Positions 1-64,000 of a DNA stretch of 64,000 nt are shown here, piece after piece (position 1 is the first letter of the stretch; each line of letters opens with the position of its first letter). Location of the stretch: NCBI RefSeq assembly GCF_018977255.1, contig NW_024704742.1, positions 57,600,001 to 57,664,000 of the forward strand. Reading direction: 5' to 3'. This stretch comes from Callorhinchus milii. Its lineage: Eukaryota. The notes below the pieces were generated by a model. That model made no database searches. It saw only the letters and a list, made by a program, of their open reading frames with translations, and was not told where the DNA came from. The position numbers and the translations under genes are program-made.

Positions 1-207
1 GTTCCTCTGTGAGATTGACCCTGTTGGGCACAACACGGTTATAAGCTCTGGAAGCTCCCATGTACAATTAGGAAACATTTTCCTGCTCAATGTTCGCAGT
101 CATGCTTGCTCATTGCAAGTCAACCTTCTCAATAGTTGAAGGATTTGTACTTCATGCATTGACACCACAGAAATCTGGGAGTACATAACAACCTGGGCTG
201 GATTTTC

Positions 208-525
208 TTTTTTGGTCTGCCAGATGTCTGACACATACAGAAGCCTTTCACCATGTTTAAGATAATACCAAAACTACTGAGACTTCCACATTTGTACAGA
301 CATTTCCATTTTTCTGTAGCGAAGTTTGCCGCTGTGAGCACTGTCTACAAAGCTCCTGCCGCTTGACCCTACCCATTAAAGCTTTGATTTAGAGGGTTAA
401 CAAGAGCAAAGTAGGAAGAATTCCAGCTTTGAGTGACTGCTCTGCTCAACCAAGTCATGTCAACAAGCCAGACTGACTGGTCCAACATCAACAGTGCTTT
501 AAAAGTACTGTGGACCTGCCAGGTT
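208..525 (-). mobile_element. Family C copy, diverged and internally deleted
   Basis: 3' end TTTTTGGTCTGCCAGATGTCTGACACAT and the ACCCTACCCATTA block match the 7750-8260 copy. Confidence 0.7.
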
Positions 526-856
526 GGCTTATCCGCAGGACTTGGAGAAGGAGAACAATCACTGGGGGGCATGGCATCTGTAACATCCATCTGAACAGGA
601 AGTTTGGAACTTGGTATAAATCCTAATCCAAAATACAGCATTCACAACAACAGAGAGCACCCTCAGCATTGCTGTCATGCAGCTTGAATCCATAACCTTC
701 TGAATTAGAGACTGAGGCCTGGAAAACAGCATTGCTTTGTATCCAGTTGTTCCTCCATTATCTCTTTTAACTTTCCACACATAACACAAAAATACCTTGT
801 GATCCAATGCAAATATGGAGTTTAACTACAAAATATATATATTTTATGTATCTTGG

Positions 857-1280
857 GTGTCAGCTTAGCACAGTGATTCTCGCCTCTGATTCAGAAGGTT
901 GTGGGTTTAAGCCCCACATGAGGACTTGGTCTAAGTTGACACTCCAATGCAGTGCGGGGGGAGTGTTGCATTGTTGGAGGTGCCATCCTTCGGGTGAAAC
1001 ATTAAACCGAGGTCCCATTTGACTGTTCAGGTGAATGTTGAAAAACCCATGGCACTATTCGAAAAGAGAAGGGAGTTATCCCGGTTTTCCAGCCAACAAA
1101 CCCCCAAATAAAATTGGTTATTCACTCCATGTCTGTTTATGGGACATTACTATGCACAACTGGCTGCCATGTTTTGCCCACAAAATACACGGTCAATCCA
1201 CTTTACAGTATATCCTGTGAAGCACTTTGAAACGTCTCAACGATGTGATAAGGCGCTATATCAAATGCAAGGATTATTTT
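857..1280 (+). mobile_element. SacSINE1/AmnSINE-like DeuSINE
   Basis: CTCGCCTCTGATTCAGAAGGTTGTGGG head, TTAAACCGAGGTCCC...CCCATGGCACTATTCGAA central domain, L2-like tail. Confidence 0.8.
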
Positions 1281-2653
1281 ATGAAAATATACTGTAACAG
1301 GGGATTTACCAAAAATACCAACTCATCAGTTTGCGGAAAACTGTTGTGTGGAAATTTACTGCTGCATTTGCCTGCAAAATACAGAGTCACTGCACAGTAA
1401 ATCCTGTTAAGCACTTTGGGATGTCTGCTTGACGTGAAAGGTGCTTTATCAAATGTTAGGATTATTATCTTCCCCTCATCTGACTCCAATATAGATTGTA
1501 CTATGAAGTATTTGATGATCTTAGTCTATATTTGCTTCTAAACAGTAAAAGTGTTCCCAATTTAATATTTATGATAATAATAATGATCCTTGTATTTCAT
1601 ATAGCGCTTTATCATGTCATTGAGACATCTCAAAGTGCTTCACGGGATATACTGTATAGTGGATTGACTGTGTGTTTTGTGGGAGAAATTTATGGAGTTT
1701 TTTAGGATTTAATCAATAAAATACCTCAAAATGAATCAGTGATATACATCATTGCCTTTTGCTGAGAATTTTTGGACAATTCTCTAGTCCTGTTTGAGGC
1801 CAGATAATTCTGAGCTTGTTTCCAGATCTGTTTAGTCGAATATGTCTGCATCATCTTTGTTACTCGACCTCTTAAAAGATCTGAAGTGTGTACGCTGGCT
1901 CTGAATCTGCTTTGTTCACCTACAAAATACAGTAAATTGGGTGAAGATGAGATGAAAATCACCATGTGAAATGCAAGGATTATTATTATTGATAACAATA
2001 AAAAAATGTTCAGCTGTGCAAGTCTTTCCTTATTACTTAAAGAGACCTGGGTCTGGTTTGAATAATCTTTCTTGGGGTTCAATGTATTGATGATTTAAAG
2101 AAAGGATAACTGAAACTGGATGCAATATTTCAAATGCAATCACAATGTCAAATACCCTTGAGATCCATCTTGATGAGATTAAATGAGCCAAACTGCACAT
2201 CTCTTTTGGTATTTGATCAGCTTTGTGGAGAAGACCTTGAAACTTTTATTAATCAACAATCACACTCAAATCTTATTTTCCACTTCTTCATCATGACCAT
2301 GTTCCACTTTCCAGTATGCATTGCCTCATAATTTATCTAGATTAAAATCTAATTGCCATTCCTTAATCCTTCTGCTGAATTGGTGCAGATATCTTTGTGT
2401 GCTTTTATTCAGAGCATAACCAAGAAAAAAATCACACAAAATCACAAGAGATTCAGATTAAAAAGGTCCTTCCCCCATTTTATCTAATCCTTCGAGAACA
2501 CCCACCCTACCATCTTCCCATCACAGCAATCAAGCTGATTCTTAAATGAGTTCAGTGTCCTGGCATCAACCACACTTCCTCTTGACTTGTTCCAGATGTT
2601 AATTGCCATCTGGATAAAGAAATATTTCCTGGTGTCTGTCCTGAAATTATGTT

Positions 2654-2955
2654 ATAATAATAATAATAATCCTTGCATTTGATATAGCGCTTTTCACGTC
2701 TTCTAGACTTCTCAAAGCGCTTCACGGGATAGACTGTAAAGTGAATTGACAGTATTTTTGTGGGCGAAATGCGGCAGCCAATTGCACACAGCAGTGTCCT
2801 ACAAACAGTTGTGGATTGAAATGATCAATTTACTGCTTTTTTTCTTTAGGGATTATTATCAGGGGTGTGGAGTAAGGAAACTTGCCCAAGGTTTCACCCT
2901 GCCGGGAATTGAACCCAGGTCTCTCGCTTGCAAAGGACTGAGCTACAGGACTCCA
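2654..2955 (-). mobile_element. tRNA-Ala SINE, short subfamily
   Basis: Reverse-complement match to 42735-43060. Confidence 0.9.
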
Positions 2956-3224
2956 CAATAGTGACCAGAACTGTATGCATTATATAGCTTGAGTGGGATG
3001 TGTTCAATTCAATGTCATTTAGGGAGATTTCTACATAAAATGTCTATAAAAATTATTAGCAAAACCAACAAATGAGTTACCTAGCAGCACCTCCCAGACA
3101 GAATAACAACAACTTGCACTTATATAACGCCCTCCATGCAGGGTAGCATCTCAGAGCGATTAACAATGGTGGAGCCTGACTACAAGCCGGGGGAGGGAGG
3201 TGGCTGTGGTTCAAGGCCCATGTC

Positions 3225-4035
3225 CGGATTTTGAACAAATATAATCTAGGTTAACACTTCAATACAGTACTGGGCAGTACTGCAATGTTGGAGATGCTGT
3301 CCTTCAAATGAGATGTTAAGCCAAGTTCCTATCTGTCTGTTTAGGTAAAGATCCTGTGGCACTATTAGAAAAGAGAAAGGAGTTTCTCTTAGTGTCTTGG
3401 CCAACAATAATCCATATAAGATTGGCTATTTACCTCATAGCTCTTTGTGGGACTTTGCTGTATGCAATCTGGAATCTGCGTTTTCAAATACAGTCACTAC
3501 ACTTTACAATAAATGTTTTTATTTTGACAATGAGATAAGGTGCTATATATCAAATGCAAGGTTATTATTATTACTACTGGTATTTGTCAGTCCGACTCAG
3601 TTGGTAGCACTCTCACCTCTGAGTCAGAAGGATGTAAGTCCCAAACTCTACATTGGGACTTGGAACCAATGTAGTCTCTGCTGACACTCAAATGCAGTGC
3701 TGGGGATGTGCTACGTTATTTGAGATCCCATCTTTTAAATGAGATGTTAAACTAAGGTCCCGTATGCCTGTTTATGTGAATGTTAAAGATCCTATGGCAC
3801 TATTCGAATGGGAATGGAGTTTCTCCAGGTGTCCTGGCCAACAATCTCACAAATAAAATTGGTCACTTGCTCCATGGCTATTTGTGGGACATTGCCACGT
3901 GTGCACAGATTAGCTGTTCTGTTCGCCCACAAAATACGTAATGTCACATAATTTGCAGTATAATCATGTGACACGTTCAAGAGATCTCGACAACATGATA
4001 AGGTACTATATCACAAACAAGGATTATTATTATTA
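3225..4035 (+). mobile_element. Two tandem DeuSINE copies
   Basis: ~3225-3575 and 3586-4035, same domain order as 857-1280. Confidence 0.8.
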
Positions 4036-4744
4036 TTTGATGTAGCCTATAATGTCAAAGCATCGCATTTGTAGGCAAATCAAATCTGTTGCATTTTTTG
4101 CTTGGAAATAATGTGAGCAATTGTTTTTCACGAGATTAGCTTTAGCAGTGATAAATTCCACCAGATCATTTCTTTTATTTGTTGTCAGCAGCATTTCAAA
4201 TATTTTCAGTAATGGCTTGAATTTATGACAAGGGTCTATATAGTGTAACCAGCATTCAGCTTTCGTATCACTTTTACAGTGTGGTGTCAGACTCCTAAAG
4301 ACCGATACAAAGAGCACCTAGGTCTATAATTCTGGAGTATGTCTGTGGCAAGTGATATTTACCGAAATACAAGATTAAAAGATTTTCGGTGATCTCTGCT
4401 ACCCAAATAATGAGACTGCAGACTGGGCAATGTACCTGAAAATCAGACAACTTTGCTCCCGACTTTTGTTCGTAATTCAACTATCATTGGTTGGCTAGTA
4501 GATATAAACAAAATACTAAAGGTGCTTCAACCTGCATAAACATCTTAATATTATTACTAACTTACACAAGGATACTACTCACATATAGACTCTTACTTGG
4601 TCTGCTTGCCCCAACTTCGATCTGCACTGCAGCCAGATCTTGGCAGATTCAGAGCCAGGAAAACCAGATATTATACAAGTTGTTTCTTGAGGCACAGTTG
4701 CCTCCAGAGACAAACACATAATATAAAAAGCATATTACATGAAC

Positions 4745-5435
4745 TTTCTGTTCATGAATGCACCCTCCACCTCACTGAACCAGTCTGGAACCTTGGCATC
4801 TTGTTTGACCCTGAAGTATTCTTTCTCCCCCACATCCGTGCCATGAGCCGCTCTGCCTTCTCCCACCTCCGCAACATCGCCCGGCTCTGCCATCTGCCTC
4901 ACTCATCAGGCTGCCGAAACCCTCATACACGCTTTCATCACATCTAGGCTCAACTATGCCAATTTCCTCCTTGTCGGCCTCCCCAACTCTTCCCTCCAAA
5001 GGCTGCAGATCATCCAGAACTCTGCAGCTCGTGTCCTCTCCTGCACCAGCCACCGTGACCCCATCATCCTCATCCTCACCCGGCTCCACTCGCTCCCCAT
5101 CCCCCAGAGGATACAGTTCAGGATCCTGGTCCTCATCTTCAAGGCCTCCATGGTCTTGCTCTGCCCTACCTCTTTGACCTGCTAACGCCATATCAACCTG
5201 TACGCTCCCACTGCTCAACAGTCTTCTCCATGTCCCCCACCCTGCCCGCCCACCACCATCGGTGGTCGGGCCTTCAGCCTCTCTGCCCCAGCCTTTGGAA
5301 CTCCATCCACAGTCCCTTCGCCTTGCTCCCTCCCTTGCCTCCTTCAAGATGGTTCTCAAAACCCTCCTTATCGTCCTCGCCCTCGTCCACCAACCTACCC
5401 CTAACCTTCCGGTCCTCCCACCCTGATCCCAACCC
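4745..5435 (+). mobile_element. L2 ORF2 3' fragment
   Basis: NLGILFDP and HLRNIARL motifs, followed by the C-rich 3' region. Confidence 0.9.
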
Positions 5436-5439
5436 CCTA

Positions 5440-5875
5440 AGTGGGGTGGCATGGGGAAGAGAGAAGTGGGGGGGGAAGGGGGAAGTGGAAGCTGGATGGA
5501 GAGGAAGCCGGAGGGGGAGGGGGAAGCCAGGGGTGGGGGGGGGTGGCGGCGAGGGGGAAGTCGGGCGGGAGAGGGGAAAGCCAGGAGGGAGGGGGAAGCT
5601 GGGGTAAGGAGGGGGAGGGGGAAGCTGGGGTGGGAGGGGGAAGCCGGGGGGAGGGGGAAGCCGGGGGATGGGGAGGGGACAGTCGGGTGGAGGTAGAGGG
5701 GAGCCGGGTGGGAGAAGCCAGGGGGGGACGAGGAAGAAGCCGGGGGGGGGGGACGAGGAAGAAGCCGGGGGGGGGATGAGGGGGAAGTCGGGGGCAGGGG
5801 GAAGCGGGAAGCCGGGGGGAGGGGGAAGCCGGGGGGAGGGGGAAGCGCGGGGGAGGGTGTGGGGAGAGGGAACAT
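5440..5875 (+). repeat. G-rich minisatellite (GGGGAAGCCGGGGG-like units)
   Basis: Many degenerate GGGAAGCCGGG units. Adjoins a minus-strand L2 3' remnant at ~5875-5965. Confidence 0.85.
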
Positions 5876-6861
5876 GGCTGAAAGGATAAACTTAAAAGTG
5901 GGTTTTGGAGAGGGATGGGCAAGGCAGGGAAGGAGTTTCAAAGAATGGAGCCAGATGGTTGAAAGTATAGCATTTCTGTCAATTAAGCAACCATTAGGCA
6001 ACTATTTGACAAAAAAAATCATAGCAAGTTCTACTTTAAAATGTGACCTGTGCGTATCCCCTATAACATACACACAACAAGGGCCTCAGTCACAACAGTT
6101 CTAAACATTATTTCTTTGGCATAATCTATAGCTGCTTTACCTTAGCCCATGATCTTTATACAGGTTCAGCACATTCAATTGTTTCGCTTCTGTCCCCAAA
6201 CCCTTAAAGCTATAGACAGGAATGCAAATAGGAGCATTAACCAAGCAAGTTCAGACCCATTTCTTTTAAGTACAGTATTACTCCTTTAGAATCACAAAAA
6301 TATAAGAAAAATGCCCAAATTTCATGCAAGCAGAAATGATCACACCTACATTCAAAGCGATAGAATGCAGTGATCTCAGGTTTGACAAAGATTGTCTTTT
6401 ATATATTAGTGGCTCAAGAATGTTGAGCTTTACCGTTTCGAGTTTTAAATGTCGTAATCAAACACTGCATTAAAGTGAAGTGCATTGCACATGCTCACTG
6501 AACATATATATTGATTACAGATGCCACATTTTTACTCAATCTTAATGTGCTATAATATTCACTGAATTTACAAAACTGCTCCTGTAGCCTGGAATATGAT
6601 TTTTTGGTTAATTCAGCACATTTTGTTTTGCACCAATTAACCGCAGTTCTATTTTCAAATGTTCTAACAGGGAAAAGGAGACCCTGCAGTGACACACACA
6701 CACACACAGAAAATGCTGGAAGCAACAGCAAGCAGCGCTGGAAAAAAAAGCTCATTTTTATATTCACAATAAAAATGGTTCTGGTACCTGCGTGTTTATC
6801 TTCGCACTGCGCTGGATGCTTACATATTTCTGATAGCAGATGAAAAAGAGCTATAATCAAC

Positions 6862-6909
6862 TTCTATTTTTGTTTCAGATTTCCAGTATCTGCAGTATTT
6901 TGCGTTTTG
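6862..6909 (+). mobile_element. 48-bp Penelope terminal fragment with 10-bp TSD
   Basis: Matches ~62658-62700; TATAATCAAC at 6852-6861 and 6910-6919. Confidence 0.8.
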
Positions 6910-7055
6910 TATAATCAACACTTGCTCAGCTCAGGCCTTCAGCAGCAGCCGCCCCCCTCCCCCCCGGACCCCAGGGGCTGGCCAGCCACAAGCAGCTGTT
7001 AAACACATGACATCATCACTCAATTTTATCTGTTGTTGCAGATTAAACAATTCAC

Positions 7056-7080
7056 CTCTTCTCTCCTGCCCTTCCAGCAT
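7056..7080 (-). CDS. Candidate alternative STOX2 first coding exon (MLEGQERR-G)
   Basis: gagATG with an in-frame stop upstream, 8 codons + G, phase-1 donor GAG|GTGAAT. CCAAT motifs near 7306 and 7351. Repeat-poor island ~6000-7740. Confidence 0.35.
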
Positions 7081-7747
7081 CTCTTCTTTCCCTCTGAAAT
7101 CCTTGAGCAGCTCTCAATTGCAGCTCACGGTAAGCAGCTAATGCAACAGGGAAACAAGATCTCTCGTATCTTTGCCTTCCACAGCCGGCGTAATCCCCCA
7201 AAGAGTCCCAGGCATTTCTTGAATGCAGCTTTCCAATGCTGGAAGTCTGTCTCTGTGCTCCTTTCCCAGCATTCCCCGACTCACATACAGACAATAGAGG
7301 TGTGACCAATCGCACTGTGATCTTCTGGGCAAATGTTTGAAAACTCCTTTCCAATAATGGCCATTGACACGCCAGTGGGCGGCCTGCTGAACGTGTTGGC
7401 TTGGCAACGATGCCTGGCTGCTCCCTAACTTGAGTCTTGCCACTTTGTTCTGACATGCAGATTAGAAAATTAAAAATTAATGGCAGTTTTGCATAAAGGG
7501 TGGAAAAAAAACAGACAAGACTTAAATTCTGTTGCTCTCTCTTCCAGCATTTTCTAGACAAGCATGCAGACTGTCTGTCCCAGTTTAAGAATACTTGATA
7601 TTAATCATTAAAAAGACAGCTGTTGAGCAAGGCCAAATGGAGCTCCAGCATTATGTTAGTTCCTTTGATCAACAAATAATGCATGATTGCCACATGCATC
7701 TGCATTTTTCCAAACACAACTTTCACAGAAAATATATGTGATTCATT

Positions 7748-8385
7748 TTTTTTGGGGTCAGCTGGGTGTCTGACACATGGGAAAACCCATCACCGTGCTT
7801 AAAAGTATCCAAACCAAGCTGAGACTTCCATCCAAACCAAACTGAGAATTCACACCTACACATAGAAATTCCAGGGATAGATTGTTGGAATGGAATGTGC
7901 ACTCTCTCCCCGGAGGGATGCATCCTGCTTACCTAATTTCTGAAAGTATTAGGCACAGGTTGGCAAGAGCCAAAACTTGGAAACCCCAGAATGAGTGTTG
8001 CGGCACTGCTGGAGGCTAACTAGCTAAAACCGAATACCTTGCCATTGATAGCACTGTCTGGCAAGCTTTTCCCGCTGCTTGTCCAGCTAAGACCACCCTA
8101 CCCATTAGGCCTTTGGGTTGCAGGATTATCTGGAGCTGAGTGGGAAGCCTCACTGTCACCAGTGACTGGCTGCCCTCCCAAGTCCTGCCAATGAGCCAGG
8201 CTGGCTGTGTTGTCGTCAGCAATGCCCTGGAATACTGCGGACCCACCTGGATCCGGAACCGGTCTTAGAAGACCACCATAGAGGGCCGGCTCAATTCCAA
8301 CATTTTGTTGTCAAACATGTCACAGTGGAGCCAGTTCAGCTCCAAGGAGACCCCACTTACTACCCACCTTCTCCAAGGAGGATGT
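7748..8385 (-). mobile_element. Family C copy
   Basis: Colinear with 27057-27672; A-tail at 7747-7753. Confidence 0.85.
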
Positions 8386-9016
8386 GATTCAAGTGTGATA
8401 AAAATTGGTTTGGGGAATTATTACTGTTCCTTAATCATGTTCTCCTGCAATGCCAATATACAAACAGAAAAATAGCATTGGTTGAAATCTCTCCAGCGAA
8501 GAGCACTCATATGTGACATATCAGCATTTGCTAGAAATAGGAGGATTAGTCAGTGGTGAGGAGTTAGAGATAATGATGCTTACTCTGGGGATTCCCCCAA
8601 TCTCCATCTAGTGGGTGAAACTGGAGAGCATTGAGATAAGACATGATAGGAGTACAGGATTCGAGCAATCTCTTCTGAATTGCACTGTGTAGGGCAGAAG
8701 CAAACAATGGAAGAAACCAAAGGAGAGTCAGTTTGAGAAATGTGTATCCCCAAACTGCATTGAATCTCCATCTGGGCAACAATAATAATAACAACAACAA
8801 CAAAATTACATTTATAGAGCGCCTTTCAAGTCGGGAGGACGTCCCAAGGCGCCGGCATAATACTTGCATTTGATGTACCACATTATTAGGTCACCTAAAT
8901 ATCTCGAAGCACTTTACAGGATTTATCATAAATGGCATCCAATTTGTGTCCTATAGTAATAAAAAATTATAATCAGAATTCTTATCATGTAGTGTCTACA
9001 AACACTATGAAGTGAA

Positions 9017-10155
9017 TAACAACAACCAGATTTCATTTGTATAGCGCCTTTCACATCGGGAGGTCATCCCAAGGTGCTGGACAGAGTACAGCATTTCAGA
9101 CCTGAGCTGGGGTCAGGGGGGTTAGGGAGGGGAGGGGAAGGGGGATGGCCAATGGCATGGTCGAAGAGGAGGGTCTTCAGGCGGGACTTGAAGGAGGCTA
9201 AGGAGGGGGCGAGGCGGAGTGACTGGGGGGTGAAATTCCAGAGGTTGGGGGCAGAGTTGCTGAAGGCTCTCCCACCAATGGTGGGGTGGGTGGGTCGGGG
9301 GACGTGGAGCAGGCCAGAGACGGCTGTGTGGAGGGAACGGGCGGGCTGGTAGGGGGTTAGGAGGTCGCAGAGGTAGGGTGGGGCGAGGCCATGGAGGGCT
9401 TTGTATGTGAGGACCGGGATCTTGAACTGGATCCTCTAAAGGATAGGGGGCCAATGGAGTCGGGCGAGAGTGGGGAGATGGGGTCACGGAGTTTGGTGCT
9501 GCAGAGTTCTGGATTATCTGCAGCCTGTGGAGGGAGGAGTTGGGAAGGCCGACAAGCAGGGTATTTGCACAGACGAGCCTGGAGGTGATGAAGGCACGAA
9601 GAAGAGTTTCAGTGGCCTGAGGGGTGAGGTAGTGGCGGAGTCGGGCGATGTTACGGAGGTGAGGGAAAGCAGAGCGGGTCATGGCTTGGATGTGAGAGAG
9701 AAAAGACAGTTGAGGGTCGAACAGGATACCTAGGTTCCTGACTGGCTGATGAGTTGAAGTATGCAACCATGGAGGTTGATGTTGCCAGAGCCTGAGGTGC
9801 TGAGGCACTGGCGCGAGACAATCAGGAGGGCCTCAGTCTTGTTCACATTCAACTGTAGGAAATTTGCCCTCAGCTGCAGAGGTCCTGGAGTTGAGGGTGG
9901 AGGCAGAAGGATGGAGTTGGATGTCATCCGCATACAAACGGAAGTTGACCCCATATCTGTGGATGATGTCACCCAGGGGGAGCATGTAGATAGTAAAGAG
10001 GAGAGGGCCAAGGACAGAGCCCTGATGGATGCCAGATGTGACAGTGCGGGGGATGGAGGAGAAACCATTAGAGGCAACAAAGTGGAGACGGTGAGAAAGA
10101 TAGGAATCGAACCAGGCAAGGGCAGATCTGTGAACATTGAGTAAAGCAGAGAGGC
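9017..10155 (-). mobile_element. L2 RT 3' half with tail
   Basis: [28 protein letters not shown] and LQIIQNSAA motifs; L2 stem-loop tail at 9017-9080. Confidence 0.92.
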
Positions 10156-10169
10156 AGAATAACCAATTT

Positions 10170-10435
10170 TATTCGGAGAATTGTTGGCCAGAATATGGGG
10201 AGAAACTCCCTTCTCTTTTCAAATCGTGCCATGGGATCTTGTCCACCTGACCAGTCAAGAGGGGACCTTGGTTAAACATCTCTTCCAAAGAACAGCATCT
10301 CCGACCATGCAGCATTCCCCCAGCAGTGCACTGTGGTGCAAGCCTAGACTGTGAGCTCAAAATCCTGGGGTCGAGCTTGAATGCACCACCTTCTGACTCA
10401 GAGGTGAGAGTGCTAGTGACTGAGCCACAGTGGGC
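10170..10435 (-). mobile_element. DeuSINE 5' portion
   Basis: Reverse-complement match to head and central domain. Confidence 0.8.
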
Positions 10436-11010
10436 ACTTAATGCAGTTAACTGCAATCCAGTTGTGACATAGGAAACTCACAAAATATTGGTGCAGTCTC
10501 AATAGGTTGTTTGCCAAGCATTAGAGAAGCTCAGGGAAACCGAGAGAAAAGGAAAAACAGGAGGCAACGACAAATTGAGGCCAATAAGATCAGAAACAAA
10601 ACAAGAGCTTTCAGAACACAGAAGGTTCAGAAATAATAAGGTAAAACAGCGAGTGAGGAAATTTGCAGATCAGCACTGCAAAAAAGACAGAAAAAAATAT
10701 AGCAGCTAGAACAGCAGAAACTTCAATTAGACAAAAATAGAGAAAGAACAGGGTGACTTCAAGGAATCATAACTGAAACAGACATGCACACAACAAACTC
10801 AAGGTCAGCAGAACCCCTGGGAAGCAGAATGATGGCAATTTTTCAACTTGGAGGTGCAGAATTAAGCTACTTTGGAGAATTATGTGGAGTTAACTTGATG
10901 GGACCTTTTAATGCTGCCACAAATACTATTGTTATACAAAAGCACCAAATAGAACTTTTGTTTGCCTGGCATGGAATGCATGTGTACACTGATAGACAAA
11001 AAAAACTTGT

Positions 11011-11389
11011 AATAATAATAATTCTTGCATTTGATATAGCGCTTTATCACATCTTCTAAGCATTGCAAAGCGCTTCACAGAATATATTGTGAAGTGAATT
11101 GACCGTATATTTTGTGGGCAAAACATAGCAGCCAATTGCATACAGCAATGTCTCACAAACAGTTATGGATTGATTGACGAAGTTATTATTATATTTTATT
11201 TTTTTGAATGGATTATTATCCCTGGAAAAGCGATCCGCCAATCGACTAACAACCGGGATCCTACTTACTGCTAGGTAAACAGAGGTGTGTGGAGTAAGGA
11301 AATCTGCCAAACATTTCGCCCTGCTGGAATCAAATTCAAGTCTCTCGCTTGCGAGTTGAGTGCTTTAACCGTTGAGCTACAGGACTCCA
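11011..11389 (-). mobile_element. tRNA-Ala SINE, long subfamily
   Basis: Carries the extra ~60-bp block TCTGTTTACCTAGCAGTAAG...GGCGGATCGCTTTTC. Confidence 0.9.
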
Positions 11390-11589
11390 CTAATGTTCAA
11401 ATACTTTGTGGAATGCTGCAGTGTACTGACCTTACACTTGATTCATCTTTTGGGAGACAAGCAGAAACTTTCCTTACAATATTAGAGAGAATTGGGAATC
11501 TGCAAATGATGGCTTTACCAATTCACTTTAATACCCAGAAGAAATGTTGGCTCAGTAAAACCATGTTTAGCTGGAGAAAATCTGTAACT

Positions 11590-11960
11590 AACAAGAGGAA
11601 GCATGTAGATGAGGAAGTGGAATGCACCAAGGATAGAGCCCTGTCATACATATGCGCAAGGACGGGAGGAAAAAGCACTGGAGGAGATGAAGTGGAGACG
11701 ATGGGTCAGATAGAATTGGAACCAGTAGAAAATGATTTCTAGGAGGTGGATAATCGAAGAGAGGCGATTGAGGAGGAAGGCATGATCGAAAGCATCTAAA
11801 GCAGCAAAGAGGTCAAGGAGGACAGGGAGAATATGGGAGCATTGGCCATAGAGAGAGAATGTACATTGTTGGTGACTTTGACGTGAGTTGTCTCAGTACT
11901 GTGGGCAGGCTAGAAACCAGATGTGAGGGGCTTGAGCAGAGTGGAAGGAAAGTTGAGAGA
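11590..11960 (-). mobile_element. Degenerate L2 RT fragment
   Basis: Resembles the LLDLSAAFD and TETALVKV coding region of the 55-57 kb copy. Confidence 0.65.
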
Positions 11961-12309
11961 GTGAACTCTGGGGACATCCAGATGTAGTACAACGTAAGTG
12001 ATCATGAAAGTAAGATGAACAAATCTATATATAAAAAAATACATTTACGCAAACTACGTTTTGTACATATGTTTGGCACGATGAGATCAACAAAAAATAT
12101 TTAAAGCTTCAGCACCCCAGTTATAAAGATGTGACTGAATGTATTTGGACATTACTAAGGTTCTGGTATGTATCACAATTGATTCTCAGTTACAAAAACA
12201 TTACTGGAAGTGGCATAAGGTTTGCTGAATTCTACTGCATTTACATTGCAATGCCCAACAAGGAAGGGCAGAGATAGAATATCAGTGTTTGTGAAGACTC
12301 ATGACAAGG

Positions 12310-12730
12310 AGAAACAATATTTCCTTCAGTTGGGGAAACAGTGACAAGGAGGCAACATTTCTGAAATGAAGCCAAGATCATCGATTAGAAGCTCCTTGCG
12401 AGCAAAGAGAAAGCCATCAATTATACTTCAAACCATTAAATGTGAGGAAAGTTTACTATCAGATTATTTACAATATTTCTTTACCTAGAGGGTACCTAAT
12501 GGCTGGAACAGGATTCCAGGAAAGATGGTTGAGATCAGGAGATGCTGGAAATCATCGAAAAAATAGTTTGATGGTGTAATAGGGCAGTAGGATGGGTAGT
12601 CTAGAAAGATGAGCTAAAATGGTCTGAAGGTACTGGCTATTGAGGCTAGATCAATAGAATCATTCAAAAGGGAACTGGATAAGCAGCTGAGAAGTAAAAA
12701 CATTAAGGGATATGGGGGTGGGCAATCTGT
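12310..12730 (+). mobile_element. Degenerate CR1 3' fragments
   Basis: Remnants of TRG(H), WN.LP..VVE and SFKRELDK motifs. Similar remnants at ~2290-2650, 13260-13480, 28060-28300 and 43610-43750. Confidence 0.6.
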
Positions 12731-13524
12731 AAAATGGGATTATTAAAAAGGTTCACTTAAAAAAATTACCAGTGAGAGAGAGACAGACCAGTGAAGTTGA
12801 GGAGGTCAGAGCCGAAATGAGGAAACTTTGGTTGGAGTTAACGTGGATGGCTTCCGTCTTGTTCTCATTAAATTGCAGGAACACATCTTAGGCACATCTA
12901 CAAACTTTCCCACTGGTGTGTCACTACAAATTGTGTTTGTCTGTTAGTGGGTTTGGTGGCCACCAAATCTATGAGACAGATGTTTTTTAAAAGATTTCTT
13001 GTAAAAGGGCAAAAAAACAGCAGGTGATAGGCGGGAACAACTTGCAAGAGAAGGTAACATGAAAGAATGAATTGTGAATGGTCCTCAACATATCAAAGAA
13101 GGGCTCAAAAGATTAAATCACAGGTAATCACTTGTAATTGATATATAACCTAAGTGATTACTGGAGCTGTAATTTCAGGTTTGTGAATCACCAGGTTGCC
13201 ATCAAATGAGAATATTTGACAAAATAGAATCTTCAGCATTTCTGAAATATTAGCCACAATGGTAATATTTTCCAGGAAATGAGGAGCTTATGAAGTAATT
13301 TGTATGAGGTTGTTAGATTATATAGGGAATTGACAAGATAGAAAGGAAATGACCCTTCCCTCTGGTTGACAAACCTAAAACAAGGGGATATAATTTTAAA
13401 ATGAAAGTTAAGACAGTTACAAATCAGAAAATCTTTGTTCAAGCAAATTCTTTTGCCTCAGAAAGCCAGATAATCAATAATCTTAATCAATAATCTTTGC
13501 TTTTGATATAGAGCTTATCAGTGT

Positions 13525-14702
13525 TTTGTTCAACCCCCGACTCTCCTTTCATGTGGACTCTGACCAAGTCTGCTTTCTGAATCTCCACAGCATTGCCTGC
13601 CTCTGCCACTACCTCGCCCCAATGCAGCAAAAACCTTTAACCATACCTTTGCCAGTTCCTTCTCCTATGCTTTTGCCATCTCTAGATTTTTCCCAAACTG
13701 GCTTTCCCAGCTCCATCCCCCACAAAGTTATTATTCAGAGACCATACAGAACTCCGCAGCTGTGGAGTTCTGTCGCCATGCAAGTGAGAGGACCTGGGTT
13801 CTATTCCCGGCAGGGCGAAACATTGGCCAAGTTTCCTTACCCCACACTCCTCTGTTTACCTAGCAGCAATAGGAACCCGGGTGTTAGTCGATTGGCGGAT
13901 CACTTTTCTGGGGGTAATAATTCCTTAAAAAAAATAATAATAAATTGGACACTTCAATCCACGACTGTTTGTGGGATACTGCTGTGCGCAATTGGTTGCA
14001 GCATTTCGCCCACAAAATATACAGTCAATTCACTTTACAGTATATTTTCTGAGGTGCTTTGAGATGTCTCGAAGACGTGATAAGGCGCTATATCAAATGC
14101 AAGGATTATTATTTATATTAGTATAAAGCTCTGCTGACCCATTTTCAGGCTCTATGAGCCCAATTCTCCCCCCTCCCCCACCATCAACCCATGACTATCC
14201 TTTCTCCCCCACATCTGTGCCATGATCCACTCTGCCTTCCCCATCTCCGCAACATTGCCCAACTCTGCCACTGCCTCACCCCTCTGGCCGTCAAAACCCT
14301 CATACATGCCTTCATTGCAACCAGGCCAACGCCCTACTCGTCAGCCTTCCCAACTCCTCCCTCAAAAAGCTGCAGATCATCCAGAAGTCTGCAGCTCGTG
14401 TCCTCTCTCGCACCAGGTTCTATAACCCCATGACACCCACGCTTGTCCGGCTCCACTGGCTTTCCATCCCTCAGAAGATCGAGTTCAAAATTCTTGTCCT
14501 CACCTTCAAGGCCCTTCATGGCCTTGCTCTCTCCTACTTCTCCGACCTGCTAACCACCGAATCAACCCGTCTGCTCCCTCCGCTCAGCAGCCTCCAGCCT
14601 GCTCCATGTCCCCACCGTCGGTGGTCAAGCCTTCAGCGTCTCTGCCCCTCCCTCGGGTTCTAATCCCTGACTGTTCACCGCCTTGGGATGTCCCCAATGT
14701 TA
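13525..14702 (+). mobile_element. L2 3' fragments interrupted by a SINE
   Basis: HLRNIAQL and RLHWLSIPQKIEFKILVLTFKALHGLA motifs; tail remnant at 14675-14702. Confidence 0.8.
13762..14112 (+). mobile_element. tRNA-Ala SINE, long subfamily (head partly deleted)
   Basis: Same body and tail as the other long copies. Confidence 0.9.
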
Positions 14703-15025
14703 AATAATAATAATAATAATCCTTGCATTTGATATAGCGCTTTTCACGTCGGGAGGACGTCCCAAAGCGCTTCACAGAACACACTGTAAAGTGAATTGAC
14801 TGTATATTTGTGGGCGAACGCGGCAGCCAATTGCGCACAGCAATGTCCCACAAACAGTCATAGATTGAAAGTGACCAATTTATTATTGTTTTGTTTTGGA
14901 GGGATTATTATTAGGCTCTGTGTGGAGTAAGGAAACTTGCCCAAGGTTTCGCCCTCTGCCTGGAATTGAACTCAGATCTCTCACTTGCAAAGCGAGTGCT
15001 CTAACCACTGAGCTACAGGACTCCA
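14703..15025 (-). mobile_element. tRNA-Ala SINE, short subfamily
   Basis: Full length; interrupts an L2 tail. Confidence 0.93.
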
Positions 15026-15414
15026 AAAGGTGCTTTACAAATGTAATTCTGTATTGTACTGTATCCTCACTGACTACCCAATCCTCAGCAAATCAACAGC
15101 AAAATTCTCAACCCCACCCTCATATGCATCCTGGGTTTTGAACCACCCTATTCCTGCAATCTCCAGCCATCCCCCGCACTCCATCCGTTTCGCCAATTCC
15201 AGACTGCTTCATGCCTCCCTCCTCCCTCCCTCCTGCCCACTTGTCCCACCCTCAGCAGATGAACCTTCTACCACATTGACCCCTTCCTCTTGAAATCTCT
15301 AAGGGAATACGATTGTCCTTCCCTCCTCTCTCTACTTTTACATCCTGCCTGGGATCTACTATTCATGCTCTCTATCAGGCCTGTTCATACATTCTTATCT
15401 GTTGGTCTTTTGTT

Positions 15415-15620
15415 TTTTACTCAACTGTGTGTCTGACACATAAGGACGCCCTTCACTGTCCTTAACAGTATCCAAACCAGACAGGTTGCCACATATTTAA
15501 TCCTTATACCTATGGACATCCATTTCTCCATGACATGAATGGAACACATACTTTCTCCCAGAGGGCCACAGCCTGCTACCTATTTCCAGAGATTATTAGG
15601 CACTGGTTGGCAAGCGCCCA
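15415..15620 (-). mobile_element. Family C 3' fragment
   Basis: GTGTCTGACACAT...ATTAGGCACTGGTTGGCAAG. Confidence 0.75.
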
Positions 15621-15674
15621 TGTTACCACAGTTTTATTTTATGCAAAAAAACGTTTTGGTCTCTGAATCCGAAG

Positions 15675-16800
15675 GTTGTGAATAGGGCCATCCTCCTCCA
15701 TCTACCTCTCCTCCTCATCCACCTCAGTGTGACCACACTCACCTGGTTTGAGTCCTACTTAACCAACCACCATCACTTTATCTCCGCAAACGTTCTGTTG
15801 TCCACCCGCACACAGTCACCTGCAGTGTACCCCAAGACTCCATCCTTGGCCCCTTTCTTATCCACATTTACATACTCCCTCTTGGTGATGTAGTCAGCAA
15901 ACACGGAGTAAGTTTCCACATGTATGCGGATGACACCCATACCTACTTCCCCTCTAGCTGCAACTCCAGGTCCGCTGATGTTATGTCAGCTTGTTTGTCG
16001 GACATCAGGGCTTGGAAAAGCGCAAATTTCCTGCAGCTGAATGTCGACAAGATGGAAGCCATAGTCCCTAGCTCCCATAAGACTCTTACATCCTCAACCT
16101 CTCTGGTTAATCGCTAAGACTTCCGGAACCAGGTTCGATCCCCAGCAGTGCTTTCTACCACACATCTGGTCCCTAACCACGATCGCTTTCCTCCACCTCC
16201 GTCACAATACCCACCGCCAACCTTACCTTACACCCAATGCAGCTGAAACCCTCATTCACACTTTTGTTACCTCACGCCTCAACTATTCCAATGCCCTCCT
16301 TGGCTTTCTCCCCAGCTCCACTATTCAAGTAATTCAAAATCCAAGTAATTCAGAACTTCATCGCCTGTATACTCGCCTGTTTAAAATCTGTAACCCCATC
16401 ATACCAGTCCTCGCTAGGTTCCATTAGTTCCCTATCAAAAAACAGATTAACCAAGATTCTCACACTCATCTAAAATCCCTTCATAGCCTGGCACTTCACT
16501 ACCTTTCCGACTGGTTTACTCCCCACTCCACGACTCTACTCAGCTGGCTCCTGCTAGTCCCTCGTCCCCTCCTCTCCACCATCGGCATCCGTGCTTTCAG
16601 CCACTACACTCCAAAGCTTTGAAACTTTCTCACTCAATCCCTCCACCTTGTCCCCTTTTCAGATCACGTCTGAAGACTTTCTTCTTCAACCGTGCTGATA
16701 GTCACATCCTCCCTCTGGCTCAACGTCAGACTGCACCATTGTTAAGTGCTCCAAGACTCTACCCTGCGTGAAGAGAGCTATATAAATGCAAGTTGTTGTT
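15675..16800 (+). mobile_element. Older L2, RT to 3' end
   Basis: YADDT and [20 protein letters not shown] motifs; GCAAGTTGTTGTT tail. Confidence 0.88.
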
Positions 16801-19440
16801 GATATATACTCCATTTTGGGTCTTTAAGCTCAGAGACTGGATTGATATTCCAAAACAATGTTGAAGGCATGTCACATTTTGAATGAAATGTTAAACCAAG
16901 GTCTCGCCTGCCTATTCAAATGGAAAGATTTTAAAAAAGTAGTGATTTTCTCCTGGTATCCTGGCCAACAAAGCTCCATATAAAAATATTGATTATTTGT
17001 TTTTGTCGCTGTTTGTAGGATAATTCTGTGCACAAATTGGCAGCCACATTCGCCTGCAACACTAGATGCACAGTAAAATCCTGTGGAATACATTGAGACA
17101 TTGTAATGTGTGCGCTCTGGGGCGCTACCCTTATGTGAAGGGCACAATATAGCAAGTTGTTGTTGTGTGTTATGTCAAATGCAAGGATTATTATTATCAT
17201 GTATGAAAAAGGAGCAGACTAAGGATTGGTAAAGGTTTTGAAGTTTTTTTATTTTATTTTAAGTGTTTGAGTGATTTTATTAAGACAATGCAGGTATATG
17301 GTTCAGTACTGCAGTTCATGAGTCAAAAATATTTAGAACCCAGTTACCACCAGTACGGAATCTCTGCAAACCAGTCAGGAGCCAAAGGGTTAATGTGGTT
17401 GACAAAGCAGCAGGAACGTGGATGTATGATTTATCTGACATATGTGGCATCCATTTCAAACTAAATAAGGGATAATTGCAAGATTTTTGGTTGTTCTCAG
17501 ATCCAATGTTGTTCCCAAGGATCCAAAGGTGAGGTTAGCCTACACAGTCTTACACAATTACTCAAGAAAGACAACTACACAGGCATCCTCTATTATCTAG
17601 AAACATGTTGCCCATTTCAAAGGACCCCTGACTACATTTACACAGCTGCCTTCCACACTCGGGAGTTTATTTAACCAAACCCTGGATGGGCTTGCTTCAG
17701 ATTCGAACAAAAGACTTACAGTCCTCTGACAGTTTTCTGAACTCACACTGTGTGTAACTATCTGAACACTCGCTCCAGCGCTGCGTACTCGGTGGCTGGT
17801 GTTGGGAATGGGGAGGGAGAAAGAGTGGCAGCAGGCGTGGTCTTTTGCTCAGTTTGCTGTCATGAAAAAGCAGATCACAGGCGGAAGGCAGTCTACACAT
17901 CATTAACTTGTTAGTTGCTGCATATACTTGGAGGTCTGAAACTATTAACACATTATTCGTTCAATTTTTGCAGAACTTTCCAACTAAATTGCTATTGTCC
18001 TGCGTCTCTAGAACTTGCCAGATGTCAAAGCAGCTGTGTTATAAACAAAGTCTTGTACTAAAATGATGATGCATTAACAAATGGGAAACATATTTAATAG
18101 TTTCACAAGATCATGAAGTGACCAAAGAGCTGATTTGTCTTTCCAGTCACGTCAACAGGTTAAACTAGTTCATTACTGTTCTCAGGATTTGGTCTCTGCT
18201 TTGAACATTTTAGACAGTGTACAGGGTGTCCACAAAGTCCTCTTACTACCTCGTTACAAAACGGCGATAAGAGACTACAGAGGAGTTGAAACAAGCAGCA
18301 GAGATGCATCTTGCCCTCGTCACTCCATCATGTTACGGAAGATGCTGCACTGAACATGGGGAGGGATCATTATCTGCCAAGAAAATGATGGAGCTCACAC
18401 CAATCTGGACATCTAAATACAGTTAAACACTTGCACTGAATACAATTAAGTCCTTCTAAATACAATTATTATCATTCTTGCACATGTTTCAGGTGTTGGT
18501 CAGTGCACTGTACAAACAAAAACATGAGGGTAACAGGACTGTGTGGACATCCTGTGATTCAGACAGGAATGTCTGAGCCCATATGCCACTTCTGGATCTG
18601 CGCTGGGAATTGTGTGTCCACATAGTGTGGGCTTCAGCATGACTGCACAATTAGCAACAGGGCTGATGTTCTCACATGGCATATGGGATAATGTCACTGT
18701 GCACATCAACATCATGCACTGATGTCTCCCTGGCACTGCGTATGATTGTGCATTGGCTGCCACTCAGCCTTTTAAAGTGCTTTGAGAGGTTCATTCAACG
18801 GAAAAGGCGCTTTCCAAATGTAAATTGTTGTGGTTGACTGGGGGGAGAATGAAGCCCATTTCCCACCAGGTTCACTTTTGCATTTCAGGAAGCAAACACA
18901 GCAGGGTGGGGCTTGCATAGGACAGTATATGTGTGCTGGCCACGATGACAATATGTAGATTATATTATGATGAAATGCATGCTTGCCAACAGTGGCACAC
19001 ATTTAACTGAGCGACAGAAGTGGGTGTGTCTTTGACATCAACAGCTGAACTCCCCACAGGTGTTGGGTTAAAGCCCAGCAGTCCCCTTTACAGGGCTTTG
19101 TTTAGCTTACAACCGTGCAGTCTCCGGCAGTTCTGCTGACAGCAGCAGAACACTTGTACTCTAAAACCTGTTCTACATATTGAATGGACAAATAGCTACC
19201 ACAAGGTTGCCTTCCTCTCATAGTAAACGACTTTGGCACTGGGGAAGTTCGGCAATACCACAAGAACCCAGAAACAGGCCCTCCCCCTTTAGACTACAGG
19301 AGATTTTACAGACACAGTGCTTGCCTTAGACCAAATAATGTACTCGCCTCACCAGTTAAAGAAATATTAATTAGATCAATTTAAAAAAAAACACAGGGTC
19401 ACATGTATAATTTGTTGATCATTGTTGCACTCTCCAGTAC

Positions 19441-19456
19441 CTGTTGCTAATACCAT
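19441..19456 (-). CDS. Candidate alternative STOX2 first coding exon (MVLAT-G)
   Basis: aaaATGG Kozak, ATG GTA TTA GCA ACA G|GTACTG, a phase-1 donor like exon 1. TATATAAA at 19606-19599 upstream. Lies in a repeat-free island. Confidence 0.45.
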
Positions 19457-19559
19457 TTTTGTGATATAAATATAAAATTAGGGCTGTTGCCTTATTTCCA
19501 GCCACAGATGGCAATCATTTTTGTCACTGAAGAGACTTGAACTCGGGCTTTGTTCCTGT

Positions 19560-19640
19560 GCGCGTGCGTGAATGTGTGGGGGAAAGGGAGGGTCATCATT
19601 TATATAAAAAAAGGCCAAAACCTGACCTTGAACTCAAAGT
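19560..19640 (-). promoter_or_regulatory. Candidate intronic promoter: TATA box plus nuclear-receptor motif
   Basis: TATATAAA (19599-19606) and AGTTCAAGGTCA on the minus strand (19623-19634; DR0 or extended TCAAGGTCA half-site). Confidence 0.4.
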
Positions 19641-20997
19641 GGAATTTGAGCTTTCAATAGATGAAACTCCAGCTACTTTTCAGCTCAGATTGTATTTACA
19701 TCCTTTGTCCACATTCAAATAACTGATTTTGTGGATAATGAATTAGGAACTTCATCAAATATTTTCGTCCTTGGATTGTGAGATTTCTTTTGTTAGCTGG
19801 GAGGCTGTCTCTGAGTGAGGCTCCTTCAAATTAAGCAACAAGTGGGAATGCATGTGTGAACGTTATCTTGCATATCCTCCCCATCCCTTTGATCTCCTAT
19901 CCCACTGATCTGCTTGCTCGTTGCATGTCCTCTGCCCTACCTGCACCACCATTGGTGGCTGATCTTTCCTATTCTACACCTCTAATATCTGGAATGTTTT
20001 CTCTATTTTTCGATACTATTCTGTCTTGTCCTTTATCTGTACTTTTAAGTTCAGCCTGCAAACCTACCTCTTCAACAGTGCCTGCCTACCTAACTCATCA
20101 ACTTTCCCCTGATCGGCATTTTTCCCAGTCACTGTAAAGAGCTTTGAGATTTTATTCTACATGAAGAGTGTTATATGAATATACAACTTGCTACATATCA
20201 ATCTTATTTGATTCGTTCACTGCATTCAGCCACATCAGACAGGATTAATGAAAATTGAGTCAAACGTTATTCATGAGATGGGGAGAAACTCATGAAAAAC
20301 AGTTTAAAACATATATAGATATATACACACACCAAACAAAACTACATAATTGAGGTAATGTAATGATATTGTGGCAGCTCACTTTCTTTTAGCTCTCCAG
20401 ACAAGACCTGAGGCTCTACATCGGATCCTTGCACTGTTGGAGCATGCTTTCTCCAGGAATGAACTCAAATGTTGTGAAGAAATTCATGCTTTATGCTGTC
20501 AGTGACTCTTTCAAAGAGGCTAGCAAGGACAGCAAAAAGCATTTTGTTCATGCAACAGCTTTGAACAATGTGTAATTACAAATCAGACAAGGTCACTCCA
20601 AACTGCCGATTACACAGTGATGTGACGGTTGTAAAACTGAACAAGGCAAAGAGAATGTTTACAACCAAGTAATGCAGCATGAAATGAGTTCTGAACTCCC
20701 TTTTCAGGAACTATACGCAGTATCTTGTTGGGTCTTTCCCCTCCAAGTGAAATGCTGCGAAACAATAAATCTGTGCATCTCAGAAAAGATATCCCTGAAA
20801 TTTACAAATTATTTTGTTGGAGAATTAAATCACAGCACATTACAGTGAGTCTGTTTCTCACAGGGAAGTGGAAATGTTTGCCTCGTTCAAAATGTTCACA
20901 TTTGTTCCCATCTATCAGTGGTCTAATTTGGTACAAGAGCAACAATAATTTACACTGAGAAAGTATCTTTTATGTTGCAAGAACATCTAAAATGCTT

Positions 20998-21370
20998 TAC
21001 TACTACTCCTTGCACTTGATATAGGATCTTATAAAATCATTGAGATATCTCAAAGCGCTTCACAGGAAATACTATAAAGTGGACTGACTGTGTATTTTGT
21101 GGGCAAAATGCAGAAGCCAGTTATGCACAGCAATATCCCACAAACAGCCATGGAATGAGTAACAATTTTTTTATTTGGGGGATTATTGGTCAGGGCACTG
21201 GAAGAAACTCCCTTCTCTTTTCGAATAATGCCATGGGATCTTTAACATCCACCTGAACAGGCAGATGGGGTCTCGGTTTAACGTCTCGTCCGAATGACGG
21301 CATCTCCAACAATGCCACATCACCCCCAGCACTTTATTGGAATGTCAGTACTAAGACTGAGTGGGTGTCG
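20998..21370 (-). mobile_element. DeuSINE
   Basis: Central domain and tail. Other copies at ~570-718, 16850-17200, 22234-22590, 22655-23175, 27690-28010, 33730-34010 and 42670-43230. Confidence 0.8.
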
Positions 21371-23593
21371 AAGCTGGGAAGGAGCGGGGTGGGGCACGGG
21401 GGGAACAGTAGGGTGAAGGTGGCTGAAAGTGCAGTCAAAATGGTCGATTTTCAGGCAGAATTTCAAAGCAGAGATGGGAGGAGGCAAAATGACTTAAGGC
21501 TCCGGCACCAACGATAGGGTGAAGTGGACAGAAGTATGAAGCAGGCTGAAGATGCACAGCAGAGGTAGTGGCCGGGGGAGTAGGTAGGCAGGAGATCACA
21601 TAAGAGATAGGGTGGTGCAAGCTGTGAAGACATTTGAAGGCAAGGGTTTTAAACTGGATCCACTAGGCCGGGAATAGGGAGCCAGCCAGTGGAGCCTGAT
21701 AAGGATAATAAAAATAATAATCCTTGGATTTGATTTAGTGCTTTTCACGTCTTCTAGACGTCCCAAAGCACGTCACAGAATAGACTGTAAAGTGAATTGA
21801 TTGTATATTAGAGGGTGGCAGCCAATTGCATACAGCAGTGTCCAAAAACAGTCGTGGATTGAAGTGACCAATTTATTGTTTTTTTCATTTTCTTGAGGGA
21901 TTATTATGTAGTGTGGGAGAACACGGTAACCCAATTTTGCACAGCATGGATTCAAAACAGTCGTGAAGTGAATGACCAGTCACCTTCTAACAAAACATGA
22001 CGTGAGTTGCGGTGAAAGTTAGAATTCACATTTCCCCAGTGGGTCAATAGGAAAATGCGTTCTATGGAACTACTGAGTCCAGTGCCTTGGGATGTCCCCC
22101 TGATGTGAAAGGTGCTATACAAATGTAATTTTGTTGTTGTTGTTGAGTCACATAAGAACAGCAAAATGGGGAAGAAAATACACAACACGAACAATAGTTG
22201 GATATGAATAGGTGCAGAAATGTGTTTTTTATTAGTCTCAGCTTAGCTCAGTTGGTAGCATTCTCAGTTCTGAGTCAGAACGATGTAGGTTCAAGTGTGA
22301 GAGATAAACTCCTTGCCTCGGCTGATAGCCCAGAGCAGCTGATGTGAGTGTCATCCTTCAGGTGTGACTTTAAACTGAGGTCTCGTCTGCCTGTTCAAGT
22401 GGACTTTAAAGAACCCATGTGGCTATTCGAAAAGAGAAGGGAGTTTCTCCCAGTGTCTTGGCCAAAAATCTTCCTGTTAAATTGGTCATTCACCATCTTC
22501 TTGTTTGTGGAATGTTGCTGTGTTCACCTACAAATGCAGTTACTACACTTAAAAGGAAATGCTGTGAAGCACTTTGATACATTTTGATATTGAATCCTCC
22601 CTGATCTTCCCCTCTCTGGTCCAGTGCAGCTGAGTCTGATTTGATCTTGAATAATAATAATCTTAATGTTTGAATTTGATTTAGCCCCGTATTACTCATT
22701 GAGATGTTTCATAGGATTAACTTGATGTTTAGCGACTTTGTATTTTGTAGGTGAACGTGACAGCCAATATGCACACAGCAATGTCCCACAAAGAGCCATA
22801 AAAGGAATGACCAATTATATCTGGGGGCTTATTGGCCAGGGCACCTCCCTTTTCTTACTGAATAATAAGTTATATTTGATATAATCCCTTTTATGTCAGG
22901 AGATATCTCAAAATGCTTCACAGGACTTAATGTAAAGTGTAGTGACCGGGTATTTGTAGGCAAGCGTCACAGCTAATGTGCCACAAACAGCCAAGGAATT
23001 AATGATAATAGTGCCATAGGAACAGGCTGATAGTTTAATATGTCATCTGAAGGACAGTACCTCCAACAAGCACTCCCCTAGCACTGCACTGTTGTACCAG
23101 CCTCGTCTAGGAGCTCAATGTCCCAATCTAACTGGAATTCAAACCTGGGACTTACCAGGTAAGGTGAGCTAAATAAGAAAATGTAACCTTTTTTAAAAAC
23201 AGAATTTAAAAAAACTCATCTTTAACTACACAAAAAGTTTTTGCTTCCAAATTGGTTTTGATGCATTCATGCATGCTTGCAAACCTACAAGAAAAACACA
23301 GGGAAGATATCACAGGTTGTTCACTTGGATGAGCACCAGATGCAGGACTAGAAACCATGAATTCAAATCTCAGTGGGATTACCCAGCTTTTCACCTTCTC
23401 AAGGTTGATGAAGTAAATGCCATTTCTAAAAATATCCTCCTTGTGAGGAAAATCACAAGAGAGATTCAGAGAGAGATCTCAAGAGAAGTTCAGTTGAAAT
23501 AAGCCTTTGACCTCATCCTTCTAGAATACCCACTCTGCTATTCTTCCATTATAGTAACAAACTATTTATTTAAGAGTCCAGGATCCTGGTCTT

Positions 23594-24390
23594 AACAACA
23601 ACAACATTTGTATAGCGCTTTTCACATCCGGAGGATGTCTTCAATCCACGACTGTTTGTGGGACACCGCTGTGTGCAATTTGGCTGCCACATTTCACCAA
23701 CAAATTTACGGTCAATTTACTTTACAGTATATTCTGTGAAGCTCTTTGAGACGTCTAGAAGACGTAAAAAGCGCTGTATCAAATGCAAGGATTATTATAC
23801 TATTATTTTATTATGTCCCAAGATGCTGGACAGTCAGTGTTTCGGACCCGAGATGGGGGTCGGGATTGGGGAGGGTGGAGGGTGAAGTCGGGTGTGTATC
23901 CAGAGTGATTGAAAGCACGGTCAAAGTGGAGGGTCTTGAGATGGGTCTTGAAGGAGGCAAGGGAGGGGGCAAGGTGGAGGGATTGCAGAATGGAGTTCCA
24001 TAGGGGCAGAGTGGCAGAAGGCCCATCTGCCAATGGTGGGGCGGGTGAAGCATGCAGGAGGTAGGGAGGAGCAAGGCCACAGAGGGCTTTGAAGGCGAGG
24101 ACCAGGATCTTGAACTGCGTGATGGGAAGCCAGTGGAGTCGGGCGAGGATGGGGTTGATAGGGTCACGGAGCCTGGTGCGGGAGAGGACACAGGCTGCAG
24201 AGTTCTGGATGATCTGCAGCCTATGGAGGGAGGAGTTGGGGAGGCCGACAAGCAGGGCATTTGCATAGTCGGGCCTGGAAGTGATGAAGGCATGAACAAG
24301 AGTTTCAGCTGCCTGAGGGGTGCGGTAGTGTCGGAGTCGGGCGATGTTACGGAGATGAGTGAAGGCAAAGTGGGTCATAGCTTGGATGTT
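23594..24390 (-). mobile_element. L2 3' fragment with a SINE piece (23640-23812) inserted in its tail
   Basis: HLRNIARLRHY...LHWLPI...FKTHLKT; ATGTC duplicated around the insert. Confidence 0.9.
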
Positions 24391-24729
24391 AGTATTTTTT
24401 ATTTTTAACTTTCAGTGGTGGGCGATGACTTCCAAGGTCAAGATAGATATAATCATAATATTTATATTTGATACAGCGCCTTTTACAATGGGAGCATGTC
24501 TCAAGGCGCTTCTCAGGATTTTACTGTAAAGTGCAGTGACTATTGTTTGTGGGTAAACCGGGATGGTGGATGAACACTAACTACAGTATTTGTGGTCAGA
24601 ACAACAAAGGTCATTTTTTGTGGATGTGAAAGATCCTGTAACATGATTCAAAAAGAAAAGAGAGTTTCTCCCAGTGCATTTCAGGCTAACAATCCTCCAG
24701 ATAAAATGTTCATTCACCTAGTGGCATTT

Positions 24730-25040
24730 AGCGCAAAACTTTGGGGAAGTTTCCTTACTCCACATGCCTCTGTTCAACTAGCCGTAAGTAGGAACCTGGT
24801 TGTTCATTGATTGGTGGATCACTTTTCTAGTGGTAATAATGCCTTCACAAAAAATATATTAATTTGTTCATTCAATCCATGACTGTTTGTGGGACACTGT
24901 TGTGTGCAATTGGCGGCTGCAATGTTTCGCTCACCAAATACAGATTCAATTCACTTTACAGTATATTCAATGAAGCGCTTTGAGACACCATGAAATCGTG
25001 GTAAGGTGCTATATCAGATGCAAGGATTATTATTATTACG
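24730..25040 (+). mobile_element. tRNA-Ala SINE, long subfamily, 5'-truncated
   Basis: Body and tail match. Confidence 0.85.
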
Positions 25041-25324
25041 ATTATTATGGAGGAATGGCTGCTGTTTTTACTTACGACTATAGTCACTGCACGTCACAAT
25101 TATTTGTGAAGTGCTTCAAGATATTTTGAGGTACAGTATTAAGATCCTATCAAAATGAACGTCTTCTTTTTTGTTCTCTTTCTTTCTGACTTCCTAAATC
25201 ATTGCCTGTAGACAGGCACTAAAGTGCGAATATTAAGGAATTGATGGCACAAGATAGGTTTATATCCAAAAATGTTTTTGCACTTTGTGAACCATTGCCA
25301 CCCGAGAATGATATTCAGATCCAG

Positions 25325-25770
25325 ACAACAACAACACATTGCATTTATTTAGCGCCTATCAGCAAAGACAGTTGAGGGTCAAACAAGACACCTCGGTTCC
25401 TGTCTGGCTTGGTGGGTTGTAGTGAGCAACAATGGAGGTTGATGCTGCCAGAGCTTGAGGTGCTGAGGCGCTGGCGTGAGCCAATCAGGAGGGCCTCAGT
25501 CTTGTTCACCTTCAACTGTAGTAAATTTGCTCTCATCCAGGACTTGATGTCTGACAGACAGTCTGTCAGGACAGCAGTGGTCCTGGAGTTGAGGGTGGAG
25601 GCAGAAAGATAGAGTTGGGTGTCATCCGCATACGTATGGAAGTTGACCCCATGTCTACGGATGATATCACCAAGAGAGACCATATAGATATTGAAGAGGA
25701 GGGGATGAAGGACAGAGCCCTGAGGAAGACCACACGAAACGGTGCGGGAGCTGGAGGAGAAACCATTTGA
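25325..25770 (-). mobile_element. L2 RT fragment
   Basis: [14 protein letters not shown]...[13 protein letters not shown]. Confidence 0.9.
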
Positions 25771-25774
25771 CTAC

Positions 25775-26303
25775 TATTCCTAGTAGTAGTCCTGTTGTGT
25801 TAAAACTAGATGGAAGATCAAATTGAGTCATTCCTCTAAAGTGATCTCATTAGTCTTGTGCCTGAGCCAAGCAGGTCCACGCAGACTAAAGCACTGATGA
25901 TTCTTGGACCAAACGTAGCTCATTACTGGGCTTGGAGGATGAGATCAGTCACTGAGTACAAGGATGCTTCTCACTCAGTTCCCATTATCTCTCAAAGCCC
26001 AAATCTTAATGGGTAGCAGTTTTTCTAACTGGGCAAACATCAAGAAGCTTCACAATGATAAACTGTGCATTGTATCTAGTTACTCGCCCACAGCACACTG
26101 TGGGGTCATCAAGTCTTTTACCATCCTGCTCCTTATCTCTCTGAAGAATAGGTAAGCAGGATGTGTCTCTGGGGAGAGAGTGCATACTCCATAAATGGAC
26201 AAATGGAAACCATACACGTGGAACTCTGAGTTGTTCGTTTTTGAGCTTCGTAAGCACAGCTTTGGGATTTCACTTGTATCAGACACTTGACTGACCAAAA
26301 AAA
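25775..26303 (+). mobile_element. Family C copy, diverged
   Basis: CCTGAGCCAAG...TAGGTAAGCAGGATG...TCAGACACTTGACTGACCAAAAAAA. Confidence 0.75.
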
Positions 26304-26399
26304 TACTTTATGTGTAAAGAAATACTTTCCTGGTGTCTGTGTTCAAATGGCCTTTCATAACCCTAAACCTCCTGCTACTTGCAATGATCATTTGGGGTT

Positions 26400-27672
26400 C
26401 ACATTCAGAATTCATAGTGTTAACCTGGTTCAGTTTGAAGCACCATCGCCTCTGGATGTTGGTTCAACTCCCACATCGCTCATGGTCTAACAGCTGGTGC
26501 TGAGTAAACCTGGTACCTGACATTGGATTTGGACTCAAGAACATCAAAGTGGCTGGCACATTCCAAGCTTTCCTGTACAAGTCCTCCCACCATGCTGAAG
26601 GAAGATGCCCACCTGGAATCCACTTTCACTGGCCTGCAGAGAGGCAGGCAGCTGCTGCTTAAACTGCGCACTTCCAATGGGAAGTCAATCACTCAATTGG
26701 AAGGGATGTGTGCCCGAGCTGCGATCAGGAAGATAATAATAATAATAATCCTTGCATTTGATACAGCACCCTATCATGTCTTCGAGACATCTCAAAGCGC
26801 TTCACAAATATACTGTAAGGTTAATTGACTGTATATTTTGTGGGCGAAACACGGCAGCCAATAGTGCACAGCAGCGTCCACAAAGTTGTGGATTGAAGTG
26901 ATCCATTTATTATTATTATTTTTTTTGAAGGTAGTAATGCTCTCATGCATTTCACGCTGAGATGTTTTCCCACTGCGAAGGTCGCCAGGGAATTCCTATA
27001 CCTACCATCCACCTTGGAGCCTGTGCTTGTTGAATGTCGAATGACCAGCTAGTAACTATCTTTCTTGGGGTGGGGGGAGGTAAGCAGGGTCTCCTTTGAG
27101 CTGAACTAGCTCCAAGGTGACATGCTTGGCAACGGAATGTCAGAATCGAGCCAGCCCTCTGTGGTGGACTTGGTAGTCCGGTTCCTGAGCCAGGTGGGTC
27201 CGCAGTATTCCAGAGCACTGCTGATGTCAGCACAGCCAGCCTGGTCAGCGGCAGGACCTGGAAGGGCAGACCAGTCACCGGAGGCAGGGAGTCATCCCAC
27301 TGAGCTCCTGTTAACTCTGCAAGCTAAAGCCCTAACAGGTAGGGTGGTCCTAGCTGCACAAGCAGCAGGAGAGCTTGCCGGCTGGTGATATCCACGGCAA
27401 CCTATATGGGTTTAGCTGGTTAGACTCCAGCAGTACCCCAACGCACACTCTGGGGTCTCCAAGCCTTGGCTCTTACCAACCTGCGCCTAACACTTTCCGG
27501 AATTAGGTAAGCAGGATGAGTCCCTCCAGGGAGAGTGCGGATTCCATTCCAACAATCTGTCTCTGGAACTTCCAAGTGCAGGTGGGATGCATGGAATTCT
27601 GGTTTAGGTTGGCTACTCTTAAGCATGGTGATGGATTTCCCCACGTGTCAGACACCCGCTGACCCCGAAAAA
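26400..27672 (+). mobile_element. Unassigned LINE 3' end ('family C'): ORF2 C-terminus with CCHC knuckle, ~500-bp 3' UTR, A-tail
   Basis: Removing the SINE at 26733-26930 (GAAG duplicated) gives GRDVCPSCDQEGSNALMHFTLRC, preceded by RQLLLKLRT in another frame. Ends GTCAGACACCCGCTGACCCCGAAAAA. Confidence 0.7.
26733..26930 (-). mobile_element. SINE 3' half inserted in family C ORF remnant
   Basis: (ATT)n tail and body; GAAG on both sides. Confidence 0.9.
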
Positions 27673-29504
27673 TGTTTTAGCAATCCAGTGCAATGTTTGG
27701 GGTGTCGTATATTGTCAGGTGCTGCCTTTCAGATGAGATTTTAAACTGAGGTTCTAGCTGCCTGTTCATAAGGACTAAATTCTATCATTTGACACTATTC
27801 AAAAAGAGAAGGAATTGTCCAATGATGTCCTGCCTAAAAATCCTTTGGATAATAACTGACGATTCACTTTACGGCTGTTTGTGAAACACTGCTGCGCACA
27901 AATTAGCTGCTACATTTCCCCTGCAAATAGTCATGTACTTCAGAAACACTGTGAAGGACTTTTAAGACATTCTTGATGCTATAGGCATTATTTTAATTGC
28001 AACAAATATTATTTTAATTATTTTGCGTCTTATATACCTCTATAAGGTACTCTACTGAGGAGTCTTTTTTCAAGGCAAGCTAACTTACCTGATTATACCT
28101 TATAGCTCATTGCTCAAACTCTCATCTTTTGTATCTTCTTTGTGGTGCCTCCAGCACCTCGGCGTGCTCTTAGTGCTACAATGACCAGAACTGTAAACAA
28201 TACTCCAAGCTTGGCCTGACCATGACATTTTACAACTTAAGTACAACTTCCTGGGGATCTGAACTGAACTGACTTGGCAATGCAGTGTAGCCAAAAAGAG
28301 TTGGCCTACTTTACTGCACCTGATTGCTTACAATTCACTTCAGGCCCAATATAAATCCAGCTCCAGATGGCTTGAACCCACTGTGTTTATTTTGAGGGTT
28401 CTAAATTTCAATCAGCAGTAGCATACAAACATCATTTAACTGAAGGATGGTTGTTCAGGAGTAACTCCCTTCCCTTGTCAAATACTGTCACAAGATCTTC
28501 AATGTCTACCTAAATATGCAAATTATTGCTGGGTCTTTCAGGCAGTTCAAATCCTGTTGTAGCTCAAGGCTGTTGATGCTGTGATCCCACCCTATTTACT
28601 GTCAGACTAAATCCAAAACTTGGAAAACAGTTTCGCAACAACTACAAATATTCCAACTTCTACGGGTATTGGTTGTTCCCAAAAGATATACCAAATTGAG
28701 TATATTAGCATGCAAATGAAACATCCTGTTGGAATACAAAAGTCACCACAAGTCACTTGTCTGGTGCCTCCCACTGCCTTGAGACATGTAAAGAGATCAA
28801 AAGTTAACCTTTGTGTGAGTTAACGTTTGCAGTCCCACCATTATAACAGTGCATTTCGCTTGTGAACTACTTGAGAATGGGTCTAAATAGAATTTGTTCT
28901 CAAGTAGTCCAAAGCTCCAGATGGCTGGGACCTGCTGTGTTTATTTTGAGGAGCTAAATTCCAAACAGCAGCTGCAAACAAACACCCATTTAACTGGAGG
29001 ATTGATAGCCAAGAAATACTCTTTTCAAACAGTGTCATAGGATCTTTTATGTTCACCTGAACAGGCAGACGTTTCATCTAAAAAGGATTGCACTTCCCAA
29101 CAATGTCGTTCTCCCATTTCATTCATAAATAAATAAGTTAGTTAATTAATTGGTCACTCACTCTATGATTGTTTGTGTAACACTGCTGTGCGCAACTGGC
29201 TTCCGAGTTTCTCCCACAAAATACACACTCACTCACTACACTTTACAGTGTATTCTGTGAAGCGGTTTAAAACGTCTCAATGACATGATAAGGTGCTGTA
29301 TCAAATGCAAGGATTATTATCACTGTACTGGATTGTTAGCTTGAACTATGAGGTCAAGCCCTGACATAGAACTCAGAGGCGAGATTGTTAGAAACTGAGC
29401 CAGGTTGACACGTCTATATGGTCAATTTTAAGTTGTGATTCACAGCTTTTCCAAAATCTGGCCACATGATTTTTCGTAAACTGCATTTCTAGCTTGTCCG
29501 AGTG

Positions 29505-29885
29505 GGCTAATGGCTCAGTCTGTCCCTGGCTAAAAACATCCCGGGCAGGGTGAACCGTTAAGCAATTTCCTTACTCCACATACTTCTGGTAACCTAGCAG
29601 TAAGCAGAAACCAAGTTGTTAGTTAATTGGCGGATTGCTTTTCCAGGAGTAATAATCCCTTCAAAAAAAATAGAATAATAATTTAGTCGCTCAATCCATG
29701 ACTGTTCATGGGTCACTGCAGTGCGCAATTGGTTGCTGCATTTTGTCCACAAAATATACAGTCAATTAATTTTACAGTATATTCTGTGAAGCACTTTGAG
29801 ATGTCTCGAAGATGTGATAAGCGCTCTGAGACACTACCCTGCGTGGAGGGCACTATATATGTGCAACGATCATTATTATTATTAA
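29505..29885 (+). mobile_element. tRNA-Ala SINE, long subfamily, with an appended L2-type tail
   Basis: SINE tail to ~29822, then GCTCTGAGACACTACCCTGCGTGGAGGGCACTATA. Confidence 0.8.
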
Positions 29886-32599
29886 GGCCAGCACAGCAGA
29901 CATGTAGTTTGTAGTGAAGGTTGGCGTTGCTGATAGAGGTGAGGTGAACACTCACCTTGTGAGGCTGCGTAACCACCTCACATAATATAATAACAATCCT
30001 TGCATTTGATATAGCACCTGATCACATCATTGAGACGTTTCAAAGCGGTTCGCACAATATACTGCAAAGTGAATTAACAAATTTTGTGAGCGACACGCGG
30101 CAGACAATGGCGCACAGCTGTGTCCCACAAACAGGATATATTCTCCTGTTGGTAAACTACCACGTTACAGTTCTGTGCTTATGAAACCTCTAAGTATCTT
30201 ATTGTATTGGGGTTTAATTCAGTCCACGTCTGTAAAGTACTGTAGATTTCTGGTGCAGCTGTCGGGATACATACTTATGTTGAGCTCCTGAGACTGGTGT
30301 ATTGTGCTAAGGATAACACATGGTAGATTGTTTTCTGTACACTGAAAATCTATTTTGCACATTATTATTTTCACTTCTGGTGCCTCAATAGACCCAAGTT
30401 AGCTCTATAGAATGCAACCTACTCAGAGACAGAAACCCAGCCCACTGTGCGAGACCACAATATTTATACTTCCCTCAGCTCTGGTCAAGATTATGAATGG
30501 ACTGATATTAAATTACTATCCTGATGCATGGAATTTTTTCCTGCAAAACAAATCACAGATTTCACGAGAATTCCCATCTGAATTTAAATCTGATGGGAAC
30601 TTTTACTCCTAACTACAAACAAAATAAATAGACTCAAAATGTACTGAAAATGTGCAACAAAATGTAAATTAGCAGCTGTACTTTAAAGTGGTCCAATCAT
30701 TGTGGTACTTGTACTCAAGCTATAAAGATCGGCTGCGGCAAAAACAATGGTCAGTAAACACCCAAGGCCGTGGCATGAACACAGATCAGCCTGTGTTTAT
30801 TCATTTAACTTTATTCTTAGCATAAACATTCAAACAGTTAAATAAATAGCTTGCATTGTAAGTTCTATCTTATTCTTGTAAAATCCAAGCTATCGTTTTT
30901 GGGGAGCTTTGTATAGGAAAAGCCTTGCCCAAAAAAGTATGTCTATTTAAGTTAACTGAAAGAAAATAGAAACAATTTATTTTGTTTGAATTTGCTCACA
31001 ACTCCAAAGCATTTTGAATGACATTTTACTAATTTAATGCATGGAAGTACTTTGAGCTCTGAACTGCACAATGTGAGTGACTGCTTAGACACAGTGTTGC
31101 CCATGGAAACAAGAATTTGTCCTTTTAATCCTTCAGCAGAAGAGTATGAAAGCATGGGAACTTCACAGCACGTCTTTTCCAGGCTTAGAATTCGCTACCA
31201 TAAGCAACAGGATTTTTGCACAGTTGTGTATCATAAATAATTCTACATCTTCACAAGGTTGCCATTTAATCAATTGGCATGAATTGCTTAATTCATAATT
31301 CATATTAAGCTTAAACAATGGTCTTGCACTTGACTGTGAGCCTGCACAATATATATTTATAATCACAGGGAAGGCATTACAGTTCTGACAAAATCTATTT
31401 TCTATTGCACAAGAGGGTGCATTTAGTACTCCGAAATTCTTTGGAATCAGGAATGGCATTTGGGATTCTGAAGGATTTCAGAATTCCATATGGCTGTGCT
31501 CAGTGTCAAAGTGCACTGAATTTACCACAGTGGCTATACATTTCAAAGATTGCAACCTGTTCTAAGTGCGTAGAGATGTCCTATTTGGGATGAAGTAATA
31601 TTCTTTCAGGTTTACAATGACTCATCCACGATGACTAAACTGTTATCCCAAAATAGTTAGAATCCTGTTCAATTACATTACTTATGACACTTATCTCGAC
31701 CTTGCTCAAAGCTTATCATTTTATCTAGAGGCAAAGTTATTTGTCAGACTGAGGTTCACTCGTATGGTTCTTGCCAGGTCTGTATTAACTTTAGGTTATC
31801 CTGCTCCTTGCAGTGAATGCACTGGGGTGTGAGGCCTATTCTGCCCAATTTGGTCAATGCACATAAACACTGTAAAAAAAAGTAAAATAATTTTTAATTA
31901 TGAATGGGATTACAAATGCTAAATTAAATTATACTTTAAAAATTGCATCACATGTATTTTTAAGCATGCAGGAACAAATTTACTAAACTTACTAAATTAC
32001 TGACTGAATGGAGCAAAATCACTACATGAAGCTAAATAAATTCTATTTTTAATACAATGAACAATGTCTTTGAAATTGTTCAAAAACTATTGCTTAACAT
32101 TGGTACATAATAATCATCACCACTATTGAAACATTGATTTGGCCTTTTAGATTTTTTGTTTTACAATATAAAACATTTATTTTAAATTGTAGCTTCAGCA
32201 AAGGTCGCCTCCCACATTTTCCTACAAATACACAGTTGCTTGACATTGCCACAATTACCTTTGAGAAGTTTTGATGTTAAAGACACTATATCAAATGCGA
32301 GCATTAAATAAATAAATTTTAGGAGTTTTTAAATGTAATGCTGCTGCACAGTTCCTGGTTATTTGCATTACATTCTTAAAAAGAAAGATTTTTTTAAACA
32401 GAAAGATCAACGCCAGCATGTAACGATTATCCATCGCCAGCATATTTTATATAACTTTCCCATCTATTTGCTGCTAGGAGCCTTCAAAGAAGCTATGAAT
32501 CAATATGGAGTTGGCAGTACCACAATTTGAAGCAATTTTGCTCAGTCCAGTTATATTCAAGGTTCACAATAGTAAACTTCTTAATTTTAGATGGATAAA

Positions 32600-32830
32600 C
32601 TTCAGCAGTATCTTAACCCTTTGGGGTTCCAAGCCTTGACTCTTGCTAACCTGGGCCTCATACTTTTCAAGATGAGGTGAGTGGGTACATCCCTTCTCGG
32701 AGTGTTAAGTACACTCTAGACAAAGGGAAGTTTTCATGCACATGTGGAATTCTGAATAGTTTGGTTTCGATATTCCTAAGCATGATACTCTTAAGCATTT
32801 TTGCATGTGTCAAGCACCCAATGACCAACC
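32600..32830 (+). mobile_element. Family C 3' fragment
   Basis: CCAAGCCTTGACTCTTGCTAACCTG...GTGTCAAGCACCCAATGACC. Confidence 0.7.
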
Positions 32831-35800
32831 ACCCCATCCCCAACGCCTTTTAACTGCTTCACAACATGTTCAATATTGATACTTTCTCATCATACCTCAA
32901 CATTTTATGCAGACACAGCAATCAAGTAGGAATTTACTGCTCTGTAGATGTACTGAAGATTAATAGCAGCATTACCTCATCAAGCAGCCGTCTTTCCTTA
33001 AAGCATTTCAACTTCGAAGCTCTTCTGAGAAGGCTAATGGTAATTAGATGAATAAATGTAACTGGGCAAACAAGTGTTAAAAGATTCTGACAGAAGCCCT
33101 ACCAAGTGTTGGCTTTGCTTGTGATAATGAACACTGTGTTTCTTTTGAACCAGAAGATAATATATAATGTTTCTTGCATTTGAAATAGCACCTTATCTTG
33201 TCAAAGCGCTTCACAAAGTGTTTTCTGCAAAAATGAGCAGTGACGGTGTTGGTAGGTGAATGCAACAGACAATTTACGCACATCAATGCCTCACAAAGTG
33301 AATGACCACTTTGTTATCAATCTTTTCACAAGATCACGTCCTATAGACTTCCTGTGAAGCAATAATGCAGCTTCCTTTAGGAAATGAAAGAACGATCAGC
33401 CATGCTCAACTATATTCACTTTTTGGAGCAGGAGTTTGCTGGTAGACAAGGACATGTCTCCAGTAGTAAATTCAAGTTTTATAGCAACTGCAACACAAAC
33501 AATTTAACTCTTTTCCCCTGTTTTTACATTGCTTGGCCAGTAGCAGTTTGTGACAATGAGGACCAAAGTTTAAAACTGTAAAGATAAACAGTTTGAGCCC
33601 AAATTTTCATTTTGCAATTGACCAGCGCCTTGGGACGTCCTCCCAACATTAAAGGCGCTATATAAATGTAATTTTGTTGGTGGTGTTGTTGTTGACCATC
33701 CATGCTACTTGTGCTGATCTTGAGTGATTTAATAATAATTATCCTTGCATTTAACAGAGCACCTTTCATGGCAGGAGGGCATCGCAAAGTGCTGCACAGA
33801 ATTTACTATAAAGTAGAGTGACTGTGTAGTTTATAGGCAAACATTGCACACAACAACGACCCACAAACAGTCATGAAGATTTTAACTGGGAGAATATTTG
33901 TCCAGGAAACCAGCAGAAACTTCCTTCTCTTTCAAATAGAGGGATCTTTTAACGACCCCCAAAACAGGCAGACAGGTCCTCATTTTAACGTCTCATCCAA
34001 AGGATGTGTAGTAACAATAAGATGTTTTAAAGAATTAACAGATCAAAATAAATCAACCAGCTATTTCTCTCCACTGCATATCTTCCAATAGCTTCTCCTT
34101 TGTACAATCACCTGTAATATCCCTCAATGCTCCCCTCCATAGTCTCGCCCCAAAGTTACCTGGCCTGTCATCTTAACTCCAGCATCCATTTTTCTGACAC
34201 TGGTTTAGTGCTCTTGCCCCACACCTCCTACTTGCTATCAGAGTGGAGCCTTCAATCAGCATGTCCTGTCTTGTGGTACTCTCTTCCAAAACAACTTTGC
34301 CTTGCTAATACCTCTTTCCCGGCTTTCAAAACCTTCCAACATATTTACTTATCCCTATACTTTACCTTCAATCATCTCTAAATTCCTCCATATCTTGCTT
34401 GGTCCCTACTGATCCTATTGTTTTGTCCTTTGAGATGATGTTATAATAATAAGTCTTTGCATTTGATAGAGCGCCTCTAATGATGCAATGTCTGGAAGCT
34501 CTTTGTACAATCTTAATAACTGTTAAGTGTTTGTGTAGGCTGTGTATTTGCAGGTGAACATGGCAGTCAATTTGCAACGAGCAGTGTCCCACAAACATAT
34601 ATGCATTACGTAAATGGAGTCATAAAATGCAAATTGTTGTTCTGTCAGATTGTAAGTAAGCAAATTCTAATAATAAAATGGATTTGTGTTATATTGCTGT
34701 CTCTACATTCAATATTGACGGGCAATACAATTAATTATGAGGCACCAGGACACATCTAAAGAAGTATTTTTAACAGCAACTCTGGTGGTAGCAGCAGTGG
34801 TAACCTTATTATAAACTACAGTCTCCTGAGCCATAGGTCACCATTTATTTTCTGTCCATCAATGAGTTTAGTGCTCAACACCCCAGACAAAAATGAGTGT
34901 TTTATTGTCTGACATGTGTGGACTTTTATCAGATATCAGTGATGCTCTGGTAGGCTAAAAGATAAAGCTCAAAATGTGACATTAAAGGCTTTGCAGCTGT
35001 CTCAAGGCTCTCCTGTTTGTAATGTAAACAGGGCAGTGTCCACAGCACAGGGAGCTCAAGAAACTACAGAAACCCTTGCCATTTGAAATGGCTCTCTAAT
35101 ATAGATGTGGTATTTGACTGAGATATGGATTAACCTTACTTTCAGCACCATAGCTCCTACAGGACAGAAGCTGCACACCAGTATGTACATTCCAAGCATA
35201 AAAGAAACAAAAATCTTGCCATGTTATATGATCTTTTCATATCAAAACATCTCGAACGACTTCATAAATAAGTATTGTAAAGTACAGTCACTGTTTATTT
35301 AGATAAATGCTGGAGTCGGTTTATGCCAGCGAAATCCAACAAACAGCCATGAGGCAAATGAATAATTATTATAGAGATTATTGGCTGAGGCACCGAGAAA
35401 AACTCATTTATTTTGGAATAGAGTAATGTCATTTTTAATTTCTGAAATAGGTAGACGGGACATTAATTTAAAGTCTCACCCAAAACATAGAACTTCTGAC
35501 AATGAAGTCCTCTTTCAGTGTAAAAATTTAACACCCAGCATAAAGCTTGGACACATGATCCAAAGGCGAGTGCAACCTGCTGTGCTAAATTGTCACCCAA
35601 CGATAATGCATTGAAAAATAAGTCGTTTACGAAGATGATGATGCTGTAGATGGTTGTTCCCACATGGCTGTATTGAGGTCTGTCACATTGTGACTCGTTC
35701 TACACTACTACGATTTGAATCTTGATGTGGGCCAGAACTGTGCACGGAGTGAAAGTGGCAACATTTTTTGGGTACAAATCCATTTATAAAAGCAACTAAA

Positions 35801-37783
35801 TGAGAAAGAGAGCCTTTCTGTTAGTGTTCCCCATTGAACAGGCCACAAGCACATATTTTTTCTGAGCAAACCTGAGGGCAAAAATCTATTTTAGTTTAAT
35901 GAATTGTAATTCTCAGAGTATAAATGATTATAAAATGATTATACCAGGTAATATTTCAAGATTTATAACAAGCAAATGCAGATGTTGTGATTGTAGCACT
36001 TATGTAAGTAATATTTCAGATTAAATCACATGTGGATAAAATGCTCAGGATTTTCTAAAAGCATCCCTGTGTGGGCACTATAGCAACAGAAGCAAAACAC
36101 AAATATAGGTTTCCTGCAGCTGCCAAAACCATTCATATTGGCTAACACTTCTAGTGGAGGTTCTTAGCACTTGCTCCCAGAAACAGTGGGCAAGTTCAAA
36201 TACTAAAGTAAAATCATCGGTTTTAGTTCAGAATAGTTTTAACAAACTAAATCTTCTCACTGCATATCTTCCAATATCTTCTCACAAGATAGATTTACAC
36301 TTTTGTTTGTGTACTTTTGTAACTTTTCACCTACTTGGTTCAAAAACTTGATTTCAAAGTAACATTCAACTAAATAAGAGATTGTTTCTGAGAAGCTTCT
36401 TTCATACTTCAGCTTAAACCTTCTGCCATACTTCAATTTAAACCGTCTGCACATTCTGTTGCTTTTCTTCATAAAATATATTTCTGGCTTAAAATATCTT
36501 TACTATTGGTATAGCACAATCACTGCTCAAAAGGGCTTCATGACAGCACAAGGCACGGACGGAGCTGAATTGCGAATTACCAAGAAGTGGTAAGTATCGG
36601 GGTGCACTCAACCATCTCCAACAGGGCAAATTCCTGATCTCAAGCACGCATCCACGTGGAGATACTGAACACAAGCCAATCACTTCCCCACAAGGAGAGA
36701 GGGCAATTCTGAGCACCAGTTCCCACGCTCTTTCTTTAGAGTATGATCCGGGTTCCTCTCAACCAAAATTTGCTTGGCACCAAATAATTCCGCGATAGGA
36801 GAGGGGCAAAATATCAATAAGGTAATCATGAAAATGGAAATCTAATGAATTTAGTCATTTTGGCTGAACTTGTAAAACACATATTTTAGAAACTGGACTT
36901 CAATCTATAATGAACCTTAACAAATACAAATCATTTGCATTATTTGAATCAAACAGGATTTCTCATTCCATTTGTGACCGTGGCTTGCAATGAGCTACCA
37001 CATTCATTTTCATTCAATAGCTCTGTTCACATGATGAATCAAAGAGAAGCACGTTAACATAGACCAGAGTTGGAATTAGTAGTCAGCTATTAAATTATTT
37101 GATTAGCCTCGTGAATTATTACAATTTTCTTTCAAGACTAAACTGTAAGCAGTTTAATAGAGTCCACTTTCTAGGGCAGAAAACACATCATGTGTATCTG
37201 TTTAAACAAATAAAGGATTTTCAGTTGCTGAAAGATCAGTTCCAGAATTTGTAATTCTAAACGAAAGTATCGAATGTACTGTGCTTGCAGTGTAAAAGGT
37301 CCTGGAGGAGAAACACATGAATGAAGGGGGAGGGGAGCAATCATTGCCCTTCAATAGGATTTTCATTAACTCTTGAAAAGGAAAAGGATCTGAAGCCTTT
37401 GTTAATAAACAATTAATGCAAAATCCGCAAACTCCACACAGCATGGACAAGCTGCTCTCGAATAACAAGATTCTAAAACCTCATTACTTGTTAAACCTCT
37501 GCAGATAATGCAACCTAGTTACTCTTGTTTTTAGCATTTCTGCTATCGCATAATTGTAATTATTTTTGGAGATTACAATTTGATGCTTGCTTGCACTCAA
37601 AATGGTGGTTATATGCTTTTGTTATGTTAATGTGCATCATTTATGTATCAGTCATGTATGGATTTATACCTTCCTCTCCCTCGCGCTCCCACCTCCCCCC
37701 CCCTCCTCACTGGATAACAAAAGCACTGTCTGTGACAAGCCACCCACCACTCCCACCCAAAAGCAGCAAAATATGCCACAAAC

Positions 37784-37949
37784 CTGCAGTCAGGTATCCC
37801 CGTGATGCAGCAGAAATAAAAGCCGGTGGAAATTGCTTGTGTAAGCGGTAGTCCTTCTCACTGCGGGAGCGGATACGGTCTGAGGCCCGGTCTGAAAAAT
37901 CCGAGCTAGGCCAAGCCCGGCGCAAGGTTGTACTCCGTGTTTTCTTCAT
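37784..37949 (-). CDS. STOX2: Storkhead-box protein 2, first coding exon (55 codons + 1 nt, phase-1 donor)
   Basis: Translates MKKTRSTTLRRAWPSSDFSDRASDRIRSRSEKDYRLHKQFPPAFISAASRGYLTA-G, which I recognise as the vertebrate STOX2 N-terminus (recalled human MKKTRSTTLRRAWPSSDFSDRASDRMRSRSEKDYRLHKRFPAAFAPQASRGYMTSG). Similarity ends at the donor CAG|GTTTGT (GT at 37783-37782). Confidence 0.93.
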
Positions 37950-39600
37950 TTGGAGGCTACATGCAGTCTAATCCTCTAGCAACATGAGTCGGGCTTCATA
38001 TCTCTTGCTGTGCCCTATTAGACTAGAAATAAGCCAACGTGCTGAAAGAATTAGCAAACATTCTGGCACTGCCTTCTCCACATAGTGAACTGCAGGGCTT
38101 CTCCTATTCCTTGACTGATCCAATTTTACACACAACCCACAATGCATTACACTTCATTTAAAATCACCACTGCTTATGGTTTCCAGCTTCACATAAGAAA
38201 AAAAAGGCACATAATGTGGCTTCTCAGCCAAAGAACAGGCAGCGATTTGCAGCTTGAAAGCCCTCGGATCCCAGACAATAGCTCAATTCAGCACAGGAGT
38301 GCTTGGCCAACTGTGAGCCAGAACACAAAAGGTCCAAACAAATTAGAAACCCAGCCTTGGGTTTTGACCCAAACGGTGCACCCAGGAACTGAAGGATTCC
38401 AAACAAACAGCAATCCCCACTGTCACAGGATAGGAATAATGCTCGGATGACAGTGAAAGTGGTTGTCTCCAGACAGCAAAATCTAATCAAAGAATCAATG
38501 ATGAAGGATGAGCAGAATAAATAAATCAGAAGCCAATCTTCAGTTAAAGAGCGCTTGCAGCTGCTTCGTGCACAGATTGAGTGTCTGTGCAGCTGAAGAA
38601 CACAGCTCCTGCATGCGTCTGTGAAGCAGCTTGCTCCTGCGAGATATACAACTAATAAAGGCACAGCGTCATAGCTGGATTTCCTTTCATTCAGCTCGCA
38701 GATTTCTCAGTCATGGCTCCCACTTCTCCTGGGCTGAGAGAGGCTGGACTGCAAGTGGTTCCAAATGTTTGGTTTTCAATTGAGTTCGGCGTGCAGTCTG
38801 CTCGGTTGCTGTGACTCCTTGCTGATGAATGGTTCCCTGCTTTTGAATACAGTGCTGAGCTATTGAAGGGCAGGAAGCGAGTCAGCCACCCAGTCCCATG
38901 CTAATCAAGGAGCTGTCTTATGTCAGACGCACTGATTCCGTCAAGCTCCGAAGTTTAATGTACAACCCTCAGGCCCACTCCGAACCTGGCCACGATCCAA
39001 CAGCTATAATCAGAACTAGAGTATTTACATACAAAACTGGCTATTTTAGGGTGGCCCAGCATGTATAGTAAACGGAACTATAATTTGCTTTTCAATCCTA
39101 AAGCACCTAACGTAGTCTGCTTTTCTAATCAACTTTTTTTTAAAGTCTGCTCACGATGTGGAAGGCAGGGGTCAGTTAGTGCAACAGCTGTAATAGACTC
39201 CTGACACTGCAAAGTAATTAAATTCATCTGTAATAGCAGCAAAAAATAGAAGCAATAATGTAGCGCTGGCTGCTAACAAACAGCAAAACCACTGCAAACT
39301 CTGCAAGCTCTCAGTTTCAGTTCAGCTGTTTTTTGGTATAGGGCTATAAAAAAAATGTAACACAAGGGGGAAAGCTGGATGCAATTCTATCCCCTTGCTG
39401 TGCTGTACAACTCTAAGCTAGCATGTCTCTTGTAAAACATCAATCAATCATAGAGAGCCATTCTGATACAGCTTGAAAAATAGCTTTAGAGAGTTCGGCT
39501 ATAATTATGCAATTTACTACATATTTATTAAGACACAGACACTGAAGAAAAAACAATGTAGAGAAGCCAGTTGCTGCACACTGCATTGGACTGCAATAAG
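37950..39600 (-). promoter_or_regulatory. STOX2: Probable STOX2 5' UTR and proximal promoter
   Basis: Repeat-free unique sequence directly upstream of the ATG in an otherwise repeat-dense window. The TSS cannot be placed from sequence. Confidence 0.6.
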
Positions 39601-39974
39601 CTTAGCAGATCTCAATTTAAGCTCTCCGAGACTTCATCCGGCATGAAGTACGCTATATAAATGCAAGTTGTTGTAGTTACTGAAACATTTCTAAAAGGGC
39701 AGTGAAATAAGGGGGAGACTATCTTTCAGTGATTGGTGCTTCATCATGTCTTAGTTGGTCCATGTACTGTCTAATGTTGAAATGAGACATTTGGACTGGA
39801 TTTGTGCCAACAATTATTAATTTCCTTAACCTTAAGGCATGTGGTCTTAAAAATTTAAATTTAAAGTCGTGCAGCATTTTGGAAAACAATACAAAATGAA
39901 TCTTACTATTTTCTGAAGTTCTGAAAAAAACTTTGAAATAAAAATGAATTGAATAATTTTCCAAAATTCTGTCA

Positions 39975-40340
39975 TAATAATAATTTTTGCATTTGATATA
40001 GTGCCTTTTCACGTCTTCGAGACGTCTCAAAGAGCTTCACAGAATAGACTGTAAAGTGAATTGACTGTATATTTTGTGGGTGAAACGTGGCAGCCAATTA
40101 TGCACAGCAGTGTCCCACAAACAGTTGTGGATTGAAGTGACCAATTCTTTTTAAAAACGGAATTATTACCCCTAGAAAAGCGATCCGCCAATCAAATAAC
40201 AACCAGGTTCCTACTTACTGCTAGGTAAACAGAAGTGTGTGGAGTAAGGAAACTTGCCCAACGTTTCGAACTGCTGGGAATCGAACCCAGGTTCCTCGCT
40301 TGCAAGGCGAGCGCTCTAACCACTGAGCTACATGACTCCA
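39975..40340 (-). mobile_element. tRNA-Ala SINE, long subfamily, full length
   Basis: A/B boxes, extra block and tail present. Confidence 0.93.
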
Positions 40341-40349
40341 CCTTAAAAC

Positions 40350-41375
40350 AACCACAACAACAACTTGCACTTATACAGCGTCCTCCATGCAGGTTAGCTT
40401 CCCAGAGTGCTTAACAGTGGCGGAGCCTGACTCCGAGCCGGGGGAAGGAAGGTGACTGTATGCACGGTCGAAAGGAAGGTTTCTAGGCGGGACTTGAAAA
40501 AGGGGAGAGAGGGGGCAAGGCGAAGGGATTGAGGGAGAGTGTTCCACAGTTTCGGGACGTAGTGGCTGAAAGCAGAGTGCGCGGGCAAGCAGGAAGCCGG
40601 TGCCAGTCGAGCGGAGGCAACTGGTGGTAGGTCGGAGAGGTAGGGAGGTGCCAAGGGTTTGAACACAAGTGTGAGGATCTTGAAGTCGATCCGTTTGGTG
40701 ATGGGGAGCCAGTGGAGCCTGGCCAGAACTGGTGAAATGTGGGTAATGAGTTTGGTCCGGGTAAGTATACAGTCAGCAATGTTCGGAATAAGCTGGATTT
40801 TTTGAAAGTGGAGCTGGGGAACCAGCAAGGAATACGTTTGAATAATACAGGTGGGAGTTGACAAACGCATGCACGAGGGTTTCGGCTACATTTGGGATTA
40901 GATATGAATGGAGACAGGTGGGGGAAGGCGGAGGGAGCGAGTAGGATGGTTGGGGCTTAGGAGGTCACAGAGGTAGGGGGGAGCAAGACCATGGAGAGCT
41001 TTGAAGGTGAGGACCAGGATCTTGAACTGAATCCTCTGTGTGATGGGAAGTCAGTGGAGTCGGGTGAGGCTGGGGGTGATAGGGTCACGGAGCCTGGTGC
41101 GGGAGAGGACATGGGCTGCAGAGTTCTGGATGATCTGCAGCCTATGGAGAGAGGATATGGGGAGGCCGACAAGCAATGAGTTTGTATAGTCAAGCCTCGA
41201 TGCAATGAAAGCATGTATGAGGATTTTGGCGGCCTGCGGTGTGAGACAGTGGTGGAACTGGGCGACATTTGGAGGCGGGGGAAGGCAGAGCGGGTCATGG
41301 CACAGATGTGGGGTAGAAAGGATATTTGAGGGTCAAACAAGACACCAAGGTTCTGGACTGGCTTAGCAAGATGCA
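40350..41375 (-). mobile_element. Two adjacent L2 3' fragments
   Basis: RLHWLPITKRIDFKIL (40350-40950) and QNLGVLFDPQISF (40957-41375). Confidence 0.88.
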
Positions 41376-42035
41376 CCTGGTGCAATAGATTAGGGGGTCC
41401 CCTTTCCCGATTCCAAAATCTAAAATGACCTTTACCCTTCCCCCGTGTACAAGAGAGTATAGGGGGGAAACGAACATGGGAGTAGGGAGTGAATAGAGCA
41501 TGGGAGGAGGGAACAGAGTGGGGACAGCAATAGGAATGCCCCAGAAAGACAGCATGGGAGGGGCAGAGTGTGTGTGGGAGGGGTAGAGTGAGCGTGGGAG
41601 GGGGAGAGTGAGCATAGGAACACAGGAACAGGAGAAGGCCATTCAGCCCCTCAAGCCTGTTCTGCATTCTATTAGATCACAGCTTATATGTACATCAACT
41701 CGAATTACCCATCTTGATGCCCTGAACTAACAAATATCTATCCACCTCAATTTTGAAAATTTGAATGGATCCAGCATCCACAGCCTTTTGGGAGAGAGAG
41801 AGAGCGTGGGAGGGGGGGGGAGAGAGTGTGGAAGGTGGGAGAGAGCGTGGGAGGGGGAAGGGAGTGTGGGAGGGGGGAGAGGGCGTGGGAGGGGGGGAGA
41901 GCATGGGAGGGATTGAGAGCGTAGGAGGGGAGAAAGTTTTGTCAGAGAGAGAATGAACATAAGGACAGGGAGATGGTAAAGGTTATTTTAGATTTCGCAA
42001 TTGGGAAAGGGGACCCTCTAATCTATTGCATCAGG
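41376..42035. mobile_element. Non-autonomous TIR element (MITE-like) with G-rich interior and a nested CR1 3' piece (~41613-41797)
   Basis: 41376-41436 and the reverse complement of 41975-42035 match at 55/61 positions. No clear TSD. Confidence 0.75.
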
Positions 42036-42734
42036 GCTACCAGGGCCTTGTTATGCTACTGCCACAACAACAAATTGCCTTTGTTTAACGCCTTTCATGT
42101 TGGGAGGACATGCCAAGGCTCTGGACAATCAGGGATTTGGACCCAAGCTGGGGGTTGGGATCAGAGGTCGGGAAGGGTAGGGAAAGGAGGATGCCCCAAG
42201 GTGGAGTCAAACACAGATCAGGGCACGAGAAGCAAATGGCATTCAAATGCCAACTCAGAGGAGCAGCTCTAGCTGGACCTAAGAGAATGGTGCAACTCTT
42301 CAGCTTGGAATGTTTGGAAGGAGCTGTGGAAAATAAAGTGTGCGCTCCAAATGCTGTTTCTGGAACAATATTGAAAAAATGAATTACATTGGAATCCATT
42401 GATAGAAGATGTCTCAAAGTGCTTCCAGAATATACTGTAAAGTGAATTGACTGTATATATTTTATGGGCGAAACAAGCAACAACAATTGACTCCTGGGGG
42501 GTGGGGGCGGGGTGGGGGGAAGGTTGATGGGGGAGGTGGCTGGAAGCACGGTCGAACAGGAAAGTCTGTTGATATAAATGAGTTCAAAATAAGTGGGTAG
42601 AACTGTTTATCAAATGAAAGTAATATCATTATTAAGATGATTATTACTATCCACCTTTAGGCAATTAGATACAACCTAGGTTTAATGTCTTATCTGAAGG
42701 GCAGAATGTTTTTGCCAAAACATTCCTCAAGTTC

Positions 42735-43060
42735 TGGAGTCCTGTAGCTCAGTGGTTAGAGCACTCGCTTTGCAAGCGAGAGACCTGAGTTCAATTCCAG
42801 GCACAGGGCGAAACCTTGGGCAAGTTTCCTTACTCCACACGCCTAATAATAATCCCTCCAAAAAACCCCAAACAATAATAAATTGGTCATTTTCAATCTA
42901 CGACTGTTTGTGGGACATTACTGTGCGCAATTGGCTGCCGCGTTCGCCCACAAATATACAGTCAATTCACTTTACAGTATATTCTGTGAAGCGCTTTGGG
43001 ACGTCCTCCCGATGTGAAAAGCGCTATATCAAATGCAAGGATTATTATTATTATTATTAT
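42735..43060 (+). mobile_element. tRNA-Ala-derived SINE, short subfamily, full length
   Basis: A box TAGCTCAGTGG, B box AGTTCAATTCC, CTCGC-TTTGCAA-GCGAG anticodon arm, L2-like tail, (ATT)n end. Confidence 0.95.
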
Positions 43061-43884
43061 ATTCTTCACTGGACTATCATATGAGGCTATGAGCTAAACA
43101 GAACTATAATTTGCTTTTCAATCCTAAAGCACCTAACTTAGTCTGCTTTTCTAATAAACCTCCCAAATGGGGCCTGAATTCACAAGTTTCTGACCCAGAG
43201 ATAAAATTGTTACCAACTAAGTGAAGCTGACACCTCAAGGCACTCAGAGAGATTAAAGCACTGAAAAATGATGGTTTAGAAAAAACAAATATTTGCTCCA
43301 CATTGGATTGCATTCCTTTGAGTGTCTGGTTGAACCTGTGCATGGTAACAATTTGGAGATGATTTAGAATAGAATAATGAGTATCAGTTTCAAACAGTCA
43401 TATTCTATCAAGTTCCAGTTTACTAACTTGTTTAAGTAAACCAGGCACATGCAAATGGAAGAGGACCCAGGAATACAGAAGCCTTGAGGAGGATCACGTT
43501 CTAATCAACCCATGTTTGTATGCAACACAAAGTTTGGAGGTGTGATGGATTGTGCAGACTGAAAACATTGTTGCCAAGATCCCATCTGCCTGTTCAATTA
43601 CATTCAGACGGGACATAGAAACAGGAGTAGGCCATTCAGCTCCCAGAACCTGTTCCATCATTCTATTAGATCATGGTTGATCTGTACCTCAACTTCCCTG
43701 CCTTTTCTCCATATCCCTTGATACCTTACCTAACAAAAATCTATCAAATTATAGCAGTTTTCTAACTTGCTAAAGTAAGGTAGACACACATGAATGGAAG
43801 AGGACCGAGGAATACAGTAGCCATGAAGAGATATTGATAGATGTTCAAATCATTTGGACGTGAAACATCCAAAGATCCTGTTTT

Positions 43885-44142
43885 CAATGGCCAGCAGTAT
43901 AGCTTTAGTTGGCTAAGGTTCAATAGTACCCAAATAGACTCTAGAGGTCCCCAAATCTTGTCTCTTGCTAACCTGTGCTTAATACTCTAAGGAATGAGAT
44001 AAGCAGTGTTGCTCCTCTCTGGGGAGTGAGCACGCATTTCATTCCAGACGTGGAAATTCCCATGTGTAGATGGCATAAATGGACCTCTCAGTCTGGTTTG
44101 GATACTCTCAAGTATGGTAATGGGTTTCCGCATGTGTCCACA
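43885..44142 (+). mobile_element. Family C 3' fragment
   Basis: CTCTTGCTAACCTGTGCTTAATAC...GGGTTTCCGCATGTGTC. Confidence 0.75.
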
Positions 44143-44661
44143 TCCATCATTCTAATGATGGAACCTCACAATAAGGGCAAAATAGGCCAATTGCTGATCC
44201 CCTGTGTAGAGTATTTCCACTGTAAATTAACCTGGCAGCCTTCCAACACTGTTTATCACTTTCTGAACAGGAATGATACAAATATCATTTTGTAAAATTC
44301 AGGCTCAATTTCAAACTTGGAACCTTTTTCAAATGAAGCATGAATTTAAGAATTTTTCTGCAAAACAATTTCTATACAATCTTAAATTTTAAGATATCGG
44401 AGAAGGTTAAGATAATAAGAACTGGGGAGGGGGCTCAGTTTTGCTTATGATAAATTATAAAAAATGAGGCAGGTACATGCTAGTAAACAATGCAACTAAT
44501 ATTCCGAAATATGCAGTCTTCATTTTGCTCGGTAGACTAATATAACTTTTGCCACAGATTCAACTTCAGCAAATCCTTGTGACAATAATAACCTTGTTGA
44601 ATGCTTGGCATCTTGTAAAAATCAAATTCTCAAAAAACAATTACTGTATATTTTCTTTAAG

Positions 44662-44968
44662 TGGAGTCATGTAGCTCAGTGGTTAGACCACTCGCCTCGC
44701 AAACGAGAGACCTGGATTCGATTCCCAGCAGGGTGAAACCTTGTGCAAGTTTCCTTACTCCACACGCCTGATAATAATCCCTCAAGAAAAAAACAATAAT
44801 AAATTGGTCACTTCAATCCACGACTGTTTGTGGGACACTGCTGTGCACGATTGGCTGCCACATTTTGCCCACAAATATACAGTCAATTCACTTTACAGCA
44901 TATTCTGTGAAGTGCTTTGAGATGTCTAGAAGATGTGAAAAGCATTATATTAAATGCAAGGATTATTT
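44662..44968 (+). mobile_element. tRNA-Ala SINE, short subfamily
   Basis: Full-length match. Confidence 0.92.
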
Positions 44969-45477
44969 TTGATTTATTTTTAAACTGGACATGGCTCTCA
45001 GTCTCTGATGACCTGTTTCTTTCGTGCTTTTCCTGCAGTGTTCTCAAACAGAAAATGCATTTGTCATTTGTTCCACCAATAATCTTCCTGTGACAAAGGT
45101 GTTTGACTCCTTTTTCCTTCTGCTGGGACTATGTTCCTAAATGTAAGAGATTAAGTTGTTCCATTCGGCCTTTGTAAATGAACAAGCAGACAGGACCTCC
45201 GTTTGACATCTCCAACAATGTAGACTGTTCCCATATCATCCACAGGAGAGAAAACCATATGCGTCATGAGACCTCTGCTCCAGTCTGAAATCGATCTCAA
45301 AGTGAAGTCTTGCAAACCAATAAGGTTCATGGGGTTCCCCGCTGGAGACAGATTTCATTTCGTAAAACAGTTTTTTTCTGGCAGTGAGACACTAGCAACT
45401 TCAACTCTTTCCTGAGGAGCAGCTTTTTAGCATTTCTGAATCTGGCTAAATCTCTTTCCACCCTTAAGGCTGATTTG

Positions 45478-45785
45478 TGGAGTCCTGCAGCTCAGTGGTT
45501 AGAGCACTCGCCTTGCAAGCGAGACACCTGGGTTCAATTCCAGGCAGGGCAAAACCTTGGGCAAGTTTCCTTACTCCACATGCCTAATAATAATCCCTCC
45601 AAAAAACAAAAACAATGATAAGTTGGTCATTTTCAATCCACGACTGTTTGTGGGTCACTGCTGTGCGCCTTTCGCCCACAAATATACAGTCAATTCACTT
45701 CACAGCATATTCTGCAAAGCGCTTTGAAACATCTAGAAGATGTGAAAAGCGCTATATCAAATGCAAGGATTATTGTATTATTATA
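45478..45785 (+). mobile_element. tRNA-Ala SINE, short subfamily
   Basis: Full-length match with a small deletion. Confidence 0.92.
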
Positions 45786-46887
45786 TTTATCTATATCTAG
45801 CCTTATTGGTACATAATCAAAGTAGGTTGCATTTGTGTACAAGAAAAGACTAATTACAGTGGAAAAAAAACATGGTACAAATACAAATTACATTAGCTCA
45901 GGACGTGAAAGTGGCTTACCGGGGAATTTTGAGATTAAATTGTTCCATTCTGCCTACGACTAACTTAGTGAAAGAGATAGGATTTGAAAGAGCCTGGAGA
46001 TGCATCTAATCAGAAAACGGTTTTACTTCACTCTGCAATTAGCCCTATGAAATTAAACATTTTCAAAATCAAAGCGTTGTTCTCCAATTAATCACAAGAG
46101 GTGCATATTTATGCTCTGAATCGCATCATTGAATCAGGAGGTGACAAATAAAGTGTTGGAAAAGGGATTTACAATGAAATAAACAAAGTGAAATGAGATG
46201 AGCACTCAATCCACTATACTAATCCTAACTGCGAGAATTCAGATTACTTCGGAAGAATCAGATTTGTCCCTAATACCCTACATGTGCTCTAAACCAGAAT
46301 GTAGCTCTAAGCACTTTAGAGACGCTAATTCTTGTTGAGTAAACAAGAGGAAGTAGGAAGAAAACATAGCAGCAGTGAGAACCACCTGCTTTGTTGTTTC
46401 TGTCCTGCTCACCCTCAAGACTGGCTGTGTTTACTTACCATGTGGTTCCTTCTTATTATTGGTACAACTCCTTTTCTCCTCAGTGAGAATAGTTCAGCAA
46501 GTTTACATATCTGAATAAGTCATTGCACATATAAGGTCAAAAAACACTTAGCGTACCAAGGTTGCACATAGACAGTGATGCAGAGTTGGCTAACACGATA
46601 CATAAGATAGGAATGGAGCTGCTGCACACTGGCAAATTGTCCCAGGGTGAGGGAATGTTGCTGTATGATTTGAGGAATGGGTGGTCATTTTGGGTGTTTA
46701 GTGGAGTGGGTGAGTGTTTCCTTTCACATGGATCTAAAACAGGGCTCAGATACATGAGGCAATTTTTAAAAACTGCCTGTAATACTGTGAACATATGCTC
46801 GCTCTGTTTCTTCTGTTTTAAAGCTCCTTATAAAACTGTGTTTTCTTCAAGACCCCAGTTGGAGCAAAATCTGAAACATCACTCATT

Positions 46888-48038
46888 TCATGACAGACTG
46901 CCTGTCGGACATCAAGTCCTGGATGAGGGCAAGTTTCCTACAGTTGAATGTGAACAAGACTGAGGCCCTCCTGATTGGCTCACGCCAGCGCCTCAGCACC
47001 TCAGGCTCTGGCAGCATCAACCTCCATGGTTGCACACTTCAACTAACCAGCCAGTCAGGAAACGAGGTATCCTGTTCGACCCTCAACTATCTTTTCTTCC
47101 CCACATTCAAGCCATGACCCTTCCAGGCAGGGCGAAACCTTGGGCAAGTTTCCTTACTCCACACGCCTAATAATAATCCCTCCAAAAAACCAAAAACAAT
47201 AATTAAATTGGTCATTTTCAATCTACGACTGTTTGTGGGACATTGCTGTGCGCAATTGGCTGCCGCGTTCGCCCACAAATATACAGTCAATTCACTTTAC
47301 AGTGTGTTCTGTGAAGCGCTTTGGGACGTCCTCCTGACGTGAAAAGCGCTATATCAAATGCAAGGATTATTATGACCCACTCGGCTTCCCTCACCTCCAT
47401 AACATGGCCCGACTCTGGCATACCTCACCCCTCAGGCCGCTGAAACTCTTGTTCATGCCTTCACCACCCCCAGCTCGACTATGCAAATGCCCTGCTTCTC
47501 GGCCATCCCAACGCCTCCCTCCACAAGCTGCAGATAATCCAGAACTCTGCCACCCGTGTCCTCTCCCGCACCAAACTCCGTGACCCCATCCCCCCATTCT
47601 CGCCCGACTCCATTGGCTCCCTATCCTTCAGAGGATCCAGTTCAAAATACTGGTCCTCACCTACAAAGCCCTCCATGGCCTCGCCCCACCCTACCTCTGC
47701 GACCTCCTAACCTCTTACCAACCCGCCCGCTCCCTCCGCTCAGCCGGCTCTGGCCCTACTCCACGTCCCCCGAACCATTGGTGGGAGAGCCTTCAGCCAC
47801 TCTGCTCCAACCTCTGGAATTCCATCCCCCAATCACTTCGCCTCGACCCTCCTTAGCCTCCTTCAAGTCCCGCCTCAAAACCCTCCTCTTCGACCATGCC
47901 ATCGGTCACCCCCTTCCCCTCCCCTCCCTCTCCCCCCTGACCCCAGCTTGCATCTGCAATGCTGTACACTGTCCAGCGCCTTGGGACGTCCTCCCGACTT
48001 GAAAGGCGCTGTACAAATGTAATCTTGTTGTTGTTGTT
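46888..48038 (+). mobile_element. L2 3' portion interrupted by a SINE (47121-47371)
   Basis: [39 protein letters not shown] (47114-47120 / 47372-47378); tail at 47975-48038. Confidence 0.92.
47121..47371 (+). mobile_element. tRNA-Ala SINE, short subfamily, 5'-truncated
   Basis: TSD ATGACCC. Confidence 0.93.
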
Positions 48039-48459
48039 TCATGTCATGGGATGTAGAGGAATGTTGAATTTGTGATATCAGAGCGTAGGTATTTGCAGGT
48101 TGTTTTGAACAGTGGATGGCAGGAAAGTGCAATACTTGTGATTCTTTATGAATACAGCATCTTTGATGTTAGGAATTTTGAGATTTCAAGCAATGATTTG
48201 CAGGCTATCAAAAGTAGTGACAGACATCAAAGTGTATAAGAATTCTCATAATAATAAAATTATGAGTTTAACATTATAGTTTAACAACAACTTCAAAGAT
48301 GTATCAGATTATTTTTTCTCAGGAACCACAACTTTCATCTGTTTAATATTTGCTATTTATTTCCATATTTGTCAACAGCTGTGAATCCCTTGCAGTTACA
48401 ACAGAAATGTTAGAGTCATGCTTGAAATAAAAATCTATCTTTCTCCTCCTGATTGATTT

Positions 48460-49910
48460 GTCAGGCTGTCTCAGTGGTAGCACTCTCGACACAAGAGGCA
48501 AAAGGTTGTGGCTGCAACCCACACATTGGGGCATTGAATCATAGAATCATAAAATCGTACAGCACAAAAAGAGGCCATTCGGCCCATCGAGTCTGAGCCG
48601 GCTCTTTGAAAAGAGCAATGTAATGTCAATCCCACTCCCCAGCCCTTTCCCCATAACCCTGCAAACCCGTCCTCCTCAAATACCCGTCCACCGCGTTTTT
48701 AAAAGTAGTTATCAAATCGGCCTCGAACACCTTTTCAGGCAATGCGTTCCAGATTCGAACAACTCGCTGCGTAAAAAATGTCTTCTCACCTCCCCTCTGC
48801 TTCTTTTAGATACTATTTTGAATCTGTGACCTCGAGTCACCGACACACCCACCAATGGAAACAGTTTTTCCCTTTCTAACCTATCAAATCCCCTCATGGT
48901 TTTGAAGACCTCTATTAGGTCTCCTCGTAACCTTCTCTTCTCCAATGAGAATAATCCCAGCCTCTCCAGCCTTTCCTCGTAATCAAGATCACTCATTCCT
49001 GGTACCATCCTCGTAAATCTCCTCTGCACCCTTTCCAATGCTTTAACATCCTTCCTATAGTGTGGTGCCCAGAAGTGGGCGCAGTATTCTAACTGAGGCC
49101 TAACCAGTGTTTTATATAGGTTAATCGTAACCTCCTGACTCTTATACTCTATGCCCCTATTTATAAAGCCTAGTATCCCATATGCCCGTTTTACAGCTTT
49201 ATCTGCCTGTCCTGCCACCATCAAGGATTAATTTACCTGAAACCCCAGGTCTCTCTGTTCTTTCACACCCCTATATTGTATTGCCAGCCTATTTTACTTC
49301 CCCTCATCCTTTCTACCAAGATGCATTACCTCACATTTCTCCACATTGTAATTCATCTGTCATGTGTCTGCCCATTTTACCATTCTTTCTATGTCTTCCT
49401 GCAGTTCGTTACTATCCTTCTCACTGTTTACCACCCTACCTAACTTTGTGTCTTGTTTGACACTCCAATACAGTGCTGGGGGAGCGCTGCATTACCAGAG
49501 ATGCAGTCTTTAGAGTGACATGTTAAACCGAGGTCACTCTTCTCAGGTGAATGTTAAGGATCCCATGACATTATTCCAAAACTGAAGGGAGTTTCTCTCT
49601 GTGTTCTGGGCAACCATTCTTCAAATAAAGTTGATCATGTTTCGCTCACAAAATATACAGTCAATCCACTTTACAGTATATTCTGTGAAGTGCTTTGACA
49701 CGTCGCAAAGACGTGATAAGGTGCTCTATTAAATGCAAAGATTACTATTATTAATCACTCTATGGCTGTTTGTGGGACACTCCTGTGAGCAAATTCACTG
49801 TTGCATTTACCTACCGATACACAGTCACTACACCTTAAAGTATGAAGCATCTAGAGATGTTTTGATGACACAAAAAGGCATTATATCAAATGCAAGAATT
49901 ATTTATATTT
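48460..49910 (+). mobile_element. DeuSINE split by CR1 (head 48460-48537, body 49458-49910)
   Basis: Head and body are colinear with 3586-4035 once the CR1 and a SINE tail (~49638-49752) are removed. Confidence 0.75.
48538..49457 (-). mobile_element. CR1 LINE 3' fragment
   Basis: LYKTLVRPQLEYCAHFWAPHYRKDVKALERVQRRFTRM...RRLRGDLIEVFK; (ATTCTATG)-type tail; splits a DeuSINE. Confidence 0.95.
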
Positions 49911-51736
49911 ATTAAATATCTCCTGTAAATTTCCAAATTGTTGGGTTTGTTTCAGATTTCATCCATCTTTAGGTTTCTTTTTACGTCCAGCCCTTTAATT
50001 ATGTCATATAATTTTACCAACAGGACTGTATACTCAGACATGTACGTGTACGAACAGGTTAAAATCTTCCACATGTTTCAGTTGGTCAGTGCACTGTGGG
50101 GAGGAGGGAGGGGCAAATAAGGAAGAGGACTTTGTGGAGACCCTGTACAGTACTCTCTTATATACCTCTCAATCTATTTTTTCCAATAAGAAACATTGTT
50201 CATGTCCCTTAAATTTTCTGATATTGTTCACTCTCTTACATTTTCCAATAGTCTGTTCCATATATTTAATGCCCTCTGCCAACAGCATTTTGTTACTTTG
50301 TTCCCCTGTTCCACTAGTTCCGTTATCTCTCAGGAGAAGTGTAATTGATTTGTGAAGCACATCTCCCTTTAAACACATTTGCATTCCCTATTAATATTCT
50401 AGATTTCTCTCCCGCTTCATTATTGCCACCTTCAGGATGCCTTCTAATGTTTTACCTGTTGCAGTTGACAGGCCAACTGGTTTGTAAATTGCAGTGTTAT
50501 GTTCATTCCTCTTTATAAATTAATATTAAGTGCCCCCCCACTCTCCAATACTCTGGCATTACTTTGGTTTCCAAATTCATCAGAATATAATTTCGGGCAC
50601 GCCCTTATGCTCTTTTATGTGCCTAGATTGTGCACCTTGTCTTCCACCTGCAGGTCACCTCTTTCTTTGCAACTTCTATCATTCTTAATACGTTCTCATC
50701 CTGCATTGGAAACAAACTCGACCTCTGTATTGGGAAGGCAATCGGCGATTTTTCTGCCGACATTCAACAATATTTAACTTGGATTAAAAACAGTCACAGC
50801 AAATTGTGTGAAAAGCGCTTTGAGATGTCTCGGAGATGCGATGAGATGCAAATGCAAAGATTATTATTTATGTGCATTGTCATTGGAGGATCTTAGTTGA
50901 TTATTTGATTAAATCTAAGACACTTGGGGGGTGGGGAAGGAGGGGGGGAGAATCTGAAGAGGTTCAGGAGTGCTCAGAGATGGTAACGTGCATAAAGTGC
51001 TATAATGGAAGTGCAAATTGTTGGTGGTGGATGTTTTAGGAGCCTAGTGCAAACTGGTACAAGAGGCACAATGTGCACATGAATTACATGATTGTTTGAA
51101 CAACAAGTTAGGCTGAACACATTTTCCTGCAGCGAAGGCCCCTTTAAACGCATTCTATATAGATACAATATGTGAATAAAAACAGGGGGAAAATGTTTGT
51201 AGCCAATTTGTGGACGAGTGATTTATAGGACTGAATGTAAGTGGAATTAAATCTTTATTCTCATCTGAGTTGGTAGGGATGGATTGTGATACATGTATGA
51301 TGATCATATCTGCTTTATTTCAGGAACTTTTCTGTAGTCTCACAATAACTAATATAAATTATGACCGAATCATTAAGTTGTCAAAAGACAGTGATATATC
51401 CTCATCTTTACAATGATTTAATATGAATCTCCCTACAGGGACATTTGGCCCAATATATTGCTTGCTTTAATTCCCCTTCCCTGTCCCAGAGCTTTTTCTT
51501 GTCTCAAAGTCAAGAAGAAGTTATGTCCTAAAGCAAAAATGTTTTATTCTTGCCTGACAGAATAAAACACTAAATCGCAATGACAGTAAAGGTTTAAGGA
51601 TTACGCAGCTCTTGAAGGCATACATCTCCATTCGGTCACAAGTAAACGTTTTTCTTAAAAAAAGGTTCTTAATTATTAGAAGAAACCAGACAGATTCAGT
51701 TTATTCTTGCAGTCACCTCGAGATTTGTCACTTCAA

Positions 51737-51997
51737 CAACAACAACAACAACAAGATTCCATTTATAAAGCGCCTTTCACGTCAGGAGGACGTCCCAAGG
51801 CGCTGCACAGTTGGGTCATGACCCGAGCAGGGGGGAAATGGTCAGGGTGAGGGGAGGGAAGGGAGGGAGCGAGGAGGGGGGAAATGGTCAGGGTGAGGGG
51901 AGGGAAGGGAGGGAGCGAGGAGGGGGGAAATGGTCAGGGTGAGGGGAGGGAAGGGAGGGAGCGAGGAGGGGGAAGAGAGTCGAGAGGGGAGCTGAAG
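51737..51997 (-). mobile_element. 3' end of the young L2 family with a 46-bp unit triplicated
   Basis: Near-identical to 54667-54835; TSD ACTTCAA (51730-51736 / 51998-52004). Confidence 0.9.
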
Positions 51998-52419
51998 ACT
52001 TCAATCCTTAAGCTTGCAGGAGATGCTCAGTCACAGTGAGCCCATGTCAGAAATTTACTCCTCCTGGAGGTGGTTTTATAACAGATTTTCTTTTCTAATA
52101 ACTAATTGGGAGAAGTGCAGTAATGTTCATTAAACATTTTAATCGTTTCCCATTTTTTATGTATCATGTCAGAGGCCATTTTATAGACTACACTAAAGTT
52201 AAAAGAAACTAAAAACAAATATTAATCGCATGTTATTCATTGATAAATTCAAAAGATAGAATCCATGCAACTGGGGGATAAAAAGTTTCCATCTAACTTT
52301 GATAAGTATTTCAATGTGATGTTGGCGTAAGCAAGTTAATCCATGAGTAAGAGGAGGAATTAGGACTTTCTGGGACTGACACCTGTTACAGTAAGAGTCT
52401 TCCCACTCAGCTCCTCATA

Positions 52420-54590
52420 AACAACAACAAAAAAATTACATTTGATTAGCGCCTTTCACGTCGACAGGACGTTCCAAGGCGTTGGACAATCAGAGTTTCG
52501 GAACCGGGATTGGGGAAGGTGGAAGGCAGTGGGGGAAGCACAGTGATTGTGTTCAAATCCATTCACTCCCTGGCACCTCCCTACTTCTTCGACCTCCTCA
52601 CTCCCCAGTCCACCACCCGGCGCCTCTGCTCGACTGGCATGGCCTCCTGCTCGTGCCTCGCACTCTCCGCTCCACCATCGGTGGACATGCTTTCAGCCAC
52701 TACGCCCCAAAACTCTGGAACACACTCCCTCAATTCCCCGCCTTGCCCCCTCTCTCCCCTCTTTCAAGTCCCGCCTGAAAAATGTCCTGTTCGATCGTGC
52801 TTATGGCCACCTCCTCCCTTTCCCTGGCTCGGAGTCAGGCTCCACCACTGTTAAGTGCTCTGAGATGCTACCCTGTATGGAGGACGCTATATAAGTGCAA
52901 GTTGTTGTTGATCGAATGCACAGTTGAAGAGGAGGGTCTTGAGATGGGTCTTGATGGAGGCAAGGGAGGGGGCGACGCGGAGGGACTGTGGGATAGGGTT
53001 CCAGAAGGTGGGGGCAGAGTGGCAGAAGGCCCTCGGTCTTGTTGACATTCAATTCAAGAAAGTTAGCTCTCATCCAGGACTTGATGTCTTGCAGACATTC
53101 TGTCAGGACAGCAGTGATCCTGGAGTCATGGGTGAAGGCAGAGAGGTAGAGTTGGGTTATCTTCTGCATACATGTGGAAGTTGATCCCATGTTGGCGGAT
53201 GAGGGAGCTCTGGTCACCGATGGACAGAATGTCATTTATTACTTTGACCAGGGTTGTTTCTGTGCTGTGGGTGGCATGGAAATCCAATTGGAGAGGTGTG
53301 TGAACGGAGTGGCGGGAGAGGACGGAGCGAAGCTGGAAAGCAACAACTCATTCCAGGACTTTGGAGAGGAAAGGGAGGTTGGAGATGGTGCGGTAGTTTG
53401 AGAGCAGAGATGGGTCTAGGGAAGGTTTTTTAAGGTTAGGAGTGATGACGGCGGTTTTTAATGAGATGGGAACGGTGCCAGTGAACAGGGAGAGGTTCAT
53501 GATGTCTGTGAGTAGAGGGGCAAGGAGGTGGAGCTGGAAGATAAGGAAAGGGGTAGGGATGGGGTCGAGGGAGCAGGTGATGGGTTTCATGCAGATTATA
53601 GTGGTGGTGAGAGAGGAGGGGAAGACAGGTTCAAAGATGTGGAGGGAGGGATGGGTGGGGCCGGGGTGGGAGGGGGACATGGTGAGGAGCTAACAGATAG
53701 AATGGCAGAGGCAGCTGGTCGGATCCCCTAAACTTTGAATTCGAGGAAGTCCAGCATTTCCTCGCCTTTGGCATTGGAAGTGAGGATGGGCGAGGCGTGA
53801 GAGGGTGGGCGGAGGAGACAGATGTTGATGGAGAAGAGGAGCCTGGTGTTGTCCTTGGCCTTCAAGATTGTCTTGGAGTAGAACGATGATTTAGTGATGG
53901 TGAGGGCGGAGTGGTAGGATTTGATAAGGTCCAGCCAGATCTGCCGATGGACCGTTAAATTCGATTTAAGCCAGCTGCGTTAAGCAGAATGCATCTGTGC
54001 TTTAAGGGAGTGGAGGAGGCTGGTGTACCATGGTGACGTGTGTGTTTAGGAGACGGTTCGGGAAGAGAGGGGAGCAAAGGAATCGAGAGTGGAGGAGAGG
54101 GAGCTGTGGAGAAGAGTGACTGAGGAGGATAGGTCATTGCGGGAGGAAGCCCAGAGGGGAACGAGTTCAGATGACTTCAAGGCACCCGAGAGGGAGGGGT
54201 GTGGAGAGATTTTTTTTCAAGGGTGGTAGGAGATGGAGGTGGATTGGGTGGCGGTGGGGAGAGGGATTGATGAGTTGAGGGAGACGAATTGATGGTCTGA
54301 GATCACTTTATAGATGATGGTGAGGTGCGAGACAGTGAGACTCCGATTGATCACCAGGTCGAGGGGGTGACCGCGAACGTAGGCGGTGGAATGGATGTGG
54401 AGAGAGAGGTTGAGGAAGGAGATAAGGGAGGAGAAGTCAGCAGAGGTAGAGCAGGAGAGGGTGAAGTGAAAGTTGAAGTCGCCTAGGATGAGGAGGCGTT
54501 TGGAGCAGAAGAGGGAAGATAGAAGGCTGGAGATGTTGGGGATTACGGTGGGGCAGGGCAAGCCAAAGTTGTAACAGGGAGAGTGGTACA
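52420..54590 (-). mobile_element. Older L2 LINE, internally deleted (EN and RT remnants)
   Basis: [28 protein letters not shown] and [14 protein letters not shown] remnants; L2 tail at 52420-52480. Confidence 0.9.
52545..52910 (+). mobile_element. L2 3' fragment (second tail type) nested in the older L2
   Basis: AFSHYAPKLWNTLP and FKSRLK motifs; tail ending AAGTGCAAGTTGTTGTTG; host L2 resumes after it. Confidence 0.85.
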
Positions 54591-54666
54591 AACTGGACAA
54601 ACAGCGGGAAGCTCGCGAGACAATACTTTTAATGGCAAGCTATACTGTTTTAGCTGGTTAGACTCT

Positions 54667-57514
54667 ACAACAACAACAACAAGATTCCATTTATTGAGCG
54701 CCTTTCACGTCGGGAGGACGTCCCAAGGCGCTGTACAGTTGGGTCAGGACCCGAGCAGGGGGGAAACGGTCAGGGTGAGGGGAGGGAAGGGAGGGAGCGA
54801 GGAGGGGGTAGAGAGTCGAGAGGGGAGCTGAAGGTTCGGTCAAAGAGAAAGGTCTTGAGACCGGCCTTGAAGGAGGAAAGGGAGGAGGCGGCGAAGGCAC
54901 TGGGGGATGGAGTTCCAGAGCCTCGGGGCTGAGAGGCTGAAGGCCCGGCCACCGATGGTAGGGCGGTTGGGGCGGGGGATGTGGAGCAGACCGGAGCCAG
55001 AGGAACGGAGGGTACGGGCAGGTAGGTAGGGGGATAGTAGGTCGGAGAGGTAGGAGGGAGCGAGGCCGTGAATGGCCTTGTAGGTGAGGATGAGGATCTT
55101 GAATTCGATCCTCTGGGGGATGGGGAGCCAGTGGAGGCGAGCGAGGGTGGGAGTGATGTGGTCCTGGTGCGGGACAGTACACGAGCTGCAGAGTTCTGAA
55201 TGACCTGCAGCTTGTGGAGGGAGGTGCCGGGAAGGCCGGCGAGGAGAGAGTTCCCATAGTCCAGCCTTGAGGTGATAAAGGCGTGGACCAGAGTTTCAGC
55301 AGCGTGAGGGGTGAGGTAGTGCCGTAGTCTGGCGACATTCCGGAGGTGATGGAAGGCGGTGCCAGTTGTGGCGCGGATATGAGAGAGAAAGGACAGCTCA
55401 GGGTCGAACAGAACCCGAGGTTCCTGACCGGCTTTGAGAGGTGGAGAGTGCAGCCTTGGATGCTGATGCTGTCAGCGCCTGAGGTGCGGAGGCGCTGACG
55501 TGAGCCAATCAGGAGGGCCTCAGTTTTGCGCACGTTGAGCTGGAGAAAGTTGTCTCTCGTCCAGGACTCGATGTCGGACAGGCAGCTGTCAGGACATCGG
55601 TGGTCGTGGAGTTGAGGGTAGAGGAGGAAAGGTAGAGTTGGGTGTCATCCGCATACATGTGGAAGTTAACCCCATGTCTGCGGATGATGTCACCAAAGGG
55701 GAGCATATAGAGGGTGAAGAGGAGGGGACCGAGGACAGAGCCTTGAGGGACACCGCACGAGACAGTGCGGAGGGTGGAGGAAAAACCATTTGTGGAGACA
55801 AAGTGAAGACGTTGGGAGAGGTACGACCTAAACCACTCAAGGACAGGGCCTTGAAGGTTTAGGTGGGAGGACAAGCGGTGGAGGAGGATAGCGTGGTCGA
55901 CCGTATCGAATGCTGCCGATAGGTCGAGGAGGACGAGGAGGCAGAGGGAGCCCTGGTCACAGATGGTCAGGATGTCATTGGTGACCTTGACCAGGGCAGT
56001 TTCTGTGCTATGGGCAGCACGGAAACCCGACTGAAGGGGTTCGAATAATGAATGGGTGGAGAGGAAAGAGCGCAGCTGGGAGGCGACAACTCGTTCCAGG
56101 ACCTTGGACAGGAAGGGGAGGTTGGAGATGGGCCGGTAGCTTGATAGCTGCGACGCATCAAGGGAGGGTTTTTTTAAGGTGGGAGTGATGGTGGCAGTTT
56201 TTAAGGGAATGGGAATAGAGCCAGAGGAGAGGGACAGGTTGACGATGTCTGTGATATGTGGGGCAAGGAGGTGGAGCTGGGAGATAAGGAGTGGAGTGGG
56301 GATGGGGTCAAGGGAGCAGGTGGTGGGTTTCAGGGATAGGATGAGTTTGGTGACAGAGGGTGGGGAAACGGGTACGAAGGTGTGTAGGGGAGGATGGGTA
56401 GGAGTCGGAGTGTGGGAGGGAAGGGGTGGGTGGTGGGTGGATGTTGGAGGGGAAGTGACCGCGGAGCGAATTCCCTTGATCTTGGATTCAAGGAAATCCA
56501 GCATCTCCTCGCAGTGAAGGTTGGAGGAGATGACCTGCGCGGGGTGGCGGGGGGGACGGAGGAGTTGGGATGTGGTAGAGAACAGTAGCCTGGGGTTGTC
56601 CTTCGCCTCCAGGATTATCCTGGAGTAGAAGGACGATTTGGCCGAGGCTAGAGTGGAGCGGTAGATTTTGAGGAGGTCCAGCCAGATTTGTCGGTGGACC
56701 GTTAGGCCAGATTTGACCCAGGTGCGTTCAGCGGCCCGCACCTGGCTCTTCAGTGAGCGGAGGTGGGTGGTGAACCAGGGGGAGGAGCGAGAGTAGGAGA
56801 CAGTACGGGAGGTGATAGGGGCAAGAGTGTCAAGTGTGGAGGAGAGGGTGTTGTGGAGGAGGGTGAGAGCAGAAGAGGGGTTGGTGAGGGTTGAGGGCCA
56901 GCGGGAGAGGAGTTCAGAGGACTCCAAGGCAGAGGTTAGGGATTGAGGGGGTAACTTCTTCCAGGGGCGGTAGAAGATGGTGGTGGGTCTGGTGGAGGTG
57001 GGGAGTGGGGTGGAGGTGGTGAAGGAGATGAAGCAGTGGTCGGAGACGGCCTTGTCGGTGATGGTGACATCCGAGACACTGAGGCCCCGGGTGATCACCA
57101 AGTCGAGTGGGTGGCCGTGACTGTGAGTGGGGGAGTTGATGTGGAGGGAGAGGTTGAGTGAGGAGAGCAGGGAAGAGAAATTTGAGGAGATTGAGCAGGA
57201 GGGGGTGAAGTGCGGGTTAAAGTCGCCCAGGATGATGAGGCGATCAGAGCAGAGGCAGAGAGATGTGAGAAGTGTTGAGATATCAGAGATAAAGGTGGGA
57301 GAGGTTTTAGGGGGCCGGTAGAGGAGGAGGATTTTAAGTGAGAGGAAGGAGGGGTGGGAGAGGGTGAGGTGCTCAAAAGAGGGGAAAGAACCAGAGGAGT
57401 AGGGGGATAGAGCAAGTGGTGTCCTTGAGATAAGGGCAACACCACCGCCACGGCGGTTGGGGTGAGGGATGTTGTGGGAGGTGTAGCCGGGTGGTGTGGC
57501 CTCCGTGAGGGAGT
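54667..57514 (-). mobile_element. Young 5'-truncated L2-clade LINE (APE endonuclease + RT + 3' UTR), a few frameshifts
   Basis: Open frame from 57509 to ~55585 with EN motifs ([27 protein letters not shown]) and RT motifs ([46 protein letters not shown]). (TTG)n tail, TSD ACTCT (54662-54666 / 57515-57519), CpGs retained. Confidence 0.95.
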
Positions 57515-57759
57515 ACTCTGCAGTACATCAACACACATTCGAGGATCCCAAGTCTTGGCTCTTGTCAACCTGTTCCTAACACATTCTGGAATTAGGTATG
57601 CAAGATGTGTCCCTCTGGGAGTGAGTATACATTACAGACACAGGGAAATTTCCATGTGTAGATGGCATGCATATATGAAACTCTCAGTCTGGTTTGGGTA
57701 CTCATAAGCATGGGGATGGGATTTTTCTGTGTCAAACACCCGGCTGACCAAAAAAAAAG
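57515..57759 (+). mobile_element. Family C 3' part; its 5' part (54592-54666) is separated by the young L2
   Basis: Joining across the TSD restores TAGCTGGTTAGACTCT-GCAGTAC as in 27413-27436. Ends GCTGACC followed by an A run. Confidence 0.85.
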
Positions 57760-59339
57760 TAGTCATGGAGTTGTGTGTGAGTACTAGATAGACTAGGAAA
57801 TGGTACCTGAAAGTCGGGCGCAAAGCATTATACAATATGTAAATGGGCGATGTAGTTTACAGCCAAAACATAATTTTCACCCGGAAATATATACGGTTTC
57901 CACTTAGGCTGAACTGTAAGTTCAGCTTTACAAATTTGATCCCTAGTTCACTTACCTTTTGCCATTCTTTATTTGTAAAAAATAAAACACGTCCTACAGT
58001 GCTTTCTAATATGATAGGATTACCATCATATACTGCATGACCTAAATCACTACAAATACTTCAACAAGGAATGCGGGACCAAAAGATTATCCTTTGCTGA
58101 ACGCTGTTGAGCCATAAGTAAAATGAGTTCCAGCAGTCTCCGCTTAGTCCCCAACAAACCCAGCCACAGCATAAAGCTGTTCCCCAATTGGAGGCTTCAG
58201 CTCAAAAATCATATTGTGAGTGTACAGTGAATGATAATCTCACCTGTTCCAGATTTCACACTTCTATGTCGGATACTAGCCTAAAATTTATTTAAAAAGT
58301 AAACGTTTCCAAAATATTCCACTGAATTAAACCAAGAACATTTATATAGTGCCATTCACTGTCTCGGAGCACTGTACAGTGGCAGGATTGGACTCCGAGC
58401 AAGGGAGAAAGGGGAAGGAGGAGTGACCATAGGAGCAATCAAAAAGGTTGATTTTTGGTGGGATTTTATTTGTTTCAGTAACATTATCCCACCCAATATT
58501 AAAACGTGCAAACTTCCATGGGGGCAGAACAAATCTCAATGAATGAAAAACAATTTTTACTCATGTCAGAAATTTGTCACTTGTACTAAAAGCATATTTT
58601 GATAAAATAAGCATAAGGTGGAGCCAAGTACTATGCAATGGAAGACAAAACTGTTACTTGTTCATACTTTTTTTAAAAATCACACAGTACAAAAAAAATC
58701 CTGCTGAGGACTAAAACTCGGTGAAGCATTTGTGAAGATGCCATGTGCTAAATCCTTTCACAATGCTAGGAGGAGACGGAGTATCCTTAATCTGATACTG
58801 ATTAAAATCCTGGCATTCATTCAAGTAATCGGGACATTAATTTTCAATGCACTGGATGGTAACTAAGTATTAGCTTAAAAGTATTTGAAATACTCTTTTC
58901 TACAATAAGTTGAAGGGAACATAATTTTCTACACCAGCTTCATTACGTGAAGCTGCTGGAAATATAGGACTGACTGGTGATATTCTCCATTTATTTGCAG
59001 CTATTGATCTACTTTTGTACTGACTTCAGACATGCAAAGCTGCTTTATCTGTGCTAATGATTTAGTTTGCCATTTTCCACGTCCTTGTACTAATTATTCG
59101 AGGAATGCAAATCTGTGCTTCACTGATACATTCTTTACTTTGATCTTGGACTATGGGAACAAACAGTTTTAGTATCCTTATCACATGGTCCAAATCTAAA
59201 ACAAATAATTCACAAAAACAATCAGCAACAACAACGTAATAAGGCACAATATCAAATGCAAGGATTATTAGTATGTATGGCTCCACGTGTTCTGGCATTC
59301 AAGTACCTCACCCGATAGCCTTAATTTACATTTGCTGCT

Positions 59340-59640
59340 GCATGCTATGGTAGACCAGTTGACTGAAGGGCTATCGCAGATGAATTTGATCTTGAGCCTC
59401 AGGAAGTCCACATGCAGTAGAATTAGAGAGCGACACTTCAAAATCCTGCACTGGGCCTACCTGACCCCTCATAAGCCTCAAACACGCTGCCCTATCCTGG
59501 AACATGAATGCACACATTTAGCGACGTCCTATATCCAAACCTCCTGGTAGGAAATTCGAGAAGAGCTATGACTGGCCTTGTCACTCCCTCAGTTCCAGCC
59601 AAAGGCCTATGCAGCTGCTGGCTGCACAACAGAATCCTTC
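59340..59640 (+). mobile_element. Possible L1/Tx1-type ORF2 C-terminal remnant
   Basis: CSRIRERHFKILHWAYLTP resembles the motif preceding the zinc finger in fish L1 ORF2. Confidence 0.5.
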
Positions 59641-59869
59641 AGCATGCAACCTAGAAGAACTCTTTTAACCAAGGGAGGTGCATGCATCACGAGGGAGGTG
59701 CACATAACCCGAGGAAGCAGGCAAGTGGGCACACATCGAGGGCTGTAATTATTTGTTGACTCAGAGAGTAAATAATTGCTGGAATAGGTTAAGATGGCAG
59801 GGATGCTGGTGGCTGTCATTGGAAAATAGTAGAGTGGGTCACCAGCTAGGAGGAGTTCAAATGGGACAA

Positions 59870-60232
59870 TAGATCTTCTTCATTCCTACCTCTTCTTGTG
59901 ATCTTGCAAATATGTTGACACACAGCAATTTCCAAAGCAAGCGTGCTGCTTTCTGCTACTCTTAGAGAGTCGCCCCAAACCCCTGGAACTCACTCCCTCC
60001 CTTTCTCAACATCCTTAAACCCCACCTTAAAACCTACCTCTTCAACTGCACCTATGGTCACTCCCCTGCCTCCCTCCCATTCTCCCTTTTCACTTGCTTG
60101 GTGTCCTTGTGAAGTGCTCTGAGACGTTACCCTTCATGAAGTGCGCTTATAATCAACCCTACAAGCGAAAGCCCTAACAGTTAGGGTGGTCCTAGCTGGA
60201 CAAGCAGTGGGAATATAAATGCAAGTTGGTGT
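59870..60232 (+). mobile_element. Degenerate L2 3' end
   Basis: C-rich UTR and L2 tail, split by a 61-bp insert. Confidence 0.7.
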
Positions 60233-61562
60233 AATTGATTTACCAAACATTCAGACATCTGGGAGCCAGGCAAACTCAGCCATCATGTATTAAAACTGCC
60301 TCACAGCACAAGAACAGCAACAATGTGAAGGAACTGAATGGCATAGTGTTGCTAAGGAAACACTTCTTCGGTTGTCGCCTCATTCTCTTCCTTTCAATCT
60401 ATCTGTTGTTTGCTGGGAGTTTCTATCGATGCTAAAACTATGAATCAGAATGTAGAGTGATGTGGTGACAAGCTTTCTGCTCATTTGTTCTGTTTAAAAG
60501 CAGCCTGTGGTAGGGCAAAGATTTGAGAAGCAGAGCACGGATCCACACTTTGTTTTCTGGCATCAGTGCATGAGGGTGGGTACCGTAAAAAATTAATTGA
60601 GCAATGCAGACGGATATGCTGCTGGAAAAGCAAAAGAAAGTCTAAATTATCTTAAGTATAACCAGCATTACAAGGGATTTTGGAGAATATTACTGCTCAC
60701 CCGACATCAGCTCAGGATGTCTCGCGAGCAACAGGATTGTCTAAATCTTCTGTAATACCAGTTATGGGCAGGATAACTTACATTTTTGGAAGCTTTAAAT
60801 TTACTCTTTAAAACCTCTCCTTTAGTGAGTTTGATTGTTCAAGAGAAACAGCATTTGGAAAATGTGTCACTTGCCATTATAATGAATAGCTTTAGTTCAA
60901 AGAAAGCATCAAGGCAGACATGATACCACTGGACACCCGAGTAGTATTTTCTTGGCACAGAGATACATTATGCATCGACTCCCAGTTGTATATAGAGGAG
61001 AGTAAAGCTGGTTGAACCATGGGGAACCAGAGTGACCTCAGACAGCGGGGGGTGGAAAGAGAAAGGATTAGGAAGTAAAAGAAAAAATAGGAATTGAGAC
61101 ATTTCAATTCTCTCTCTCTCTTTCTCTTTTCTTTCTCTCTCCCCCTTTTTTCTCTTCTCTTTCTCTCTCCCTTTGCTGATATCTGATTTCCAGGAGTGAT
61201 AATCCCTTCAAAAAAATATAAAATAATATTAATGTGGTCACTCAATCTATTTGTGGGACACTGCAATGCGCAAATTGGTTGACGTGTTTCGCCCACAAAA
61301 TATACAGTCAATTCACTTTACACTATATTCTGTGAAGCGCTTTGAGACGTCTTGAAGACATGATAAGATGCAAGGATTATTATTATTTCCAGTGAACAAA
61401 TACTGTAACAATTAAAAACGATCACCACAAAGAGAAGAGGTTAAAGCTCATTAGTATATCGTAAAGAACCGAGGCAAAAACAGGCTTTAAAAAATCTCAA
61501 GAGAAGGGAAAAATGCAAACATTTATTTATTCTGCCTGAGAACTTTTACAATTTTTTTCAAA

Positions 61563-62703
61563 GCGAACAAAATACAGAAGGCCACATCTTATTTCTGGTT
61601 AAACCACTTCACATTGTCCAAAACAAAAACATAAGTTGTTGGGAACACTCAGCAGTGGTATGGGAGGAGGTGAAAGGACAGCTATTGTATCTCCTGTGCT
61701 GGCATGGGAAGCTGCCGGGGGGAGGAGAGGAACGTTGGTTGCGATGGAGGAATGAACCAGGGAGTCACGGAGGGAATAGTCCCTTCAGAATGCTGAGATG
61801 GGAGGGGAGGGAAAGATATGTTTGGTGGTTGGATCATGCTGGAGGTGCCGGAAATGGCACAGAATTATTTGTTGGATGTTGAGGCTGGTGGGATGGAAGG
61901 TGAGGTCTAGGGGGATCTTCTACCCCAAACACACTTTTCAAGTGAAACAGCGATTTCCGTGTACTACCACCAATGTAGTTTATTGTATTCGCTGCACACG
62001 ATGTGGTCTCCTCTACACCGAGGAGATCAAATGGAGATTGGATGTCCGATTTGCCGAACAACTCTGTTCTGTCCGGAAGCACAACCCTGAGCTTCCGGTT
62101 TCTTGCTACTTCAACTCTCGCTCCCACTCGCACTCTGACCTCTCCATCCATGGTCTCCTACGCTGTTCCAGTGCGCCACAGTGCAAACTCGAGGAACAGC
62201 ACCTCATTTATCTGCTTGGGACTTTACAGCTCTCAGGCCTCAATATTGATTTCAATAATTTCAGACCATAACAGCTCACCTTCCCCCTCCCCTCTTCTGT
62301 GATCATTACCACATCAACCGGGGCCCCGAACACGTTTTCTCTCGCTGGTCTGCCTATTTTGTTGCAATTTCCGCCCCCCCACCCATTGTTTTGCATTACT
62401 GACATCTCATTTTCCCTGTTTTGTTGCAATCCCCCCCTTTGTTCTGCATCATTAACAGCTCTTTAACCCATCATCCCCTGTCTCTACCCCATTTTCTCTT
62501 TTGTCTTCATTGAACTGCCTCCCCCCTCTCTGTTAGTCCTTAAAAGCCTCTCCCTCCCAACATACCCCAGTTCTGACGAAGGGTCGTGGACCCGAAACAT
62601 TGACTCACTTTCCTTTCTCCATAAATGCTGCCTGACCTGCTGAGTGCTCCCAGCGACTTCTGTTTTTGTTTCAGATTTCCAGCATCTTCAGTATTTTGTT
62701 CAC
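61563..62703 (+). mobile_element. Penelope-like element, 5'-truncated with inversion; GIY-YIG endonuclease remnant
   Basis: 61921-62271 encodes FQVKQRFPCTTTNVVYCIRCTRCGLLYTEE...RFAEQ...KLEEQHLIYLLGTLQLSGLN. 61656-61918 is the preceding ORF part inverted. 61621-61655 is an inverted copy of 62637-62671. Confidence 0.92.
62569..62605 (+). ncRNA. Minimal type I hammerhead ribozyme motif of the Penelope element
   Basis: AGTT-CTGACGA-A-GGGTC(GTG)GACCC-GAAA-CATT-GACT: CUGANGA and GAAA core, 5-bp stem II, 4-bp stem I. Confidence 0.8.
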
Positions 62704-62887
62704 ATTGTTGAAACACATGGTACATAATGAAAAAATAGTGAAACACCAGTGATACACACTGTTCATTTCATTGTTCAACACTGTGCTCTGTGTTTGTATA
62801 ATGTGTGGGAAACTTTTTAGGTAATTTTGCTGACTGACAGTTGTCAGCCTTCCATATCTTACTCTACTAGTCATTTTCATACAGTAT

Positions 62888-63203
62888 GGAGTCTGTAGCT
62901 CAGTGGTTAGGTCACTCGCCTTGCAAGCGAGAAATCTGAGTTCAATTCCAGGCAGGGCGAAACCTTGGGCAAGTTTCCTTACTCCACACGCCTAATACTA
63001 ATTCACTCCAAAAAAAAAAAATTGGTCATTTTCAATCCATGACTGTTTGTGGGACACTGCTGTGTGCAATTGGCTGCTGCGTTTTGCCCACAAATATACA
63101 GTCAATTCACTTTACAGTATATTCCGTGAAGCGCTTTGAGACGTTGAGAAGACGTGAAAAACGCTATATCAAATACAAGGATTATTATTATTATTATTAT
63201 TAT
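62888..63203 (+). mobile_element. tRNA-Ala SINE, short subfamily
   Basis: Full-length match. Confidence 0.92.
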
Positions 63204-63278
63204 GTGCATCAAGACAGTGGAGGTTATTGATACAGTCTGTGTGAGGGGGGGAAAGAGATGGCAAACAACATCCGAGTT

Positions 63279-63542
63279 TAATAATCCTTGCATTTGATGT
63301 AGCGCTTTTCACGTCGGAAGGACGTCCCAAAGCGCTTCACAGAACACACTGTAAAGTGAATTGACTGTAAATTTGTGGGCGAACGCGGCAGCCAATTGCG
63401 CACAGCAATGTCCCACAAACAGTTGTAGATTGAAATGCCAATTTTATTATTGTTTTTGGTTTTGGAGGGATTATTATTAGGCGTGTGGAGTAAGGAAACT
63501 TGCCCAAGGTTTCGCCCTGCCTGGAATTGAACTCAGGTCTCA
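63279..63542 (-). mobile_element. tRNA-Ala SINE, short subfamily, 5'-truncated
   Basis: Reverse-complement match. Further partial copies at ~1572-1690, 21707-21905, 29983-30132 and 61180-61388. Confidence 0.92.
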
Positions 63543-64000
63543 TTCAATCTTACCAAACATGCACAGAAACAAGTGTATTTTCCAGCAGAGGTCACTAGCG
63601 AGAGAACACTAGCTTTTTCTCTTTCATAAAAGTACTGTGTGCCAACTTTTGCTGTCCCGGCTGAGATTTTTTTTTACTTTAGACATCCCCCACCCCATCG
63701 TAGTTTTACTTTTAATAGAAATTATTACAACCACAGTGCGGTAATTTAACTTTTATTTGCTTCATCTGACTACTTTCATAACACATTCCGTATGTGACAG
63801 GTCACCATGTTCGAATCCCTCGTGGGCGGGGGGGTGCGGGAGTGGGGGGGGTTGGTAACAGAACTCATAATTTCAAGGGATCTTTTGGACCCGAATACTA
63901 CTTTGAATGTCAATACCTGAAGGAACGAAAAGCAACATTTAACTCCACCATGCCCTATAAGGAAAAATATTCAATGTTTATTTTAGCAATTGGCTCCTAT

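Follow-up and report, generated by a model that had tools for sequence, protein, structure and literature searches.

The window, the whole 64-kb stretch of Callorhinchus milii DNA analysed here, is dense in L2 pieces and in a tRNA-Ala-headed SINE, and nine loci within it resemble the segment 27058-27672 by BLAST and profile search. At one of these, which we use as the reference copy, the repeat lies directly behind a probable coding fossil into which a SINE has been inserted. The copies of the repeat and the parts of the fossil are as follows.

202-560, minus strand: diverged copy of the repeat in two pieces, with an internal deletion and an A-tail.
7748-8381 (match 7743-8383), minus strand: sister copy, 79-82% identical, with a 10-bp TSD and a 5' end at about 27061 of the reference.
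15408-15622, minus strand: 5'-truncated copy with an A-tail.
25812-26310, plus strand: A-tailed copy of greater age and divergence (about 62%), directly upstream of the knuckle region.
26508-26728, plus strand: probable C-terminal fossil of a LINE ORF2, a stop-free frame of 74 codons with RQLLLKLRTSN (26646-26678), then a frameshift and C-x2-C (26711-26722).
26729-26938, minus strand: 5'-truncated tRNA-Ala-headed SINE (CmiSINE / SINE2-1_CM type, matched by description only), delimited by alignment with nine longer copies.
26939-27055, plus strand: second half of the knuckle, with H at 26948 and C at 26963, then 28 codons and TAG TAA at 27050-27055.
27058-27672 (match to 27679), plus strand: the reference copy; the repeat is abundant, about 610 nt long and A-tailed, and most likely a LINE 3' UTR, defined by BLAST and profile search.
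32562-32827, plus strand: 5'-truncated copy that reaches the common end without an A-run.
43873-44146, plus strand: truncated copy that ends some 20 nt before the common endpoint.
54558-54668 and 57514-57760 (match 54558-54667 and 57517-57760), plus strand: one copy in two collinear halves, split by an L2.
60152-60213, plus strand: short internal fragment.

Pairwise identity among the nine loci is 0.52-0.86. Seven of them reach a common 3' endpoint, where six carry an A-run of 5-9 nt, and their 5' limits range from about 27060 to 27465. The 10-bp TSD that brackets 7748-8381 is the sole TSD of at least 10 nt among the eight copies tested (1/7 on a wider search). An earlier note on this DNA had described about nine copies with a common 3' end, several of them A-tailed, and varying 5' ends, and these points all hold. 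Since the A-tailed 3' end is common, the 5' ends vary and one 10-bp TSD is present, the sequence supports reading the repeat as a non-LTR retroposon family that is old, abundant and truncated at the 5' end; target-primed reverse transcription leaves such marks on its 5'-truncated products. The family is also present in the read contigs of all four runs, which come from two organisms. The copy at 54558-57760 is interrupted by a 2.85-kb L2 on the opposite strand that encodes an endonuclease and RT, and an 8-nt repeat with one mismatch lies at the junctions. Because this L2 splits one copy, the repeat family is older than that insertion. The copies are dead, front-truncated tails of a common mobile element, ordinary genomic debris of uncertain lineage.

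Several neighbouring features were recorded alongside. Directly after the A-tail of the reference copy lies an old, full-length SINE of a second type (27681-28024, about 63% identical to other copies), which we take to be Deu / SacSINE1-CM-like, and behind it a degraded CR1-like fragment on the minus strand (28025-28460; VRPSLEYCLQFW). Two long L2 pieces occupy 52555-57519 on the minus strand, and in the piece at 54669-57513 a long open frame survives that encodes endonuclease and RT (RVT_1, E 7e-30). Three SINE copies (10995-11400, 13755-14135 and 39960-40360) contain a block of about 60 nt that is absent from six other long copies, which indicates two SINE subfamilies. At 61029-61181, Rfam gives weak microRNA-precursor matches on both strands, far below thresholds, and the segment is probably a simple hairpin or repeat.

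The SINE in the coding fossil is bracketed by direct repeats (26729-26740 and 26927-26938) that are identical at 10 of 12 positions, and sister SINE copies bear tRNA-Ala heads. Excising 198 nt restores C(26711)-x2-C-x9-H(26948)-x4-C(26963) in a single frame, much as the earlier note had proposed. The x9 spacing is soft and junction-dependent, since the SINE model itself spans 26728-26936 and overlaps the right-hand direct repeat. RQLLLKLRT (26646-26672) stands one frameshift upstream of the cysteines. Judged by its sequence, the knuckle appears to be the genuine C-terminus of a LINE ORF2.

Alternatively, the knuckle might be a chance reading, with 26400-27057 not being LINE coding sequence. 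This would agree with the frameshift required between KLRT and the cysteines, and with the lack of Pfam, PDB or protein-database support. Pfam searches of 10, then 18 frames gave no match above cutoff for the knuckle region, and none to zf-RVT at the knuckle itself. Among PDB sequences the best E was 0.61-0.69, and metagenome and viral contigs held no protein relative of the knuckle part or of the repeat. A word-based search that covered longer proteins only, and is weak evidence, scored 0 of 16 candidates for the KLRT frame and 0 of 50 for the post-SINE frame. The ESM Atlas returned unnamed proteins and IS630 at 0.92-0.93 for the KLRT frame, which we treated as noise. Against a chance reading, the motif appeared at 1 of 49 SINE junctions when excised in the same way, despite 12 nt of slack on each side, and a C-x2-C/H-x4-C-type motif occurs twice in the six frames of the intact window. 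Moreover, dozens of differing contigs span the region: in run X1, 54 contigs have a differing letter at 26578 and 72 at 26666, and many do so in all four runs, so that 26508-26728 is itself repeated. We regard a chance origin of the knuckle as very improbable.

Coding signal was then sought in the repeat itself. Stops common to the copies occur in all six frames, and no synonymous excess was found in 18 of 18 frame-by-region tests (lowest p 0.21); the test has limited power because most of the change is neutral decay. Pfam recovered RT and endonuclease from the L2 control and from none of the copies of the repeat family, the window copies have no RNase H region, and the repeat frames gave only a below-cutoff match to Ntox24. 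The word-based search, again confined to longer proteins and weak evidence, scored 0 of 98 candidates for the open frame of the tail as aligned from two copies. The 610-nt repeat is thus probably untranslated, as judged from these sequence comparisons. In register with the knuckle, one plus frame contains 5 stops over 322 codons, where the other two plus frames contain 20 and 24. It also lacks a common stop at 27070-27340, which arises by chance in 10% of frames and in 27% of cases for any of the three. An ORF running on to 27340 in this frame was considered and is not favoured; the subfamily differences fall mostly at codon position 2 (7/13). We favour a stop of ORF2 at about 27050-27055 and hold 27340 to be less likely. 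The earlier note had named HAWQR, after the knuckle, as a further piece of shifted coding sequence alongside RQLLLKLRT. Both words are present; however, HAWQR (27121-27135) comes after an in-frame TGA common to both covering copies, and the sister reads HV*QQ, so it is probably a wrong-frame match and not ORF2.

Minus-strand coding, considered because an LEYC-like word hinted at CR1 or Vingi, was rejected because of stops common to the copies and the outcome of a HMMER search. HMMER with the minus-strand frame found eight proteins, seven of them short 'uncharacterized' C. milii models and the other an unrelated Ig-domain protein. The C. milii UniRef 'uncharacterized proteins' P0002-P0004 and P0006-P0010 are antisense readings of the repeat, and these entries are probably annotation artefacts. 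In P0008 the repeat reading follows an unrelated N-terminal part that is dynein-like by eye, and in P0006 it runs on into L2-like sequence.

Conserved RNA structure was likewise not supported. A strong fold was found in one copy only (z -6.8), with z of 0.27 and -0.49 in two others; the consensus fold has z -1.9, with compensatory change in 1/33 and 1/7 pairs. The one strong fold is a long hairpin at 432-563, a 53-bp inverted repeat that is 72% complementary, and two better-preserved copies have no strong fold.

On the reading we prefer, with a probability of about 0.55, 26470-27672 would be a single defunct copy of a non-LTR retrotransposon of the APE type, truncated at its 5' end and made up of the CCHC-bearing end of ORF2 and an untranslated tail of about 610 nt. 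Knuckle and tail share one strand, and only 3-6 nt separate the stops of the knuckle frame from the start of the repeat. Downstream of the tail come the old SINE (27681-28024) and the CR1 piece, with no remainder of the knuckle element; because these follow the tail, no 3' end other than the reference A-tail was found for the knuckle ORF. GC content, a weak indicator, is 0.50-0.52 in the knuckle part, 0.53-0.58 in its tail, 0.43-0.45 in the older copies and 0.35-0.40 in the flanks. No TSD was found around 26310-27672.

The same arrangement could also arise from two adjacent elements, a fragment of a lower-copy CCHC LINE (26470-27057) and an unrelated A-tailed repeat copy truncated at about 27060. 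Neither BLAST nor profile search found a further copy of 26400-27057 in the 64-kb window, and no window copy links 26470-27057 to the tail. Upstream flanks of the other copies match 26400-26732 in 0 of 7 cases and 26927-27057 in 1 of 7, at an uncorrected p of 0.045. The earlier note had taken the knuckle to identify the whole family as an old, abundant LINE. An old and abundant family of 5'-truncated retroposons is indeed present, but the knuckle stands beside the repeat at a single locus and would identify the family only if the two belong to one element. The family is also dense (nine loci in 64 kb), with another copy directly upstream at 25812-26310, as two elements side by side would have it.

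The read contigs bear on this junction in the same direction. In contigs compared at 80% likeness, summed depth in run X1, which is not copy number and is used qualitatively only, is 47 at 26974 versus 51,031 over 27077-27177; within the repeat it falls to about 3,000 in narrow places. Per run, 17-72 contigs have another letter at 26578-26666, 1-3 at 26974 and 98 to at least 128 at 27248-27279. Cover jumps sharply at about 27066-27075 and shows no steady increase in the 3' direction, contrary to the prediction for one family. Of about 290,870 contig pieces, 32 were listed; among these, 12 begin at 27066-27153, none of which extends further upstream, and seven of the 12 bear 20-247 unmatched letters in front, and two pairs among them look like the same locus seen in two runs. 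The change in cover and the unmatched letters favour two elements. Joints that skip the SINE were absent from the 15 listed of about 3,930, which is evidence for neither side. Nonetheless, two elements would have to share an orientation, the second would have to insert no more than 6 nt from the stop of the knuckle frame, and the older one would have to lose its 3' end; no TSD isolating 27058-27672 as an insertion of its own was found. We consider an origin from two elements possible, yet unlikely.

The position of the jump in cover brings in a further alternative. The 610-nt repeat might be a non-autonomous element whose 5' end is fixed, one that arose from the tail of the knuckle LINE and came to outnumber this parent by far. 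The TSD-bounded sister copy (7748-8381) begins at about 27061, the same place where contig cover of the reference copy drops, and three long contigs of organism B cease matching at 27075-27102 and carry 185-247 letters ahead of that point. This 5' point is, however, reached by only 2 of the 9 loci, and a truncation hot spot, or identity dipping below the 80% cut, would look alike. A small-RNA head is also absent from the 5' end of the repeat: Rfam searches of 26930-27700 and 7720-8420 gave a best E of 1.5, far under gathering scores, and ARAGORN found none. We therefore judge a fixed start improbable. Its more specific form, in which a headless fixed-start retroposon from the 3' UTR of a CCHC LINE outside the named clades would have outbred its parent in chimaeras and have no classified library entry, seems to us more doubtful still.

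Returning to the single-copy reading, ORF2 with its C-terminal CCHC knuckle would stop at about 27050-27055 and be followed by the untranslated tail of about 610 nt and poly(A). The APE and RT that we infer for this ORF2 would have acted by target-primed reverse transcription, as in established LINE biology, nicking the target and copying the RNA from its A-tail. Copying would usually halt within the tail, leaving most copies tail-only. A SINE later entered the knuckle at this locus, and an L2 entered another copy of the repeat; this order of insertion is shown by the sequence.

The family may well be known to repeat libraries already. A 2007 survey of C. milii deposited ten abundant repeat consensuses, DQ524329-DQ524339, comprising 2 SINE-like, 3 LINE-like, 4 satellite-like and 1 unknown, which were assembled from reads that each matched over 500 of 100,000 others, according to the part of the paper available (PMC1845163). 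With nine loci in 64 kb, the family may well be one of them, judging from its abundance and not from sequence, and a library entry is likely. Novelty is doubtful, since abundant C. milii repeats have been deposited and the lineage is already reported to contain fossils of RTE-X, Tx1 and Daphne. Unannotated pieces are common in the chimaera genome, where 31,098 of 105,995 TE protein fossils were missed by the RepeatMasker version used, as given in the accessible part of that report (PMC9004415). The excerpts available of four papers do not name the family (PMC3747384, PMC4350176, PMC3964593, PMC2656470), and no published name was found in the literature searched, which says little as Repbase and Dfam lie outside it. 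CmiSINE (SINE2-1_CM, SINE2-1B_CM) and SacSINE1-CM are described, in the available portion of the source, with a tRNA-Ala head and an L2-type tail (PMC5499810). The inserted SINE fits this description; these elements are interrupters and not the repeat family.

If knuckle and tail are one element, a third abundant chimaera LINE could be given its place in the non-LTR tree and the copies could be masked. Masking them would also remove spurious gene models, seven of the eight proteins being antisense readings. Placing and masking would be useful curation, not new biology, and specialists would take an interest only if the element were non-autonomous, headless and of fixed start, or if its clade were an unplaced one.

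Among known systems, the repeat resembles L1/Tx1 in its poly(A) tail, its TSD of about 10 bp and its heavy 5' truncation. The poly(A) and 10-bp TSD would point to L1/Tx1 as marks of insertion rather than through an RT comparison. The residues before the knuckle (K-L-R) are presumably not L1-like, and the 28 codons after it are, we assume, short for L1. A CCHC finger is present in the L1 ORF2, as stated in the available part of the source (PMC5753468). This likeness requires the knuckle and the tail to be parts of one element.

The residues ahead of the knuckle would instead point to RTEX. The series L-x-K-L-R, C-x2-C and H-F-x-L-x-C resembles, we believe, the ends of RTEX ORF2 proteins, compared by eye and not scored against a reference. 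Unlike RTEX, the family has an A-run as its tail and not a 3' microsatellite, and a 3' UTR of about 610 nt would be long for RTEX. The reference for the tail comprises six green-algal RTEX families only, none of which ends in (A)n (0/6; PMC3747384, Table 3, from the excerpt available). As far as the available parts of the sources go, L4, L5 and ALINE of human belong to RTEX and RTEX relics are known in vertebrates (PMC5753468); one human RTE-X fossil dates to the gnathostome ancestor, Tx1 fossils of gnathostome age are listed, and the chimaera has six Daphne fragments (PMC9004415).
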